Shown: piece by piece, positions 1 through 64,000 of the stretch
How the letters are laid out: each line of letters starts with the position of its first letter
Numbering within the stretch: the stretch's first letter is position 1
From: Candidatus Obscuribacterales bacterium
Lineage (GTDB): Bacteria > Cyanobacteriota > Vampirovibrionia > Obscuribacterales > Obscuribacteraceae
Direction of reading: 5' to 3'
Assembly (NCBI GenBank): GCA_965228855.1
Contig: CBDDIJ010000003.1
Span: forward strand, 1,568,001 to 1,632,000
Length of the DNA stretch: 64,000 nucleotides
Made by a program: the position numbers and the translations under genes
Notes under the pieces: generated by a model
What the model saw: the letters and a program-made list of their open reading frames with translations, nothing else
What the model was told of the DNA's origin: nothing
The model's database searches: none

Positions 1-850
1 CTACAGTGTGCTCGAGTCCTCGGTAATACGACTCATCATCGGCTGCCGCCAGCTTCTTCGGCATTGTTCGACCAAGATGTTTATATCCGCCTTCCCAAGA
101 CATGTCATCCCGGTCTCTGCGCCAGTAGGAACTCTTGGGCTGAAGCAAATCCCATGATTTGTCGCGATAGTTCTCGGCAATCTTTTGATTGTTCCAGGCC
201 ACAAGCCAACCGGGTAGCTCCTTGAAATAATAGCTACTGGTAACGAATTTACCGTGCTCGAGCCAGAATGCTTTTCCGGCTCTGCCACCAGGTATAATGG
301 CACTGCGATCTTTGCCGGAAACGGCGAAAATTTTTGCAGTCTCTTCGGACGCAATGAAAAGCTCATCGCCCAACGTCGTCGACTCCAGGTTCGTAGGCGC
401 CCTTCCACCCTGGGTCTTCCCGACCTCAGTGTCAACATGCTCGGAAAAGACTTTGTAATTATTGTCCTCGACTGAATAAACTATGCGCTTGGTCGACTCG
501 TCCCACCAGTCACCACCGATGATACCGTGCTGACCTGGTTGTGCGCCTGTCACAAGAGTGGCGTGCCCAGGTCCGGTTTCAGTGTCGGCGTGCATATAGT
601 GCGCGTTGTTGTAGAAAACGCCTTTATCCATTAAGTAGCGAAACCCACCAGGACCAAAACGCTCTTTAAAGACTCGTGGAAGATCTCCCCTCAGCTGATC
701 TATAGTTATTTGTAAGACCAACTTCACTGGCGTTCCTGTAGCCGGGGCAGAAACTGTCTCAGCCGCGCGCACTTGCACAATGAGGCTGGAACTCCAGAGC
801 ATCGAACTAACGGCGATTAAAAGACCGCGCTTCAGAAGACTTGTTTTCAT
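1..850 (-). CDS. Alkaline phosphatase family protein (PafA/PhoV-like, Thr nucleophile), secreted; 3' end truncated by window edge
   Basis: Not in the ORF track; translated by hand from ATG at 850: MKTSLLKRGLLIAVSSMLWSSSLIVQVRAAE (signal peptide) ... KLVLQITIDQLRGD ... GGFRYLMDKG ... HADTETGPGHATLVTGAQPGQHGIIGGDWWD, which are PafA-family motifs. Confidence 0.9.
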   Translation of the reverse strand, partial: MKTSLLKRGLLIAVSSMLWSSSLIVQVRAAETVSAPATGTPVKLVLQITIDQLRGDLPRVFKERFGPGGFRYLMDKGVFYNNAHYMHADTETGPGHATLVTGAQPGQHGIIGGDWWDESTKRIVYSVEDNNYKVFSEHVDTEVGKTQGGRAPTNLESTTLGDELFIASEETAKIFAVSGKDRSAIIPGGRAGKAFWLEHGKFVTSSYYFKELPGWLVAWNNQKIAENYRDKSWDLLQPKSSYWRRDRDDMSWEGGYKHLGRTMPKKLAAADDESYYRGLEHTV

Positions 851-1010
851 AACATTCCAACATTCGGTGATTCCTCCAGAACTCTACCACGGTAGTTGTT
901 TCCAACCATTAAATCGGCGTTTCGAGAAATCGAACAGGCGAGTCTATTTGAACACCCGCCCGTTTCAGTGTTCTGCGTTAACCTTCGGAACCCGCTCACC
1001 ATGCTACTCT

Positions 1011-2102
1011 CTAAATTTTGAAACGGTCACGAACCCATTCGCGTAATACAGGAAAGTTCTCGCGTACAACATCAGTGTCCTTTCCATGCGCACCCATCAA
1101 GCCGGCAAAAGTTTCTGCGAACGCTTCTTTTGCGCCCGTGAAGCCGGGTTTAGTGTAATACCAGAGACGCTCTTTGACTTCTGCCGGCATTTTATCGACT
1201 TCTTTCTGATACATATCAAGGAAATCCGCAGACTTTGTGAATACGCCGGAACAGTAATCAACCGCATGCCCCATCTCGTGGACAAGCACATTTGTTGTTG
1301 AGGCAGCGTCCCAGACTTCGTCACTCAACTGCGTGGAGTTTGGTATCAACTTTCTTTCGTAGATATAAACGTCTCGGTCATAGCATCGAGCTATGTCTTG
1401 AGCAAGGTGCAGACCGTCAGCGTCGAGTTTGCCCTTCAACATATCCGGCCACTTATCTGTAATATTTGGCGCAATGTTGATAGTGGCGCCGCCTTTGTCG
1501 AGAATCTCGTAAATATTTGGTGGCAAACGATCGACTATGTTAGTCACTGTCTCGATCGTCGCTTCACCCACCGCCGGATGATTAAACTTCGGTGGCACAA
1601 TATAAATGCGATGCTTGAATTCAACATGCCCCGTGCTGGAGACTGCCGGATCAGGCGTCCTCGCCGGCACGAGCGTGGGTTGTTGCGATCCTTCGTACGG
1701 TTTTAAACCGCTGCTGTGATCGATAAACGCGATCATTTGCCCACAAATTTTCGCTATTTTACCGTCGGAATTATTGTTCAAAGTCTGAGCGTACTGCTCC
1801 TTCGCAAGGGCCGGCTCGTTCATCTTCATGTAAGTGTTTGCCAGCTCATAGTGAGCCTGCCAGCATGTTGGCTCCTTTTTGATTATGTATTCGAAAAATT
1901 GCCGAGCCTTTGAATATTGTCCGGCTTTGTAAAACTCGATTCCCTCGGTCAGCAAGGTCTCCGCCTGAGCCGGAGCCCAGAGCATCGCCGCCAACATCAG
2001 TCCTAGAAGCTGACGTTTGTCCAGCCGGGGAAGCGACACATAAATCGACCTGCTCAGGACCGTTGCAGCTTTGAGAACAGGTAGGCAAAACGATGGTTTC
2101 AT
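1011..2102 (-). CDS. Secreted TPR protein with C-terminal zinc metallopeptidase domain (anthrax lethal factor/PPEP-like gluzincin)
   Basis: Signal-like LLGLMLAAMLWAPAQA; TPR helices (GIEFYKAGQYSKA, AHYELANTY); HEMGH (HExxH) plus downstream EAFAE; true start may lie downstream of the listed ATG. Confidence 0.75.
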   Translation of the reverse strand: MKPSFCLPVLKAATVLSRSIYVSLPRLDKRQLLGLMLAAMLWAPAQAETLLTEGIEFYKAGQYSKARQFFEYIIKKEPTCWQAHYELANTYMKMNEPALAKEQYAQTLNNNSDGKIAKICGQMIAFIDHSSGLKPYEGSQQPTLVPARTPDPAVSSTGHVEFKHRIYIVPPKFNHPAVGEATIETVTNIVDRLPPNIYEILDKGGATINIAPNITDKWPDMLKGKLDADGLHLAQDIARCYDRDVYIYERKLIPNSTQLSDEVWDAASTTNVLVHEMGHAVDYCSGVFTKSADFLDMYQKEVDKMPAEVKERLWYYTKPGFTGAKEAFAETFAGLMGAHGKDTDVVRENFPVLREWVRDRFKI

Positions 2103-2201
2103 GAGTCCTCGCGTCGAAAAACTTAACTCCGGCAGCGATTATACAACGCCCGTTTATTTACCTTATTTAAAAGGGGTATAAAAGCTTCGGAGGATTATTT
2201 T

Positions 2202-3386
2202 ATGGCATCAGGGCTAGCCAAACAGTCGCAGCGAATGTTCGCATCGATGCTTGCTGTTTGTCTGCTCACGCTGGCGTTTGAGCCCTATGCGCCTTCCTGG
2301 GGCGCCGAGACTGCCGATGACGAATTAGAATTGAAGCGTGGCGACCTCAACGAGCCGGAATCAATCACCGGAAATCAGGAGACAGTCGCTCCAGATGCCG
2401 AGACTCGCCCATTAGACGGTACAAGCCAGTCGGATAACGCGGGGAGCACAGCGCCTGATCGGCAAAACGGCGATAAGCCCGCCGATACCACCTTTCGCAA
2501 ACCGTTTAACTTGAACGTCCAAACCTCTGTCATGGACGGCAGTGCCGACAGCCATAACTTCCAAGGAGGTGCAAACAGTAGTTTGTTGCGCGGAGCAATA
2601 AACGCTCCGGGCGGCTTGGGCAATCAGACGCCGACATTTGGAGTAAACACAAATCGGCCGAACTTGAAAACCGGAACCAATACGACCACGTTGAACGGTG
2701 GACTGACAGAGACGCAACTACAGCGACTGGCTGCACACGATCTGGTTTTAATCATCGATCAATCTGCCTCGATGAACACACAAGATTGCCCTGTCTCAGG
2801 ACTTGGTCGAGTCGGTGGAACGATCATGGGAATGCTGTTAGGTTCAGCCGGCATGGTGAGCCGATGGCAATGGTGCCGAGACCAGACGATGAATCTGGCG
2901 GAACAAACTCGCTTTGCTTCATCGAAGGGTTTGAGCGTTATTCTTTTTTCGACTAACTTCGAAGTGCACTCTCGAGTTTCAGTGGACGATATTCCAACTA
3001 TCTTCAAACAAGTTGCGCCGCATGGCACCACCAATTTGACAGAGCCACTCAGAATTACAATCAATGATTTCTTTCGCAGACAGACAGAAACGCGAGGTAA
3101 TGTGAAGCCTTTAGCTATCGCGATCATCACAGATGGCTTACCGACAAACGAAGCGAATGTCTGCAAGGTTTTGGTAGATACTACAAATCAGATGCGCAAC
3201 CCGCGAGACATCAAAGTCACCGTTTTTCTAATTGGGAACTCGGCTCTCAACGGACAGGCGTTCGTGAATGAAATCGAGAGAAACCTTCCTAAATACGGAG
3301 CGAAGTTTAATATCGTCAAGTCTGTATCATTCTGGAACCTTATGAAAGTAGGGCTGTCACGAGCCCTTGCCGATGCGCTGGAGTAA
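2202..3386 (+). CDS. Secreted VWA-domain protein
   Basis: RBS GGAGG; signal peptide; low-complexity linker; MIDAS motif LIIDQSASM ... GTTNL ... IITDGLP. Confidence 0.85.
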   Translation: MASGLAKQSQRMFASMLAVCLLTLAFEPYAPSWGAETADDELELKRGDLNEPESITGNQETVAPDAETRPLDGTSQSDNAGSTAPDRQNGDKPADTTFRKPFNLNVQTSVMDGSADSHNFQGGANSSLLRGAINAPGGLGNQTPTFGVNTNRPNLKTGTNTTTLNGGLTETQLQRLAAHDLVLIIDQSASMNTQDCPVSGLGRVGGTIMGMLLGSAGMVSRWQWCRDQTMNLAEQTRFASSKGLSVILFSTNFEVHSRVSVDDIPTIFKQVAPHGTTNLTEPLRITINDFFRRQTETRGNVKPLAIAIITDGLPTNEANVCKVLVDTTNQMRNPRDIKVTVFLIGNSALNGQAFVNEIERNLPKYGAKFNIVKSVSFWNLMKVGLSRALADALE

Positions 3387-3396
3387 GTGATCGAAG

Positions 3397-5226
3397 ATGA
3401 AGAGGAAGTTTCTATCATCGAAAGAAGTTATTCTGCCGTTCGTCGTGCCGGTCATAGTCGAAGTTGTGCTCATTTCTTTCATTCTTATCACCATCCTTGG
3501 TGCCCGCCAGTCTGAAACAGAAATGGACGAGACAATAGCAACAAAGACCTTGATCGATTCAACATTTCACGATGTAACAACGTCTTCGATGCGCCTGCTC
3601 ACAAACGATGACACACAACTGGGTAAAGTGATTCCGGAGATCAAGGACGCTCTTCGGAAAGACAAAGCCGCTCTTCAAACGTCCACTCAGCTTAAAGACC
3701 TTAATGCGCCCAGCACGGGTCAATTCATGAAAGTTCTAGATGAGCTGGCAGAGTCAGTTGAAACCATAGAGGGCAGCCTCAAAGAAGGAAACTCGACAAA
3801 CATCGACTTGGTCATGGGCAAGCTATCGCTTTTGCTGGACCAGGTAAAACAACCCGCTGACGACCTGCACAACAGACTGCAAGATAAGGAAGCCGACCTG
3901 AATAAGCGTCGGGATACTGTTTGGAACAGCATAATCGGCTTACTTATCGCCGCCATGATCACACCGATTTTCGCTGCGGTTTACGCTTTCATTTACGCCG
4001 GCCGCCTTGCTCACAGGATGAACGACTTAAGAGAGAGCGTAGTCACGATCTCTTTAGGCGAGCGCATCCAGCAAAATATTCAGGGTTCCGACGAGTTTAG
4101 TGAATTGCACAGATCTATCCTTGATCTTTCCGTGGTCATGGATAAGGCAAGACAGAAAGAACGAGCAATGATCGACAACGCCGCAGAAATTATTTGCTCA
4201 CTGGATGAGCAGCTAAAAGTTGCTGAAGTTAATCCGGCCGTTGAAGATCGCCTTGGTTACGATCAACAAGAACTTATTGGCATGAATATTCAGACACTCG
4301 TTCATCCTGACGATCGCGAGCTCACATATGAAGAATTGGAGTCAGTCAGGACAAGAGATAGTGGTCACAATTTCGAGGCGCGCTTGAGAACAAGAGACGG
4401 GCAATACATATTCACCGACTGGTCAATAAACTGGTCGCCTGATGACGACTCGATTCTATGTGTAATTCACGACGTCTCAGATAGGAAACGAGCAGAGAAA
4501 CTCAAACAGGACGTCATAGCGATGGTAAGTCACGACCTTCGTGCGCCTTTGACCTCTATCGCAATGGTATTGGATATGGTGATGGAAGGCGCTGCCGGAG
4601 AGCTTAATGACCGCGGAGACCGTCTAGTCAGTCGAGCTCAAATGTCAGTACAGTCACTAATTTCGATGATAAAAGACTTGCTGGATATTGAGCGATATGA
4701 AGCCGGCGGTTTGCAATTGAATTTGGAACAGGCGAGCGCAAAGGATGTAATTCTTCGGTCCATCGATATGGTCAAGCCCGAGGCGGAAAGGAAGAACATA
4801 ATGATTGATGTGATCTGTGATGACACTCTCATCGTTTGCGATCCGGAGCGTGTCAATCGCGTATTGGTCAACCTCATAAACAACGCGATAAAGTTCTCTA
4901 AAAGCGGCAAGATTATTTATGTATCCGGAAAAGTCTTGAAACACCGCAATGAACCAGCCGAAGTAGTGTTCCAAATCATTGACGAAGGTCCTGGAATCCC
5001 GGAAAACAAGATTGACTCAATCTTCGATAAATTCACTCAAGTTGGCACCGGCAGCGAGGGAGAACGCGCCGGTAGCGGATTGGGGCTGGCGATTTGTAAA
5101 GCGCTGGTGGAAGCTCACCGCGGAAAAATCGGAGTGAAGAGCGCTATGGGAGAGGGCACAACATTCTGGTTCAGCCTTCCTCAAGGAATGGATACTATGC
5201 GCACCTCCGGGAGCTTCAGGGTATGA
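3397..5226 (+). CDS. PAS-domain membrane sensor histidine kinase
   Basis: 2 TM, HAMP-like segment, PAS (VHPDDRE, VIHDVSDRK), H-box VSHDLRAPL, N-box NLINNAIKFS, DEGPGI, GSGLGLAI. Confidence 0.95.
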   Translation: MKRKFLSSKEVILPFVVPVIVEVVLISFILITILGARQSETEMDETIATKTLIDSTFHDVTTSSMRLLTNDDTQLGKVIPEIKDALRKDKAALQTSTQLKDLNAPSTGQFMKVLDELAESVETIEGSLKEGNSTNIDLVMGKLSLLLDQVKQPADDLHNRLQDKEADLNKRRDTVWNSIIGLLIAAMITPIFAAVYAFIYAGRLAHRMNDLRESVVTISLGERIQQNIQGSDEFSELHRSILDLSVVMDKARQKERAMIDNAAEIICSLDEQLKVAEVNPAVEDRLGYDQQELIGMNIQTLVHPDDRELTYEELESVRTRDSGHNFEARLRTRDGQYIFTDWSINWSPDDDSILCVIHDVSDRKRAEKLKQDVIAMVSHDLRAPLTSIAMVLDMVMEGAAGELNDRGDRLVSRAQMSVQSLISMIKDLLDIERYEAGGLQLNLEQASAKDVILRSIDMVKPEAERKNIMIDVICDDTLIVCDPERVNRVLVNLINNAIKFSKSGKIIYVSGKVLKHRNEPAEVVFQIIDEGPGIPENKIDSIFDKFTQVGTGSEGERAGSGLGLAICKALVEAHRGKIGVKSAMGEGTTFWFSLPQGMDTMRTSGSFRV

Positions 5227-7271
5227 TGCTTCGGACCCGACCATTAGTGGTATCGCTGGTGATGCTCATTACGCTAGCGTCCGTCGCATTTAGCAGCCTT
5301 CTGCCCGTTGCAGCAGTACCGGCGTCCGGAGTCGATTCGCAAAACTCGCGAGCTCGGCAAACCGACAAACTTTACGAATACCTTGCGCGTTATGCCGCTG
5401 TCGTTTCTCTTACTCATCAGGAGCTCTACGGTCCGCTACTGCCTGCCTCAGAAAAGCTGTGCAAAGACTTTCTCAGCGAAGGGCTGAACGAGCCTTCGAT
5501 CTCCAGCAAAATTAAATGTCCGTCCGGTCTGGACGAAGTCACGCCACTTATTCGTGTGCCGGCGTCCTATGGAAATGTTTGGTCCAGACTGTATCTCGAG
5601 ATATTAGAGACGCGAGCAGTAGCGCGCTCGCACTCTGCAGGCAAGATTGCGGAAGCGCTTGCCGACCACGAAAAGGTTTTAGCGGAGTGCCCGGACTTCA
5701 TCGAAGCCCGGGTCGGATTAGCAAATCACTACAGACTAACAAAGCAATTTGATAAAGCGGTGGCTGAAATTGATAAAGCCATTCAGAAGAACCCGAAGCA
5801 CTCCATTGCCTGGACAACAAAAGCAATGATATACGAGGATCTGCGCAACTACGCCATGCAACGAGAAGCGCTTGCAGAGTCATACAAGATTAGCGCGGCG
5901 GAGGAGCGCGAGATAAATTCGTTCATGAATGCACCGACTAGACATAACGAGGATCTCGACCCCAAGCATGCTCTGCGTCTGATCAAATTTCGACCAAGAA
6001 ACGCTAACGCTATCGCTACTTATGCGGAGAGCATCAATCCACCGAGGACGCATGATGCTTTCAAATATGCGACCATAGCCGTGAATCTAGACCCATCCGG
6101 CGAACTGGTTAGAAAAATTCGCGCGGACATAAACTTGGACCTCGGTAACTTTGTCGATGCCGCTACTGATGCCACCATTCCCATAAAGCTTGCACCTGAA
6201 CTTCTGGATGCGCGCATTACACGCGGTTTAGCCTATCTAAATATGAACAAACTGAACGAGGCTCTTGCGGATCTGGACTTCGTTATTGAGCGACAACCTA
6301 ACTTCACAGATGCATACAACTATCGAGCTGTTATCCTTCTCTCGACAGGTCAACCAAGAAAAGCATTAGCGGATGCGAAGAAAGCTGTTACGCTGGAGCC
6401 CGAATATCCGCTCGCATACAGCTACCTCGGAGCCAGTTACTCCCGCCTCGGCATGATCAGCAATGCTAAACAAGCATTTGAAACGGCCGTGCGCCTTGAG
6501 CGAAAATTTCGAGGTTACGCTACTAGCCCATCACGATTCAATCTCGGCAGTTGCTATCTCAAGATGAAACAACCCGAGCTTGCAAACCGCGAATTCGATC
6601 AGGCATTGCTCGCTGATCCACTTGCCCCGAAGAAGATGTTCGAGCGGTGCTGCTCTGCGGCTCAACTTGGTTGTCGTGATGCAGAACTAAAAACGGCTTT
6701 AGCAACAGGTGTTCTTCCAAAACAACCTTTAGTGGATCTGGAAAAGATTAAGGACAGCCTCACACTTTTCACGCGTTTTTCTACACTAAATTCGCGATCC
6801 AATGACATTCGTTTCGAGAAGGCTTTCAGCGCTCTTTGCATAAATGATACCGAGACTGCGCTCACTGAGTTCAAGTCCCTGCTGCAGCTTGACCGCAACA
6901 GCCGCTACCGTAGTTTTGAAACTCCTCTGTTGATTCTTTCTCTCGAACGCAATAATCATCTGACCGAGGATGCAAAAGTCGAGGTCCGGAGGACACTAAA
7001 TGCAGGTCCGCGAGGAAACGGAGATCGTGCGATGGTATCACTCTGTCGTTTTCTGCTGGGAGAAGCCAGCGAGTCTCAAGTTCTCAATGATGCGCATAGC
7101 GTAGCCGACAGAACTAGAGTTCACGTTTTCCTCGCGTTTCACTATCTGAGCACCGGCGATCGAGCCAGAGCAAAACAACATCTTGAATGGGCAATTTTTC
7201 AGGGTGATCGAAGTTCGCCGGAGTTCATACTCGCTTTAACTGAATTGCAGCGCTTCTGCGGAAGAAGCTAG
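5223..7271 (+). CDS. Secreted tetratricopeptide repeat protein
   Basis: Signal peptide; many TPR units (RGLAYLNMNKLNEALADL, AYNYRAVILL); NlpI-like C-terminus; 4-nt overlap with the upstream kinase. Confidence 0.85.
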   Translation: MMLRTRPLVVSLVMLITLASVAFSSLLPVAAVPASGVDSQNSRARQTDKLYEYLARYAAVVSLTHQELYGPLLPASEKLCKDFLSEGLNEPSISSKIKCPSGLDEVTPLIRVPASYGNVWSRLYLEILETRAVARSHSAGKIAEALADHEKVLAECPDFIEARVGLANHYRLTKQFDKAVAEIDKAIQKNPKHSIAWTTKAMIYEDLRNYAMQREALAESYKISAAEEREINSFMNAPTRHNEDLDPKHALRLIKFRPRNANAIATYAESINPPRTHDAFKYATIAVNLDPSGELVRKIRADINLDLGNFVDAATDATIPIKLAPELLDARITRGLAYLNMNKLNEALADLDFVIERQPNFTDAYNYRAVILLSTGQPRKALADAKKAVTLEPEYPLAYSYLGASYSRLGMISNAKQAFETAVRLERKFRGYATSPSRFNLGSCYLKMKQPELANREFDQALLADPLAPKKMFERCCSAAQLGCRDAELKTALATGVLPKQPLVDLEKIKDSLTLFTRFSTLNSRSNDIRFEKAFSALCINDTETALTEFKSLLQLDRNSRYRSFETPLLILSLERNNHLTEDAKVEVRRTLNAGPRGNGDRAMVSLCRFLLGEASESQVLNDAHSVADRTRVHVFLAFHYLSTGDRARAKQHLEWAIFQGDRSSPEFILALTELQRFCGRS

Positions 7272-7287
7272 GATTAAAACCGACTGT

Positions 7288-7821
7288 CTACCACCCTATC
7301 CAGCACCAGAGATTTTTTTCCAACTCAATCTCATCGCGGATATCAATGCCATAGTTCCCGACTAATGGAATCGATGGCTTGAGTTTTCGACTTTCATCTA
7401 TCGCGTTTAGATGCACTGCGCAGATCACGTACCCTCTGCGCTGATAGAATCTCAGTCCATCAAGGTTATCGTTGGTTGTGATCATCCACATCCTACCGCA
7501 TGCTTGTTTTCGCGCTTCTTCTTCCACAGCATCAATTAGAGCAGTACCGACTCCAGCCCATTGAGCGAACGAATCAAGCGTAATCAGTTCACACTCGGAG
7601 TCGTGAACATAATAAGTCGCGACACCAACTGTGACACCATCCCTGACTGCCAAAAATCCGGGCAGCTTCCATGGTTCATACGAAATGCCTCGACTGACCA
7701 CGAAGCGTCCATTCCAAATCTCCTGAACCCGACTCTTCAACCACTCTCGATGCTGTTCTTCGATCGGTCTGATCTCGATATCGGTGCGAACAGTCGGTTT
7801 CTGCTTCTGCATCTGCATCAT
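7288..7821 (-). CDS. GNAT family N-acetyltransferase
   Basis: QWAGVGTALI (motif A), ITTNDNLDGLRFYQRRGY (motif B). Confidence 0.92.
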   Translation of the reverse strand: MMQMQKQKPTVRTDIEIRPIEEQHREWLKSRVQEIWNGRFVVSRGISYEPWKLPGFLAVRDGVTVGVATYYVHDSECELITLDSFAQWAGVGTALIDAVEEEARKQACGRMWMITTNDNLDGLRFYQRRGYVICAVHLNAIDESRKLKPSIPLVGNYGIDIRDEIELEKNLWCWIGW

Positions 7822-8105
7822 GGCTAACTTCCTTCTCTAAGCGGCGACTGGCTCGGAACAGTCCAATTCGGCCCGCGAATGCAAGAGCGCACGCGAGTCC
7901 GACGGCTTCGCCATCGACTTCCCTTTACCGAAGGTTTCCAATGCTAGTATCCCACAAAATGACCGCTAATACAACTTCTAAGCTAGCGGTCCTGTCGTTC
8001 CCGCTCCGCATGCCTTTACGACTACAGCTGGTTCGTAGGACTCGGAATTTCATCCATCCTGCACTTTGTACAGCAGCGGTGACCGGCACTAATGGTGGTA
8101 CCAGT

Positions 8106-9752
8106 TCAAAGCTGTGACTTAATCTCAGTATTAAGCCGATTATAAATCGAACTTCCAGGATTCAGCATCATGACGCCCTCTTCCTCACGTCCTCCATACA
8201 CCATGCCAACAAGAAATCCTCGTTCATCTAAAACTGGAGAGCCGCTTAACGCTCCCAATCTGATTGCCCTGTCCATCTTAATGACGATATGACCCGGTGC
8301 GGTGGTCTTCACAGTCGCGGTAAACGGATGAACTTTTCTGTCACCACCGACTAATGAAGTAGCGGCCGCGCGCTCGTTCGTGAATAGAAAAACGGGCGTA
8401 CCAACAGCAGGAACACTCTCGCGTAGTTTAAGCGGTTGAAGTTTGCATTTTGCTGAAGCCTTCAGTGCAAGCAAATCACCGCGCAAATCACCCGAATTTG
8501 ACCTGGAAAGGTCGCCCGACAGAAGAAGGGGCTTGGTTCCGATTCCGAGCAATTTCCCAGTTTTGAAATCGCGAATCTCAACTCTTACCAACTGAGACTG
8601 ACAGTCTTGCGCAGTGAGCTGTCTAAGGAAACCGGTTGACGGTCCAACCAGATGCAGGGGTGTAACGAAAACGGACTTGCCAGTCTTCAAATAAACGCTA
8701 AATATCTTTCCACCAGTGAACTTTTGTCCGTCCTTAAGGTAGAACGTTGGCTCTCCCACGGCGTTCCCGACGTCTGGAGCAATAATATTCGAACTTGCTT
8801 TTCTTGCAGACCTAGAGTGACTAGGTTCTGCAATTGGCTTGGCAGCTGCAGATCCACAGTTAGTAAGAACGGACGCGAAGACCAAAATCGCGGCTAGAGC
8901 GCTCAGCAAATACTTGGGACCTGGCTGTTCAATAGCCCGCGCGGCAACCGCAACACCCGCGCGAGCCGCGTCAACAAATCCAACTCCGCCACTGAGCCTG
9001 GCTAAAACGCTACCACAAAATGTATCGCCGGCCCCTGTAGGGTCTAATTCTTCCGCGTGAACAGCTAACACCGTTTCAGTAGATTCTGGCTGGTAAACTT
9101 TTACTCCGTTTTCTCCATCAGTCACAAAGCAAGCACCATGCTGGTTTACGAATGCTTTGGGAACATCAGAGTTGTTTCCAAACAAAAGATCGGCCTCATT
9201 TCGATTCATAAAGAAGACGTCGCAGTCACGTATCAACTGCTCTACGCCAGCTTTGTCGGATGAAATTGCACGCGCATAGGTTCCTGCAGAGATTTTGTAA
9301 AACCCTTGCGCGCCATCACCAGCGGTTTCACTAAAAAACTTGCAGAAGTCATTCTGCTTTTGAACCGAACTGAGCGCAGCAATGTGCACAATGTCAAAAT
9401 CAAAGTCTCTGACTTCCGGCAGGCAATCAGGAACCAATAAATCTTCGGCGCCCCAATCTGCGGAAACAAGCGTTGCTCGCCCACCGCCGTGATGAACTAT
9501 CTCCAGCCTGGGCATTTCTTCGATAGCGCAATGAGGACCGAGCCAGGTTAGCTTTGCTTCAATGGTCCGGAGCTTTTCAGGCATCGGATCCGGTCTCGGA
9601 GCATAAAGAACAACGTCAGCTCCCTGATGCACGGCCGCCAGAGCAGTGTACAGCCCAGCACCACCCACGGTTTCAAAACTGTCGACACGACCATCCCGCT
9701 CTAATCGCAAGATATCGAATGAAACGCAACCGACTACCAGAATACTTCCCAT
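8106..9752 (-). CDS. PfkB family carbohydrate kinase fused to a C-terminal trypsin-like serine protease domain
   Basis: GGAGLYTA, NRNEA, VTDGENG, DPTGAGDTFCG (PfkB); then a hydrophobic segment and TPLHLV / DLLAL / GALSGSPVLD (His-Asp-Ser triad). ATG at 9752 preceded by GGTGGAG. Confidence 0.8.
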   Translation of the reverse strand: MGSILVVGCVSFDILRLERDGRVDSFETVGGAGLYTALAAVHQGADVVLYAPRPDPMPEKLRTIEAKLTWLGPHCAIEEMPRLEIVHHGGGRATLVSADWGAEDLLVPDCLPEVRDFDFDIVHIAALSSVQKQNDFCKFFSETAGDGAQGFYKISAGTYARAISSDKAGVEQLIRDCDVFFMNRNEADLLFGNNSDVPKAFVNQHGACFVTDGENGVKVYQPESTETVLAVHAEELDPTGAGDTFCGSVLARLSGGVGFVDAARAGVAVAARAIEQPGPKYLLSALAAILVFASVLTNCGSAAAKPIAEPSHSRSARKASSNIIAPDVGNAVGEPTFYLKDGQKFTGGKIFSVYLKTGKSVFVTPLHLVGPSTGFLRQLTAQDCQSQLVRVEIRDFKTGKLLGIGTKPLLLSGDLSRSNSGDLRGDLLALKASAKCKLQPLKLRESVPAVGTPVFLFTNERAAATSLVGGDRKVHPFTATVKTTAPGHIVIKMDRAIRLGALSGSPVLDERGFLVGMVYGGREEEGVMMLNPGSSIYNRLNTEIKSQL

Positions 9753-9945
9753 CAACTCCACCACGGACAACCGATGATTATTTTGACATGCCGCGCGACA
9801 TATGGAAGGGCGATTCGCTCAATGGCAAGAAATTGTCGGCTAATTGTCAAATACCATTTGAACCAGGAAAAGCAACACCGCTTCAAGAAAAGTTGACCTT
9901 GGGCGGATTACAGCTTATAACTGTTAGATTCTAACGGACCAAACC

Positions 9946-11754
9946 ATGGGAATCCTGCTCAGTTGCCAATCTCTCAGCAAATCTTATACCGGACGCATTC
10001 TATTTGATGACCTGTCGTTCGGCGTAGAGGAAGGCGACAAGATTGGCTTGATCGGTCCGAATGGTTCCGGAAAGTCCACGCTCGTAAAAATTCTCGCTGG
10101 TTTAGTTGATCCTGACGAAGGCGAAGTGACAAAGCGCAAAGACTTGCGCGTCGCATATGTTTCTCAAGAAGACGTGCATGATGAAGATGCCACCATCGAA
10201 GAATTGATCACGTCATCGGCTAATGAAGTCGCATTTGAGGACTATGTCCGAGCCGCATCAATTGATTCGACGATTAAACTGTTTGCGTTTCCAGATCGGA
10301 CTCTGAAGGCAGCATCCTTGTCCGGCGGTTGGAAAAAACGCTTGTCACTTGCGCGTGGATGGGTAAAGCAGCCCGATGTGCTTGTTCTCGATGAACCCAC
10401 AAACCACCTGGATTTGGAAACAGTTTTATGGCTCGAGAAACTTCTCGTAGGCAGCAACAAAACCATGATTTTGGTAACACACGATCGGACGTTCTTAGAG
10501 TCCGTGGCGAACAGAGTAATTGAACTCAATCGCCAGTATCCAAAGGGTTTTCTGAGTGTGTCAGGCAACTACAGCACCTTTCTCATCAACAAAGACGAGA
10601 AGGTCAGCGAACAACTCAACCTGGAAGCAGCACTTGCCAGCAAGGTTCGCAGAGAAATCGCCTGGCTTCAGCGCGGAGCCCGCGCTCGTCAAACGAAATC
10701 CACACACAGGATAGCCGAAGTTGGAAAGCTCGTCGAGGAACTGGAAGATGTTAAACAGCGCAACGTCGCCACCCAGATAGATATAAACTTCCAGGCATCC
10801 GGTAGGAAGACGAAAGAACTGGTCGCGGCGAAGGACATCAGCAAGGCTTATGATGAAAAGAAGCTTTTCACCGACCTGGAACTGCTGATCACGAACCGCA
10901 CCAGATTGGGTCTGGTTGGCAGAAATGGAAGCGGCAAGACTACGTTACTGAAAACGATCATCGGCGAAGTAAAGCCCGACAAGGGGAGTTTGAAACGCGC
11001 AGACAGTTTGAAAATCGTCTGGTTCGATCAGAATCGCAAACAGCTCGATCAGGAGAAAACGCTCCAGGAGTCACTATCAGCTGACAGTGATTCGGTCGTC
11101 TATCAGGGACGGTCACTGCATGTTGCCACCTGGGCAAAGAAGTTTTTGTTCAACACCGAACAATTGAAATTGCCAATCAGCAGATTGTCGGGCGGCGAAC
11201 AGTCGCGGATTTTGATTGCAAATTTGATGCTGCAGCCCGCCGACATCATCATTCTTGACGAACCCACCAACGACCTCGACATTCCGTCATTGGAGGTGCT
11301 GGAAGAATCGCTTCAAGAATTTCCAGGCGCAATCATTCTGGTGACCCACGATCGACTGATGCTGGATGTAGTATCAGATCAAATTCTGGCGTTAAATGGC
11401 GCCGGCGGTTGTGAATACTTCGCCGGATATGACCAGTTCGAACAAGTAATCGACGGCTTCTTCGCGGACGAGAAGAAGTCTGCACCAAAGGAAAAGAAGC
11501 AAGATTCGCGAGTGAGGCAACAGACAGGACTGACCTCTCCGGAGAAGCGCGATCTTGCTGCGTTGCCGAAAAAGATTGAGGACACGGAAACCAAACTGGC
11601 GAGCCTTCAGGATGAGATGGCAAAGCCAGAGGTAGTGTCTAATCACGTAAAACTGGCAGATCTGCACAAGCAGCAAGAAGATACAGAGAAGGAATTGGAA
11701 CGGCTCTATGAGCGATGGGAAATGCTAGAAGCCAAAGCACAGGCTCAGGTGTAA
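9946..11754 (+). CDS. uup: ABC-F family ATPase, Uup-like
   Basis: Two ABC cassettes (GPNGSGKST, LSGGW, LDEPTNHLD; GRNGSGKTT, LSGGEQ), linker WLQRGARARQTKS, C-terminal coiled coil ending LYERWEMLE. Confidence 0.88.
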   Translation: MGILLSCQSLSKSYTGRILFDDLSFGVEEGDKIGLIGPNGSGKSTLVKILAGLVDPDEGEVTKRKDLRVAYVSQEDVHDEDATIEELITSSANEVAFEDYVRAASIDSTIKLFAFPDRTLKAASLSGGWKKRLSLARGWVKQPDVLVLDEPTNHLDLETVLWLEKLLVGSNKTMILVTHDRTFLESVANRVIELNRQYPKGFLSVSGNYSTFLINKDEKVSEQLNLEAALASKVRREIAWLQRGARARQTKSTHRIAEVGKLVEELEDVKQRNVATQIDINFQASGRKTKELVAAKDISKAYDEKKLFTDLELLITNRTRLGLVGRNGSGKTTLLKTIIGEVKPDKGSLKRADSLKIVWFDQNRKQLDQEKTLQESLSADSDSVVYQGRSLHVATWAKKFLFNTEQLKLPISRLSGGEQSRILIANLMLQPADIIILDEPTNDLDIPSLEVLEESLQEFPGAIILVTHDRLMLDVVSDQILALNGAGGCEYFAGYDQFEQVIDGFFADEKKSAPKEKKQDSRVRQQTGLTSPEKRDLAALPKKIEDTETKLASLQDEMAKPEVVSNHVKLADLHKQQEDTEKELERLYERWEMLEAKAQAQV

Positions 11755-11773
11755 AACGACACGAGGATAGATT

Positions 11774-12181
11774 GTGGATTCACTAGACACACAGATTGAT
11801 CAATTTCTCAGCGCACCTGCTTTTGGTGTAGCCGGCGCAAGCGATGATAAGCATAAGTACGGTCACAAGGTCCTGGTCTGTTATAAGCAGCATGACCGCA
11901 AAGCCTATCCAATCAATCCTAACGTTGAAACCGTTTTAGGCGAACCAGCTTACGCAAACGTTTCCAGCCTTCCGGAAAAAGTGGAGTCTCTGTCGATAAT
12001 TACACCACCCCCGGTGACAGATAAGGTTGTAGACGATGCCATCGCAGCTGGTGTGAAAAACATTTGGATGCAACCGGGCGCCGAAAGCCCTCGCGCAATC
12101 AGTAAAGCAAAAGAGGCTGGCTTGAACGTCATCCATGGCGGAGCCTGTCTGCTTGTAGTGCTCGGCTACCGAGGACCTTAA
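11774..12181 (+). CDS. CoA-binding protein (YccU-like)
   Basis: VAGAS..KYG, YPINP, NIWMQPGAES, C-terminal CLLV. Confidence 0.9.
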   Translation: MDSLDTQIDQFLSAPAFGVAGASDDKHKYGHKVLVCYKQHDRKAYPINPNVETVLGEPAYANVSSLPEKVESLSIITPPPVTDKVVDDAIAAGVKNIWMQPGAESPRAISKAKEAGLNVIHGGACLLVVLGYRGP

Positions 12182-12226
12182 GCTTCGGTTTCGAACGAGA
12201 ACGACAACCAAAGACGGCGTCGAACT

Positions 12227-12643
12227 TTAGTAATCTACTCGCTTGCGTCCCTGTTTCTTCTGCGAGTGCTGCTTATTCGTCTGCTCGCGCTTGAGCTTGG
12301 AAGAATAGGTCGGCTTGGTCGGTCTGCGCTTGATCGGTGGATTGAGCACCATCGTGATCATCTCTTTCAACTTCTCGCGACAATCTTCCACATTGGACGC
12401 CTGATCGCGAAAACGCTGACTGACAAGAATCAAATCACCCTCCTCTGTCAAACGCCCGCCGAACCGATCAAGAAATCGCATCCTCACGCCATGCGGCAGA
12501 CACTGCGTCGCGTTGACATTCCAACGCAGCGTAGCTTTGCTATTCACCTTATTAACGTTCTGCCCACCGGGTCCGCCGCTTCTGGCGAACGTGAAGTTCA
12601 ATTCGTTATCCGGAATTTGTACGTTATCGCTGATCTCTAGCAT
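12227..12643 (-). CDS. arfB: Alternative ribosome rescue peptidyl-tRNA hydrolase ArfB
   Basis: ARSGGPGGQNVNKV (GGQ), QRFRDQASN, basic tail RRPTKPT..K..K; start reassigned to ATG at 12643 (MLEISDN). Confidence 0.95.
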   Translation of the reverse strand: MLEISDNVQIPDNELNFTFARSGGPGGQNVNKVNSKATLRWNVNATQCLPHGVRMRFLDRFGGRLTEEGDLILVSQRFRDQASNVEDCREKLKEMITMVLNPPIKRRPTKPTYSSKLKREQTNKQHSQKKQGRKRVDY

Positions 12644-12732
12644 AAAACACCTTCTGTCCTCAAACAGTTTACAACAGATCGTGCGGCAGCGCAGCCGCGG
12701 TACAATAGCCTCGAGCAAGCAGAGGCAATTGC

Positions 12733-13164
12733 ATGGATACCCTGACTCCGAAAGAACTGGCACACAAAGTCGCAGAAGAGATGTTTAGAAACGACAAGGC
12801 GTCTAAGCACTTGGGCATCCGCTTAGATGCAATTGACGAAGGAACGGCAGTGGTATCCATGACCATTCGCGACGACATGCTCAATGGATTTGGTATCTGC
12901 CACGGTGGCGTCACTTTCACTCTGGCGGACACAGCTTTCGCATGCGCCTGCAACTCACGCAATAGAAAAACGGTCGCGCTTAATTGCACCATAAGTTTCC
13001 TGGCAGCAGGAAAAGTTGGCGATGTTCTTACCGCTACAGCCAGAGAAGTTTCTTTAGCTGGAAGAACCGGTCTGTACGACATCAGGATAACGAACCAAAC
13101 CGGCGCAGTAATGGCAGAGTTTCGCGGCACCTCATATGGTACCAGTTCAAAAGCTCTCGAATAA
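12733..13164 (+). CDS. paaI: PaaI family thioesterase (hotdog fold)
   Basis: MLNGFGICHGGVTFTLADTAFACACNS; GRTGLYD ... AEFRG. Confidence 0.9.
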   Translation: MDTLTPKELAHKVAEEMFRNDKASKHLGIRLDAIDEGTAVVSMTIRDDMLNGFGICHGGVTFTLADTAFACACNSRNRKTVALNCTISFLAAGKVGDVLTATAREVSLAGRTGLYDIRITNQTGAVMAEFRGTSYGTSSKALE

Positions 13165-13169
13165 ACTAT

Positions 13170-13355
13170 CTACTGCGTCGGCTCGGCGCTAAAACTGATC
13201 AGAGCGCCATCCTCATCTGCCTCAAATGCTATTGTCATAGGATTGCAACAGACCTCACAATCCTCGACATAGTTTTGCCCACCCGCGCTCAGATCGAGGA
13301 GAACAGAGATCTCCTCCCAACAGTACGGACAAGTAAAAAAGTGTTCTTCGAGCAA
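13170..13355 (-). CDS. CPXCG-motif cysteine-rich small protein
   Basis: CPYCWE ... YVEDCEVCCNP. Confidence 0.88.
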   Translation of the reverse strand: MLEEHFFTCPYCWEEISVLLDLSAGGQNYVEDCEVCCNPMTIAFEADEDGALISFSAEPTQ

Positions 13356-13383
13356 AACGCTTGATTATTACTTACGGTTAGAA

Positions 13384-14991
13384 CTACTTTTTGCCGGCGC
13401 GAGCGAAATCTTTGAACTTGTGCACCTTCAAATACTCCGGATAAGTATCGAGCCAGTCAATGACACCATTCTCGGTGAACGAGATCACGCGAGTCGCGAC
13501 ATCTGAAATCAAATCGCGGTCATGCGATACCACAAAGACGGTTCCGGGAAACTGGCTGAGACCATCTCCCAGTGCGGACACAGCTTCGAGGTCGAGGTGG
13601 TTTGTGGGCTCGTCGAATATGAGGATAGGGTTTTTCAGCATCATCATACGCGCCATCAGAAGACGAGCTGTTTCACCTCCTGAAAGTGCTTCCGTTGCCT
13701 TTAGCGCTTCATCTCCGGAGAACAACATTCGCCCAAGTACAGAGCGAACGAGGTTGTCACCCTCATCGACCATGAATTGATTTAGCCATTCCAGCGCTGT
13801 AGAACCTGGCTTGATTTCGGAGTGAAAATCCTGTGGATAGTAGCTCCAGGCAGCGTTATCGCCCCATTTAACCTTGCCAGCGTCTGCCTCGATTTCGCCG
13901 ATCAAGCAACGAATAAGTGTGGTTTTGCCAACGCCGTTTCCGCCGATGATGGCGATCTTTTCACCGCGGGTGATATCGAGTCGTAAGTTATCGAACAGTT
14001 TCTTTCCGTCAAAACTCTTCGATAGTCCTTCGACCTCGAGTATTTCTCGTCCCATCGGTTTTTCTTGTTCAAACCGAATATAAGGGCGTTGAATGTTTGA
14101 GCGCTTCAACTCTTGCGGTGCCAAACGAGCAATTTCTTTTCTGCGGGATTGTACTTGGCTGGAGCGCTGACCTGCAGCGAATCGTGAAACGAATTCTTGT
14201 AATTGAGCAATCTTTTTTGCTTTGTCGCGGTTCTCGTTTTCAATCGTCTGCCGCGCCTGTAGTTTGTGTTCGACCATTTCGTCGTAACCACCTGGATAGA
14301 TGATTATGGTGTCGTAATCGATATCAGCGATGTGAGTGCATACCGAGTTCAAAAAGTGCCTGTCGTGCGAGATAACGATAAGCGTGCCGTCATAGTCTTG
14401 CAGAAAATCTTCAAGCCAGTGAATCGAATCGAGGTCCAGGTGGTTTGTAGGTTCGTCCAGGAACAACGCCTGGGGACCAGCGAACAGAGCTTGAGCGAGT
14501 AGCACGCGAAACTTGAAGTCGATTGGCAAACTACTCATCAAATTCTCGTGTTGCTCATCGGGAATACCGATACCACGCAGAATTTCTCCAGCTTCAAACT
14601 CCGCCATGTAGCCGTTTTCATCAGCAATAATCGATTCCAGATCACCCAGACGATTCATCTGCTCTTCTGTCAGATCAGGCAACTCGCAGAGCGCGTCACG
14701 TTCTTTAAACGTGTTCCAGAGCAATTCGTTGCCCATCATCACGGTGTCGATGATCCGCTCGTTGTCGTAGGCGTATTGATCCTGCTTTAAAACGCCAATT
14801 CGTTGCGGTCGGGTTATGGTGCCCCGGTTCGACGGTTCGAGCTCACCTGACAGGATTTTCATGAAGGTCGACTTCCCAGCCCCATTCGGACCGGTAAGAC
14901 CATATCGATTTCCTGGACTGAACTTAACCGAAACATTGTCAAACAGTGTTCGGGAGCCGTACGCCTTGCTGACTTCGTTAACGACGATCAT
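13384..14991 (-). CDS. ybiT: ABC-F family ATPase, YbiT-like
   Basis: NRYGLTGPNGAGKSTFMKIL, LDEPTNHLD, IYPGGYD, second cassette GGNGVGKTT / LSGGE; start reassigned to ATG at 14991 (MIVVNEV). Confidence 0.85.
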   Translation of the reverse strand: MIVVNEVSKAYGSRTLFDNVSVKFSPGNRYGLTGPNGAGKSTFMKILSGELEPSNRGTITRPQRIGVLKQDQYAYDNERIIDTVMMGNELLWNTFKERDALCELPDLTEEQMNRLGDLESIIADENGYMAEFEAGEILRGIGIPDEQHENLMSSLPIDFKFRVLLAQALFAGPQALFLDEPTNHLDLDSIHWLEDFLQDYDGTLIVISHDRHFLNSVCTHIADIDYDTIIIYPGGYDEMVEHKLQARQTIENENRDKAKKIAQLQEFVSRFAAGQRSSQVQSRRKEIARLAPQELKRSNIQRPYIRFEQEKPMGREILEVEGLSKSFDGKKLFDNLRLDITRGEKIAIIGGNGVGKTTLIRCLIGEIEADAGKVKWGDNAAWSYYPQDFHSEIKPGSTALEWLNQFMVDEGDNLVRSVLGRMLFSGDEALKATEALSGGETARLLMARMMMLKNPILIFDEPTNHLDLEAVSALGDGLSQFPGTVFVVSHDRDLISDVATRVISFTENGVIDWLDTYPEYLKVHKFKDFARAGKK

Positions 14992-15155
14992 GGTGGTTTC
15001 CGCGGTTGAAAAACAAAAGACGCGCCTGGCGCGTCGACACACAGAATTATATCTAATAAAGTAATGATCTCCAGGCGCACTCAGCCGGATCGTAACGTTT
15101 GGTTAGACTCACGCTTACAAGCTATTCAAATGGCTTTCGCTCCGCCAGGCTCGCG

Positions 15156-15198
15156 AAAAAAAACAAAGCGGCACACGATCGCTCGTCACCGCTTTGTG
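15156..15198 (-). terminator. Intrinsic terminator of the HK-RR-LRV operon
   Basis: Minus strand ACAAAGCGG...CCGCTTTGT stem followed by a T8 run. Confidence 0.7.
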
Positions 15199-15254
15199 TC
15201 ACTTTGCGCATTCAAAACATTTCCTCGCGGCTCTGCCGCCGTTCCGCAGTATGC

Positions 15255-15635
15255 TCAGCCCTGAAGTGCTTGCTCGCAGATCGTTTGCATGGCCCGCTGG
15301 CTGATGTAAGGATTCTCATCATCAGCAAGCCTGAGCAGTACTGTCACAGGCACGCAGGTTCCGTCGGCGATTGCGTATCTAACCTCCAGGCTATCGTGCC
15401 TGGTCAAAGCTTCCAAAATCTGTCGCGGCAATGATGGGTTTAGAGCTGCAGCTGCCACAACCCCGACGTTCCAATCAGCCGCCAACCTCATCAACGCCTC
15501 GGCGGACGTGGAAGGATTCTCGGCTGCCTGTTTTCGCACTCTGCATTCTGCGGCTCTTGCCAGACGATCCAAAACCCTCGTAGGAGTATTCGGGCTACCA
15601 GCAAGAACGTAATCAACTTGTTCAACTGTAATCAT
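15255..15635 (-). CDS. Leucine-rich repeat variant (LRV/HEAT-like) small protein
   Basis: Repeats of the type VR..AA.NP.T...L.RLA.D; start reassigned to ATG at 15635 with RBS GAGGGGG. Confidence 0.75.
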   Translation of the reverse strand: MITVEQVDYVLAGSPNTPTRVLDRLARAAECRVRKQAAENPSTSAEALMRLAADWNVGVVAAAALNPSLPRQILEALTRHDSLEVRYAIADGTCVPVTVLLRLADDENPYISQRAMQTICEQALQG

Positions 15636-15676
15636 GATACGTTCCCCCTCTTCAATCGAAACAATTACAACTGTCT

Positions 15677-16093
15677 CTACGCCTTCGCCCAAAGTGATAC
15701 CACTCGTTCAAGAATGGGACCGATATTGACGGCTGAAGGCGGTTTTCTCAAATAGAAATTCATGCCGTTTTGAAGTGCCTGAAGCACATCCTCTTCGTCT
15801 TGAGAGACCGTAAGGACGATAACCGGAATTTCAGGCAATCCGGTTTCCATGTGTAGAAGCTTGAGAAACTGATGCCCATTAACTTTCGGCATGTTCAAAT
15901 CAAGAACGATCACATTCGGAAACCTTCCACTTCCTTCATCACGGCGCTCGCGGAGGTAATTAATCGCATCCTCTCCGTCTACCGAGCGACAAATATGATG
16001 AGGAAGTCTTGTGTCGATCAAGGCTTCTTTCAAAAGTCTCGCATCTGCGGCGTTATCTTCGACCACCAGAATTTCTATCTCTCTATTCTGCAT
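15677..16093 (-). CDS. Single-domain response regulator (Rcp1-like)
   Basis: ILVVEDNAADA, VLDLNMPKVNG, VIVLTVS, YLRKP. Confidence 0.93.
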   Translation of the reverse strand: MQNREIEILVVEDNAADARLLKEALIDTRLPHHICRSVDGEDAINYLRERRDEGSGRFPNVIVLDLNMPKVNGHQFLKLLHMETGLPEIPVIVLTVSQDEEDVLQALQNGMNFYLRKPPSAVNIGPILERVVSLWAKA

Positions 16094-16108
16094 TCTCTAT
16101 ACCTCCCA

Positions 16109-17335
16109 TTAATTACTCATGGGAAGCGCAATCACAAACGTGCTTCCCTTCCCAGTCTCTGACTCAACCCATATACGACCGCCATGATTCTCCACAACAG
16201 ATTTGCAAATCGCTAAACCTATTCCGCTTCCTGACGGCACCATATGCGATGATAATCTGCGGAACATCCCAAAAATTTCTTCGTGGTAGGCCGGAGCTAT
16301 TCCTATTCCATTGTCCGAAACGTAGAGTAAAACGTTGTTTCCGGTTCGCTCACTGGATATCCTTACCACTAGCGGCTCTTGAGAGCGAAACCTCACAGCA
16401 TTCAAAACCAAGTTCTGAAATAGTTGCACTAGCTGGGTGCGATCGCCCACAACAATCGGCAGTTCGTCTTGAATTACAGTGGCACCACTTTGCTCGATCG
16501 AAACTGCAATATTCGATAGCGCCTCGGTAACCACACTCTCCAGTTCCGTGCTCTGGAATCGCTCTATGCCCTGCTTCACCCTCGCATGACTCAAGACACC
16601 TTGTATAAGCGATTCCATGCGACGGGTTCCATCTACAACAAAGTCGAGGAATTCTTCGCCGTCCCTGTCGAGACTATCGGAGTAGCGTCGTTTCAACAGA
16701 TCGCAATAACCTTGAATTACCCGAAGTGGTTCCTGCAAATCGTGAGAGGCGACTCTCACCATACTCATGAGCACCGCATTTGATGCCTGTAACTCTCGTA
16801 CAGCAGCCTCCAGCGAACCCTCAGCACGAATTCGCTGTTGAACTTCCCTGCGAAGGTTATCGTTGGCTTTCTGCAACTCCCTGGTGCGTCCTTTGACACG
16901 CAACTCCAGACTGTCGGCGAGGCCCTTGACCTGTCCGGTTAAGTGGCTTATCGCCGTAGCGACAACAAACATCACAACAAAGGATAGAAATAGAGGCGGA
17001 TCGATGGGATCGAACGCACATCGGGGAGGCATGATGAAGAAGTCGAAGCAGAGCACGCTCAGAGCACAAGCCAGAAGTGATGAGAAGCGGCTGCACGTAA
17101 GCGAAATTACAACAATGGCAAGCAGATAAATTCCAATCACGTTCTCCTCATCCATGTGCATGGAGATGAAGACACCAAGCATCGTGGACATGGAGATCGC
17201 AACGCCGACCACTAACGTGTCGCGAAGCGCTCGCGACTGCCATCTCTCTTTTTCTTGAATAAAGCTGCCTGTTTCGGCGCTGTTGATCTCAGAACAAGAG
17301 TCAGTCTTGTTCAGTGTTTGAAGCATGATAAACAT
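16109..17335 (-). CDS. Sensor histidine kinase with DUF4118 (KdpD-like) TM module
   Basis: IYLLAIVVIS ... FDFFIMPP; H-box ASHDLQEPLR; QLFQNLVLNA; DNGIGI; GSGIGLAI. Confidence 0.92.
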   Translation of the reverse strand: MFIMLQTLNKTDSCSEINSAETGSFIQEKERWQSRALRDTLVVGVAISMSTMLGVFISMHMDEENVIGIYLLAIVVISLTCSRFSSLLACALSVLCFDFFIMPPRCAFDPIDPPLFLSFVVMFVVATAISHLTGQVKGLADSLELRVKGRTRELQKANDNLRREVQQRIRAEGSLEAAVRELQASNAVLMSMVRVASHDLQEPLRVIQGYCDLLKRRYSDSLDRDGEEFLDFVVDGTRRMESLIQGVLSHARVKQGIERFQSTELESVVTEALSNIAVSIEQSGATVIQDELPIVVGDRTQLVQLFQNLVLNAVRFRSQEPLVVRISSERTGNNVLLYVSDNGIGIAPAYHEEIFGMFRRLSSHMVPSGSGIGLAICKSVVENHGGRIWVESETGKGSTFVIALPMSN

Positions 17336-17559
17336 ACCTCCCTTAAGCGAGATGAGTAGGAGGGATGGCTGGAAGTCAGTTTTGGCGATTCGTGTGCAGG
17401 GCAGAAATCACTTGCGGCGAAAGTCCACCTACTTTGAGCGTAGCGCCAAATTGTTATCAAGCTGTGTCTGTTTCGGAACAATCGGCACAGTCATGACATC
17501 TTTAATACACAAGCTCAACAAGCTGGTAAACTTTGGATGCCCTATGGAGTTCAAATGGC

Positions 17560-19626
17560 ATGATTCGACGCCGCAATTTACTCGCTGCTATTGGCAGCTC
17601 TCTGTCCGTTCTTTTTCTGGCTGGTTCTTTGAGCATCACATCACCGCAAAGTAGCGCAATCGCCGCACCAGGCGGAGTTGTTGGTATTGATGTTGCCAAT
17701 ATGGATTTGAATGCGAAACCGGGAGACGACTTCTTTCAATACGCGAATGGCACATGGCTGAAGAAAACGCCGATCCCCAACGAATATGATAAATGGGGCG
17801 TTCTCAACATTATCAACGATAAGAACTTGACTCTTCTCAAGAATATTCTTGAAAAGGCATCCAACGATCAAAGCGCCAAAGGCACTGATAAGAAGATCGG
17901 TGACTTCTACTTCAGTGGAATGAACACTGACAAAATCGAAAAGGATGACTTGGCGCCTCTTTCTGATGAAATTAAACGCATCGAGTCGATAAAATCTCTC
18001 GAGGAGCTTCGCACTGAGACAGCGCGTCTGCATGGCGATGGTGTCGGCGCGTTTTTCAACTTCAGCTCCGGACAAGACTTCAAGGATTCCACGAAGGTTA
18101 TAGGACAGGCATTTCAGGGCGGTCTCGGACTTCCCGATCGCGACTATTACACAAACACCGACGACCACTCTAAAAAGCTTCGAGATCAGTATGTAGAACA
18201 TCTCGGCAAGATGCTTGTTTTAATGGGCTACGAGCAAACCGCTGCCGATGCGCACGCGAAGAAGATTATGGAGATTGAAACAGCTCTGGCTGAAGGCTCC
18301 ATGAAAAACACAGACCTTCGCGATCCCGACAAGATCTATCACAAGATGACGGTTAAAGAGCTCGACGAGTTGACACCGAACTTCATCTGGTCGAAATACT
18401 TCGAGGAGGTCGGTCATCCAAAACTCGGAGACGTCAATGTCGGTCAGCCGGAATTCTTCAAAACCTTCGATAAAAAGCTAGCCGAGGTTTCCCTTGATGA
18501 TTGGAAGGTTTATCTGAAATGGCATTTGATCAATAAATCGGCACCATATCTGTCGAGCCGTTTCGTCGACCAGGATTTTAACTTCTACGGTAAGACTCTG
18601 ACCGGCAAGAAAGAAAATCTGCCACGCTGGAAGCGCGTTGTTAACGCCTCCGATAAAGCGATGGGCGAGGCTGTCGGACAGGCATACGTCGACGTGACAT
18701 TTACTCCTGAAGCGAAAAAACGAGCGCTCAGCCTGGTCGAAGAGATTAAAGATGTATTGCGCGATGACCTTTCGAAACTCGACTGGATGAGCGAAGCGAC
18801 CAGGAAGAATGCAATCGCTAAGCTAGACAAACTCGGTCTGAAAATTGGCTATCCCGATAAATGGAGAGACTACAGCAAGCTGGAGATCGGCAGAGATTCT
18901 TATCTTGCCAATGTCTTCGCAGCTGAGAACTTTGAGTTCCAACGTCAGCTCGATAAAATTGGAAAACCAGTCGATCGCCATGAATGGCTAATGACACCAC
19001 AGACGGTTAACGCTTATTACTGGGCAGAACAAAACGAAATCGTTTTCCCCGCTGGAATTCTCCAGCCGCCAATTTTCGATCCAAAAGCTGATGATGCCAC
19101 TAACCTTGGTGCCATGGGGATGATCATCGGGCACGAACTCACCCATGGTTTCGACGACCAGGGCAGTAAATTTGACGGAGATGGCAACCTTAAAGACTGG
19201 TGGTCACCTGAAGACGCCAAACGCTTCAAAGAGCGAGTGGCGCTGATAGAGAAACAGTACGAAACGTATAAGGTGATCGATGACGTTCGTTTCAAAGGCA
19301 AACTCGTTGCCGGAGAAGCGGCAGCTGACCTGGGTGGTCTAACCATCGCTTACAAAACTCTAGAGAAAATTCTCGGTGACAAACCACGCGAGAAAGACGC
19401 TAATGGTTTCACGCCTGAACAGCGCTTCTTCATCTCCTTTGCTCAAGCCTGGGCAACTAATATTCGTCCGGAGAAAGAGCGTTTGATGGCCAATACTGAT
19501 CCGCACCCGACTCCCCGCTACAGAGTAATTGGGACTCTCGCCAACATGGAAGCTTTCGAGAAAACGTTTACCGAAGGCGATAAGACAATGATGCTGCCGT
19601 CGGCGAATCGTTGCCAACTCTGGTAG
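17560..19626 (+). CDS. pepO: M13 family metalloendopeptidase (PepO/neprilysin-like), secreted
   Basis: PGDDFFQYANGTWL, VNAYY, GHELTHGFDDQG, GEAAADLGG, DPHPTPRYR; N-terminal MIRRRNLL signal (possibly Tat); start reassigned to ATG at 17560. Confidence 0.95.
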   Translation: MIRRRNLLAAIGSSLSVLFLAGSLSITSPQSSAIAAPGGVVGIDVANMDLNAKPGDDFFQYANGTWLKKTPIPNEYDKWGVLNIINDKNLTLLKNILEKASNDQSAKGTDKKIGDFYFSGMNTDKIEKDDLAPLSDEIKRIESIKSLEELRTETARLHGDGVGAFFNFSSGQDFKDSTKVIGQAFQGGLGLPDRDYYTNTDDHSKKLRDQYVEHLGKMLVLMGYEQTAADAHAKKIMEIETALAEGSMKNTDLRDPDKIYHKMTVKELDELTPNFIWSKYFEEVGHPKLGDVNVGQPEFFKTFDKKLAEVSLDDWKVYLKWHLINKSAPYLSSRFVDQDFNFYGKTLTGKKENLPRWKRVVNASDKAMGEAVGQAYVDVTFTPEAKKRALSLVEEIKDVLRDDLSKLDWMSEATRKNAIAKLDKLGLKIGYPDKWRDYSKLEIGRDSYLANVFAAENFEFQRQLDKIGKPVDRHEWLMTPQTVNAYYWAEQNEIVFPAGILQPPIFDPKADDATNLGAMGMIIGHELTHGFDDQGSKFDGDGNLKDWWSPEDAKRFKERVALIEKQYETYKVIDDVRFKGKLVAGEAAADLGGLTIAYKTLEKILGDKPREKDANGFTPEQRFFISFAQAWATNIRPEKERLMANTDPHPTPRYRVIGTLANMEAFEKTFTEGDKTMMLPSANRCQLW

Positions 19627-19639
19627 AACGGAACCTCAA

Positions 19640-21196
19640 TCAGGACGGGAATTCATCGTCGTCGCCGCCGGCGGGGAACATTCGGTGTGCGCCGATAGCC
19701 GCAGCCAATGACGAAGCAGCACTTGGCGCTTTCAAACGCGCTCTGGCTTCCGCCTCCTGATACTTCTTCTTGTTCGAGCGAATCGTTTCTGTAGCCTTGT
19801 CGAAATACTCTCCTGGTGTCACACATGGAAGCTTTCTTGCTTTATCGTATGCAACCAGAATCTTCGCGTCTTCAATCAATCGCTTTATGTCAGCGCCGGT
19901 AAGCCCGTCCGTTTCTGCTGCTAGTTTGGCCATGTCGTACTTTCGAAGCTCAAGCGGCAATTTGTACTTGTGATCGTTCAAAATATCTTCCCGCGCTTTT
20001 GCATCAGGCAGTTTGGTTTCCAGCCATAATTCTATGCGACCGGAACGCACCAGTGCTGGTGGCACGCTTCCAACGTCCATCGTGGTCATTATTATGCACA
20101 CTCGCCTGTTACTCTCGCTTTCCAGACCGTCGAGCATGGTCAGCAAGTAACGGTAGAGTCCGAAGTCTTCTTTGTTTTCAAAGATTACATCGCTATCGTC
20201 TATGAATATTATTGATGGTGCGTTATTTTTTGCAGACTCGAAAACCCGCTGAATCTTCGCGTAGAAATCACGGCTACCAGAGATAAATGTTCCGTCAACG
20301 AGAAAGAACTTGCTTTTCAATCGGTGAGCAAGAGCCCTCCCGATGGTGGTCTTTCCAGTGCCGGGTGGACCGGCAAGCAACACACCTCTTTTGGGTTGAA
20401 TATCATATTCGGTGGCAAGGTCATCTCTCTCCAGCGGGATAATGATGTTTGCTTCGAGGCTCTCAATTACATCATCAACGCCACGCAGAGATTTGATATC
20501 TACAGCCTCGACCTCTTCCAGGTCCACGTTGCTTCCCATACGCTGATTACGCATGTACTCGATAAACTTTTCCGTATCGAGGCTCTTCGTTTTTTGCAAC
20601 CATATACACGCACTGCGCAATTGGTGCGCGTTCAGTTTCGGCGCAAAGCGAAAAATCTTGTGGAAGTCGAGTTTTTTAGCTTTGTCTCCAAGATAACTTT
20701 GGCACAGTGCCTGGTAATCCGAAAAATCGAACTTGCGAACGTTAGCACAATAGCCTCGATTCCAGATGGGTCTCGGAGTGTTTCCTTCCATTCCGAAAAT
20801 CAATTTCTTGCTCGGATGGTTTGCAACAAATGTGGCAACACTGGTTAAAATCGCCTCGACGAACTTTCCGCGCGGATATGGAGAACCGAATCCACAGCCG
20901 GATATCACGTCGTAAATCAAATCCAGGTCATCCATGATGACAATATCGCTTTTCGAAAGTGCAGACATCAGCATCGCCTCGAGAGTTTCTTCCATGGCGA
21001 GTGGATCTTGCTTGCGGATATCATCGATGAAGTCTTTGCAGGTTAGAAACTGTCCGCCCTTGTTTTTGTGGAACTCCTCAAGAATGGTCGTTTTCCCCAT
21101 TCCCGCATGAGCCCAGACAATGAGAATATTGCCTGCGTCATATGCCTCGTTTAAATAATCGAAAGCCTTTTGCTGAGCTGGGGACAGCTTGATCAT
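19640..21196 (-). CDS. Tandem AAA+ ATPase (divergent N-terminal module plus classic AAA module)
   Basis: AGMGKT / IVIMDDLD and GPPGTGKT / IFIDDSD, RSGRIE, TDGLTGADI; ATG at 21196 with AGGAGG RBS. Confidence 0.85.
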   Translation of the reverse strand: MIKLSPAQQKAFDYLNEAYDAGNILIVWAHAGMGKTTILEEFHKNKGGQFLTCKDFIDDIRKQDPLAMEETLEAMLMSALSKSDIVIMDDLDLIYDVISGCGFGSPYPRGKFVEAILTSVATFVANHPSKKLIFGMEGNTPRPIWNRGYCANVRKFDFSDYQALCQSYLGDKAKKLDFHKIFRFAPKLNAHQLRSACIWLQKTKSLDTEKFIEYMRNQRMGSNVDLEEVEAVDIKSLRGVDDVIESLEANIIIPLERDDLATEYDIQPKRGVLLAGPPGTGKTTIGRALAHRLKSKFFLVDGTFISGSRDFYAKIQRVFESAKNNAPSIIFIDDSDVIFENKEDFGLYRYLLTMLDGLESESNRRVCIIMTTMDVGSVPPALVRSGRIELWLETKLPDAKAREDILNDHKYKLPLELRKYDMAKLAAETDGLTGADIKRLIEDAKILVAYDKARKLPCVTPGEYFDKATETIRSNKKKYQEAEARARLKAPSAASSLAAAIGAHRMFPAGGDDDEFPS

Positions 21197-21239
21197 GAAA
21201 CCTCCTGAACCTTCAGCGCGCTGAAGGTCGTTCCTGTGA

Positions 21240-21310
21240 GATGCCTGCAATGCCTGGACTACTACATGGGATGCCGAGTTTCAGAGGATGCCTGGATGCC
21301 TGGACTTCTA
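21240..21310. repeat. Cluster of short ATGCCTG(G) direct repeats, including two ATGCCTGGACT(A/T)CTA copies
   Basis: gatgcctgca-atgcctggactacta...gatgccg...ggatgcctg-gatgcctggacttcta. Confidence 0.55.
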
Positions 21311-21447
21311 TCGTTCCCTAATTGACACGTGAATTATCTGCCGCATAGACCCTTATACCAGATTGTTACGCAGCCCGCCGACCGTTTGGCAGAAACGGAG
21401 CAGATACCGTTTCTACCTGACAGTGATGCAACCAAGCCCGGATTTTT

Positions 21448-21876
21448 CTAAACCGCCTGCTCCAGTATATCGCCCTCGATGTACATCCACCGACCATCGA
21501 GCTTTTCAAAACGACTCTTCTCTTTGAACGTATTGTCGAGCCCGCCCTGGCGCAAGTAGGCTGTGAAAGTCACAAATGCCTCTTCGCTACCATCAACAAA
21601 CTCGTCGACCGTTAGTGAATCAAACTGAGTATGCTGCGAGAATTTGTGCAGGTCCTCACGCCACGCCGCGGTGTCTGCCTGGAAGTTAGGATTTTTCGGA
21701 TGCGTCGTTTCAATAATGTAGTCACTCAAGTCCAGTGCGTATGCCGAGTAACGAGAGCGCATAAGTTTCAGTGCACTTTCAGGAAGAGCTCCATCATGAT
21801 ATGGTTTGCAGCACTTGTGATAGAGGGCTTTGCTACTGCACGGGCAGTTGAAATACTTTGACACAGTTTGCGACAC
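21448..21876 (-). CDS. ychJ: YchJ family protein (SEC-C motif)
   Basis: CPCSS..YHKCCKPYH, LMRSRYSAY, EKSRFEK.DGRWMYIEG. Confidence 0.92.
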   Translation of the reverse strand: MSQTVSKYFNCPCSSKALYHKCCKPYHDGALPESALKLMRSRYSAYALDLSDYIIETTHPKNPNFQADTAAWREDLHKFSQHTQFDSLTVDEFVDGSEEAFVTFTAYLRQGGLDNTFKEKSRFEKLDGRWMYIEGDILEQAV

Positions 21877-21970
21877 CTTTACGAGTGAAACATGCCGAGA
21901 TTTTTAAACATGGCACGTCAAAGATTGTATTATGTCCAATGTAAATCGGTCTTGTTGAGCGAGGTTTCTT

Positions 21971-22513
21971 ATGAAACGCTTTAGATTTTTGGTTGCATCT
22001 TTGGGCATGACAGCTTGCGCACTCAGTTTCCATGTCGGCGCATTCGCTCAAAGCTCAACAGTCAGCTCCGAAACTACAGTTCAAACCCGCGGCGTCGGCT
22101 TCAAGGGCGCAAATGTTTTCAACCCTAAATACAAAGAGCGCATCGGCACGTACGCCGAGCAAATCGAAATGGGTCAGAACAAAGGTTGGTTGACACCAGA
22201 AGAAGTATCTCAGTTTAAATCAAGGCTCGAAGGAATGAAACAGCAAGAAGCGGCTGCAGCAGCAAAAGGCTGGGTAAAATCCGACATCGACGCAATCGAT
22301 AAAGTTTTCACTCAATTTAATATCGACCTGACCAAAGCCGCGAATAAACCAGCGCCTTCAGCGAACTCTGCAAAATCGGACGACGAAACAACTGACACCG
22401 CCCCCAGTACCACTACGAAAAACAAAACCACCACAAAGGCAGTTACGAAGAAGGCAGCTGCAGCTGCAAAAACGACTACGAAGAAAACTGTCAGCAAAAA
22501 AGCCACAAAGTAA
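21971..22513 (+). CDS. Secreted hypothetical protein with Lys/Thr/Ala-rich C-terminal tail
   Basis: RBS GAGG; signal peptide ending AFA; helical core; tail KTTTKAVTKKAAAAAKTTTKKTVSKKATK. Confidence 0.8.
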   Translation: MKRFRFLVASLGMTACALSFHVGAFAQSSTVSSETTVQTRGVGFKGANVFNPKYKERIGTYAEQIEMGQNKGWLTPEEVSQFKSRLEGMKQQEAAAAAKGWVKSDIDAIDKVFTQFNIDLTKAANKPAPSANSAKSDDETTDTAPSTTTKNKTTTKAVTKKAAAAAKTTTKKTVSKKATK

Positions 22514-22522
22514 CACCGTTAG

Positions 22523-23071
22523 CTAGTGACCAGACAGTTGAACCGTACAAACTGTGGTGAGCGTGTTTACGGCTATCAACCCTAGAGTAGCGAAACCATA
22601 CTTGCGAAATTGCCGCCAGCTTTCGGACGTGTAGATTAAGAGCCCGCTAGACACGATGGTCAGAAGGCTCACTTGAGCCGCGACAGCGAGCAGATCACTT
22701 TGCCACGGCAGGCATTGATATTCCGGTACGTTGTGGTATCTGTAAATCCCCCACAAGGGAACGCTTAGACTGACCAACGCTGGGGGCAGCAAAAACGTTG
22801 CCTGTAGGCGGCTTGGCACATTCTTGCGGTCGCTAGTGCATAGGTGTACCAACCACCATGTGAGGGGACAAATTGGGGGTGTGATGTAACTTAGAAAAAA
22901 CGACCATAGTATCATTGAGAAGGTCCCCCACGTCAGCCACAGAGGCGGGGTAGCTAACAGCCCCTCCGGTGGAACTAAGTCCCGAATCACCCCGTAGTAA
23001 TAGCCGACCACACAGGCGCTTACGACCAAAATCGTGCTCGATATGACTGATGTTCTAAGTCCGTTTGTCAC
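22523..23071 (-). CDS. Hypothetical integral membrane protein
   Basis: About 5 hydrophobic segments; fills the gap between neighbours. Confidence 0.6.
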   Translation of the reverse strand: MTNGLRTSVISSTILVVSACVVGYYYGVIRDLVPPEGLLATPPLWLTWGTFSMILWSFFLSYITPPICPLTWWLVHLCTSDRKNVPSRLQATFLLPPALVSLSVPLWGIYRYHNVPEYQCLPWQSDLLAVAAQVSLLTIVSSGLLIYTSESWRQFRKYGFATLGLIAVNTLTTVCTVQLSGH

Positions 23072-23185
23072 TTTCCTGGTCGCTCGATCGTCTGACTGAC
23101 AAGATTTATATACCCATCGAAGCCGCTACGCGTTCGAGAGAGCTAAACTCTCCTCTAAGATGGTGTCCGTAGAGGCTGGAACGGT

Positions 23186-23818
23186 CTACTTTTGCTTTCG
23201 ATAGTACATATACAGATCCATGCCGGGCGGGTTGGAAGTGACGTACATGCTTGTCTGAATGCCCGACGACTCTACACCTTCGACTTCGGCAAAGAAACCG
23301 AAGTGACCGAGTTCGGAAACTACCTCGCGAAACATATCACGCGGCACGATTACAGCTGTCAAAATAGAGTCCTTTAGCATCGATTGAAGCAGTAAACGAA
23401 CGATCGCGTGTGCCACTGCCTGCGGTTCCGTGCTGGCATCCGGGGTGGTGCGCACATAAATCGCACCGCGTTTGTTTCGATCGATATTGAGTTTGTTCAA
23501 ACGATGGCTTCCCATCGCCTTTCCCTCGTGATACCAGAGATCCTCATAGACTCTAGTTTTCAAATCCTCTTCATCAAGAGAAACCCTGGTCGTCTTCCGA
23601 TAACTTACACGAAGACTCGTGATTGGTCGGAGTTTCGAACCAGGGTTTGCAAATAGCTGTTTCTTTTTTTCAACATCAACATAGATGATCCAGTCATTGT
23701 TGATGTTTAAATGCGTCTCTCCGAAGTCGCCTTCATTCGCCGCAGCTAAAGCCGGTGATGCCGGAATGACGGTCAAAAAGATTACCGTCAGAAAAATTGC
23801 CAGGCGTTTAAACGACAT
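23186..23818 (-). CDS. Secreted hypothetical protein
   Basis: Signal peptide ending SPALA; 9 nt downstream of the previous co-oriented gene. Confidence 0.75.
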   Translation of the reverse strand: MSFKRLAIFLTVIFLTVIPASPALAAANEGDFGETHLNINNDWIIYVDVEKKKQLFANPGSKLRPITSLRVSYRKTTRVSLDEEDLKTRVYEDLWYHEGKAMGSHRLNKLNIDRNKRGAIYVRTTPDASTEPQAVAHAIVRLLLQSMLKDSILTAVIVPRDMFREVVSELGHFGFFAEVEGVESSGIQTSMYVTSNPPGMDLYMYYRKQK

Positions 23819-23827
23819 CGCTTGGGT

Positions 23828-24619
23828 TTAATAGAACTGCTTGAACACTACAGCGACTTCGCCACCAGATGAGGTGGCAGGTCTTTGAACGTTGCAAACA
23901 GCTTTAGTGTTGGCGTTACCCCAGTTCAGCCAAACGTTGTTGCAACCTGGGTTATCGCTGCTCGTGCAGTTGTCGCAACCAGGCGGAAATACACCGACTT
24001 TATTCAGGTTCGGACTGTTAGGTTTTGTCCCAAGTGGCAAATTCGAGAACGTCGTAACACTGGTCTGTCCTGCAGTTCCCCAGTTGCCGCCGCCACTCAG
24101 GTTGAACTGCATTCGGCAGTTTACGCCGTTAACGCAGCTTATATCGATTGCCTCCTGCGGAGATGGGGCTTGAGGCGGATGAACGTAAGCAGGAGTGTTG
24201 TTGTCGAGTGTGAACTCGGCCAGGTTTATTCCATTAGGATAATTTGTCGGAGGGCAGCTCAGAGGCGGAGTGCCAAAGGAAATGTTTCCGCTGATAGCGG
24301 TGCCCGGCGGTGGATTGTACGTGACTTTCTGTCCGCGCTGGAGCATGAATGAACCTTGTAGACCGCTCCCCGACCAGGTAACAGGAGGGTTGAACGTCAC
24401 TTGTTGTACGTTTTGAACGTATCCCGGGTTGGTTCCATAAAATCCGGGGAAGGCACCCAGAGTCAAATAGACCTGAACCGCGGCGTTGCTTCCATTGGTG
24501 ACCGACAGCGCCGTCTGTCCCATTCCCTGCGCTTTTGTAGGGACATTGCTCGTGTACCAGAAGGCACACAATGCCGCGACGAAAACGCTTAGCATAGCTG
24601 CTACGCGACCTTTTCTCAT
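23828..24619 (-). CDS. Secreted thaumatin-like protein
   Basis: Signal peptide; LSVTNGS..VQV; LAEFTL...IDISCVNGVN.RM resembles thaumatin LAEFTL...YDVSLVDGFNxPM; 7 Cys in the mature part; ATG at 24619 with GGAGG RBS. Confidence 0.65.
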   Translation of the reverse strand: MRKGRVAAMLSVFVAALCAFWYTSNVPTKAQGMGQTALSVTNGSNAAVQVYLTLGAFPGFYGTNPGYVQNVQQVTFNPPVTWSGSGLQGSFMLQRGQKVTYNPPPGTAISGNISFGTPPLSCPPTNYPNGINLAEFTLDNNTPAYVHPPQAPSPQEAIDISCVNGVNCRMQFNLSGGGNWGTAGQTSVTTFSNLPLGTKPNSPNLNKVGVFPPGCDNCTSSDNPGCNNVWLNWGNANTKAVCNVQRPATSSGGEVAVVFKQFY

Positions 24620-24699
24620 ATCGATCCTCCAACTCAAACGAACCTACCCAGGAGACAAACCATTCCTTCCAGGAAGTTTTCAATTATCGCAGATGAAAC

Positions 24700-25287
24700 C
24701 TATTCGTTAATGAAATATCGCTTTGTAGTCGGATTGCGGCCAAGGTTTTCCCAGTTTCGAGACGCGCTGAGGAGAAACGGTACGGGGCTTGTGATTCCCG
24801 GTATCGTCAAACCGCCGGAAGCAGGAGACAAAATGGCCGGCGAAATCAGAGCCTGCACCTCAAGATCGAGATTGTAGATGCAAGGAGATTTCTCAACATC
24901 GGGCAGCCATGCTGTCGGAATTTGGCCAGGCTTCTCGACCACCAGAACTTCGATAGGATGAGCATTAAGAAAAACGCGAGAAGCTCGCATTTTGAGTTTA
25001 AGCTTAGTGCACTTAACTCCACCAAGTCGCTCAAGCCGCGTGGCAAGCGACGGGTCTGCTTCTAATATGTCATGCGCCTGGCTATATGTCTCGCAAAGCG
25101 CCAATTTGCGTACGTAACCGTTCACTATTTCCTGAGCGAGCAGCCAACGGACCGGCAAAATCGCAAAGTCGAGAAATGGCAAAAGTATCACAAGGACTAG
25201 CATGACTATGGCTGCGGTAAACTCAGCCAATTGGCTACCTCGCGTTGAGCGACGCAGATGATTTTCGAATTTTCGAGAACGACGCAT
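24700..25287 (-). CDS. TadE-like Flp pilus pseudopilin
   Basis: Basic leader then RG|SQLAEF plus hydrophobic helix (class III signal, Glu at +5). Confidence 0.7.
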   Translation of the reverse strand: MRRSRKFENHLRRSTRGSQLAEFTAAIVMLVLVILLPFLDFAILPVRWLLAQEIVNGYVRKLALCETYSQAHDILEADPSLATRLERLGGVKCTKLKLKMRASRVFLNAHPIEVLVVEKPGQIPTAWLPDVEKSPCIYNLDLEVQALISPAILSPASGGLTIPGITSPVPFLLSASRNWENLGRNPTTKRYFINE

Positions 25288-25342
25288 TGGTAAAACGCTT
25301 TTCGTGCGATACTTTGGAAGCCCGACTTACGGATAAAGTACC

Positions 25343-26242
25343 ATGAAACGCCAGCGCCAATCGAGCGGCAAGATGCTGATTCTCATCGCGCTGGTTATCG
25401 TCTTAATCACATTCATTTTTCTCATCGGTATCGTGTTCGTGACTCTTCTGTCCCAGCACACCCGGTCTCAGTACAACGTCGATGCATTCGCTCTAAATCT
25501 TGCGAAGATATTGAACGACCACGATCGCGTCGGTCAAATGAATCAAGTTCTGGCACGTAACCGCGAGCTCATTTACACAACACGCCAGGATTATATTGGC
25601 TGCGAAGAACAGGGATTAAGCCATCTTGCTCCGCTCTGCGACCAGCTAATCAATGAAGCTTACGAAAGTCACGAATTAATCGAGAGCGAGCAACTTCATC
25701 AAATCGATGCTGTGTCGAAGGAGCTTGTGAAAGCAACGAGAGCATACAACAACAATCGCAACGGGAGCAGCATCTCGATCTTTCCCTGGCTGAAAACATT
25801 TGAGCCTGAAATTACCCGAGTGGACGTGGGATGTATCAAAAATGTTCAGTCGAACGTACGCGAATCGACAGTCGTCGAGCAACTTTTCGAACATGACAAA
25901 AAGCAAGGGTATTTGGAACCGAAGAGCGGCCTTTTTCGCGCAAACATAAACGCTAAATTGCCGGTGCCGGATGAACAACTGAAATTTAAATTCTCTGCGC
26001 TGCCCGCGTTCGTTGAAAACACTTGCGCACCACCGAGAGTGGCAAATCTCGAGATGTTCGAGCAATATCCGATCGTGATTCGCGACAAGAATTCCGGTTC
26101 GAAACCAAACGATCGATTACCATACGCAGTCAAGCTCTATACAACCATGGACGTGGCGCTGGATGCTGAAAAACTGGATCGGCACGAAATTACGGTTAAC
26201 TCCGTTGGTGTCGCTGGCGGTGCCATCTCCGACTACGAGTAG
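25343..26242 (+). CDS. TadG/Tad-like pilus-associated protein
   Basis: Basic leader RQRQSSG followed by a long hydrophobic helix, then Q..VDAFAL..A (TadG-like Q.A.DAAALA). Confidence 0.6.
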   Translation: MKRQRQSSGKMLILIALVIVLITFIFLIGIVFVTLLSQHTRSQYNVDAFALNLAKILNDHDRVGQMNQVLARNRELIYTTRQDYIGCEEQGLSHLAPLCDQLINEAYESHELIESEQLHQIDAVSKELVKATRAYNNNRNGSSISIFPWLKTFEPEITRVDVGCIKNVQSNVRESTVVEQLFEHDKKQGYLEPKSGLFRANINAKLPVPDEQLKFKFSALPAFVENTCAPPRVANLEMFEQYPIVIRDKNSGSKPNDRLPYAVKLYTTMDVALDAEKLDRHEITVNSVGVAGGAISDYE

Positions 26243-26248
26243 CAGACG

Positions 26249-27844
26249 CTAGAGTTCAAAAGCCTTCAGCTGTTGAGCGACCTGGAGCGTGTGAATCTGT
26301 TTACCACCGGTTGCTTTTTTCACTTCTTCATTCAAAGCAACAAATCCGCTGTCGCTGGTTGGATCATCCGCACAAAGAAGCGACATCGGCACGTGCGTCA
26401 ACTGCACCACATCCTCCGGCGGGATACCCTTTACACGCGACTTCCCATAGGTTTGATCGACGTAAACTTTATTGATTTTCGTTCCGGGCGCCTTCACGAT
26501 GTTCCACTCGACTTGAGCGTGCGAGGAAAGAACTAGAATGCTGTTTGGAAACTTGGGTGTCAACTTGACTGTTACGTGCCCCATGATGTTAGGGTTATTG
26601 TCCTCACTTCTTGGCGTATCATGCGCCTGACCGAGATAAATAGCTTGCACGGCGGGATTCGAAATATAGTTCTTATTCACCCAGGTTGTCGGGGCATTGT
26701 CGTCGCCATTGTAGATGTAACCAGGTTGCCGCCCGTCCATCAGCAGCTGAATACTCTCCGAATTAGACATACCGACTGCGCCCACCACACCAAGGAGGAG
26801 AACGGAAATACCGGCGATAATCAAAGGCTTCTTGCTCTTGGACGGTGTGGACGAACTCGAATCGATTTTGGCAATTGGTTTTCCACTTTGAGTTCTGTAC
26901 GCAGCTGCATCCACCAAACAGTCGAGTGTTTTAGCACCAACTGAGGTAAAAGCGGCTACTTTCAATTCTTCAGCTGTTTGCCAGCGCTCGTCTGGATTTT
27001 TGCGCATCGCCTTTAGTATCACTTGTTCGAGCGCCGCCGGAATTCCAGCTGACGGTGCAATTTCGTTCATCGGTTCAGGTTCGTTGTGAACGTGAGCATA
27101 CATCATCTGTAAAGCGTTCTGAGCTCTAAACGGCGTTCTCCCCGTCAAGGTTTCATACATCAAACATCCAAGCGAATAAATATCGGTTCGATGATCGATC
27201 GGTCCCGCCTGGCACTGTTCGGGACTCATATAGTACGGGCTGCCGATTGTTTCATGAGCTGCGGTCAGCTGTGGTGCGTTTTTCTCAAGCGACTTGGCTA
27301 TACCAAAGTCGACGATTTTAGCCAATTCTATACCATCATCATTTTCTATCATGATGTTGGACGGTTTCAAATCGCGGTGTGCAACACCTTTCTTATGAGC
27401 GTGGCTCAGTGCATCACAAATTTGCGCAAAGATTCGCACCGCGCGTCGCGGCTCCAGCATTCCCTCTCGCGCGATCAAATCCGCCAGAGTCAAACCTTCG
27501 AGCAGGTCCATAATCAGATAAGGAGTGCCGTCTTCAAGTCGTCCAAAGTCAAAGACCGGGCAAACATTCGTGTGGCTCAGGCTAGCAGCTAGAGTCGCCT
27601 CTTGCTTGAACCTCGCGAAGATATCCTCGCTAACTCGAAAATCGGGGTGTAAAACTTTGATTGCGACTTTACGCCCGATTTCCACGTGCTCAGCCGCGAA
27701 AAGAGCGCCCATCCCGCCAGTGCCGACCAGCTTCTGGATCTGATAGCGCCCAATGGTCGTGCCAATATGCGTAACGTAAGCGCCCGAAGTCCCACCGCCA
27801 GCGGGCATCGGTGTGGTTTTATCGAAACTCTGGTCCTGCGTCAT
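26249..27844 (-). CDS. Hanks-type Ser/Thr protein kinase with TM helix and extracytoplasmic domain
   Basis: GTGGMG, VAIKVL, HRDLKPSN, DFGIAK, GSPYYMSPEQ, DIYSLG; TM LIIAGISVLLLGVVGAVG. Confidence 0.96.
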   Translation of the reverse strand: MTQDQSFDKTTPMPAGGGTSGAYVTHIGTTIGRYQIQKLVGTGGMGALFAAEHVEIGRKVAIKVLHPDFRVSEDIFARFKQEATLAASLSHTNVCPVFDFGRLEDGTPYLIMDLLEGLTLADLIAREGMLEPRRAVRIFAQICDALSHAHKKGVAHRDLKPSNIMIENDDGIELAKIVDFGIAKSLEKNAPQLTAAHETIGSPYYMSPEQCQAGPIDHRTDIYSLGCLMYETLTGRTPFRAQNALQMMYAHVHNEPEPMNEIAPSAGIPAALEQVILKAMRKNPDERWQTAEELKVAAFTSVGAKTLDCLVDAAAYRTQSGKPIAKIDSSSSTPSKSKKPLIIAGISVLLLGVVGAVGMSNSESIQLLMDGRQPGYIYNGDDNAPTTWVNKNYISNPAVQAIYLGQAHDTPRSEDNNPNIMGHVTVKLTPKFPNSILVLSSHAQVEWNIVKAPGTKINKVYVDQTYGKSRVKGIPPEDVVQLTHVPMSLLCADDPTSDSGFVALNEEVKKATGGKQIHTLQVAQQLKAFEL

Positions 27845-27947
27845 GCGTTCTCCTCACAAACATTATGAACGAGAAACCAATCTTGAGCGCCACTTGATAT
27901 CATTTAATGATTAGATATTGCGAGGCTCTGCGAAACATCGGAGATGT

Positions 27948-30170
27948 TCAGGTCATAATCTTTTGCCAGCGCCGAAACAAATCGCTGCGCTTCAGGAACT
28001 CCAGATGCATGTCTACAAGCATCGCACGGTCTTCTGAAGTGATAACGGGAAACTCACTAATGGAATCTGTTAGAGCCCGATCAATTGCATGCGGGCAAAG
28101 TCGATATTCTTCGACAAATAAAGTATGCATGAAGCGCCTTAACTCATCCGTCTTTCGGCTATCCCCCACACCATTACCGTCGAACGCGAAGCTTTCCCTC
28201 GAAAGGCTGGAAAGGTGTTCCTCTATCGCGTCCTTCAGTTCGGAACTACCTTTATCGAATGAAAGTATTTCGAGAACCTCGCGATACGGTTTAGCAGCTT
28301 CGTAATCGGAATCGTACATTCGCCTTACAACCGGCAACACAGTCAATCGCTGTTTACTTTCCTCGATGCACTCTAGAAGTGTTTTTTGCATGCGTTTAAA
28401 CCGAACATCACTTAAAGCAGCCACCAGCGATTCAGCATCCGATTTGCTGGCAACGAATAAAAGTTCCCTCAGCTTTTGCATGTCGTTTTGATGCAAGGAG
28501 TCTTCGAGGAACTCAAGCGCAAGAGTCTTAATGCGCCTTCTAAACACGGATGAATAGCCCTCGAGATTTTCGAATTGTTTATCGACTTCAACTGCTAGTT
28601 TGGCGAAATCTCTGACAGCACGCGAGTCGTCATGCTGCGCACGTTGCAAGACCGGACGAAACCAGGGGAAGCCAGAGATAAAACATAAGCGTAAACCGAG
28701 AAGCAGATGATGCGGCTTCGCCGAGTCTATCAGCCGTTTATGGTCATTCGTAGCTCTGCCCAAATCGGTCGGTTCAAATGAATTTGCATAAGTAGAAAGT
28801 ATGGGATGTGACTTAAGATCTGCAGTTGCGATAACGCTCTCGTTCTCCACGCCGGCACTTGAATCCAGTTCAATTTCGGTCAAGTTTTCCACGGCAGGCT
28901 CATCCTGCCAACGTCCGGAGCGCGCCTCGCGATAGAAACTCCAGAGATTGCGAATGTAATAAGAGTCCAACCCGGTGATTATAAACAGTACCACCGCCCC
29001 TAATACCAACAGTACGACAATAAAATCCTGGAGGTGTAATTGCTCCTTCAGCGCTGCCATCGCACCGCTAGTGATCATGGTGGCACAGGAAGTAAAAATG
29101 CAAATGAGGGACACAATTGTGCCTCGCTGGCTGCGAGGCACCGGAACGAGACACTGCCTTGTCACCGGCAATTGAACGCTCCTATTTATAACGTTATAGG
29201 TTACGAGCAAAATCACGACAGGCCAGAGCGGCGGAAGAATCAGAGCAATTCCCGAAAATAGCAAGATGTTCAGCGGTTGAAACGCAAATAAAGTGCTAAG
29301 CTGAAGCCGCCTGGTTAAGCGCCGTCCGACAAGATTTTGCATTGCAAGCGAACAAAAGATTGCAACCATTGTAGTAGAGCTGACAAATATCGCGATCCGT
29401 CGGGCAGAAGGTAAGCTGAGGTCCGCAGCTTGATAGAAAACGTACTCGATGACGAACTTCGTAACTTGTGACCAGATCATGATAATCATTGCGATTCGAA
29501 CCATATCATTGGCGAAGATGAATTTGAGTCCCTTCTGCAAACGATCCAAAACATTTGATTCATCGCTCTTAATGCCCGCTTTGGCTTCGACTCCATGCAG
29601 TCGAGAAACAGTAACATTGAACAGGGCGAAGTGAACCATCAGGCAGACCCAACCCAGCGGATACCAGTAGCCGAGCCAATGGTTGGCACTGAGAATCCAG
29701 ATAATTCCGGACGCCGTAATGCGCGCTATCAAGTCGGCAGAAATGATTTTTGCGTAAACTTCACGAAAAATAGCTGGATTTACCGACAGCTGAAGAATAA
29801 CCGGACCCAACGTGGTTCCTATCAAGTCAACCACTACCGTTGAAATTGCAAAAAGATACAGCAGCAAGTGGTTGTAGAGCACCATATGTGGTGAGTGCTG
29901 CTCAAGGAAGCACAGGATCGAAGCTACGAGTGTGAGCCCGATGAAGAGCTTGTAGACGCCATAGCCCTTCTTGTCTCCGAGTAGGGCGAAGTACAAGTAA
30001 AATACAACCGATGCGATACTGGCGAAGAAAAACAGCTGAGAGTAATTCTTTCCACCCACGGCTTTAACGAAAACACTGTTCACGAATATCAAACACATAC
30101 TGGTGAACATGCTTCGACAGAAAGCGCTGAATGCATGCGTTTTAAAAGTTGTCGCCTTAACCGCGTTCAT
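27948..30170 (-). CDS. MFS/NTT (Npt1/TLC-like) transporter with long C-terminal alpha-helical (HEAT-like) domain
   Basis: About 12 hydrophobic segments in the first ~400 aa (FVNSVFVKAVG, VIEYVFY, RQCLVPVPRSQRG), then ~330 aa soluble helical tail. Confidence 0.65.
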   Translation of the reverse strand: MNAVKATTFKTHAFSAFCRSMFTSMCLIFVNSVFVKAVGGKNYSQLFFFASIASVVFYLYFALLGDKKGYGVYKLFIGLTLVASILCFLEQHSPHMVLYNHLLLYLFAISTVVVDLIGTTLGPVILQLSVNPAIFREVYAKIISADLIARITASGIIWILSANHWLGYWYPLGWVCLMVHFALFNVTVSRLHGVEAKAGIKSDESNVLDRLQKGLKFIFANDMVRIAMIIMIWSQVTKFVIEYVFYQAADLSLPSARRIAIFVSSTTMVAIFCSLAMQNLVGRRLTRRLQLSTLFAFQPLNILLFSGIALILPPLWPVVILLVTYNVINRSVQLPVTRQCLVPVPRSQRGTIVSLICIFTSCATMITSGAMAALKEQLHLQDFIVVLLVLGAVVLFIITGLDSYYIRNLWSFYREARSGRWQDEPAVENLTEIELDSSAGVENESVIATADLKSHPILSTYANSFEPTDLGRATNDHKRLIDSAKPHHLLLGLRLCFISGFPWFRPVLQRAQHDDSRAVRDFAKLAVEVDKQFENLEGYSSVFRRRIKTLALEFLEDSLHQNDMQKLRELLFVASKSDAESLVAALSDVRFKRMQKTLLECIEESKQRLTVLPVVRRMYDSDYEAAKPYREVLEILSFDKGSSELKDAIEEHLSSLSRESFAFDGNGVGDSRKTDELRRFMHTLFVEEYRLCPHAIDRALTDSISEFPVITSEDRAMLVDMHLEFLKRSDLFRRWQKIMT

Positions 30171-31372
30171 GACTTATCTATGGTGTTATCGTCACCCGAC
30201 TCCGGGCGGGACTCGAGTTCATTGGGCTCCAGCGTCTCCGTTTGCCAGAGATTTCCAAGATACTCACTCTTTTGAATTTTCTCGGCAAGAGCATTAATGG
30301 TCTTCGACAAATATCCAATTTCATCTTCGCCTGCGTAGGTGACTCGCGCGGAGAAATTACCGTTGTTAATTTGATTGACGGCATCTGCGACCTGCCGAAA
30401 GGGCTTGGCTAGCCGGTCTCCCACCACAATCGATGCCACCAGACTCAGGACCAGACCCAGCACCAACGCAACGAGAAGACGATATGTAAGTTCTTTGTTT
30501 TTCGCTTCGATGCGATGAGTATTGACGCCAAGAGTAACGACCAGTTTCAATTCATCAATCGGTAGCGAAATTACAATGTACTGACTTGGACCAAGATCTT
30601 CGTGATAATCGACAAAGGCGTTGCCGTCAATCTTGCTGTTTGGTCCATAGAAGTGCCTGGTCGCATGATCAGTATGCTCCCTAATTGCACTGTTGGCGTC
30701 CTTTTCGTTGATACCATCGCTGGTGAGAAAGTGTCCGTTGCTATCGGTGATAAGAATGAAATTATCCTGTCCAAGCTGCAATCCATGCAGCAAATGCTCA
30801 ATCTTTTGGAGTCGCGGAAAAACTGCGCCGCTAAGAACTCCGAAAATTTGAGTCTTTTCCCGGTCGGAAAATACAGGCGATACGTAGGTCTGATAGAGTG
30901 TTCCGTTAGGTGAGAAGAACACTTCCGAGGCACGCGATTTCTTTTCCTTGAGAACTCGGTCGGCTAACTCGATGAACGCTTTGTTCTTTCTTCGAAAGTT
31001 CGTCTTCGGTGTGTATGGTCCCATAGTGGAGCGGCGCTCGGCGAACACCAGCTCCCCATCAGCTCTATACATGTGGACCGTGTTGTAAATGTTGGGAAAG
31101 GCGAGAAATTCCTTGAGCGTGCTTTGCGCCTGTTTAGGTTCAAACGGTAAAAATCCCGGCATTTTGGTGACGTCGTCTAGCGCTTCCAAATCAGCACCGT
31201 AATTGGCTTTGACGTTGTTTATGATGAACGCGAGAGACGTCGTTGAGTCTGCCACTACAAACTGACGGATCGCCTCGTTAGTCAAGTAGTAAGCGACTGC
31301 CGAGACCACACCAAAGAAAATGATAATGATCACGAATAGTCGAATGAAGATAATGCTTTGAATCGACCGCAA
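30167..31372 (-). CDS. Cache (dCache_1-like) + HAMP membrane sensor lacking an output domain
   Basis: TM1, extracytoplasmic Cache-like region (YVSPVF..GVLSGAV; FILITDSNGHFL), TM2, HAMP (PFRQVADAVNQINNGNFSARV..GEDEIGYLSKTINAL), then stop after ~35 aa. Confidence 0.85.
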   Translation of the reverse strand: MRSIQSIIFIRLFVIIIIFFGVVSAVAYYLTNEAIRQFVVADSTTSLAFIINNVKANYGADLEALDDVTKMPGFLPFEPKQAQSTLKEFLAFPNIYNTVHMYRADGELVFAERRSTMGPYTPKTNFRRKNKAFIELADRVLKEKKSRASEVFFSPNGTLYQTYVSPVFSDREKTQIFGVLSGAVFPRLQKIEHLLHGLQLGQDNFILITDSNGHFLTSDGINEKDANSAIREHTDHATRHFYGPNSKIDGNAFVDYHEDLGPSQYIVISLPIDELKLVVTLGVNTHRIEAKNKELTYRLLVALVLGLVLSLVASIVVGDRLAKPFRQVADAVNQINNGNFSARVTYAGEDEIGYLSKTINALAEKIQKSEYLGNLWQTETLEPNELESRPESGDDNTIDKS

Positions 31373-31528
31373 TGGAAAAATCCTTAGCGTGGTCCGCCTA
31401 AAAAACTTCTGGATTCCGTAGATAGCTTACGCCATAGGCCCTTATTCCACATTTATGGAGCTTACGCACGGCTGCCGGCGGGTATAGAACAAGTGGGAAA
31501 CTCCCCGTAACTTCTGAGGAGCGTAGAA

Positions 31529-34150
31529 GTGAGAGTTAAGAACATTGTCGTCGCAGCGACATTTTTATTAGCCTGTTCACTCAACTTTGCAGAGCAGGCG
31601 CAGGCCGGTTCTGATGATTATGAAAAGGAGTTGTCGCGCGGACAGCGTCAGATCGTGAAGAAGGACTTCGAAGCAGCAGTCGCGTCTTTCACTGAGGTCT
31701 TGAGGCAAAATCCGAATGTGTACGAGGCCTACTTGCTAAGAGCTCAGGCGCGTGTAGCCATTAAAGACATGGATGGGGCGCTCTCCGACTACGATCAAGC
31801 AATCAAAGTCAATCCCAACGTCGTCGAGTCCTACATCAAACGCGGAGATCTACAGAGCAGTCAAGGCAATCAGCAAGCGGCGATTGATGACTACACGCAA
31901 GCTTTGCGATTGAACCCGAAAAATGGTTCTGCACATATGAAACGTGCTGAGGCCTACAAGCAAAACGGCGATTTTCTCAAAGCCGCCGATGACTATTCAT
32001 CGTTCTTGAAGTTTGATAAGAATTCAATGGAAGCTCGCGAAGCTCGAGGCGAATGCCGTTTGAGAGCATACGATTATGATGGAGCCCTCGACGATTTCAA
32101 CTTTCTTCTCAAGAAGTTTAAAACGAAATCGTTTTCAATTCACTATAATCTCGGCGAACTGTATGCAGCAAAGGGCGATATGAATGCAGCAAAAGAGCAT
32201 TTCAACGAAGTTATCGCCTATTATTCGAAAAACCTGAATAAGTCAAAGAAAGCAGGTTGGGACTATATTCGCAGGGGACGTGCCTATTATCACTTGGGCG
32301 AAACAGACAAAGCCATGAGTGATATCGAATCTGGTGCTGCCATGCTACCCGATGATCCGACAGCGCAATACGAACTTGGTCATGCGCGTTTACTAAAGGG
32401 TGATGCGGAGGGCGCGATCAAACCATTGGACGTAGCCATCAAAGCGAATCCGCGTTTGTTCGCAGCGTACGTGGACAGAGGTTCCGCGAACATAGCGCTT
32501 GGACAGTTTTTAGCTGCCAAGAAAGACCTCGACACTGCTCTGGCTAACGAGAAGAGCACAGGAGGTTATCTTTATCGTGCGATGGCTCGTGTCGCATACG
32601 GCGATGCGGTTGGTGCTTACAACGATGTGATCGAGGCAAAGAAGCTAAATCCAAAAGCCCTCGAGGTCAAGCAGAAGGAAATATCTGCTGCGTTGGCGGC
32701 AAAAGAAAAGGCTAACGACAAAGATCCTGCAGTAGCACAGATTCTGGAGCAGCTGGCATTGATCGACCTGGCAAACAACAATGTCGACAGCGCCGAGGCA
32801 TCTGTGAAGAAAGCAATTAGCATTCAGGAAAAATCACTAGGACAATCAGATCCAAAAATAGCATACAGTTTACTGCTGCTCGGAAAAGTCTATCTGCAAA
32901 AGCAGCAGCTTCCGCGCGCTGAGGCTTTGTTTAGAACAGCGATGATTCGTTTGCGCACCAATCCTGATGGCACTCAGAAATATGCCGTATTCAGCCTGGA
33001 GGATTGCGCACGCGTTTTAATTCAATCCGCTAAGCAGGAAGATGCCGGTGCGATTCTCAGCGATACGCGGATGGCTCGAGCAGTTTCCGGTCTGACAGAA
33101 GGAGCGTTCACGGGTGATCTGGCTCGGCGTGCGGAGTCAGCAATCGACGCTTACAAGCAAAAGAAAAAGTTCGACCGGCAAGAAGAGCTTGTGCGCAAGG
33201 CTGCAGTAACTCCAAGAAGCGAGCCGGACGAAGAGGAATCGTCGCCTCAAGAAGAGAGAAAACGAACCCATAACCGACCAATCCGGGACAAATGGGCTGT
33301 TATTGTCGGTATAGGTCAGTTCAAGGACCCTAACATAAACCTGAAATTTGCATCTAAGGACGCAAAGGATTTTGCCAATTTCCTCGTTAAGGACAAGGGC
33401 TTTGCGCCGGATCACGTTCAACTTTTGACGGATCAGCAAGCAACCCGAGCTAACATATTGTCTCTTCTCGGTAGCAAATGGCTTCCGCGCGTCGCCGAAC
33501 CTGATGATCTCGTAGTGATTTATTTCAGCAGCCACGGAAGCCCGTCGAGTCTGGATGTGGGTGGCGTCAATTACCTGGTCGCGCACGACACTGACCCGAA
33601 TGACCTTTACGCGACTGGAATCGCCATGCAGGATCTGGCGCGCATTATCAAAGCTCGAGTACACAGCGATCGAATTATGCTGGTTCTCGATGCCTGCCAC
33701 AGCGGCAGCGTGGCTCCCAGTGCCAAAGGAATTGGTCGCGAGGCGAATATCAATGTCGATGCGATCGTGCAGGGCACAGGTCAGCTGGTGCTATCGTCCA
33801 GCAGCCCGGAGCAGCGCTCATGGGAGTCAAAAAGATATGACGGCAGCGTGTTCACAAAATACTTGATCGAAGGTCTGAAGTTGAATGGCAAGATGACCAC
33901 ACTTGGCGACGCGTTCACTTATCTGGATCAGGAAACAAAACGTGAGGTCTTAAGAGATCGCGGAGTTCTCCAGAGTCCGATCATGAAAAGCAAGTGGGAA
34001 GGCAAAGATCTAATTCTTGGAGTAACTCCGAGCGCACCATCACGAGGAGTCAGTGATTTCGAATTACCGGACTCAGTAAGACTATCTACAGGCACCGATG
34101 ATGGTGCATCGAAATCAGTAAAACCGAAGGCTCCAGCGAGGAAACATTGA
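31529..34150 (+). CDS. Secreted TPR repeat protein with C-terminal caspase-like (C14) peptidase
   Basis: Signal peptide; over 10 TPRs; KWAVIVGIGQF, YFSSHGS (His), LDACHSG (Cys), SVFTKYLIEGL. Confidence 0.9.
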   Translation: MRVKNIVVAATFLLACSLNFAEQAQAGSDDYEKELSRGQRQIVKKDFEAAVASFTEVLRQNPNVYEAYLLRAQARVAIKDMDGALSDYDQAIKVNPNVVESYIKRGDLQSSQGNQQAAIDDYTQALRLNPKNGSAHMKRAEAYKQNGDFLKAADDYSSFLKFDKNSMEAREARGECRLRAYDYDGALDDFNFLLKKFKTKSFSIHYNLGELYAAKGDMNAAKEHFNEVIAYYSKNLNKSKKAGWDYIRRGRAYYHLGETDKAMSDIESGAAMLPDDPTAQYELGHARLLKGDAEGAIKPLDVAIKANPRLFAAYVDRGSANIALGQFLAAKKDLDTALANEKSTGGYLYRAMARVAYGDAVGAYNDVIEAKKLNPKALEVKQKEISAALAAKEKANDKDPAVAQILEQLALIDLANNNVDSAEASVKKAISIQEKSLGQSDPKIAYSLLLLGKVYLQKQQLPRAEALFRTAMIRLRTNPDGTQKYAVFSLEDCARVLIQSAKQEDAGAILSDTRMARAVSGLTEGAFTGDLARRAESAIDAYKQKKKFDRQEELVRKAAVTPRSEPDEEESSPQEERKRTHNRPIRDKWAVIVGIGQFKDPNINLKFASKDAKDFANFLVKDKGFAPDHVQLLTDQQATRANILSLLGSKWLPRVAEPDDLVVIYFSSHGSPSSLDVGGVNYLVAHDTDPNDLYATGIAMQDLARIIKARVHSDRIMLVLDACHSGSVAPSAKGIGREANINVDAIVQGTGQLVLSSSSPEQRSWESKRYDGSVFTKYLIEGLKLNGKMTTLGDAFTYLDQETKREVLRDRGVLQSPIMKSKWEGKDLILGVTPSAPSRGVSDFELPDSVRLSTGTDDGASKSVKPKAPARKH

Positions 34151-34171
34151 GAACTTATCTGGCGACCCGGG

Positions 34172-35707
34172 TTATGGTAACAACCATACGCGGGTGGAAT
34201 AATCATCACTACCCGTCAGGCAGTAATCGCCTTTCTTAGTGAAGCCGACGCACCACATGCCGAAGGGCTGAACCTTGTACGATTCAATCTCTTTACCCGT
34301 ATTTAAATCCCAGAGCCGTATCGTTTTGTCTAGACTGCCACTAATCAATTTGTCATCGGACAGGAACATCGCTCGCTGAATCCAGTTTTCATGCCCCTGT
34401 AGCAGCTTGATCGGTTCACCGGTGGCTAAGTCCCAGAGTTGCATGGTCAAGTCTCGGCTCCAGGAGAGAAGCTTGGTGCCATCACGTGAAATCAGGACTC
34501 CGGTCACATCGTTTTTATGACCTGAAAATTTACGGATTGCTTTGCCGTCTCTTAGACTCCAAAGCGTGACAGCCTTATCGGTACCTCCCGATACAACCTG
34601 GTCTCCATCAGGTGTAAAAGCTACACACCGAACGGTTCCCAAATTGCCATCGAATACTTTGGTGGCTTTACCCGTGGTGGCATCCCAAATTCTTACGGTT
34701 CCATCATAGCCACCAGATACGATATTGCCGCCACCTTCCGAAAAAGCCACGCAGGTCACCAGATTTTGATGACCTTCAAGTTTTTTCAGTTCGGTTCCGA
34801 GGTCAAGATCCCAGATTCGCACAGTTTTGTCGCTACCTGCTGAAGCGGCAGTGTTACCAACCGGGCTGAAAATGACACAGTTAACATCATCCTCGTGCCC
34901 CTCAAACGTCTTAATTTCCTTACCAGTCTTAAGATTCCAGTAGCGGATGCTATTATCCTGCGCACCTGTGAGCGCACGGTTTCCGTCGGCGGAAATATCA
35001 ATCGTCTTTAGGTATCCTGTGTGCCCGACCAGCCGCAAAACTTCCTCGGCGCGTTTGCTGCCACCGAGCAAATCCGGAATTCCTCCTGCGGACGCTAAAC
35101 GCCTGGTGCTTTCAACCTGCCGAGACGCTTCTTGAGTAGTTTCAGTCGACGGCTCCTCTGGTTTCGATTCCGAAGCTGTAGAGATCGTGAACTCTCGTTC
35201 TCTTGGCTTGTCATTGGTATCGCTTTTGGTGCTCTCGTCTCTGGTTCTTTTCAGACCTTTGCCATCAAAGTCATCTCCCAAAATATTCTTCAACGTCGGA
35301 TCCGACGCCGGATCTTCTGTCAACTTGGAAGGATCTCGCTCGCCACCACCTTCGGTATCGAATCGCTCGCCGAGCGATCGCAAACGGCTCTCTATCTGGG
35401 TTCGCTGAGAAGACTTGCCCATTGCTATATAGAGTTTTCTAAGCGCGCGCAGGCTTGTCAGCAGTTTCTTGTTATCACCCGACAACTTTTCTGCTTCGCG
35501 AACGGCATCGACTAAAAATTTCTCAGCTTGATCGTACTCTTTGTCTTCGTACATCTTGATGCCAATTTCATTGTACGAACTCCAGATCGAATCCTGGGCG
35601 AAAGATTCCGTTCTAAAAAATGTCAAACATCCTACTGACAGCACAATCGCCACGCACGACTTGGTTGAAAACGATCGGCTGATGCCTGGACGGGGCGCTA
35701 TTGTCAT
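34172..35707 (-). CDS. Secreted protein with N-terminal TPR-like unit and WD40 beta-propeller
   Basis: Signal peptide ending SFA; seven GH...SD.TVRIWD-type repeats. Confidence 0.92.
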   Translation of the reverse strand: MTIAPRPGISRSFSTKSCVAIVLSVGCLTFFRTESFAQDSIWSSYNEIGIKMYEDKEYDQAEKFLVDAVREAEKLSGDNKKLLTSLRALRKLYIAMGKSSQRTQIESRLRSLGERFDTEGGGERDPSKLTEDPASDPTLKNILGDDFDGKGLKRTRDESTKSDTNDKPREREFTISTASESKPEEPSTETTQEASRQVESTRRLASAGGIPDLLGGSKRAEEVLRLVGHTGYLKTIDISADGNRALTGAQDNSIRYWNLKTGKEIKTFEGHEDDVNCVIFSPVGNTAASAGSDKTVRIWDLDLGTELKKLEGHQNLVTCVAFSEGGGNIVSGGYDGTVRIWDATTGKATKVFDGNLGTVRCVAFTPDGDQVVSGGTDKAVTLWSLRDGKAIRKFSGHKNDVTGVLISRDGTKLLSWSRDLTMQLWDLATGEPIKLLQGHENWIQRAMFLSDDKLISGSLDKTIRLWDLNTGKEIESYKVQPFGMWCVGFTKKGDYCLTGSDDYSTRVWLLP

Positions 35708-35739
35708 AACTCCTCAGCTGTCTTGCTAGCTTCGCGAGG

Positions 35740-36450
35740 TCACTGCTGCGAACCGCTCTTCCAATTGGATCGAAAATGCCCGCGTTCATCTAATTCACCG
35801 CGCTCAAATCGCGAGCGCTGTTCGCCTGATATTCTAGCTTGAATTTCCTCTGCGCGATTTCTGGCTTCAGCAGACGTGTAAATACTACTTGTACAGTATC
35901 CTTTCGGAGCTTTTGTCGGTTTGACCGGACGCATCGCACGAATGGCTGCCAGGGCATAGCTCTTAAGCTGCGGATCTTTCGAGTAGTATGCCACCCAGGC
36001 AAATTGATCGGTAGCGGCTTTTTGATTCCCAAGCGCCTTATAGCAAAGCCCGCTGTAATAGCGGGTCTTCTCGTTTGGCGGTAGTTTTTCCAACACCATC
36101 AGAGATTGTTTGTATTCGCGATTTTTGTGAAGCAAAATCGCTAGATCCATTGTTGGCTTCTGGTTCTTGACGAAATCGTCCGATTTCGTCTGCGGAGCCG
36201 GCATCACTTCGCTTCCCGGAATGAAATTGTCAATGCTCGCGGCCGAGCCGGTATCGCCTTTGACGCTGGTTGCCGCCGATGCGCCGGATGTCGATTGGCT
36301 GGACGGTGCAGCTTGCGAAGCGCTTTGGTCCGCCGCTGTTGAATCTTTCGGAGTCTCCGCCGAGCAAACAGACAGGCAGGTAGAAAGCGCCACCGTCGCA
36401 ACAAAGGAACTGAGCAAGCCTCTTTCAATTTTGCGAGAGAAGGTCTTCAT
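35740..36450 (-). CDS. Secreted hypothetical protein with single TPR-like unit
   Basis: Signal peptide; S/A-rich linker; RYYSGLCYKALG..AATDQF. Confidence 0.75.
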   Translation of the reverse strand: MKTFSRKIERGLLSSFVATVALSTCLSVCSAETPKDSTAADQSASQAAPSSQSTSGASAATSVKGDTGSAASIDNFIPGSEVMPAPQTKSDDFVKNQKPTMDLAILLHKNREYKQSLMVLEKLPPNEKTRYYSGLCYKALGNQKAATDQFAWVAYYSKDPQLKSYALAAIRAMRPVKPTKAPKGYCTSSIYTSAEARNRAEEIQARISGEQRSRFERGELDERGHFRSNWKSGSQQ

Positions 36451-36584
36451 GATTGATTCTCGATAAAACAGTCATTATTAACCTTCCCTATTATAGGACG
36501 GTTTAAGCCTTTGGAACGGAATCAGCACGCCGGGCTCTGTTTGAAGAGTCCATGGAAACGGCAGAGCAAGGGAACCTGCGCAGA

Positions 36585-38459
36585 TTATTCGACCATATTT
36601 GCGATATCACGGTACATCACAAGAGGTTTCTCAAGTTTCTTCGCTTGATTCATGGCCAGTTCCGCGCCACCAAGAAGCGATGGCATGTCACGGAAATCAT
36701 CAGGCACCGCACAGACGCCGAAAGCAATCGCCATTTGATTTGCCATGACCTCGCCGCCCAGCGGTCTTTCCATCAATGCGTCAACTATACGGCCGACAAA
36801 GATTTCCGCCCCCTGACTACGAGTACTCGGAAGAAGAAGCGCGTAATCATGCGCGTCGTAATGGGCAATCAAATCGACATGACGTTTCAGTTTGCTAATT
36901 CGTAAAACCGCGTCCATCAAAGCGCGCTCACTGAGCACTCTTCGAGCAACTTCGCCGTCTATGATGCGTTTTTGACGCAATTCGAAAACGACAACTGAAA
37001 ACGAAGTTCGAGATCTATAGCTGCGGAAATACTCTTGCTCCAGGAAGTAGAGAAATGCCGGGTAAATAAAGAGCCCCGTATCAGCCCTTCTCAAACTCAT
37101 CATGATGCTCTGAATTGCACCGTTGTCGATTACTTTTGGTGAGAAGGCGAGCGCCGATTTCGAACGCTTTGGATTGACTATTTTGACGAGTTCTTTGACG
37201 GTCAAATGGAATATTATGTTGACTAATTGAATTCTGCTCAAATGCAGGAATCGACATAGTTCTTCAAAGGTGCGCTTGCCATCGAGACTGCAATATACGC
37301 GGGATACGGTATCGATGTCGGCCGGACTATTATCCTGCGCTCGCGCCAAAAAGTCGCCTTGCGAAATCATTGAGTTAGTCGGCATTATCGTTGAAGAGGG
37401 CAGCATACCTGCATCCTTGAGGTAAGCAATTTTATTGGTCAGCTGCTGGCTCTGCTCGAGCAACGATTCGATGCTTTCATAAACTGTGTGGTTATTTCGC
37501 AAAATGCGAGGTTCAAAACTGTACGTGATATCTTTCCACGTCAACATTTCGATCACCGCCTCATCACCCTGCACATCATTGGCGGTGGCATCAATAGGAA
37601 TGCCCTCGTGGATGAAGACAGTCGCAGTCAAGTCACCACTTCGGATGTCCAGCCGTCCGGTTACGCCGGCTTGCAGAATGTCACGAAGAAGATCGCCGGA
37701 GTTGCCTTTGGAAGAACCCTCACGTGGAATACTCTCCGCGGTTGGCAAAATTGCAGGTTGCGGGATTGGAGCGAAACCGGGGGTCGGCATTGGTTTTCCA
37801 ATTGCAGTGGCGCCAGGCTGTACTATCAGGGGCGTATCGCTCTCGTTCTGCTTTTGCCGATAGGAGTGATCCATGTCCTGCAGATAATCCTGCTGGGCAC
37901 TCCTGTCCGGATAATTGACTTGAGGCAGGCGCGGATCGGTTTGATACGCTATTGAGTTTTGGAACTCGTTTTCAGGTGCAGGAGCGGACTGCGATGGCAA
38001 CGCCGGCGCATCGGTCGTCGATGACGTCTCGGAGACGGGCGAAGGTTGCGGTGAAGGTCGGCTAACGTTGCCGGTCTCTTTGCGCTGAGGTGGCACCGCA
38101 GGTTCCTGAAACGCAGGCAAGCGATGCTGCGACTCACCCATATTCGGACGAGTCGCTTGCTGAGCCTCAGCGCAGTTAGACACGACCAAGTTATACACCA
38201 ACAGAACATCGACACTCGTGTAGTCGAAAAGTATCCGCCCCTGGTCCGTGAAAAGCTTCCACTGTGGATTGCCGCTCTTCAGGTGACAGACAACCTCAAG
38301 CGTGAAAGGCATGAGATTTGCGCCTCGCCAAGCCAGCTTTACGGTCTTGCCTCGTTGCTCCATGCACTGAGATAGCAGCTGATGCAATTCGGAAAGGTCC
38401 GGACCGCGAGGGAGCTTTCGCAGTTGTCCGCCAAGACCGGTACTGGTTTTCTTAAGCAC
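36585..38459 (-). CDS. DUF4388 + degenerate GGDEF domain protein
   Basis: Pro-rich linker; GVTGRLDI...IHEGIPIDA...GDEAVIEMLTW (DUF4388); DTGL...EQEYFRS..., RHVDLIAHYDAHDYALLLP (GGDEF replaced). Confidence 0.8.
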   Translation of the reverse strand: MLKKTSTGLGGQLRKLPRGPDLSELHQLLSQCMEQRGKTVKLAWRGANLMPFTLEVVCHLKSGNPQWKLFTDQGRILFDYTSVDVLLVYNLVVSNCAEAQQATRPNMGESQHRLPAFQEPAVPPQRKETGNVSRPSPQPSPVSETSSTTDAPALPSQSAPAPENEFQNSIAYQTDPRLPQVNYPDRSAQQDYLQDMDHSYRQKQNESDTPLIVQPGATAIGKPMPTPGFAPIPQPAILPTAESIPREGSSKGNSGDLLRDILQAGVTGRLDIRSGDLTATVFIHEGIPIDATANDVQGDEAVIEMLTWKDITYSFEPRILRNNHTVYESIESLLEQSQQLTNKIAYLKDAGMLPSSTIMPTNSMISQGDFLARAQDNSPADIDTVSRVYCSLDGKRTFEELCRFLHLSRIQLVNIIFHLTVKELVKIVNPKRSKSALAFSPKVIDNGAIQSIMMSLRRADTGLFIYPAFLYFLEQEYFRSYRSRTSFSVVVFELRQKRIIDGEVARRVLSERALMDAVLRISKLKRHVDLIAHYDAHDYALLLPSTRSQGAEIFVGRIVDALMERPLGGEVMANQMAIAFGVCAVPDDFRDMPSLLGGAELAMNQAKKLEKPLVMYRDIANMVE

Positions 38460-38570
38460 AATGATTTCCTTAAAGCGACCCGATAAATTGAGCCGTTATC
38501 TTCCCCGGTTGCTTTTATGCAACTGACCTGTATTCTACCCGATTTAAAACGGAGTCTATCGCCCGTCTGG

Positions 38571-38614
38571 TGGGGTAAACCGGGTTCACCCGGATGGGTG
38601 AAACGGTTTCACCC
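38571..38614. repeat. Tandem palindromic units (GGGT(G/A)AA...TTCACCC x2)
   Basis: tggggtaaaccgggttcaccc-gga-tgggtgaaacggtttcaccc. Confidence 0.6.
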
Positions 38615-38619
38615 TCACC

Positions 38620-40083
38620 TCACTTAGCAACCGACGCCACCGTCACCGCTATCCAGGGTGATTGGGTTTTACCTAGAATGGCCGACCAGTACCAGGAAGA
38701 TATATCGGACCATGACCGTCCTTTTGAGTCCGATACGATTTCACGGACCTCAAGCCGCTGACCATTTTTCACAGCTGAAAAACGCGACCAGATCTTTCCA
38801 TCCTCATCTCGCAAAGCGGCCATCGGATGCAGTTGAAAACAGTTGCCTTTGTAACAGTCGCTGGACGGATGCAGTTGTCGCGTCGGTTTATTCACTTGCC
38901 GAAACAGAATAGTCCGACTGCCATCTGTAAACTTTGCGATGCGACCCGGGAAGCCTGTGGAAAAACGCGTTTCAGTTTCAGATAATTTGATTGGTTTAAG
39001 ACCGCGACCTTCGAATTGGTTTGGAAATTCAGTTCGGACAATCTGTGTGGTGTCTTCATGATATGGCACTTGAAAGAACGGGAGAAAAAACGCCACCGCA
39101 GACGCCACCACTAACGAGAAAACATAAACTTTCGCCCCAGTTCCCTGCTGGTTTAATTTGGGAACACTATCGTCGGATAAAACTTCCTGCGACGACTTCT
39201 CGTTAAGGGTTTCCGTTTCATTCGCCATCAGACCCGAACGCTCGGTTTCCCCCTGGGGCAGAGGATTTGGCATTGTGAAACGCTTCAGCGCAAGCATGTT
39301 CCCAAAAATCGCTACTGCTATTGCGAGCGTGATAAACGACGCGACGGAGACAAAATCGTGAGCAACGTCGGGGAAGTTAAAGCCCCGATCGCGCAGGATC
39401 TCTAAGTAAACCATGATAGTCGCGCGAGCGACGTTGGTGAAAAGTACGCCGATTACAGAAAAACACAAAAGCAGGACGGAGCGCAGAGCTGATAGCTGTT
39501 TGGTCCAACAAATAACGAAGCAAAAGTAGAGGCCCGCCCAAAGCATGTTGATACCACTGCAAGGCGAATCAACCAAAATCAACTGATTCTGATGTTCGAA
39601 TGAGGTGCCGGCGACGGCAACTGCCGTGCCTGACAATTGCAAAATCGCCGCCGTTATATTCGTTATAAGCAGACGCAAAGGAAATCCAACGAAGAATTGA
39701 AGCGACGCCAATACAGGCGAGGAAAGGATGAGAAAACCAAACAAGGCGAGCGCGTTTCTTCGCCCTGGAATACAGCGAGTCCACAAAACGACTCCTGCCG
39801 CACAGACCGCAATTAAGCACCGCACCAATGGCGGCACCATGGCGAAACAAACGCAGTAGAGGGACACTAGCACCACACAAACTGGTACCAACTTCCCTGC
39901 GTTGAAAAAGGATGTTTTGCGATTCCATGAGAGTATCACGAGAATTAAAACGGTGGCCAGCGAAATCAAACCCCAGGGCTCGTCTGAGTTATCGGCGGTT
40001 CTTGTGATAAACCAATAAAGGCTGTGCCAGAATGCCACCAGCAGCAATATCAGCTCTAATGGAACGATCTTAAGGGCGCCCAC
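38620..40083 (-). CDS. Exosortase/archaeosortase family protein with fused C-terminal extracytoplasmic domain (XrtQ-like)
   Basis: Multi-TM; catalytic Cys in VDSPCSGI, Arg in NVARA, His in AHDFV; extra TM followed by a soluble domain (FPGRIAKF...TRQLHPSSDCY...WYWSA). Confidence 0.88.
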   Translation of the reverse strand: MGALKIVPLELILLLVAFWHSLYWFITRTADNSDEPWGLISLATVLILVILSWNRKTSFFNAGKLVPVCVVLVSLYCVCFAMVPPLVRCLIAVCAAGVVLWTRCIPGRRNALALFGFLILSSPVLASLQFFVGFPLRLLITNITAAILQLSGTAVAVAGTSFEHQNQLILVDSPCSGINMLWAGLYFCFVICWTKQLSALRSVLLLCFSVIGVLFTNVARATIMVYLEILRDRGFNFPDVAHDFVSVASFITLAIAVAIFGNMLALKRFTMPNPLPQGETERSGLMANETETLNEKSSQEVLSDDSVPKLNQQGTGAKVYVFSLVVASAVAFFLPFFQVPYHEDTTQIVRTEFPNQFEGRGLKPIKLSETETRFSTGFPGRIAKFTDGSRTILFRQVNKPTRQLHPSSDCYKGNCFQLHPMAALRDEDGKIWSRFSAVKNGQRLEVREIVSDSKGRSWSDISSWYWSAILGKTQSPWIAVTVASVAK

Positions 40084-42499
40084 TTTCGCTCCTCCGGATT
40101 ATAGACACTAATTGAGTTTTACGGCTTTGAATTACGAGAAGAAAACCGATGACGAACATCATGAGCCACATTTCCGGCTCTGGAACTGATGGCACATCAG
40201 CAGCCTCCTGGAAGACAGGCTCTCCATTTTTGCCGGACTGCTTAACGGTTGGATCTTCACCCGGCTTTAGTCCAAAGTTTTTAAACTGCTGCGCTGTCTC
40301 CAACACAACAGCACCAGAGACAGGCGTTACGATCCGATAAGTGACCGCCGTCTGCGCAGCGCGCTCGTCCTCATTCTTCAGCAACGCTGTGCCGACCTGA
40401 TCTGCCGCCCACAACTTGATTAACTCACCATGAGTGGAATCATTTAGACCTTTCGTTTCAGAAGTCGCAGTTACGACGTCTCGAACCGGGAGAAACATAT
40501 CGGCGCCGTTGTTGAACTGTTCGATCATTTTGTCCAGGTCGTCTTTGACCGTACCGAAACGGGATACGTTTTTAAACGTCACGAAATCAGCCAGCTTCTC
40601 GGCAAGAAGGTTTGGTCCGGACTCAACCTCAAACGAGTAGACGGTTGGTCGCGCACCGTAGCTGGTGAACTTACTGGATGGGTCATCGAAGATAACAGGT
40701 TGAGGTCCGTGAATCCAGAGAACACTGCTTCCCGGACGTCTTGATGCCAGATCTATCGCCGCACGCAATGCGACAGCGTTGTCCGGTCCGCCCTGGAATC
40801 GAAGCGAGGTCAATTTATCCGCCACCACAGCAGGTGTCAACTCTTGATAAAGTTTGTCCTCCGGAGTCAGCGCACTGACTTCGTCAGTTGCGACCACCAC
40901 ACTCCAGGGAACACGGCCTGCGATTTTGCCTATAGCCTGAGAGATAGCCCTGGCATGCGGTCTGACGGAGACCGATGCGTCAATCACAATCACGACATTT
41001 TTAACCGGTGGCTCATGGAACTTTTGAATTCTCTGGGTCAAGACTTTTGATTGGTCTCCGGTAGAGAAGCGCTTGGTTACCGGGGGCACATCATGGTCGC
41101 GCAAAAGAACGAGCGGCTCGACGTCTGCCCCCAAGCTGTTCAAATCGACGGTTCCTGCGGCACTGTATTCGGTGCGGGATGAATCAGCGCTCGCTGCTGA
41201 GGTGCTTGATTTTAGAAACGTAGGCCTGGTTTTTAAAGGAGTAACCGATCGCACCTTCGTGTTCATCAAGCCGGCAATTTCAAAATTGTTTTCCACTAAA
41301 CGCGGCAGCACCAGGGACGCGCGGTCATCCTCGATTAGCATAGGCGATGCAATCCTTATTCGTGTTTTCATTTCACCCTTGGGCGGAACCGGGAAACACT
41401 GAAGCAGGACGCGGTCGCCACCGGCACTGGTGACAAGGACCGGATCGCGCTGACGCTGAACAACCGCCTGATAGGCAGATCGCACCTGACTCTTAGAGCC
41501 GAACGCCGCCGGTTGAGGCTTGCCGTTTATCCAGAGTGTGAGGTCGGAAACAACAGCGCCCGGCGGCAATAAAATGTTGGTCCTTGCCTCAGCAGCCGAT
41601 TTATCTTTGTTCTCGAAAATAAACGTCCACTCCATGTCAGCACTGGCGGAGTTCGCGTCGCAACTCACGCTCAGATCAGAGTTTTTCAAAAATAAATTCT
41701 CGGCTCTGGCACCGACTGCATCCTGTCCGAGGTCCGAATCCCATCGCCACCAGTTCAATTCATTGGGAAGAAATTCATGCGGATATTGTTCGCGGTTAAA
41801 CGGAATGCCCGTCACTCGATAGAAAACGTTGCGTGCTTCCCTGGGATCTACGGCTTGGTAGTTGAATATCGAAAGATTTCCGACATCAGACATTTGCGGC
41901 TTGTCGCAATAGCAAAGCTTGAGTAGTTCAGGCTGGCTGCCGAAATTCTTCAGAGTATTAATACCCTGGCGAGCTATGGCAGGATCAGCTGATACCGCTT
42001 TGAGAACGGCGTTTCGAGTGATGCTGTGCGGCAGTTCCGCACAGAAAACACACAGGACCCCGAGAATCATGCCCAGAGTTATGCACGCGCGAACCTTTCC
42101 GAGTGCGCCAACAGTCTTGTCTTCTGCATCGCGTTTCCAAAGACTACTTGCAAGTCCTGCTGAAACGAGAAGAGTGATCAAGGGCGCAAACACTAAGAAT
42201 CCGATGCCCATGAGTAAGATAAGCATTAGCCCGAAGGGGACCAGAGGCAGAAATCTCAACATGTACACGAGCGAAATTCCCATCACCAGACCGATGATAA
42301 GACCATCTCTGGGAGTACTTCTGTAATTTGGATCTTTCAGTTTTAAAAATAGCCAGCCGTTCCCCAGACCAACAGAGGCGACCATCGCGATATGCCACCA
42401 GGTTGGAATCGGGTCAAAGAATGCATTGGTACACCATCTTAAACATCCTTCCACAGCCAAGACAACGAACGGAAGGATAAATCCGAACAGTATGGTCAT
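40070..42499 (-). CDS. Membrane-anchored VIT + VWA-like domain protein with PEP-CTERM sorting signal
   Basis: About 5 N-terminal TMs; VIT (EWTFIFEN..EARTNILLPPGAVVSDLTLWING; RQRDPVLV); VIDASVS; C-terminal VPSVPEPEMWLMMFVIGFLLVIQSRK. Confidence 0.9.
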   Translation of the reverse strand: MTILFGFILPFVVLAVEGCLRWCTNAFFDPIPTWWHIAMVASVGLGNGWLFLKLKDPNYRSTPRDGLIIGLVMGISLVYMLRFLPLVPFGLMLILLMGIGFLVFAPLITLLVSAGLASSLWKRDAEDKTVGALGKVRACITLGMILGVLCVFCAELPHSITRNAVLKAVSADPAIARQGINTLKNFGSQPELLKLCYCDKPQMSDVGNLSIFNYQAVDPREARNVFYRVTGIPFNREQYPHEFLPNELNWWRWDSDLGQDAVGARAENLFLKNSDLSVSCDANSASADMEWTFIFENKDKSAAEARTNILLPPGAVVSDLTLWINGKPQPAAFGSKSQVRSAYQAVVQRQRDPVLVTSAGGDRVLLQCFPVPPKGEMKTRIRIASPMLIEDDRASLVLPRLVENNFEIAGLMNTKVRSVTPLKTRPTFLKSSTSAASADSSRTEYSAAGTVDLNSLGADVEPLVLLRDHDVPPVTKRFSTGDQSKVLTQRIQKFHEPPVKNVVIVIDASVSVRPHARAISQAIGKIAGRVPWSVVVATDEVSALTPEDKLYQELTPAVVADKLTSLRFQGGPDNAVALRAAIDLASRRPGSSVLWIHGPQPVIFDDPSSKFTSYGARPTVYSFEVESGPNLLAEKLADFVTFKNVSRFGTVKDDLDKMIEQFNNGADMFLPVRDVVTATSETKGLNDSTHGELIKLWAADQVGTALLKNEDERAAQTAVTYRIVTPVSGAVVLETAQQFKNFGLKPGEDPTVKQSGKNGEPVFQEAADVPSVPEPEMWLMMFVIGFLLVIQSRKTQLVSIIRRSESGRP

Positions 42500-42878
42500 A
42501 AAATTTCACTCCGGCGGCGACAATCGGATCACAGAGGAGGTCAGTGTTTCCTATTTTTTTCGAGTTTCGCGGAAACCCGATTAAGTCAGTTATATCACCG
42601 AAGTGTTAGAGCGCTATTGTCTCCGCAAACGAAACGCATCAAACCGAACCGGGCATCTAGAGTGCCTTTTCACAATGCATGCCTTCCTCTGGCAATGATA
42701 TTTCACCGTTAAGCGATCGTTAGAGTCGCAGACAACAAATGCTCAAAAACAGTCTGCAGGCGGCTCCAACGGTTTGTGCCAAAACATTGAGAAATTAACA
42801 TCTTGCTTTACAAGACCCGTTCCAAAAGCCTCCGCTCGGGAAGCAAGCGGATTGGAATCAGAACGTGACTGCCAGAAG

Positions 42879-43541
42879 CTAACTATGAGCCTGGGTAGAT
42901 TTTGCGCGCGTCGCTTCCAGCTGCTTGACGAGTTCCTGATATGTGTCCGAACTTTCTGTCGCATCCGGCTCGACGAGTTTCACGCATCGCTTCAAGCTCG
43001 CGGTCGCCTCATCCATACGATCGGTTATGGCGTACAACTCGGCTTGAACCCAGTATAGTTCTGACAAGAGTTCATGATTTTTCTTTGAATGAAGGCTGCT
43101 AATGTTAATTGCCTTCGTGGAAGCAAGCAAACCGAGTTCGTAATCACCATGTTCTGCAGCTAGATCCATAGTCTGGCGGGCGAACTTCAGTTCTTCGTGG
43201 AAATTCTTGAGCTTGCAGCTATCGCGCTGCAGCCACTGAATGAAATTCTCGTCAGTTCGGATATTCTGTACGCTGTTGGTAGCGGCAGCCTCAGACAGTT
43301 TGTCGCTTATGTGCTTAATGTTCTTTTGAACTTCTTTACGAGGAGCCGAGGAATGCTGCCCGACATTCTCGTTGTAGGAATTCATGAAGCCGGTGTGTCC
43401 GCTTGCACGGCTCAGCATGCCAACGAGCCCGCCGACCATAGACACAACCTGATCCTTATCCACCTCGGTCTTAGCCAATGCTTGTAAAAGCGCCTCATCC
43501 CTTGCGTCCTGGGACTTATCTTTCTTATCGTCACCGCTCAC
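42879..43541 (-). CDS. Hypothetical protein with C-terminal TPR-like helices
   Basis: GTG start after GGAG; ELYWVQAELYAITDRMDEATASLKRCVKL. Confidence 0.7.
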   Translation of the reverse strand: MSGDDKKDKSQDARDEALLQALAKTEVDKDQVVSMVGGLVGMLSRASGHTGFMNSYNENVGQHSSAPRKEVQKNIKHISDKLSEAAATNSVQNIRTDENFIQWLQRDSCKLKNFHEELKFARQTMDLAAEHGDYELGLLASTKAINISSLHSKKNHELLSELYWVQAELYAITDRMDEATASLKRCVKLVEPDATESSDTYQELVKQLEATRAKSTQAHS

Positions 43542-43659
43542 GGTCCACTCTCCAACAGATTGATTACAAACTAAATCTCTTATGCCACGACCTCAATACA
43601 TCAAAGCCAATTTATTTTTTTAATGAGAATCTTAAACATAAAACGCCTGACGCCAGCAA

Positions 43660-43893
43660 CTAGCGACAAATCTGAATAATCTCTTCTTCACTCGGTCGAA
43701 CCTTGGTGCGTCCACAAAATGTCAGGACGGGAACCAGCTCCTGTTTCGTCAGCTTATACATTTTTCGCAAAGCGCCAAAATTGTCGGCGACGTTATGGTC
43801 ATCATATTCGATACCATTTAGCTCGAGAACGCGACGCGCTTCCGCGCATAATGGGCAGTTCGGCACTGTGTACAGTATCGGTTTGTCTATCAT
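43660..43893 (-). CDS. Glutaredoxin (NrdH/YruB-like)
   Basis: LYTVPNCPLC...VPVL; AGGAG RBS. Confidence 0.9.
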   Translation of the reverse strand: MIDKPILYTVPNCPLCAEARRVLELNGIEYDDHNVADNFGALRKMYKLTKQELVPVLTFCGRTKVRPSEEEIIQICR

Positions 43894-43947
43894 GTCTGCT
43901 CCTGAATTGCCCGCGCTCGGTAAGAGTTGGGAACTGCCGGCGCGCTG

Positions 43948-45354
43948 CTAAAAGTATTCCGGATGGAGTCTTTTCAATCGGGATTCGAGTTTCACAACCG
44001 AATCCAACATAGGATATTCCGGGCAGACTTTGCGGGCCAAGTCCCACGAATTCCAGGCGCTCATCGAATCATAGCGAGAGTAATAATGCTTGCCCAGATC
44101 GTTATAAACACCAGTCAAACGCGGATTATGAGCCAATGCCGCAAGAAACATTTTCGATGCATCCAACCCGAGCGAATCCGCAATATTAGCCTTAAAAATC
44201 TCCAGCATGTAGCCCTTTCCGAGTCCAGCAGTTTTAATTCCCTGTAGATCCTCAAGAGCCTTTTCCGCATCTTTTTTGCTCGTTGGCTCAAGACAGGCAG
44301 AAATAATCTTGAAGTCAGGGTCTTCCTTCACCTCCGAAATTATTTCCCCCGAATCCTCTTCGGCACGGTCACCCGTAGTCAGATTGTATTCCGTGACAGT
44401 CAGAAAGGCATCGGTCAAACGATGCTGATTGACGAGTTTCTGTGCCTCACCAAAGGCAGCGTCACGTGTCGGCAACGCTACAGGTCGGTCATCAAGCATA
44501 ACTTTCTGCTGCACCGCATACAGTGGCGAGTCCTTATCGAACGCCAGGCTATAGCCCTCAAAATAATCCGGTTCAGAACCTTTCCTGGTCTTCTCCGTCA
44601 AAGAAATTTTTACGTCATATTTCCGCATGGCCGCGCGGAATTGATAGCTCAGAAACTTCACGAATCGCTTTTTGGCAAGAATTTGCTCGCGAACATATGG
44701 ATGCAGGCTGGTTTTATATAACAGAACCTTTTCCATCATCGGTACGTAAGAATCTTCCAGTTTTTCCCCGAGCAGAGCCTCTGCTATGATTTTGCCTTCA
44801 TAGGAGAACATCAGCAAGTCACCATCCTGACGCTCATCAAGGACAATCCCTGGATTCTCCGGCTTATCCGGCATAGTCATGCCGAGTTCGCAAGCAACGT
44901 CGAACGGATCGAAGACACTGGATTTGGTATCACCCATTCCGACCCTTTCAAGAACGTCAGATAGCATCGCCCGATTTCTGATTTCCAGATCCTTGAACCC
45001 GCAGTACACGAAAAGCGAATGCTGCTCATATGTTTTCGAAATCGTATCGAAGTTGCTCACGCGCTGATTTTTAAAATCATAAAGCTCCGAACCTTCCTTG
45101 CTCTCAACGTAGAAGTGCCCGTCTCCCAGCGTGACGATAGATTCTTCCTTTCGGTATTCGGTTGGTTTCTGCTTAACGCCCTCGGATTTGTCTGTACTTT
45201 CTCCTTTCGACTCAATCACCACCGGCTTTGGTGCTTTCTCTATCGTGGTCTCGAACTGATATCTAAGTTTCAAAACCTCCGCCGATGCGCCAGCACAGAA
45301 CAATAATTGGAAAGTGAGCGCTATCAACACCGCCAGTCGATTGGAAAACCTCAT
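43948..45354 (-). CDS. Secreted hypothetical protein with C-terminal TPR
   Basis: Signal peptide ending ASA; AHNPRLTGVYNDLGKHYY. Confidence 0.78.
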   Translation of the reverse strand: MRFSNRLAVLIALTFQLLFCAGASAEVLKLRYQFETTIEKAPKPVVIESKGESTDKSEGVKQKPTEYRKEESIVTLGDGHFYVESKEGSELYDFKNQRVSNFDTISKTYEQHSLFVYCGFKDLEIRNRAMLSDVLERVGMGDTKSSVFDPFDVACELGMTMPDKPENPGIVLDERQDGDLLMFSYEGKIIAEALLGEKLEDSYVPMMEKVLLYKTSLHPYVREQILAKKRFVKFLSYQFRAAMRKYDVKISLTEKTRKGSEPDYFEGYSLAFDKDSPLYAVQQKVMLDDRPVALPTRDAAFGEAQKLVNQHRLTDAFLTVTEYNLTTGDRAEEDSGEIISEVKEDPDFKIISACLEPTSKKDAEKALEDLQGIKTAGLGKGYMLEIFKANIADSLGLDASKMFLAALAHNPRLTGVYNDLGKHYYSRYDSMSAWNSWDLARKVCPEYPMLDSVVKLESRLKRLHPEYF

Positions 45355-45376
45355 CGAACCTCCAGTTCCGTAAGCG

Positions 45377-45877
45377 TCACTCCGCTATTTTTCTCGCAGC
45401 AACGTCTGTAACGTTGCTCTCACGCCTCACTTTCCAGACCAGAGTGTTCATCACGACATCATGAACGGTTTGCCGGTTTTCAGTAATTAAACACGTCAAG
45501 TAAGCCAAACCGAAAAGCGAGCCGGACAGGGCTTTCATTACGAAGCGCAGAACCGCCCGAAGAAAACCAATTCGTTCACCACGCCCATTAGTCACTTGCA
45601 GCCCCAGAAGTATTTTGCCCGGAGTCGCTTGAAACCGCGAACACTCGAAGCCGGCGAAATAAGCGGTCGAGACAATCGCTGCAATCGATCCACCGGCAAG
45701 AACAAATACGTTGCTCTTCATCGGCTCGTCTATGTGCATGAAGCTTGTGGCTATCATCAATATCGGAACAGACAAGGCGCTGACGGTCAAAGACGCAATC
45801 ATCACAACAACGAAATCGATCAGCGACGCGGATACGCGCCACAGAAAGTGAGCATGAGTTCGAGTTTCGGCAGTCAA
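45377..45877 (-). CDS. RDD family membrane protein
   Basis: WRVSASLID, QATPGKILLGLQV, RQTVHD. Confidence 0.9.
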   Translation of the reverse strand: MTAETRTHAHFLWRVSASLIDFVVVMIASLTVSALSVPILMIATSFMHIDEPMKSNVFVLAGGSIAAIVSTAYFAGFECSRFQATPGKILLGLQVTNGRGERIGFLRAVLRFVMKALSGSLFGLAYLTCLITENRQTVHDVVMNTLVWKVRRESNVTDVAARKIAE

Positions 45878-45994
45878 TTAAGTTTCGTCGCAGGTTTAGA
45901 AATAGGTGGACTATTCTGTCTAGATTATTCCATTTTTGGGCACAATGCTCTCACTTTGGGGAATCCAGGCTTGGTTTTGACTTTGGAGGTCGGC

Positions 45995-46783
45995 ATGGGT
46001 ACAAAGGAAAAGCTCGTGATTGCCCTGGTCACGGTTGTCGCCATAATGGCAGTGCCTGACTTACTCCAGCACTTCTCCAAACGCATCTCCTGGGACAATT
46101 TCAGCACCGAAGGTCGGCGCTTGATTCTGTTTGGCGATAAGGAAAAAGCCGTCGACTTCTACAAATCTGAAGTGCGGAAAACAATAGTCGAGAAAGGCGT
46201 CAAAGATCCGGCTTATATAGCGGCTCTTGAGGGACTGGCGATGGCGTATCAGAAGCAAGAGATGTATCTCTCAGCAGAAGATCAATATAACGAAGCACTA
46301 AAACAACTTGAGAAATCCTGGATTCCTGATCGTACGCGCATGAAAGAGACAATGGGTCACATGGCGGCAATGTATTCGAAGCTCGGCGATAATAAAAAAC
46401 TGGAACAGCTTCATCTGCGCGAGCGCGGGCTCAACACATGGTGGCAATGGTTCTGGAGCTGCTTTGTTGTCACATTCGCAGCCGAAGCTCTCTACATGGC
46501 TGTCGTGCTGGCTCGACCAGGAGATATCGACCACTCCCACTTTAAAGTCGAGCATGGTTGGCTCTATGCCTTCGCCTGCTTTGTCGGCACCATCGGCATG
46601 ATGCGCGGACTTCTTATGGCGGAGATGGATGTACTGGTGGCATTTTTTGGTGCCGCCGGAATCACATTCGCCGGTCTGCCATTTGTTTTTGGAATCGTCC
46701 TGCTCTTCGCCCGCCAACTTGGAACCGAAGATGCCCGCAAATTGCTGGAACCAAGTTATAAACGTTCCCAGAGAGCGAATTAA
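45995..46783 (+). CDS. Membrane protein with kinesin-light-chain-type TPRs
   Basis: Start reassigned to ATG at 45995 (GGAGGT RBS); N-terminal TM, LEGLAMAYQKQEMYLSAE TPR, 3 C-terminal TMs. Confidence 0.75.
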   Translation: MGTKEKLVIALVTVVAIMAVPDLLQHFSKRISWDNFSTEGRRLILFGDKEKAVDFYKSEVRKTIVEKGVKDPAYIAALEGLAMAYQKQEMYLSAEDQYNEALKQLEKSWIPDRTRMKETMGHMAAMYSKLGDNKKLEQLHLRERGLNTWWQWFWSCFVVTFAAEALYMAVVLARPGDIDHSHFKVEHGWLYAFACFVGTIGMMRGLLMAEMDVLVAFFGAAGITFAGLPFVFGIVLLFARQLGTEDARKLLEPSYKRSQRAN

Positions 46784-46963
46784 GTTATCTGCTCAGAAGG
46801 CAACAGATCGTCTCAATGGCAAAAGAACATGCACGGCACTACTGGTTCGCACTACAGGTAGTATCAGCAAAATTTAAGTAACCCTGCCGGAAAGCTTTTA
46901 GATTACCTATCAGCGCGTGAACCAAAACAAGATTTCGAGTGCGTTTGTCCGCGCAAACATAGC

Positions 46964-46996
46964 AAAAGAGGCCTCCGCAAACGAAGGCCTCTAAAA
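46964..46996 (-). terminator. Intrinsic terminator downstream of the RHH-like gene
   Basis: Minus strand AGAGGCCTTCG-TTTG-CGGAGGCCTCT followed by TTT. Confidence 0.7.
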
Positions 46997-47057
46997 GGAG
47001 GTCAATTCAGGATTCCCGCCTCTCCCCTACTCTAGCTTGGAAGCTAGACAATCCGGC

Positions 47058-47651
47058 TTAGTAGCCAGAGTTCCAGTCGCGAACCGGAGCCGGTACAGGC
47101 TGTTGATAAACAGGCTGTTCAACTACGGGTTGCGGTTGTGGTTGAGGAGGTGCGAAGGAAGTTTGAACTTCAGGCTGCGCGATAGGAGCAGCTTGTACTT
47201 GGTTTGCTTGCCAAGTAGCGAGGTTGAAGTTCTTGAATGATTCCTCGATTACCCCAGACTTCTCACGAAGCAGGTATTCGATATAATCACCGCGGCTCAT
47301 TCTCGATGCTGCGACTTGTTCGTCGAGCAATCTGTGGGCCATAGGTGTTACGCACACTGCGGTTGTGGTGCCACGGTTCTTACCGAAGAAGTAAGATTTG
47401 GCGCCACCCTTGGGTCCAGTCTGCTTCAAGGATGCAGGAAGTCTCAATGGCGGCATGCCTGCGCGCTCACGAATGAGCATTTCGACATAGTCTCCATTTG
47501 AAACACCAGCAGCTGATGCTTGTTCTTTGAGCAGCTGACGACCAAGTGCGGTCAGGTTGAAAGAGACGGAACCCGACTCTTTGCCTGGGAAGCGTGACCG
47601 CCGAGGCGAAGTTGTTTTTGGTGTGGTGTTTGTTTGGACCGTTGTGTTCAT
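47058..47651 (-). CDS. Putative DNA-binding protein with two tandem ribbon-helix-helix-like units and Q/P-rich tail
   Basis: Internal repeat FPGK..SVSFNLT..GRQLLKEQA...GVSNGDYVEMLIRERAG / FFGK..TAVCVTP.AHRLLDEQV...RMSRGDYIEYLLREKSG. Confidence 0.7.
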   Translation of the reverse strand: MNTTVQTNTTPKTTSPRRSRFPGKESGSVSFNLTALGRQLLKEQASAAGVSNGDYVEMLIRERAGMPPLRLPASLKQTGPKGGAKSYFFGKNRGTTTAVCVTPMAHRLLDEQVAASRMSRGDYIEYLLREKSGVIEESFKNFNLATWQANQVQAAPIAQPEVQTSFAPPQPQPQPVVEQPVYQQPVPAPVRDWNSGY

Positions 47652-48068
47652 TTAGTTTTTCGGCAGCGTTATTACTTTCTACTCTCTTGGGAGCTTGTCG
47701 TTTTACCTCTGCCTTTCCTCCTTTTCAAGAAAACACGGAATCCGACTGGTACAGCATAAATAGTGAAACCTAGCAGCTAAAGCTACTACTTCCAACGCAC
47801 AGCCTTTGACTAGTTTCTGCGAGCAGCAATAAATTAGTCGCGGCGAAAAGGGTCCGCTAGTTCTTGACTTTGTTTTCGCCAACCATATCTAAGAGGAGAA
47901 CTCTCGATATCGTGTCCTAAACAACCAATGTTTTTTTGGTATCTCGGGACAATCCCTGGCAACCCTTTCCAAGACCTTGATTATAGAGCAAAAGATACAG
48001 TTTTTAGCAGTAGTCATGTATTAAGTGATCGTAATACTGTGAGGCTTTCGAGCGCATGACATCAGGGG

Positions 48069-48614
48069 CTAGCCATGTAGAAAGTGTTGCACAGTGAGGA
48101 TATTGAATACCCAGGCGATCAAAGTTCCTAGTGCTGCACCTACCAAAACCTCTACCGGTGTATGACCTAGAAATTCTTTAATGCGCTCTCCTGATAGGTG
48201 CGGATGCTCTGAAAACAGTTCATTCATCATCTCGTTGAGCACTTTGGCTTGTAAGCCGACCGTGCGCCTCACGCCTGCCGCATCGTACATAACGATCATC
48301 GCGAGGCACAAAGCAATCGCAAATGAGACGGAGTTAAACCCTTCTATAAGCCCGACGGAGACTGCCATTCCCATAGTGCATGACGAGTGGCTTGAGGGCA
48401 TGCCACCAGTTTTCGCCATCATACGAAAATCGAGTTGACCCGTTTTGAAAAACTTGGTGACTATTTTTGCCGACTGAGCGATGAAGCTACCAAGCAGCGA
48501 AACCGTGATTACCTGCCAGCCCCGCGATGCTCCCGGTGATGCCGACAATTGGGTTCCGGTATCGACCATCGTATCGGCCAGAAAAATGCAGTTTCCAACA
48601 AAGGACAGATCCAT
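48069..48614 (-). CDS. Divergent PAP2 family protein (DUF212)
   Basis: AQSAK, TGGMPSSHS, IVMYDAAGVRR.VG.QA..LN, LGHTPVEV. Confidence 0.95.
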   Translation of the reverse strand: MDLSFVGNCIFLADTMVDTGTQLSASPGASRGWQVITVSLLGSFIAQSAKIVTKFFKTGQLDFRMMAKTGGMPSSHSSCTMGMAVSVGLIEGFNSVSFAIALCLAMIVMYDAAGVRRTVGLQAKVLNEMMNELFSEHPHLSGERIKEFLGHTPVEVLVGAALGTLIAWVFNILTVQHFLHG

Positions 48615-48626
48615 CTTCGAGTTTCC

Positions 48627-50021
48627 CTACTTCCGTCTGTGAATTGCCATGGCGAGCAGAGATTCGAGGATTGGTTCGTCCGCACAGGCTAAGCCTTTCG
48701 CCTGTAGCAACTTCTTGCCCTCGTCTTCCAATACGTGCAATTTCTCGCGCGCTCCTTCGACTCCAAATACACTCACCCAGGTCGCTTTGTTGGCCGCCTG
48801 ATCCTTGCCTGGCGTCTTACCAAGCGTTTCTACATCGCCTGTGACATCGAGTAGGTCGTCGGTAATTTGAAAAGCCAAACCGACAATATCACCAAATTGT
48901 TCTAAAGCAGCGAGTTGCTCAGCTGATGCCTGTGCAAGCCGAGCACCTGACCAGAGCGAGAAGCGCAGCAATGCGCCCGTTTTACCGGCATGGATTTTTC
49001 TAATAACTGCTTCATCCAGGTGCATCGCTCTTGGCTTGGACGCTGCACCTGTCGGAAACGCCACCGCATTCGATGGCGCGCTTGACAATTGGACCTTTCC
49101 TTTTTTATTCGATTGGTCCACTTCGATCGATTTTGAGGAAATCTCCGTGCCCCTCTGTGAGGCGTTTGTAGTTGCCGGGGAGTGATTACCACATCCTTCC
49201 GTTTTTGAGCCCCTCTTATCGCTTGACAAGCAGTCCGCTGAAGATTCTCTCGATTGGTCCAGTGCTACCGCGTGCGATTGGTCCAGTGGATTTTGCTCGC
49301 GCAGATTGTTCTCACTCAAACCTTTCTCGGTTATATCCAAACTTTCTTCCGGCGCGGAGGCTTGATTCTCTGATTCCGTCATCGGTGTACCCGAGCCCGT
49401 ATAGACGAGATCGAATACTTGCCCGCCGACCATTCCGCCCGCGCCGGTGGCCGCAGCGAGGCCACGAGTGATATCTAAGATCGACTTGTCAAGCACAGAC
49501 TGATCGCATCCGATATCTGTTTTGTCATCTCTACTACATATAAGTATTTCGATTGCGCGCATCAATAATGCGTCGCCAGCCAAAAGCGCCATCGCTTCGC
49601 CATAAGTTTTATGGTTCGTTGGCTTACCCCGACGAACGTCGTCATTATCGAGGCATGGCAAGTCATCGTGAACCAAACTCATTGCGTGCACCATTTCAAT
49701 TGCGCACGCCACCGGCAAAACAGGTGCTAAATATTTCGCGAGTTTTTCAACAGTAGATTCTGAATCGCATTTAAGCTTGGTACCGCATTCGCCACCAGCA
49801 TTAAGGCGCTTGATAGTTTCATACGATGCAATCGACAGCAATGCGCGTATACGTTTCCCAGCTCCCAGAGCCGAGTACCGCATACTCTCCCACAGAATCT
49901 CCGGCTCTTCTTCGGTAAGCAACTCATCAAGCTTCGCTTCGACCAGAACACGTCGATCTTCCAGGTACTTCTTGAAGTCGAACGTAGAGTGAGATGTGGT
50001 GCTGGAACTGGAGCGCATCAT
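48627..50021 (-). CDS. crtE: Geranylgeranyl/farnesyl diphosphate synthase with large internal insertion
   Basis: GKRIR, HDDLPCLDNDDVRRGKPT (FARM), GGQVFD, KTGAL, FQITDDLLD (SARM), LGKTPGKD; adjacent to DUF212. Confidence 0.92.
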   Translation of the reverse strand: MMRSSSSTTSHSTFDFKKYLEDRRVLVEAKLDELLTEEEPEILWESMRYSALGAGKRIRALLSIASYETIKRLNAGGECGTKLKCDSESTVEKLAKYLAPVLPVACAIEMVHAMSLVHDDLPCLDNDDVRRGKPTNHKTYGEAMALLAGDALLMRAIEILICSRDDKTDIGCDQSVLDKSILDITRGLAAATGAGGMVGGQVFDLVYTGSGTPMTESENQASAPEESLDITEKGLSENNLREQNPLDQSHAVALDQSRESSADCLSSDKRGSKTEGCGNHSPATTNASQRGTEISSKSIEVDQSNKKGKVQLSSAPSNAVAFPTGAASKPRAMHLDEAVIRKIHAGKTGALLRFSLWSGARLAQASAEQLAALEQFGDIVGLAFQITDDLLDVTGDVETLGKTPGKDQAANKATWVSVFGVEGAREKLHVLEDEGKKLLQAKGLACADEPILESLLAMAIHRRK

Positions 50022-50665
50022 GCAGTGGGTTCGTGGGTGCTTGGACCTTTGAAAAACGCAGACAATGTTTTATACACCTTCAAACCAACCGTGCCCCATT
50101 TGATGATATTGGGGTCGCGCTTGAGAATCATCGAGATAAAGGGCCAGAGATCACGCACGACCTCGACTGTCGAAGGAATCATTGGATCGTTTTTGTGGCT
50201 GTTTATTCTTTGATTGAGATCTTTCAGCTCACTGCGCGCATAGGGCATGTAGAAACGCGCCATGTCATCGCCGAAGTACGCCAGATCCTCGAGTTGCGCG
50301 AGAATCTCCATAATTTTGTGGCGATAAATCCAAACACCGAGCAAAATTCCAAGCCCGCCGACCAGTACATATATAAAGAGTATCTTGAGGACATCTACGA
50401 CCGTTCCGGCAAACGGATAGTGATTGAAAATCCGGTAAGCGACGCGTGCGACGATAGGTATCAGGAGCGCAATGACGAAAAGTGCGATGTAGCCTTTGAG
50501 TTTCGCGAAAATCTCATAGATCCGCTTCTCTTCAACGAAGAGGAACGCTTCCGAAAGAGCACCATACCGATCCATCTGGTTAGAAATTCGCGGATACGCC
50601 GGCTTGACCGTCGTCTCCACAATTTCTTTTTCAGTAATCGGCGTTTTCTCTGAATCCATTCTCAC
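50018..50665 (-). CDS. Hypothetical 2-TM membrane protein
   Basis: Two hydrophobic helices; ATGA overlap with crtE. Confidence 0.75.
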   Translation of the reverse strand: MRMDSEKTPITEKEIVETTVKPAYPRISNQMDRYGALSEAFLFVEEKRIYEIFAKLKGYIALFVIALLIPIVARVAYRIFNHYPFAGTVVDVLKILFIYVLVGGLGILLGVWIYRHKIMEILAQLEDLAYFGDDMARFYMPYARSELKDLNQRINSHKNDPMIPSTVEVVRDLWPFISMILKRDPNIIKWGTVGLKVYKTLSAFFKGPSTHEPTA

Positions 50666-50694
50666 GTCTGCCTATTAAACTTGGCTCACAATCA

Positions 50695-51930
50695 CTATCT
50701 CAGCAGTGCTCGTGCAATCAACATACGCTGAATCTGATTTGTGCCTTCGTAAATCTGTCCAGCTTTTGCGTCTCGGAAGATTCGCTCGATGAGCAATTCC
50801 GGCTGTAATCCGAGACTGGCAATAATCGAAATTGCTTCGGTCGATACTTTCATCGCGGCATCAGTCGCAGTTGCCTTAGCCATCGAGGCAAGCGTGTTGT
50901 CCGGCTCTCCGAGGTCGATGGTGGCAGCGGCCTGGTAGGTGAGAACGCGAGCGCTATCAACCTGGGTAACCAATTCGCCCACTACCGAAGCCAATCCATT
51001 CAAACTGTCATCGAACAAACCTTTGCTTTTTTCGTCTTTCAAAACTCTGATAAGACCGTCAAGCGCGCCCTGAGCCCATCCTGTTGCCTGGGCCGCAATC
51101 GTCACCCTGCCTTTAGCGAGACTGGACAACGCGACTTTGCGCCCCTGCCCTGGATCTCCGAGTGTATTCTCAACTGGAACTTTGCAGTCATTGAACACCA
51201 ACTCGCATGTAGAATAGCCTCGCATGCCGAGCATGTCGAATTTTTGCCCGATTTCGAAACCTGCATAGCCTCGCTCGACGATGAACGCGGTAATCGTGTC
51301 GACGGTCCCTTTCTCGCCTGCAGGCGGAAACGGTTTGTGCGGTTCGCCGACAACCTTAGCCATAACGATGTAATAATCGGCGGAAGCACCGCTCGTGATG
51401 AAGGTTTTAGTGCCGTTTAAAAGATAATGGTCTCCGTTGAATTTCGCGGTTGTTTCCAGCGCAGCTGTGTCGGAGCCGGCGTTCGGTTCAGTCAGACCGA
51501 ATGCAGCAAGATATTTTCCAGTTGCGGAAGGAACTAAATATTTCTGTTTTTGCTCTTCCGTTCCAAAGCGAGATACCGGCTCCTGGCAGAGAACGTGAAC
51601 ACCGAGTGAACTCATGATTGGAACGCAGCGTCGGGCAAATTCTTCGTTGACCAGACAGAAACTGACATAATCGCCACCGGTACCGCCATAAGTTTTTGGA
51701 AACGGCAAGGCGCCGAGCCCTTCTTGGCAGGCTTTCTCAAAGAGGTCGCGCCGGAACGAGTTCTCGACGTCTGATTTGATGACGTCCTCGATCGGAATGG
51801 TATCTGCAAACGCTTTAGCCTTCTTCAGCCAGGCAACTTGCTCCGGCGAATAACGCAGGGACGGATCCGAGTCTTGCTGCTTGGCGTCTTCAGTTATCAA
51901 CATAAAACCAGGTGCCTCTTTGAACTGCAT
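50695..51930 (-). CDS. Acyl-CoA dehydrogenase
   Basis: AFGLTEPNAGSD, LNGTKTFIT, GMRG..TCEL.F, GRVTIAAQ, RDAKAGQIYEGTNQIQR. Confidence 0.95.
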   Translation of the reverse strand: MQFKEAPGFMLITEDAKQQDSDPSLRYSPEQVAWLKKAKAFADTIPIEDVIKSDVENSFRRDLFEKACQEGLGALPFPKTYGGTGGDYVSFCLVNEEFARRCVPIMSSLGVHVLCQEPVSRFGTEEQKQKYLVPSATGKYLAAFGLTEPNAGSDTAALETTAKFNGDHYLLNGTKTFITSGASADYYIVMAKVVGEPHKPFPPAGEKGTVDTITAFIVERGYAGFEIGQKFDMLGMRGYSTCELVFNDCKVPVENTLGDPGQGRKVALSSLAKGRVTIAAQATGWAQGALDGLIRVLKDEKSKGLFDDSLNGLASVVGELVTQVDSARVLTYQAAATIDLGEPDNTLASMAKATATDAAMKVSTEAISIIASLGLQPELLIERIFRDAKAGQIYEGTNQIQRMLIARALLR

Positions 51931-51954
51931 AAGTGTATCAGATCTCTCACCTCG

Positions 51955-52111
51955 CCTACTATCCGATACCGTATGCCTTAAACCGCAAGATGTGCCACCC
52001 GCCGCGTTCCCCAGCTTCGAGGCTCCCCGAGCGAGCCCCTACTATCCGATACCGTATGCCTCGGACCTCAAGATGTGCCACCCGCCGAGTTCGCCGGCTT
52101 TGAGGCTCCCC
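51955..52111. repeat. Two imperfect ~74-bp direct repeats (period 83) in the divergent intergenic region
   Basis: cctactatccgataccgtatgcct...caagatgtgccacccgccg.gttc.cc.gctt.gaggctcccc at 51955-52028 and 52038-52111. Confidence 0.9.
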
Positions 52112-52318
52112 TGATCGCTAACGTTGGCTACGTGGCTACGACGCTTTTTTGAAAATCCGGCATCGAGGCGTAGACAGAGATTACCTATTGAACCATCAGT
52201 TTGCTCAGTAATCTCGCGGCAGGTTGACCGCAGGCGACACAAATCTATCCGGCAAATCCGCCGATACGGTAAAATGTCGGAAGCGCGAGTATTGAACCTT
52301 CGTCCATGAGAAACAGCC

Positions 52319-53413
52319 TTGGCGACAAGCGAAGAAGTAACGACAGCAGTTCGAAAATCAGTAAATCGAAGACAGGCGGGAGACTCCACGAGTGACACTA
52401 CTTGTGACACCACTGTCGGACCAACCGTGCGCAAAGTAATCCGACCTAGAGCCTTGAAGAAGGGATCAATGGTCGGTATCGTAGCTCCGGGGTCTCCTCC
52501 ATTCGAAGAAGGCGACCTGGATTTCTCTTTCCAGTGGCTCAAGAAATTGGGCTTGCGCTGGAAATTGGGGAGACACGTTACAGATCGGCTCGGGGACCTG
52601 GCCGGCACCGACGAGGATCGCGTGAAGGACCTTCACGACATGTGGGCTGATCCGGACATCTCCGCGATCCTTCCAGCACGCGGAGGCAACGGCTGTGTAC
52701 GCCTCCTGGACAAGCTTGATTTCAAACTCATTGCAAAGCACCCAAAAATCTTAATCGGTTATTCCGACATAACCGGACTGCTCATCCCAATTCACCAGGA
52801 AACTGGATTGGTTACTTTCCATGGTGCAACCGCCGGATCATTTTTTGAATCACCATACACCTATCGATACTTCGAGCTTGCCCTGATGCAACCGAAGCCA
52901 CTCGGCTTGATCAGCGACCCAACGCCGAAAGACGCCTGGGATCCAGAGTATCCGCCGACGCGTATGGTGATAAGCGAAGGTAAAGCACGCGGGCAACTTA
53001 TCGGCGGCTGCCTTTCACTAATTCGCCAATTGATGGGGACCCCCTGGGAAATCGACACCAGAGGCAAAATTCTATTCTTCGAAGACTTTGAAGAAGAGCC
53101 TCACAACCTAGATCGCATGATTACCCAGCTACAACTGTCCGGAAAACTTGACGATGCCGCTGGTATCATCATCGGTGAGTGCGCCAGCTGCCGTCCGGGC
53201 GATAGCAAGAGAAATCGGATCGCTTTAAATTTCAGCGTCGAGCGAATGCTTCGCGAGAAGTTCGCGGACTTCGGCAAGCCCGTTGTTTACGGAATGCGGC
53301 TTGGTCACTCACGTGAAAAGTTTACACTGCCACTGGGAGTGGTGGCTTACTTGCGAGCCGACAAGAGCGGCTCTGTCACCCTGAGGATTGAAGAACCCGC
53401 CACACACGTTTGA
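52319..53413 (+). CDS. ldcA: LD-carboxypeptidase, peptidase family S66 (intact triad)
   Basis: GIVAPGS, RGGNG, GYSDIT (Ser), EDFEE (Glu), LGHS (His); start uncertain (alternative GTG at 52427). Confidence 0.9.
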   Translation: MATSEEVTTAVRKSVNRRQAGDSTSDTTCDTTVGPTVRKVIRPRALKKGSMVGIVAPGSPPFEEGDLDFSFQWLKKLGLRWKLGRHVTDRLGDLAGTDEDRVKDLHDMWADPDISAILPARGGNGCVRLLDKLDFKLIAKHPKILIGYSDITGLLIPIHQETGLVTFHGATAGSFFESPYTYRYFELALMQPKPLGLISDPTPKDAWDPEYPPTRMVISEGKARGQLIGGCLSLIRQLMGTPWEIDTRGKILFFEDFEEEPHNLDRMITQLQLSGKLDDAAGIIIGECASCRPGDSKRNRIALNFSVERMLREKFADFGKPVVYGMRLGHSREKFTLPLGVVAYLRADKSGSVTLRIEEPATHV

Positions 53414-53415
53414 TC

Positions 53416-54393
53416 ATGTCACCAGCCCGAAGTAAACTGTCTAGCTCTGTGAAACAAAAATGCGCCACCAAGGCCGGTGCACTGCGTCCGGGCGATCATG
53501 TTGGAATAGTCGCCCCCGCGAGTCGCCCTGAAGGTCCACATACAGTCGCGGCGATTGAAAAGCTCGTAACAGGCATGGGTTTCGTTCCCGTTTTCGGCAA
53601 GCATGTTCTCTCAATCCACGGTTACATGGCGGGTAAAGACGATGAGCGCCTGGAAGATTTGAATGGGTTCATCCGTGATAAAAACATTCGCGGAATATTT
53701 TGCACCACAGGCGGCTACGGCTCTCTGCGCATTTTGGAAGGCGTCGATTATGAGGGACTGATGCGCGATCCGAAGGTTGTGATCGGCAGCGACGAGAATA
53801 CATGCTTATTGCTGGCTATAAATAGAATGGCTTCGCTTCCCGTTTTCCACGGCTTCAATCTGGACATGATAAACAGTGACAGGGCGCGAGATGAATTTCT
53901 GTTCGCGATCACACAAGACAAAGTGCTACCGCCTGTAGAGGCAGGTTCATCCTACCCCGCAGATTTTGTTTATTCTCCAATTCCTGGAACGGCAAGCGGG
54001 ACTACATTGGGTGGAAACCTAAACGCCCTGTTCTCGCTGATGGGCACCAAATATCAACCAAACTTCAAAGATACCGTTCTACTCATCGAAGAGCGCAATG
54101 AGCGTAACGACATTATCGAGCGCTGGTTTACAAGTCTGTTTCTCTCGGGCGAACTGAATGTTGTAAACGGCATTGCCTTCGGTAGTTTCGAAACTTGCGG
54201 AACACGCTCTGCTTCGAATATGCTTTCAATCGAGGACATTTTGCATCAGACCTTAGCGCAATTGCAGAGACCAGCCTGTTTCGGTATGTCATTCGGACAG
54301 TCAGACCATTGCCGAGTCACCCCTATCGGAATCGAAGCGGAATTTGATTCCGAATTAGGAAAGCTCACCTTCAAAGAAGCGGCCCTTCTATGA
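53416..54393 (+). CDS. S66 family paralog, probably catalytically inactive
   Basis: GIVAPAS, AGKDDERLEDL, TGGYGS, GGNL; GSDENT replaces GYSDIT and FGQ replaces xGH. Confidence 0.85.
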   Translation: MSPARSKLSSSVKQKCATKAGALRPGDHVGIVAPASRPEGPHTVAAIEKLVTGMGFVPVFGKHVLSIHGYMAGKDDERLEDLNGFIRDKNIRGIFCTTGGYGSLRILEGVDYEGLMRDPKVVIGSDENTCLLLAINRMASLPVFHGFNLDMINSDRARDEFLFAITQDKVLPPVEAGSSYPADFVYSPIPGTASGTTLGGNLNALFSLMGTKYQPNFKDTVLLIEERNERNDIIERWFTSLFLSGELNVVNGIAFGSFETCGTRSASNMLSIEDILHQTLAQLQRPACFGMSFGQSDHCRVTPIGIEAEFDSELGKLTFKEAALL

Positions 54394-54415
54394 CAAAAAC
54401 CGCTTCAATCTACCG

Positions 54416-55330
54416 CTAATCATCTGTATTGAGCAACATCTCCTTAGCATCAGCAAGTTCCCTCATCTTAGTTTTGGGAACAGATGGAAATGCGAGCTTC
54501 ATTTCATTCATCGAATCGACAATCGCGGCCGCAACGACCAGACGGGAAAACCATTTATTATCCGCGGGCACCACATACCATGGCGCGTCCTTCGATGCCG
54601 TTGCCTTGATCGCTTCAGTGTAGGCACGCATATACTCAGACCAATACTGTCGTTCCGTTATGTCCGATGCTGAAAATTTCCAGTGCTTCTCAGGTAGATC
54701 CAGGCGCGCAAGAAATCGCTTTTTCTGTTCCTTCTTCGAGACGTTCAAAAAGAACTTCACCACGTGCACACCATTGCGCGTCAGATGCTTCTCGAAGTTG
54801 TTTATGTCTTCGAGGCGTTCTTTCCAGATGTTTTTAGTGATGCATTCGGCCGGCAATTTTTGCTTTGCCAGAATCTCATCGTGAACGCGCACGACCAGGA
54901 CTTCCTCGAAGTATGATCGATTGAAAATGCCGATACGTCCGCGTTCCGGCACGGCGCGCGCATATCGCCACATGAAGACGTGATCGAGTTCCTCATCGGA
55001 AGGTGTTTTAAAAGAAAAGACCTGGCATCCTTGAGGGTTGATGCCGGACATGACGTGTTTGATGGTGCCGTCCTTACCTGCCGCATCCATCGCTTGAAAA
55101 ACCAGAAGCAATGCGTATCTATCCTGCGCGTAAAGCATCTCCTGCTTTTCAGCTAGAAACTCGATGCCTTGTGACAGAAGAATCTTCGCTTCCTCCTTGC
55201 CGTCCTTGCCGAACGGACCAGTGTCACCCGGATCGTGATCTGAGAGCTTAAAAGTTTTGCCGTTCGTCACCTTGTACTTCCGTACAAAGTCATGAATCTT
55301 CGCAAGCTTTTGAGTTTTCTTTGCAACCAT
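54416..55330 (-). CDS. ppk2: Polyphosphate kinase 2 family, class III
   Basis: FQAMDAAGKDG, GINPQGC, FNRSYFEEVLVVRVH, KHWKFSASD, APWYVVPADNKW. Confidence 0.93.
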   Translation of the reverse strand: MVAKKTQKLAKIHDFVRKYKVTNGKTFKLSDHDPGDTGPFGKDGKEEAKILLSQGIEFLAEKQEMLYAQDRYALLLVFQAMDAAGKDGTIKHVMSGINPQGCQVFSFKTPSDEELDHVFMWRYARAVPERGRIGIFNRSYFEEVLVVRVHDEILAKQKLPAECITKNIWKERLEDINNFEKHLTRNGVHVVKFFLNVSKKEQKKRFLARLDLPEKHWKFSASDITERQYWSEYMRAYTEAIKATASKDAPWYVVPADNKWFSRLVVAAAIVDSMNEMKLAFPSVPKTKMRELADAKEMLLNTDD

Positions 55331-55432
55331 CTGAAGCCTCGCATGTCCGAACGCAAAATTTGTAAGGCACTAAGATTAGCAGAAAGAAACCGTTATCGTG
55401 AGATCGCACAGCAAAACGAAATCGAAAGAGCT

Positions 55433-57337
55433 CTAATCCGAACTTTCGCTCAGGAACATCGACTCAAGATTACTGCGCTGACCGTTTTTAATACTCGCGA
55501 TCGCAAACGGAATTCCTCGCTTGATGTCACCAGCGACTAAACCGGACTCGTCGATTTCCTCAGCAAGTATATCTCCCGAGCGTCCGTGAATGTAGGCACC
55601 TGCCGCGGCCGCCTGGAATGGGTCAACATGCTGGGCGAGCAAACCGCCGATGATACCAGATAAAACATCTCCTGCTCCGGCAGTCGCCATTCCGGCATTG
55701 CCAGTCGGGTTGATAAAGACCTCTCCCTCGGGATTCGCCGTTACCGTCATCGAGCCTTTCAGGACGATCACGGCGTTGAATTTCTGAGCTGCTTTGATTG
55801 CCATGTTGATTCGATCAGACTGAATCTCGGACACTTCGCAATCAAGTAAACGAGCCAGTTCCTTGGGGTGTGGAGTCAGAACGAACTGACCGTCGTTGTT
55901 TTCCAGAATTTCTGGTTTCTTCGCAATCGCATTAAGCCCGTCCGCATCAATTATGCATGGGCAGTCGATGTCATTTAACAACTTGGAAACGAGTTCAAAT
56001 GTATCATCATTCAAACCGATTCCAGGCCCGAGGATAATGGCCTGTGCTTGTGATGCCAGCGGTTTCAATTGCGCATACGCATCCTTGCTGAATGTACCAG
56101 CTTCAGTTTCCGGCATCGGTTTATAAATCACTTCCTCGGCGGGCAGACTGCTCAGCACCGCACGCGGTGTCGCGAGATATGTCAAACCGGCTCCGACACG
56201 TAATGCACTCATGGACGATAGCATCGCGGCGCCCGCCATACCGACACTACCGGCGATGGCAAGCACGTGACCAAACGATCCCTTGTGCGAATCTACCGGT
56301 CTTACCGGTAGGATTTCACGCACAATCTCCACGGTCATCAAATTGATGTCGGGTGTGGATTCGGGAATCTCGGGAAGTCCAATGTCTATTATGCCGAGGT
56401 CACCTGCCAGCGTGGCTCCCGGGTGCGTCACCAGCCCCGGTTTCAAATATCCGAAGGTGACTGTTTGGTCCGCGCGAACCGCCGCGCCCATAATTTGTCC
56501 GGTATCGGAATTGATACCACTTGGAATATCGATCGCCAGCACGCGTTTTCCGCTGCGATTGATCGCGTCGATGACTCTTTTGTACAAACCTTCGACTTGT
56601 TTTTCCAGACCTGTTCCGAAAAGAGCGTCCACTATCAGGGATGCTCCCTCGAACAGCTCATCAACATTTGGATCAGAATGACGATCGTGCTCGCTCTCGC
56701 CGCCGTGATTGTCTCGATTGTGGCGAGAGTCGCGTTCTTCCGGTTGTTTGCGCTCGTGCTTAGCCCGGTCGAAGAGCGCAGCATTCTCGTCCTCAAAAAT
56801 GGTCTTCCCCTGTTTGTCGTCAGTATCGCGCTCTCCCAGATAGAACGCTTCATGCGCGAGAACCTTGACCGAAACGTCCAGCGACTCCAGAATCGTCTTA
56901 TTGAGCTTCCCTTCTGCCGTCTTCATATCGGCGACATCCACATCACCGCCACGCTCAATGGTGGCGCTCTTTGCGGAACCTTTTGGAGTGGTATCGGATG
57001 CGGTGATAGCTTTTTCCGACTCCTGAGATTTCGCCGCCTTTATCGAGCCGGTATTGTCATCACTCTCATTTTTCTGGCGAGCCTGCGAAACCAGCCACAC
57101 CGAAACCGGCACTCCCCACAACGTGAGATACCGAGCGACAACCATTCCGTCGCCACCATTATTGCCGCGTCCAGCCACGACAACAACTTCGCCCGGGTTT
57201 TCCTGCCACATTCGCAAGGCACGAATCGCCGCGCCACGCCCGGCAATTTCCATGAGCACCTGTCCCCAGTTGCCGTCGCAATGGGCTATCCATTTACTTT
57301 CGAGGTCTCGTATCTGTTCCGTCGTGGGAATGCGCAT
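55433..57337 (-). CDS. nnr: Bifunctional NAD(P)HX epimerase/dehydratase NnrE-NnrD
   Basis: GRGNNGGDG, IVDALFGTG, AIDIPSG; HKGSFG, GPGIG, DADGL, TPHPKE, ATAGAGDVLSG. Confidence 0.95.
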   Translation of the reverse strand: MRIPTTEQIRDLESKWIAHCDGNWGQVLMEIAGRGAAIRALRMWQENPGEVVVVAGRGNNGGDGMVVARYLTLWGVPVSVWLVSQARQKNESDDNTGSIKAAKSQESEKAITASDTTPKGSAKSATIERGGDVDVADMKTAEGKLNKTILESLDVSVKVLAHEAFYLGERDTDDKQGKTIFEDENAALFDRAKHERKQPEERDSRHNRDNHGGESEHDRHSDPNVDELFEGASLIVDALFGTGLEKQVEGLYKRVIDAINRSGKRVLAIDIPSGINSDTGQIMGAAVRADQTVTFGYLKPGLVTHPGATLAGDLGIIDIGLPEIPESTPDINLMTVEIVREILPVRPVDSHKGSFGHVLAIAGSVGMAGAAMLSSMSALRVGAGLTYLATPRAVLSSLPAEEVIYKPMPETEAGTFSKDAYAQLKPLASQAQAIILGPGIGLNDDTFELVSKLLNDIDCPCIIDADGLNAIAKKPEILENNDGQFVLTPHPKELARLLDCEVSEIQSDRINMAIKAAQKFNAVIVLKGSMTVTANPEGEVFINPTGNAGMATAGAGDVLSGIIGGLLAQHVDPFQAAAAGAYIHGRSGDILAEEIDESGLVAGDIKRGIPFAIASIKNGQRSNLESMFLSESSD

Positions 57338-57604
57338 TGATTTATCCGTCTGCTGTAGATGTCGGGATTCCGAAGCGATTCGCTATTGTCCCGTTTATCG
57401 CGACTGTTTATCAATCAACCGTTGCAGATTTTATAAATTCGTAGCCAATTTGGGACTAAACAGTCATTGCTACATCACCCGTCCAAAACCATAGCCACTT
57501 ACTTTCATTCTCGCAACTGAGTTGACGGAGTCGCGTGCATTGCGGACTCTTCGCTCGTACGCTTTAGTGAACCTGTCTATTCACCGCGGTCTAGTGGACA
57601 ACGG

Positions 57605-58561
57605 CTACTCAACTACGACACAGCGAACCAGATGCCCCGTTCCTTTTTCTTCCAGGCGCGGAAATGCTTTCAAACAGCGCTCCTCAACCAGAGGGCATCG
57701 CGGGGCAAACCGGCAACCGGGCGGAAGGTCTATAAGATTTGGCGGCTGACCGTCGATCGGTCGAAGCTTGTCACTGCCAGGACGCGGCACCGAGTTTAAA
57801 AGCCCTACAGTGTATGGATGTTTCGGGTTCTTATAAAGCTCGTGAACAGAGGCATACTCCACTACAGCACCGGCGTACATAACCGCCACCGAATCGCACA
57901 TTTCAGCGACAACTCCAAGATCATGAGTGATGAGCATGATCGACATGCCCTGCTCAGTCTGTATTTCGCGCAGCAGATCCAGAATTTGAGCTTGTACAGT
58001 GACATCTAAAGCAGTGGTAGGTTCATCTGCAATCAATACAAGCGGATTGCATGCCAGCGCCATCGCGATCATTACACGCTGGCGCATGCCGCCCGAGAAC
58101 TGGTGTGGATAATCGTCCACTCTGCCAGCAGCCTGCGGAATCTTCACCTTCGAAAGTGCTTCGATAGCGCGCTTTCGAGCTTCATCTTTGCCGACCTTCT
58201 GATGCAGTTCAATCGCTTCCATGATTTGCTGACCAACGGTATAGACCGGGTTGAGCGACGTCATCGGATCTTGAGGGATAAACGCAATTTGATTGCCCCT
58301 GACAGAGCGCATCTCGGCTTCCGACACCTGAAGCAGGTCTTTGCCATCCAGAAGAATCTTCCCGCGGACAATCTCTCCGGGCGGCGGCACAAGGCGCAAA
58401 ATTGATAGAGAGGTTATCGACTTCCCGCATCCGGACTCGCCGACGACTCCCAGGGACTTGCCTTTTTCAATATTGAAGTTAACACCGTCAACGGCTTTGA
58501 CAAGACCCAGCTCCGTATGGAAAACAGTCGATAGATCTTGGATTTGGAGAATGTCAGACAC
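57605..58561 (-). CDS. oppD: Oligopeptide/dipeptide ABC transporter ATP-binding protein (OppD/DppD)
   Basis: [50 protein letters not shown]. Confidence 0.92.
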
Positions 58562-58722
58562 GAAGATACTGCATGAAAATAATGGAAACTCAGCCCAAAA
58601 GTGGGGATAACTAAATCATGCCATCTTTGGTTCAGACAACCAATTATAAAACGACGCCGCCGTGAAAGAAAAAAGGTCACAACTTCGGCTTCAGCTGCTT
58701 AAATGGTTATAAAGGGGTGAAC

Positions 58723-59079
58723 ATGACGTCAACGGATCCTTCGCGCGAAACGAAAGACATCCAAGTGCTGCAGCTTTTGACGAGGCTCGTCAAGGAGACT
58801 GACAGGCTTGTGCGCCTGGCTGACGATATCGACACCAACGCCACAACGCCCCAGGCGAAAGCCGCATTTAATCTCATCGGTTCGGAAGTAAACAGCATCC
58901 TCGGAACGTTGAAAAACTCAGTAGAACCACTTTACCGCCTTTACGACCTCGACCCGGGCATGCGGCAATTGGCTGAAAATCGCCGCGCAGCCGAGATCAA
59001 GAGCGGTGGTCTTACAGACAATGCCGACGACGACTACGACCAGCAAGCCATGTGGGCTGAGGTCAAAGAAAAATCGTAA
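58723..59079 (+). CDS. Hypothetical helical protein
   Basis: Open frame with AGGGG RBS before ATG at 58723; no recognised motif. Confidence 0.7.
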   Translation: MTSTDPSRETKDIQVLQLLTRLVKETDRLVRLADDIDTNATTPQAKAAFNLIGSEVNSILGTLKNSVEPLYRLYDLDPGMRQLAENRRAAEIKSGGLTDNADDDYDQQAMWAEVKEKS

Positions 59080-59130
59080 ACCGATATCGGACTACGAACT
59101 TCGAAGATCGTAAACCGATATCGGAATACG
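59073..59130. repeat. Two copies (period 34) of a palindromic unit ATCGTAAACCGATATCGGA(C/A)TACG
   Basis: Direct repeat between convergent genes; each unit is CGTA-nn-CCGATATCGG-nn-TACG. Confidence 0.85.
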
Positions 59131-59180
59131 CCGAGCGAAAACGTGGAGACCTTGCTTTTACTGCGTTCGGGGTTCAGAGA

Positions 59181-59843
59181 CTAGTCCGTCCTGACACCCG
59201 CGGCAGCGGCGACCGGCTCAGATGCCTTTAATGTCGGTTTGAAAGAAGGGTTTACCGCTGACACCAGTCGCTGGTTGAGCTGGCATTTTCTGACGGCGTC
59301 CTTCATACCTAGAAGTACCGGCTTGAAGTGGTGCTTGCGCATCTCTTCGTATGTGCGGCTAAATTCCCAATTATCATGCAATACGCGGTACATGCCGCAG
59401 GTCATTCCTGTTCTATCGGCCCCTTGACGGCAATGAACGAAAACCGGCTGTTTTGTCTTATCGTTGACGAGCGCCAAGATGCGGGTCATCGTCGCCTGGT
59501 CAGGAGTCCTGAAACCTAATGGAATATGGATGTATTCCAGACCCAAATTTTTTGCGGTTTCAGATTCTCGGTCTACGAGTTTTCCGGGTTGGCGAAGGTC
59601 GATGATTGTTTTCACACCACTATCGGAAAGCACCTTCAAGTTTTTATCGCCAGGTTGGGCACCTCGAAGAACGCCATCATCGATTTGTTGAAAGTTTTTT
59701 ATGGTGTTTTTAGCGAGGATCTCGCTGTTGACTATTGAAGCAGAGGATTCAGCTTGCACCGCAGATGGTGTCATTAGAAAGGAGGCTGTCGACAGCGCTG
59801 CAGCAACCAATAAAGATGTGCTTCTTTTAATTGTTTTCAACAT
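59181..59843 (-). CDS. Secreted Cys-dependent protein-tyrosine/dual-specificity phosphatase (Siw14/DSP-like)
   Basis: Signal peptide ending AVQA; NFQQI...RGAQP, TIIDLR, VHCRQGADRTG; start reassigned to ATG at 59843. Confidence 0.9.
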   Translation of the reverse strand: MLKTIKRSTSLLVAAALSTASFLMTPSAVQAESSASIVNSEILAKNTIKNFQQIDDGVLRGAQPGDKNLKVLSDSGVKTIIDLRQPGKLVDRESETAKNLGLEYIHIPLGFRTPDQATMTRILALVNDKTKQPVFVHCRQGADRTGMTCGMYRVLHDNWEFSRTYEEMRKHHFKPVLLGMKDAVRKCQLNQRLVSAVNPSFKPTLKASEPVAAAAGVRTD

Positions 59844-60626
59844 AATCACTATATCTTTCCTAGTTGTTCTGAGTACGGAGAGACGCGAGTCAGCCGATCT
59901 GCGGTTAGCGGTCAGAACAATTGCAAAGTGCGCCCGATAGTAACACTTCGGAGAGAACTTTGGAAGCTTTCTGTGATGAAATATTCTTGCGTGATGATTC
60001 CCGAACCAGATTGAATGCGGCTTTGAATGAGTTGCCAATAACAATTCAATTCGCTGGTTTTATCTGCAAAATTTCTTACTAACCATATGTGGTATCAACT
60101 CGTTTTGCGCATGCGCGGTGGCATGGTATCGCTTATAGTGCGTTACCAAAGAGAGACTTAATTTCTAAGTGAGTGAAGAACAAGAGTGCGACCAATCTTC
60201 CGCGCGAGGTCGCTTATCTAAAAAGATACCCGAGATTTATTTTCAGGGATCGAGGGTCTGGCGTTGATTACAGAATCTTCATAAAACGGCATCATCCGCA
60301 GACAGTTGTGCTTACAGGTGTTTCGCGATTCTGTCATAGGTGATCACGGCGTGATCGTTTGCGCTCGCGTTTTTTGGGGTATATATACGGCAGTGGAAGA
60401 AGTGCTGAAAACGCTGATTTGACGGGAAAGTTAACAAATCCTAAATATATTTAAACTAGCGGAACATTTCAGCATATTAACGGTCTTAAAACTCAATGAA
60501 TCAAATTCGCGAAACGTGTGACGAACGACTTCGTGCCTTTGAAAATTGAGCGCAAGCGAAGACCAAACGCAGAACCGCTAGGAATCAATATAAAGAAGGA
60601 AAGGTCACAGCCTTTAGGAGGCTAGT

Positions 60627-61757
60627 ATGGGAAACCCGAAAAGACTCGAAGTTACGGACAAACAATTAACAGCTGTCGAAGCCTACGCCGGAGGCTCGCG
60701 GAAAACCAGATCGCGTAAGCGGTCCGAAGGTTCGCGCGGCAAGAAGGGCGACCGCTTCCTCAGTGTCGTCGGCGACCAATCAGACGACGATAACGGCACC
60801 TTCGACAACGAAGAGTTCGGTCTGGAAACAGCTGACTCATTGGATTCGTCTGCCGATTCGGACTTCGAGGTCGCTGATGGCGACGCCGTCGTAGAAGATG
60901 AAGAAGTTGTATACGCAGCCGGTCCGTCCGCTGTGCCGGATTCGGTCAAGAAGTATTTTTCTGAAATCTCGCGCCGCTCATTGTTGAGCGCCGAAGAGGA
61001 AAGAAATCTGGCGACTAGAGCCAAAGCCGGCGACAGAGCGGCGAGAGCATTGCTTGTCGAGAGTAACTTGCGCCTTGTCGTGAGCATCGCCAAGAGATAC
61101 CTCAAGCGCGGGCTCGCACTCCAAGATCTCATTCAAGAAGGCAATGTCGGATTAATGAGAGCCGTCGACAAGTTCGATCCTAATCGCGGATTTCGCTTCT
61201 CTACGTACGCGACCTGGTGGATCAAACAAGCCATCACTCGCTCCATCGCGGATAAGTCGCGCATGATTCGTCTGCCCGTACACGTCAATGAGATGCTGAC
61301 CAAAGTTCGCAAGGAAGTAAGAAGATTGAGCTCCGATCTAGGCCGACCGCCGACCATCGAAGAACTCTCTACCGCGACTGAAGTGAAAAAGGAAAAGCTT
61401 CTTCAAGTGATGGAAACATCGAGAGACCTGCTGTCACTCGACAGCGCAGTCGGCACTGGTTTCGACAGCACCCTCGGCGAACTGCTGGAGGATGAAGCGA
61501 TGCCTGCTCCGACGGAAACCGCCGCGATGAACCTTCTCAAGGAGGACGTTGGACATCTCCTAACTTGTCTCAACGACCAGGAGAAGACAATTATCGAAAT
61601 GCGTTTCGGTTTAAAAGATGGCACCGCACGGACTCTGTCTCAAGCCGGTCAAGTACTCGGTATCAGCAGAGAACGCGCTCGCCAGATCGAAGCCAAGGCG
61701 ATTCGCAAATTGAGAAACAGCAAGGGAACTAACGGTTTGAGAGCATATCTCAACTAG
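60627..61757 (+). CDS. RNA polymerase sigma-70 factor, RpoD/SigA family (group-2-like, acidic N-terminus)
   Basis: [19 protein letters not shown] (1.2), [60 protein letters not shown]. Confidence 0.95.
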
Positions 61758-61786
61758 TTCTCGGTTTTCCGAGTCCATTGAAGTTG

Positions 61787-61825
61787 AACCGCGTGTTGTG
61801 TGTCCGCACCACGCGGTTTTCTTTT
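61787..61825 (+). terminator. Intrinsic terminator after the sigma factor gene
   Basis: AACCGCGTG...CACGCGGTT followed by TTCTTTT. Confidence 0.75.
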
Positions 61826-61879
61826 GCGCTAGAATACCGACTGCTGAAATCTCGCCGAGTTTTGCAATATAGGATTCAC

Positions 61880-62977
61880 TTGGTAAGACAACTGACCAAA
61901 AGCCTGGCGGCACAAAGATATCAACGACGTGGTCGACAGACTCTTCGGTTGATGAAAGTGCTGTTCCGAGAGTTTCGAGGTTTCCTCGTCTGTGCGACGC
62001 TCGGCTTCACGATTTCGGTCGTGTCCCTGTACTCTTTTTATCCACGTGAGTTGGTTCCCGGCAACAAACTCACTGTGCTTCAATCCGCGTACTACACAAT
62101 TTTGATGACGTTTTTCGAAACGCCTCTTCCGTATGTGGAAGATTTGCGACTGGCGCCGCTGTTTTTCTTGCTTCCGGTCGCGGGTCTGGTTACTATTGCC
62201 GAGGGCGTCGTGCACTTAAGCCATCTCTTGTTTCAACGCAAGAGATTTTCAAAAGAGTGGCAGCAAATGATCGCAGAAACAATGGACGACCACATCATCG
62301 TGTGTGGTCTGGGAAATGTCGGCATTCGCGTCGTCGAGCACCTGCAGAGCCTGGGCGAGGAAGTCGTCGTCATTGAATTCGACAAGGAAAACAGACATGC
62401 GTTCGGCGCACAGGGTCTGGACATGCCGGTCTTGAGCGGCGATGCCAGCGACTCCACAATCCTGGAACGCGCGTCCGCTCGCAGTGCTCGAGCAATCATC
62501 TGCGTGACCGACAACGATCTAGTCAATCTCGAAGCAGCTCTTAATGCACGCGAATTGAATCCGAATATCCGTGTCGTCATTCGGATGTTCGATCAGAAGC
62601 TGGCGAAGAAGATGGCCAAGACTCTAAATTTCGAAGGCGCCTTTTCGTCATCGGCAAAGGCTGGTCCCCTCTTTGCTCAAGCTGCAATAAGCGGACAGAT
62701 TCTCGACTCTTTCGAATTTGGTGGCACCGTTATCAACGCCGTTCAACTGATCGTTGAACCAAACACAAACCTGATTGGTCTAACCATCGATGAATTGCGC
62801 GGTCGCTATGAAGTAACCATTCTGCTGCACGAACAAGCAGGCGGAACCTTAGATTGGAACCCGGCTCCAGGCAACGTTCTTTCTGTCGGCGACAAACTTT
62901 TGATCATGACCGATCCTGATGGATACAAACGACTTGAACCCGTAACTCAAAAAATCTCACTGCCGAAACAAATGTAG
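61880..62977 (+). CDS. Potassium channel family protein with TrkA-N/TrkA-C (RCK) domains
   Basis: 2 TM with pore-like segment; HIIVCGLGNVG, GDASD, VTDNDLVNL; TrkA-C at the end; start TTG at 61880 or ATG at 61952. Confidence 0.88.
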   Translation: MVRQLTKSLAAQRYQRRGRQTLRLMKVLFREFRGFLVCATLGFTISVVSLYSFYPRELVPGNKLTVLQSAYYTILMTFFETPLPYVEDLRLAPLFFLLPVAGLVTIAEGVVHLSHLLFQRKRFSKEWQQMIAETMDDHIIVCGLGNVGIRVVEHLQSLGEEVVVIEFDKENRHAFGAQGLDMPVLSGDASDSTILERASARSARAIICVTDNDLVNLEAALNARELNPNIRVVIRMFDQKLAKKMAKTLNFEGAFSSSAKAGPLFAQAAISGQILDSFEFGGTVINAVQLIVEPNTNLIGLTIDELRGRYEVTILLHEQAGGTLDWNPAPGNVLSVGDKLLIMTDPDGYKRLEPVTQKISLPKQM

Positions 62978-63230
62978 ATTTGACGCTCGCTGCCAGTCAG
63001 GCACGTTTTAAAACTACAAGCTTCGTAACATGAAAAATATCAGGGATTTGCTGAAAGCCCGACCGGTACGACGTTCCCCTCCGCACTCGGGAAACCTGAA
63101 ATGCATTTTTGCCTATCGATCAGGCCAATACTAGATACATTTTGGGCCACTTGGAAATATTATTTTGATGTTCGTGAGTTGGCGACTCGACGAACGCCAC
63201 TAATTTCTGCATGGCGAATTGTTCATAACA

Positions 63231-64000
63231 TTGAACGCCCCGACTCTAATCGATAAGCACAAGCTCGAGAAGATCGCGAAACAAATCGCGGGCATATCAT
63301 CGCGCCCGTGGACGCTTATGGAGCTGTGCAGTGGACAGACAAATTCGTTTTTAGAAAACGGTCTCGACCAATACCTGCCATCGAACATCGATATCGTGCA
63401 TGGTCCCGCTTGTGCGGTTTGTGCAGCGCCGATTGCGCTCATTGATGCGGCTATCGAGTTGGCAAACCGTGAGAACGTTATACTTTGCGCCAGTTTTGAG
63501 CTCCTTCGATTAAAAGGCAGCGTCTGTGACTTGCTCGAAATCAAGGCGCAGGGACGTGATGTCCGAGTTGTGCACACGCCCCTCGATTCTCTGGCGATCG
63601 CGCGCGAAGAACCGGGTAAGAAAGTCGTGTTTCTAAGCGTCGGATTTGAGATGGCGGCACAGTCAAATGCGCTTGCGGCCTGGCAAGCCAAACGACTGGG
63701 TTTGAAAAATTACTTCCTGCTTGCGTCACAATGTTATTTCCCGGCAGTCGTGAAACACATTCTTGCAGTGCCCGGTTCGAAAGTTCAGGGAATATTCGGT
63801 TTGAGTTCGGTTTGCTCAGTCACCGGGATGGTTGATTTTGAGCCGATCTCGAAACGCTATCAAGTTCCAATCGTAATCACCGGTCATGCTCCGACCGATC
63901 TACTCGAAGGTATTCGACTCTGCGTCAACTTGTTGGAGAATAAAAACGCAAGCGTGGAAAACCTTTTCCGCGGCAGCGTGTCACGAGACGGGAACCGCGA
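63231..64000 (+). CDS. hypD: Divergent hydrogenase maturation HypD-like protein; truncated by window edge
   Basis: Not in the ORF track; hand translation: RPWTLMELCSGQTNS...IVHGPACAVCAAP..IDAAIELA...GRDVRVVHTPLDSL...VVFLSVGFEMAA...VPIVITGHAPTDLLEGI...VSRDGN, collinear with HypD; start (TTG 63219 or 63231) uncertain. Confidence 0.88.
   Translation, partial: MNAPTLIDKHKLEKIAKQIAGISSRPWTLMELCSGQTNSFLENGLDQYLPSNIDIVHGPACAVCAAPIALIDAAIELANRENVILCASFELLRLKGSVCDLLEIKAQGRDVRVVHTPLDSLAIAREEPGKKVVFLSVGFEMAAQSNALAAWQAKRLGLKNYFLLASQCYFPAVVKHILAVPGSKVQGIFGLSSVCSVTGMVDFEPISKRYQVPIVITGHAPTDLLEGIRLCVNLLENKNASVENLFRGSVSRDGNR

Follow-up and report, generated by a model that had tools for sequence, protein, structure and literature searches.

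A stand-alone Cache-HAMP receptor inherited together with an NTT-HEAT carrier-like protein in Obscuribacterales: a candidate ligand-gated transport unit

Introduction

HAMP domains drive enzymes or chemoreceptor tips, and in BceAB-BceS, UhpC-UhpB, and CbrA, a transporter and a receptor act as one unit. NTT-HEAT proteins, which are widespread and without known function, and NTT-HEAT-cNBD fusion proteins were described by Major, Embley, and Williams in 2017, in a paper that makes no mention of HAMP, Cache, receptor, or sensor; transport has so far been shown for no NTT-HEAT protein (PMC5381601). In the Af1503-like receptors of archaea, HAMP is the sole cytosolic domain and the genes lie in transporter-enriched operons, which led to the proposal that they regulate solute transport (PMC4834066). 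That a HAMP receptor can control a separate secondary carrier was proposed for Af1503, and no demonstration of this was found. CHH, an output-less receptor consisting of Cache_heme and HAMP, binds helical modules of an operon-encoded Ser/Thr kinase in trans, and the word “transporter” is absent from the main text of the respective paper (10.64898/2026.05.25.727664). A literature search that left most subscription journals and supplements outside its reach yielded no paper on a receptor/NTT-HEAT pairing, and the literature it did yield on NTT-HEAT proteins was devoid of HAMP or Cache.

Here, we describe a gene pair located in a stretch of 64,000 nucleotides from a Candidatus Obscuribacterales bacterium (contig CBDDIJ010000003.1, positions 1,568,001 to 1,632,000; hereafter, the window), in which the gene for an output-less Cache-HAMP receptor is followed by the gene for a 740-aa carrier (Table 1). 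The receptor and carrier genes are whole, adjacent, and inherited as one unit.

Table 1. Features of the receptor-carrier locus, with positions counted from the first letter of the window
Feature	Position	Strand	Remarks
Transmembrane Ser/Thr kinase gene	26249..27844	-	531 aa; genus-level neighbor
Divergent NTT-HEAT protein (carrier) gene	27948..30170	-	740 aa
Carrier layout			12-helix MFS/NTT-like membrane domain, ~7-399; shortened HEAT-derived cytoplasmic region, ~449-740
Carrier amphipathic helix after TM12, LDSYYIRNLW...GxW	28908..28970	-	residues 401-421; YYIRNLW at 28941-28961
ATGA overlap between receptor stop and carrier start	30167..30170	-	read in sequence
Post-HAMP helix of receptor, KIQKSEYLGNLW	30245..30280	-	residues 365-376; conserved, likely docking element; contains EYLGNLW, 30245-30265
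Output-less receptor gene	30167..31372	-	401 aa, TTG start
Receptor layout			TM1, ~9-30; double-Cache sensor, ~31-292; TM2, ~293-318; HAMP, 319-367; conserved terminal helix; variable acidic tail

Results

The receptor

The initial reading of the upstream gene as a TM-Cache-TM-HAMP sensor of 401 aa without an output domain agrees with the ORF, Pfam, and hydropathy data. Pfam matched HAMP at residues 320-367 above the cut-off (E 1e-9) and dCache_1 at residues 102-279 below the cut-off (E 5e-6), no output domain was found in the Pfam scan, and hydropathy gave two TM segments. The best Foldseek matches were the dCache sensor domains of Mlp24, PctA/B, and KinD (E 1e-10 to 1e-7), and the TM-dCache-TM-HAMP architecture is accordingly seen by Pfam and Foldseek combined. 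HAMP is the sole cytosolic domain by both Pfam and the family alignment, and is canonical, with D350-E351-I352-G353 and N360 invariant across that alignment.

The original prediction allowed for homologues that continue into an output domain and for a frameshift at the receptor/carrier junction; neither was encountered. All 47 aligned receptor relatives stop 10-100 residues past the same terminal-helix Trp, which is located 16 residues past the HAMP Asn in 47/47 close and 24/24 distant receptors. The search for relatives covered lengths of 220-702 aa and 838-2390 aa: the shorter range contained 50 relatives, all with HAMP and Cache only, and the longer range only HAMP-level matches at 11-13% coverage. 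Among 30 single-HAMP control proteins, 29 extend at least 158 residues further. Two Logan contigs span positions 27700-31500 without a single difference or gap; as these contigs may be the source of this DNA, the stop shared by the relatives weighs more heavily against a frameshift. As judged from these alignments, the receptor is whole, a member of a genuine output-less family, and not truncated.

Residues 365-379 form the most conserved segment of the receptor (mean 0.89), ahead of the tail (0.17) and all other segments (0.63-0.77). The terminal helix looks like the beginning of the kinase helix in BaeS-like kinases, and partial NCBIfam matches stop at approximately residue 370. A Trp occupies the same position in 6/30 single-HAMP controls, all of them histidine-kinase-like with a W..DTSH stretch, so that, instead of a new docking motif, this helix may represent an inherited vestige of the kinase helix.

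The Cache pocket differs among the receptor subfamilies. YxxxxRxWY is the motif of dCache_1AA amino-acid sensors, and was present in 0/47 close and 0/24 distant receptors; the same counts were obtained for the CXXCH heme motif. The motif of the dCache_1PU purine sensors (Y121, R129, W140, F167, and D169 in McpH; PMC11245519) is not matched either, the Cache domain of the window's receptor being devoid of Trp. On the last Cache strand, where the dCache_1PU Asp is expected, the family has an invariant S181-G182, as placed by eye.

The carrier-like NTT-HEAT protein

The downstream gene product, initially described as a transporter of about 12 TM segments with a cytoplasmic tail and assigned to the NTT/TLC-HEAT proteins, retained both descriptions under profile and structure searches. 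Hydropathy gives 12 TM segments, the structure model has 6+6 helices in the first 399 residues, and fold searches spanning residues 1-418 only identified an MFS fold. Each of the 10 ESM Atlas clusters listed for the carrier scores 0.95-0.97, and 8 carry TLC. With the carrier family profile, AtNTT1 was the first PDB match (E 5e-7), and with a widened profile, the best PDB sequence matches were ATP/ADP translocases (E 1e-28, vs 1e-7 for the next MFS protein). The carrier itself has no direct Pfam match to TLC or to HEAT, the latter matching weakly in 3/58 family members. Nevertheless, a profile-profile alignment with 18 relatives of the HEAT_2-positive type covers residues 14-711, the full-length carrier profile matches the Pfam-recognised NTT-HEAT proteins with a probability of 100 (E 1e-40, 690 columns), and the PDB matches of the tail are alphaRep HEAT proteins (E 5e-4). 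The carrier possesses both the N-terminal NTT/TLC-like domain and the C-terminal HEAT region, which is divergent, about 100 residues shorter, and under Pfam detection. No cNMP-binding domain was found in the carrier, in the 58 family members, or adjacent to the gene, the gene that comes next being the kinase or differing between genomes. About 35 more distant full-length relatives were found.

In the membrane domain, D115, R150, H180, Q247, and Q339 are invariant (58/58), and K238, E242, R330, and R338 nearly so (55-57/58). The charged residues K155, E245, E385, and K527 are needed for ATP/ADP transport by AtNTT1 (PMC4256464). When mapped by eye via the profile alignment, with one offset of 84, two of these four are kept in the carrier (E245 as D115 and E385 as E242) and both lysines are replaced (K155 by F47 and K527 by about T364). 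Given that the two lysines of ATP/ADP exchange are missing, the substrate is probably something else.

Linkage and inheritance of the pair

Co-conservation of receptor and transporter, on which the original prediction depended, was found in all receptor-bearing genomes of the family and in a second phylum. Receptor and carrier occur in the same 13 of 104 family genomes and are adjacent in 13/13, counts that overstate independence because the genomes are related, support for the coupling being genomic throughout. The genes overlap in 11/13 genomes, including the ATGA overlap first read in the window, and are separated by 58 nt in the other two. The two trees are congruent, with the same clades (the receptor tree being a quick version). 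A further five carrier copies have no receptor next to them, and all of these lie in genomes retaining the pair. In G004, a 93% complete genome, the syntenic place contains just a remnant of the carrier, and no match to the receptor was obtained.

Outside the family, the pair recurs in a genome labelled Riflebacteria (G521), at 37% and 32% identity and with a 14-nt gap. The window's own pair subfamily was present in 1/87 genomes of this second phylum, and an output-less dCache-HAMP gene lies directly upstream in 21 of the best 24 NTT-HEAT loci of Riflebacteria and of 2/3 further NTT-HEAT paralogues in G521. Among 400 further genomes of the window's own phylum, the pair was not found, the only match being a distant NTT-like gene; metagenome contigs contained one locus; plasmids gave no carrier match, and viral contigs no receptor. 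Such a receptor was found at 0/12 cyanobacterial TLC loci; taken together with the carrier paralogues lacking an adjacent receptor, this means that NTT-HEAT proteins can work without one. In a small, related sample, a cNMP-binding domain was present in 0/22 receptor-paired and 2/13 unpaired NTT-HEAT proteins. For 18/50 receptor matches, there was an indirect hint of linkage to a carrier match.

In ORF screens with a minimum of 130-150 aa, the 13 genomes showed no conserved third gene near the pair; in the window's own family, the pair also lacks a conserved neighboring gene of PhnD-like or enzyme type. Promoter and terminator counts at the locus were below shuffled expectation.

The NLW motifs

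The two motifs initially noted, EYLGNLW after HAMP and YYIRNLW after the last TM segment, are present and each is conserved in its own family, but their likeness is at chance level, and the idea that a shared NLW links receptor and carrier was not upheld. The best gapless 8-mer score of 30 is reached by 52/412 similar-length ORFs of this genome and by 32/300 shuffles, which rejects mimicry or homology; the pattern Y[IL]xNLW, chosen post hoc, occurs in only 3/5010 long ORFs of the genome. In the post-TM12 helix of the carrier, Tyr and Leu are shared by NTT-HEAT proteins in general and NLW is specific to this subfamily. The receptors of the second phylum retain the terminal Trp, and their HEAT partners are without NLW.

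Discussion

We give an even chance to a model in which the inherited unit would operate as a ligand-controlled carrier. A ligand would bind in the receptor Cache domain, and the terminal helix would likely dock on the cytoplasmic side of the carrier; given that the receptor has no output of its own, the signal would flow from receptor to carrier. The carrier would be active in transport, and its uptake of a small metabolite, probably anionic and other than ATP or ADP, would be switched by the receptor. CHH sets a precedent for an output-less HAMP protein that binds the product of its operon neighbor in trans (10.64898/2026.05.25.727664). More tentatively, the pair may represent an undescribed class of two-protein ligand-gated carriers, in which a stand-alone Cache-HAMP receptor would switch an MFS/NTT carrier in trans through its terminal helix, in place of a cNMP-binding domain, in at least two phyla and with differing ligand pockets.

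The absence of residues equivalent to AtNTT1 K155 and K527 could also indicate that the carrier is a non-transporting scaffold. The pair would then be a single receptor complex with little or no transport, the NTT-HEAT protein acting as a transceptor or scaffold whose output is a contact of the HEAT tail with a cytoplasmic partner. The loss of two of the four charged residues required for ATP/ADP transport (PMC4256464) fits this possibility, as do the tail's own invariant residues (H682, H722, K727, W735, and others) and the fusion of NTT-HEAT proteins elsewhere to cNMP-binding domains, or their position before such domains (PMC5381601). However, no gene for a cytoplasmic partner is conserved near the pair in the 13 genomes, the membrane domain exceeds the tail in conservation (0.67-0.71 vs 0.50-0.60), and its buried charges are kept, so we regard a scaffold as unlikely, although it is the most serious competitor of the switched carrier.

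That the receptor is mainly a membrane-anchored capture protein, passing its ligand on to the carrier at the outer face, with HAMP and the terminal helix needed only to keep the complex assembled, would suit the lack of an output domain, the strict coupling to the carrier, and the minimal cytoplasmic part. It is nevertheless improbable in view of the retention of a canonical HAMP with its invariant residues and of a separate PhnD-like binding-protein gene downstream of the pair in 5/9 widened Riflebacteria loci, a binding protein that would then be redundant. The resemblance of the terminal helix to the kinase-helix start of BaeS-like kinases invites yet another explanation, co-expression without contact, where the receptor would serve other HAMP kinases as a decoy or as a partner in heterodimers, and transcription would be the only level at which the carrier is regulated; with no kinase or response regulator conserved beside the pair and adjacency retained across two phyla and several subfamilies, we consider this quite improbable.

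The transmembrane Ser/Thr kinase correctly placed by the original prediction 103 nt past the carrier gene and in the same orientation did not prove to be a member of the system. This protein has a Pkinase domain at residues 34-293 (Pfam), one TM segment (hydropathy), and its own outer domain. Signaling by the receptor to this kinase, or phosphorylation of the receptor by it, would follow the published CHH-STPK precedent (10.64898/2026.05.25.727664), and the kinase is adjacent in four more genomes of the genus, but we hold such a connection to be very improbable. The kinase adjoins the pair in only 5/13 pair-bearing genomes, all of one genus; in a further genome, G003, it is two genes off; its extracellular domain was found in 7/13, was not detected in 6/13, and also occurs in 3 genomes that lack the pair; and the unrelated TPR-caspase and WD40 neighbors are equally syntenic in that genus. 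Moreover, the kinase of the CHH system is a cytoplasmic protein that carries helical recognition modules, unlike this one, which is transmembrane with an outer domain. As a core member, the kinase was rejected. Finally, although most HAMP proteins, including 29/30 controls, run on into an output domain, a truncated or frameshifted receptor has virtually no standing against exactly matching contigs, the 50 relatives with HAMP and Cache only, and an ending shared by 47/47 relatives and conserved in two phyla.

With a minimal two-gene unit and a clear candidate interface of 12 residues, both the control of carriers by HAMP and the function of NTT-HEAT proteins become testable. In BceAB-BceS, UhpC-UhpB, and CbrA, the transporter passes information to a kinase that has an output of its own, whereas the receptor here is output-less. 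Compared to canonical ATP/ADP translocases (AtNTT1 and Chlamydia NTT1), the carrier keeps acidic residues for E245 and E385 and has NTT1 as its nearest PDB sequences, but shows at most 16% identity, has a large cytoplasmic tail, and lacks a TLC match of its own. The window's receptor resembles CHH as an output-less Cache-HAMP protein with an operon partner; unlike CHH, the receptors here are without CXXCH (0/47 and 0/24), and the conserved partner is carrier-like, not a kinase. It shares with the Af1503-like receptors a HAMP as the sole cytosolic domain; those receptors are archaeal and accompanied by a small STAC protein and an SLC41/MgtE transporter (PMC4834066), whereas here, the ORFs of at least 130-150 aa included no small third gene that is conserved, and a bacterial dCache receptor is directly coupled to an MFS/NTT-HEAT gene. 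Like the described NTT-HEAT proteins (PMC5381601), the window's carrier combines an NTT-like 12-helix domain with a C-terminal HEAT region; it differs from them in that the HEAT region is shortened, no cNBD is fused or adjacent, and an output-less Cache-HAMP receptor is encoded directly upstream.

The receptor–carrier gene pair and its inheritance

The receptor gene and the carrier gene downstream constitute a real, conserved and unpublished two-gene unit. All three open reading frames, the ATGA overlap, the 103-nt gap before the kinase gene and both NLW motifs (EYLGNLW after the receptor HAMP domain and YYIRNLW after the last transmembrane helix of the carrier) were located in the window sequence at the positions originally predicted (see table). 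The receptor gene starts with TTG, and GTG or TTG occupies the same position in 12 of the 13 other pair loci.

Coordinates of the genes, domains and remnants discussed in the text
Feature	Location	Description
Receptor	window 30167-31372 (-)	401 aa, TM-dCache-TM-HAMP
Carrier	window 27948-30170 (-)	740 aa; overlap with receptor gene at 30167-30170
Kinase	window 26249-27844 (-)	531 aa, transmembrane Ser/Thr kinase
Kinase outer domain	window 26249-26764	171 aa; in 10/104 family genomes; no Pfam or NCBIfam family
TPR protein	window 31529-34150	caspase-like (Peptidase_C14) domain; divergent from receptor gene; syntenic in genus
Two divergent genes	window 24700-26242	one N-terminal hydrophobic stretch each; by eye, similar to TadE/TadG-like pilus accessory proteins; no match in Pfam scan
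Second carrier copy, window's genome	G000:C5:1166496-1168772 (L018:6973-9300)	46% identical; no receptor adjoining
Stand-alone TLC/NTT-like gene, window's genome	G000:C3:589131-590489 (L178:6150-7490)	447 aa, tail-less
Remnant of second carrier copy, G005	L111, about 8001-8123	40 residues; syntenic place
Remnant of paired carrier, G004	L078:1336-1824	syntenic place
Dehydrogenase-like gene, G521	L144:6643-7992	Zn-dependent alcohol/sugar type; hydrophobic stretch at the N-terminus; 10 nt upstream of receptor
NTT-like gene and receptor, cyanobacterium G140	L112:8283-10935	tail-less NTT-like gene, 1 nt later a different output-less HAMP receptor ending IEID..K..V.EI..TDFF; MinD-like and KamA-like radical-SAM genes downstream (named by eye)
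Cyanobacterial NTT-HEAT gene, G145	L134:952-7200	follows two HAMP proteins whose C-terminal parts are long

A full receptor was found in 13 of 104 family genomes and a full carrier in exactly those 13, with the receptor gene immediately upstream in every case (overlapping in 11, spaced by 58 nt in two), which bears out the expected co-conservation; these genomes are related, and the counts overstate their independence. In one family genome, G003, the carrier is spread across two contigs. The carrier tree, built carefully, and the receptor tree, a quick build, contain matching clades, with G521, a genome labelled Riflebacteria, on a long branch. No third gene is conserved beside the pair in the window's family. 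In the family genome G004, the paired carrier has decayed to a remnant, and no receptor match was found in that genome. Second carrier copies lacking an adjacent receptor occur in five genomes, including that of the window, where the copy could share the receptor in trans; they are confined to pair-keeping genomes and cluster with a clade whose members in other genera are paired with a receptor. In G005, also of the family, the second copy has decayed.

The kinase had been proposed as part of the system, a role that its distribution does not support: of the 13 genomes that carry the pair, 5 have the kinase gene next to it, and these belong to a single genus in which unrelated neighbours are just as syntenic. 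The outer domain of the kinase went undetected in 6 of the 13 and is present in three genomes that lack the pair. Likewise, the NLW motif, suggested as a link between receptor and carrier, is shared at chance level. NTT-HEAT proteins generally share the Tyr and Leu found in the carrier motif, and Riflebacteria partners lack NLW, yet their receptors retain the Trp; motif mimicry was rejected.

The receptor is complete

Pfam, hydropathy, a structure model and Foldseek together show two transmembrane helices, a double Cache domain and HAMP, the Foldseek matches of the predicted model being the sensor domains of Mlp24, PctA/B and KinD. A search of 220-702-aa proteins yielded 50 true relatives (48-97% identity), annotated with HAMP or dCache_1 only, and in proteins of 838-2390 aa similarity was confined to HAMP. 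Two contigs match the receptor-carrier stretch with 0 differences and are possibly its own source. The receptor gene is whole.

In the alignment of the query with 46 of the relatives (one near-identical copy and three fragments excluded), conservation peaks at residues 365-379, and a Trp stands exactly 16 residues past the HAMP Asn in 47/47 sequences, followed by an unconserved, E/S/A/D-rich tail of 10-100 residues. Among controls, Trp occupies this position in 0 of 121 poly-HAMP repeats and in 6 of 30 single-HAMP proteins; because all six are kinase-like, the terminal helix may be derived from the beginning of such a helix in a histidine kinase.

The carrier is a divergent NTT-HEAT protein

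The carrier itself has no match in Pfam or NCBIfam. In its model, 6+6 membrane helices are followed by an amphipathic helix at residues 401-418, then by a disordered linker and a tail that is helical throughout. Several comparisons confirmed the carrier as a divergent NTT-HEAT protein: fold searches retrieved MFS carriers, and Foldseek placed NTT1 3rd and 4th; carrier-family profiles matched the plant ATP/ADP translocase AtNTT1 first; ESM Atlas listed TLC/HEAT clusters; and the weaker matches in a representative library were MFS/TLC-HEAT(-cNBD) proteins. A profile-profile alignment with 18 Riflebacteria NTT-HEAT proteins spans residues 14-711 and shows the tail to be a HEAT region minus about 100 residues; the window's pair belongs to a subfamily whose HEAT region has shrunk.

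Passages of PMC4256464 describe four AtNTT1 residues needed for transport. By eye, the profile alignment puts D115 and E242 at the positions of the two acids, and F47 and about T364 at those of the lysines, so that classical ATP/ADP exchange would be unlikely. The subfamily retains its own set of buried polar residues in the alignment columns.

Distribution in other phyla

G521 encodes the same pair (37% and 32% identity), and two of its three further carrier paralogues also follow an output-less dCache-HAMP gene. Carrier profile matches occur in 63 of 87 genomes of its phylum. At the best 24 Riflebacteria loci, such a gene lies directly upstream in 21, one is truncated where the contig ends and two lack it, a share that does not extend to NTT-HEAT genes generally, because the loci were chosen by resemblance to the window's carrier and a receptor of this type adjoins 0 of 12 cyanobacterial TLC loci. 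The Riflebacteria receptors carry the Trp at the same position (24/24), followed by 5-20 residues, and their Cache pockets vary. The unit predates the window's family. The cyanobacterial locus L112 is a second, independent link of NTT-like genes to output-less receptors.

Ligand and mechanism

The receptor Cache domain has none of the known motifs for amino acids, purines or heme. R114, K129, Y102, Y120 and Q161, invariant or nearly so in the alignment columns, would fit an anion as ligand, and a gene for a periplasmic-type PhnD-like binding protein directly after the pair in 5 of the 9 Riflebacteria loci that were widened (L170, L171, L173, L174, L176) hints at a phosphorylated or anionic ligand.

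The receptor's sole means of signalling is a short conserved helix, and its sole conserved neighbour offers a helical cytoplasmic platform beside the carrier domain. We therefore propose, at roughly an even chance, that this terminal helix would dock directly on the carrier and that the docked receptor would control it. The main rival, in which the NTT-HEAT partner serves as a scaffold or transceptor, seems less likely to us.

Comparison with known systems

Literature searches did not find a pairing of an output-less receptor with an NTT-HEAT carrier. Passages of PMC5381601 present NTT-HEAT proteins without a function and mention no receptors of this kind, whereas here a receptor lies upstream. 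Af1503, as portrayed in parts of PMC4834066, resembles the present receptor in being an output-less HAMP receptor near transporters. CHH receptors, in the portions of 10.64898/2026.05.25.727664 that deal with them, are likewise output-less HAMP receptors, but the partner that they bind in trans is a kinase.
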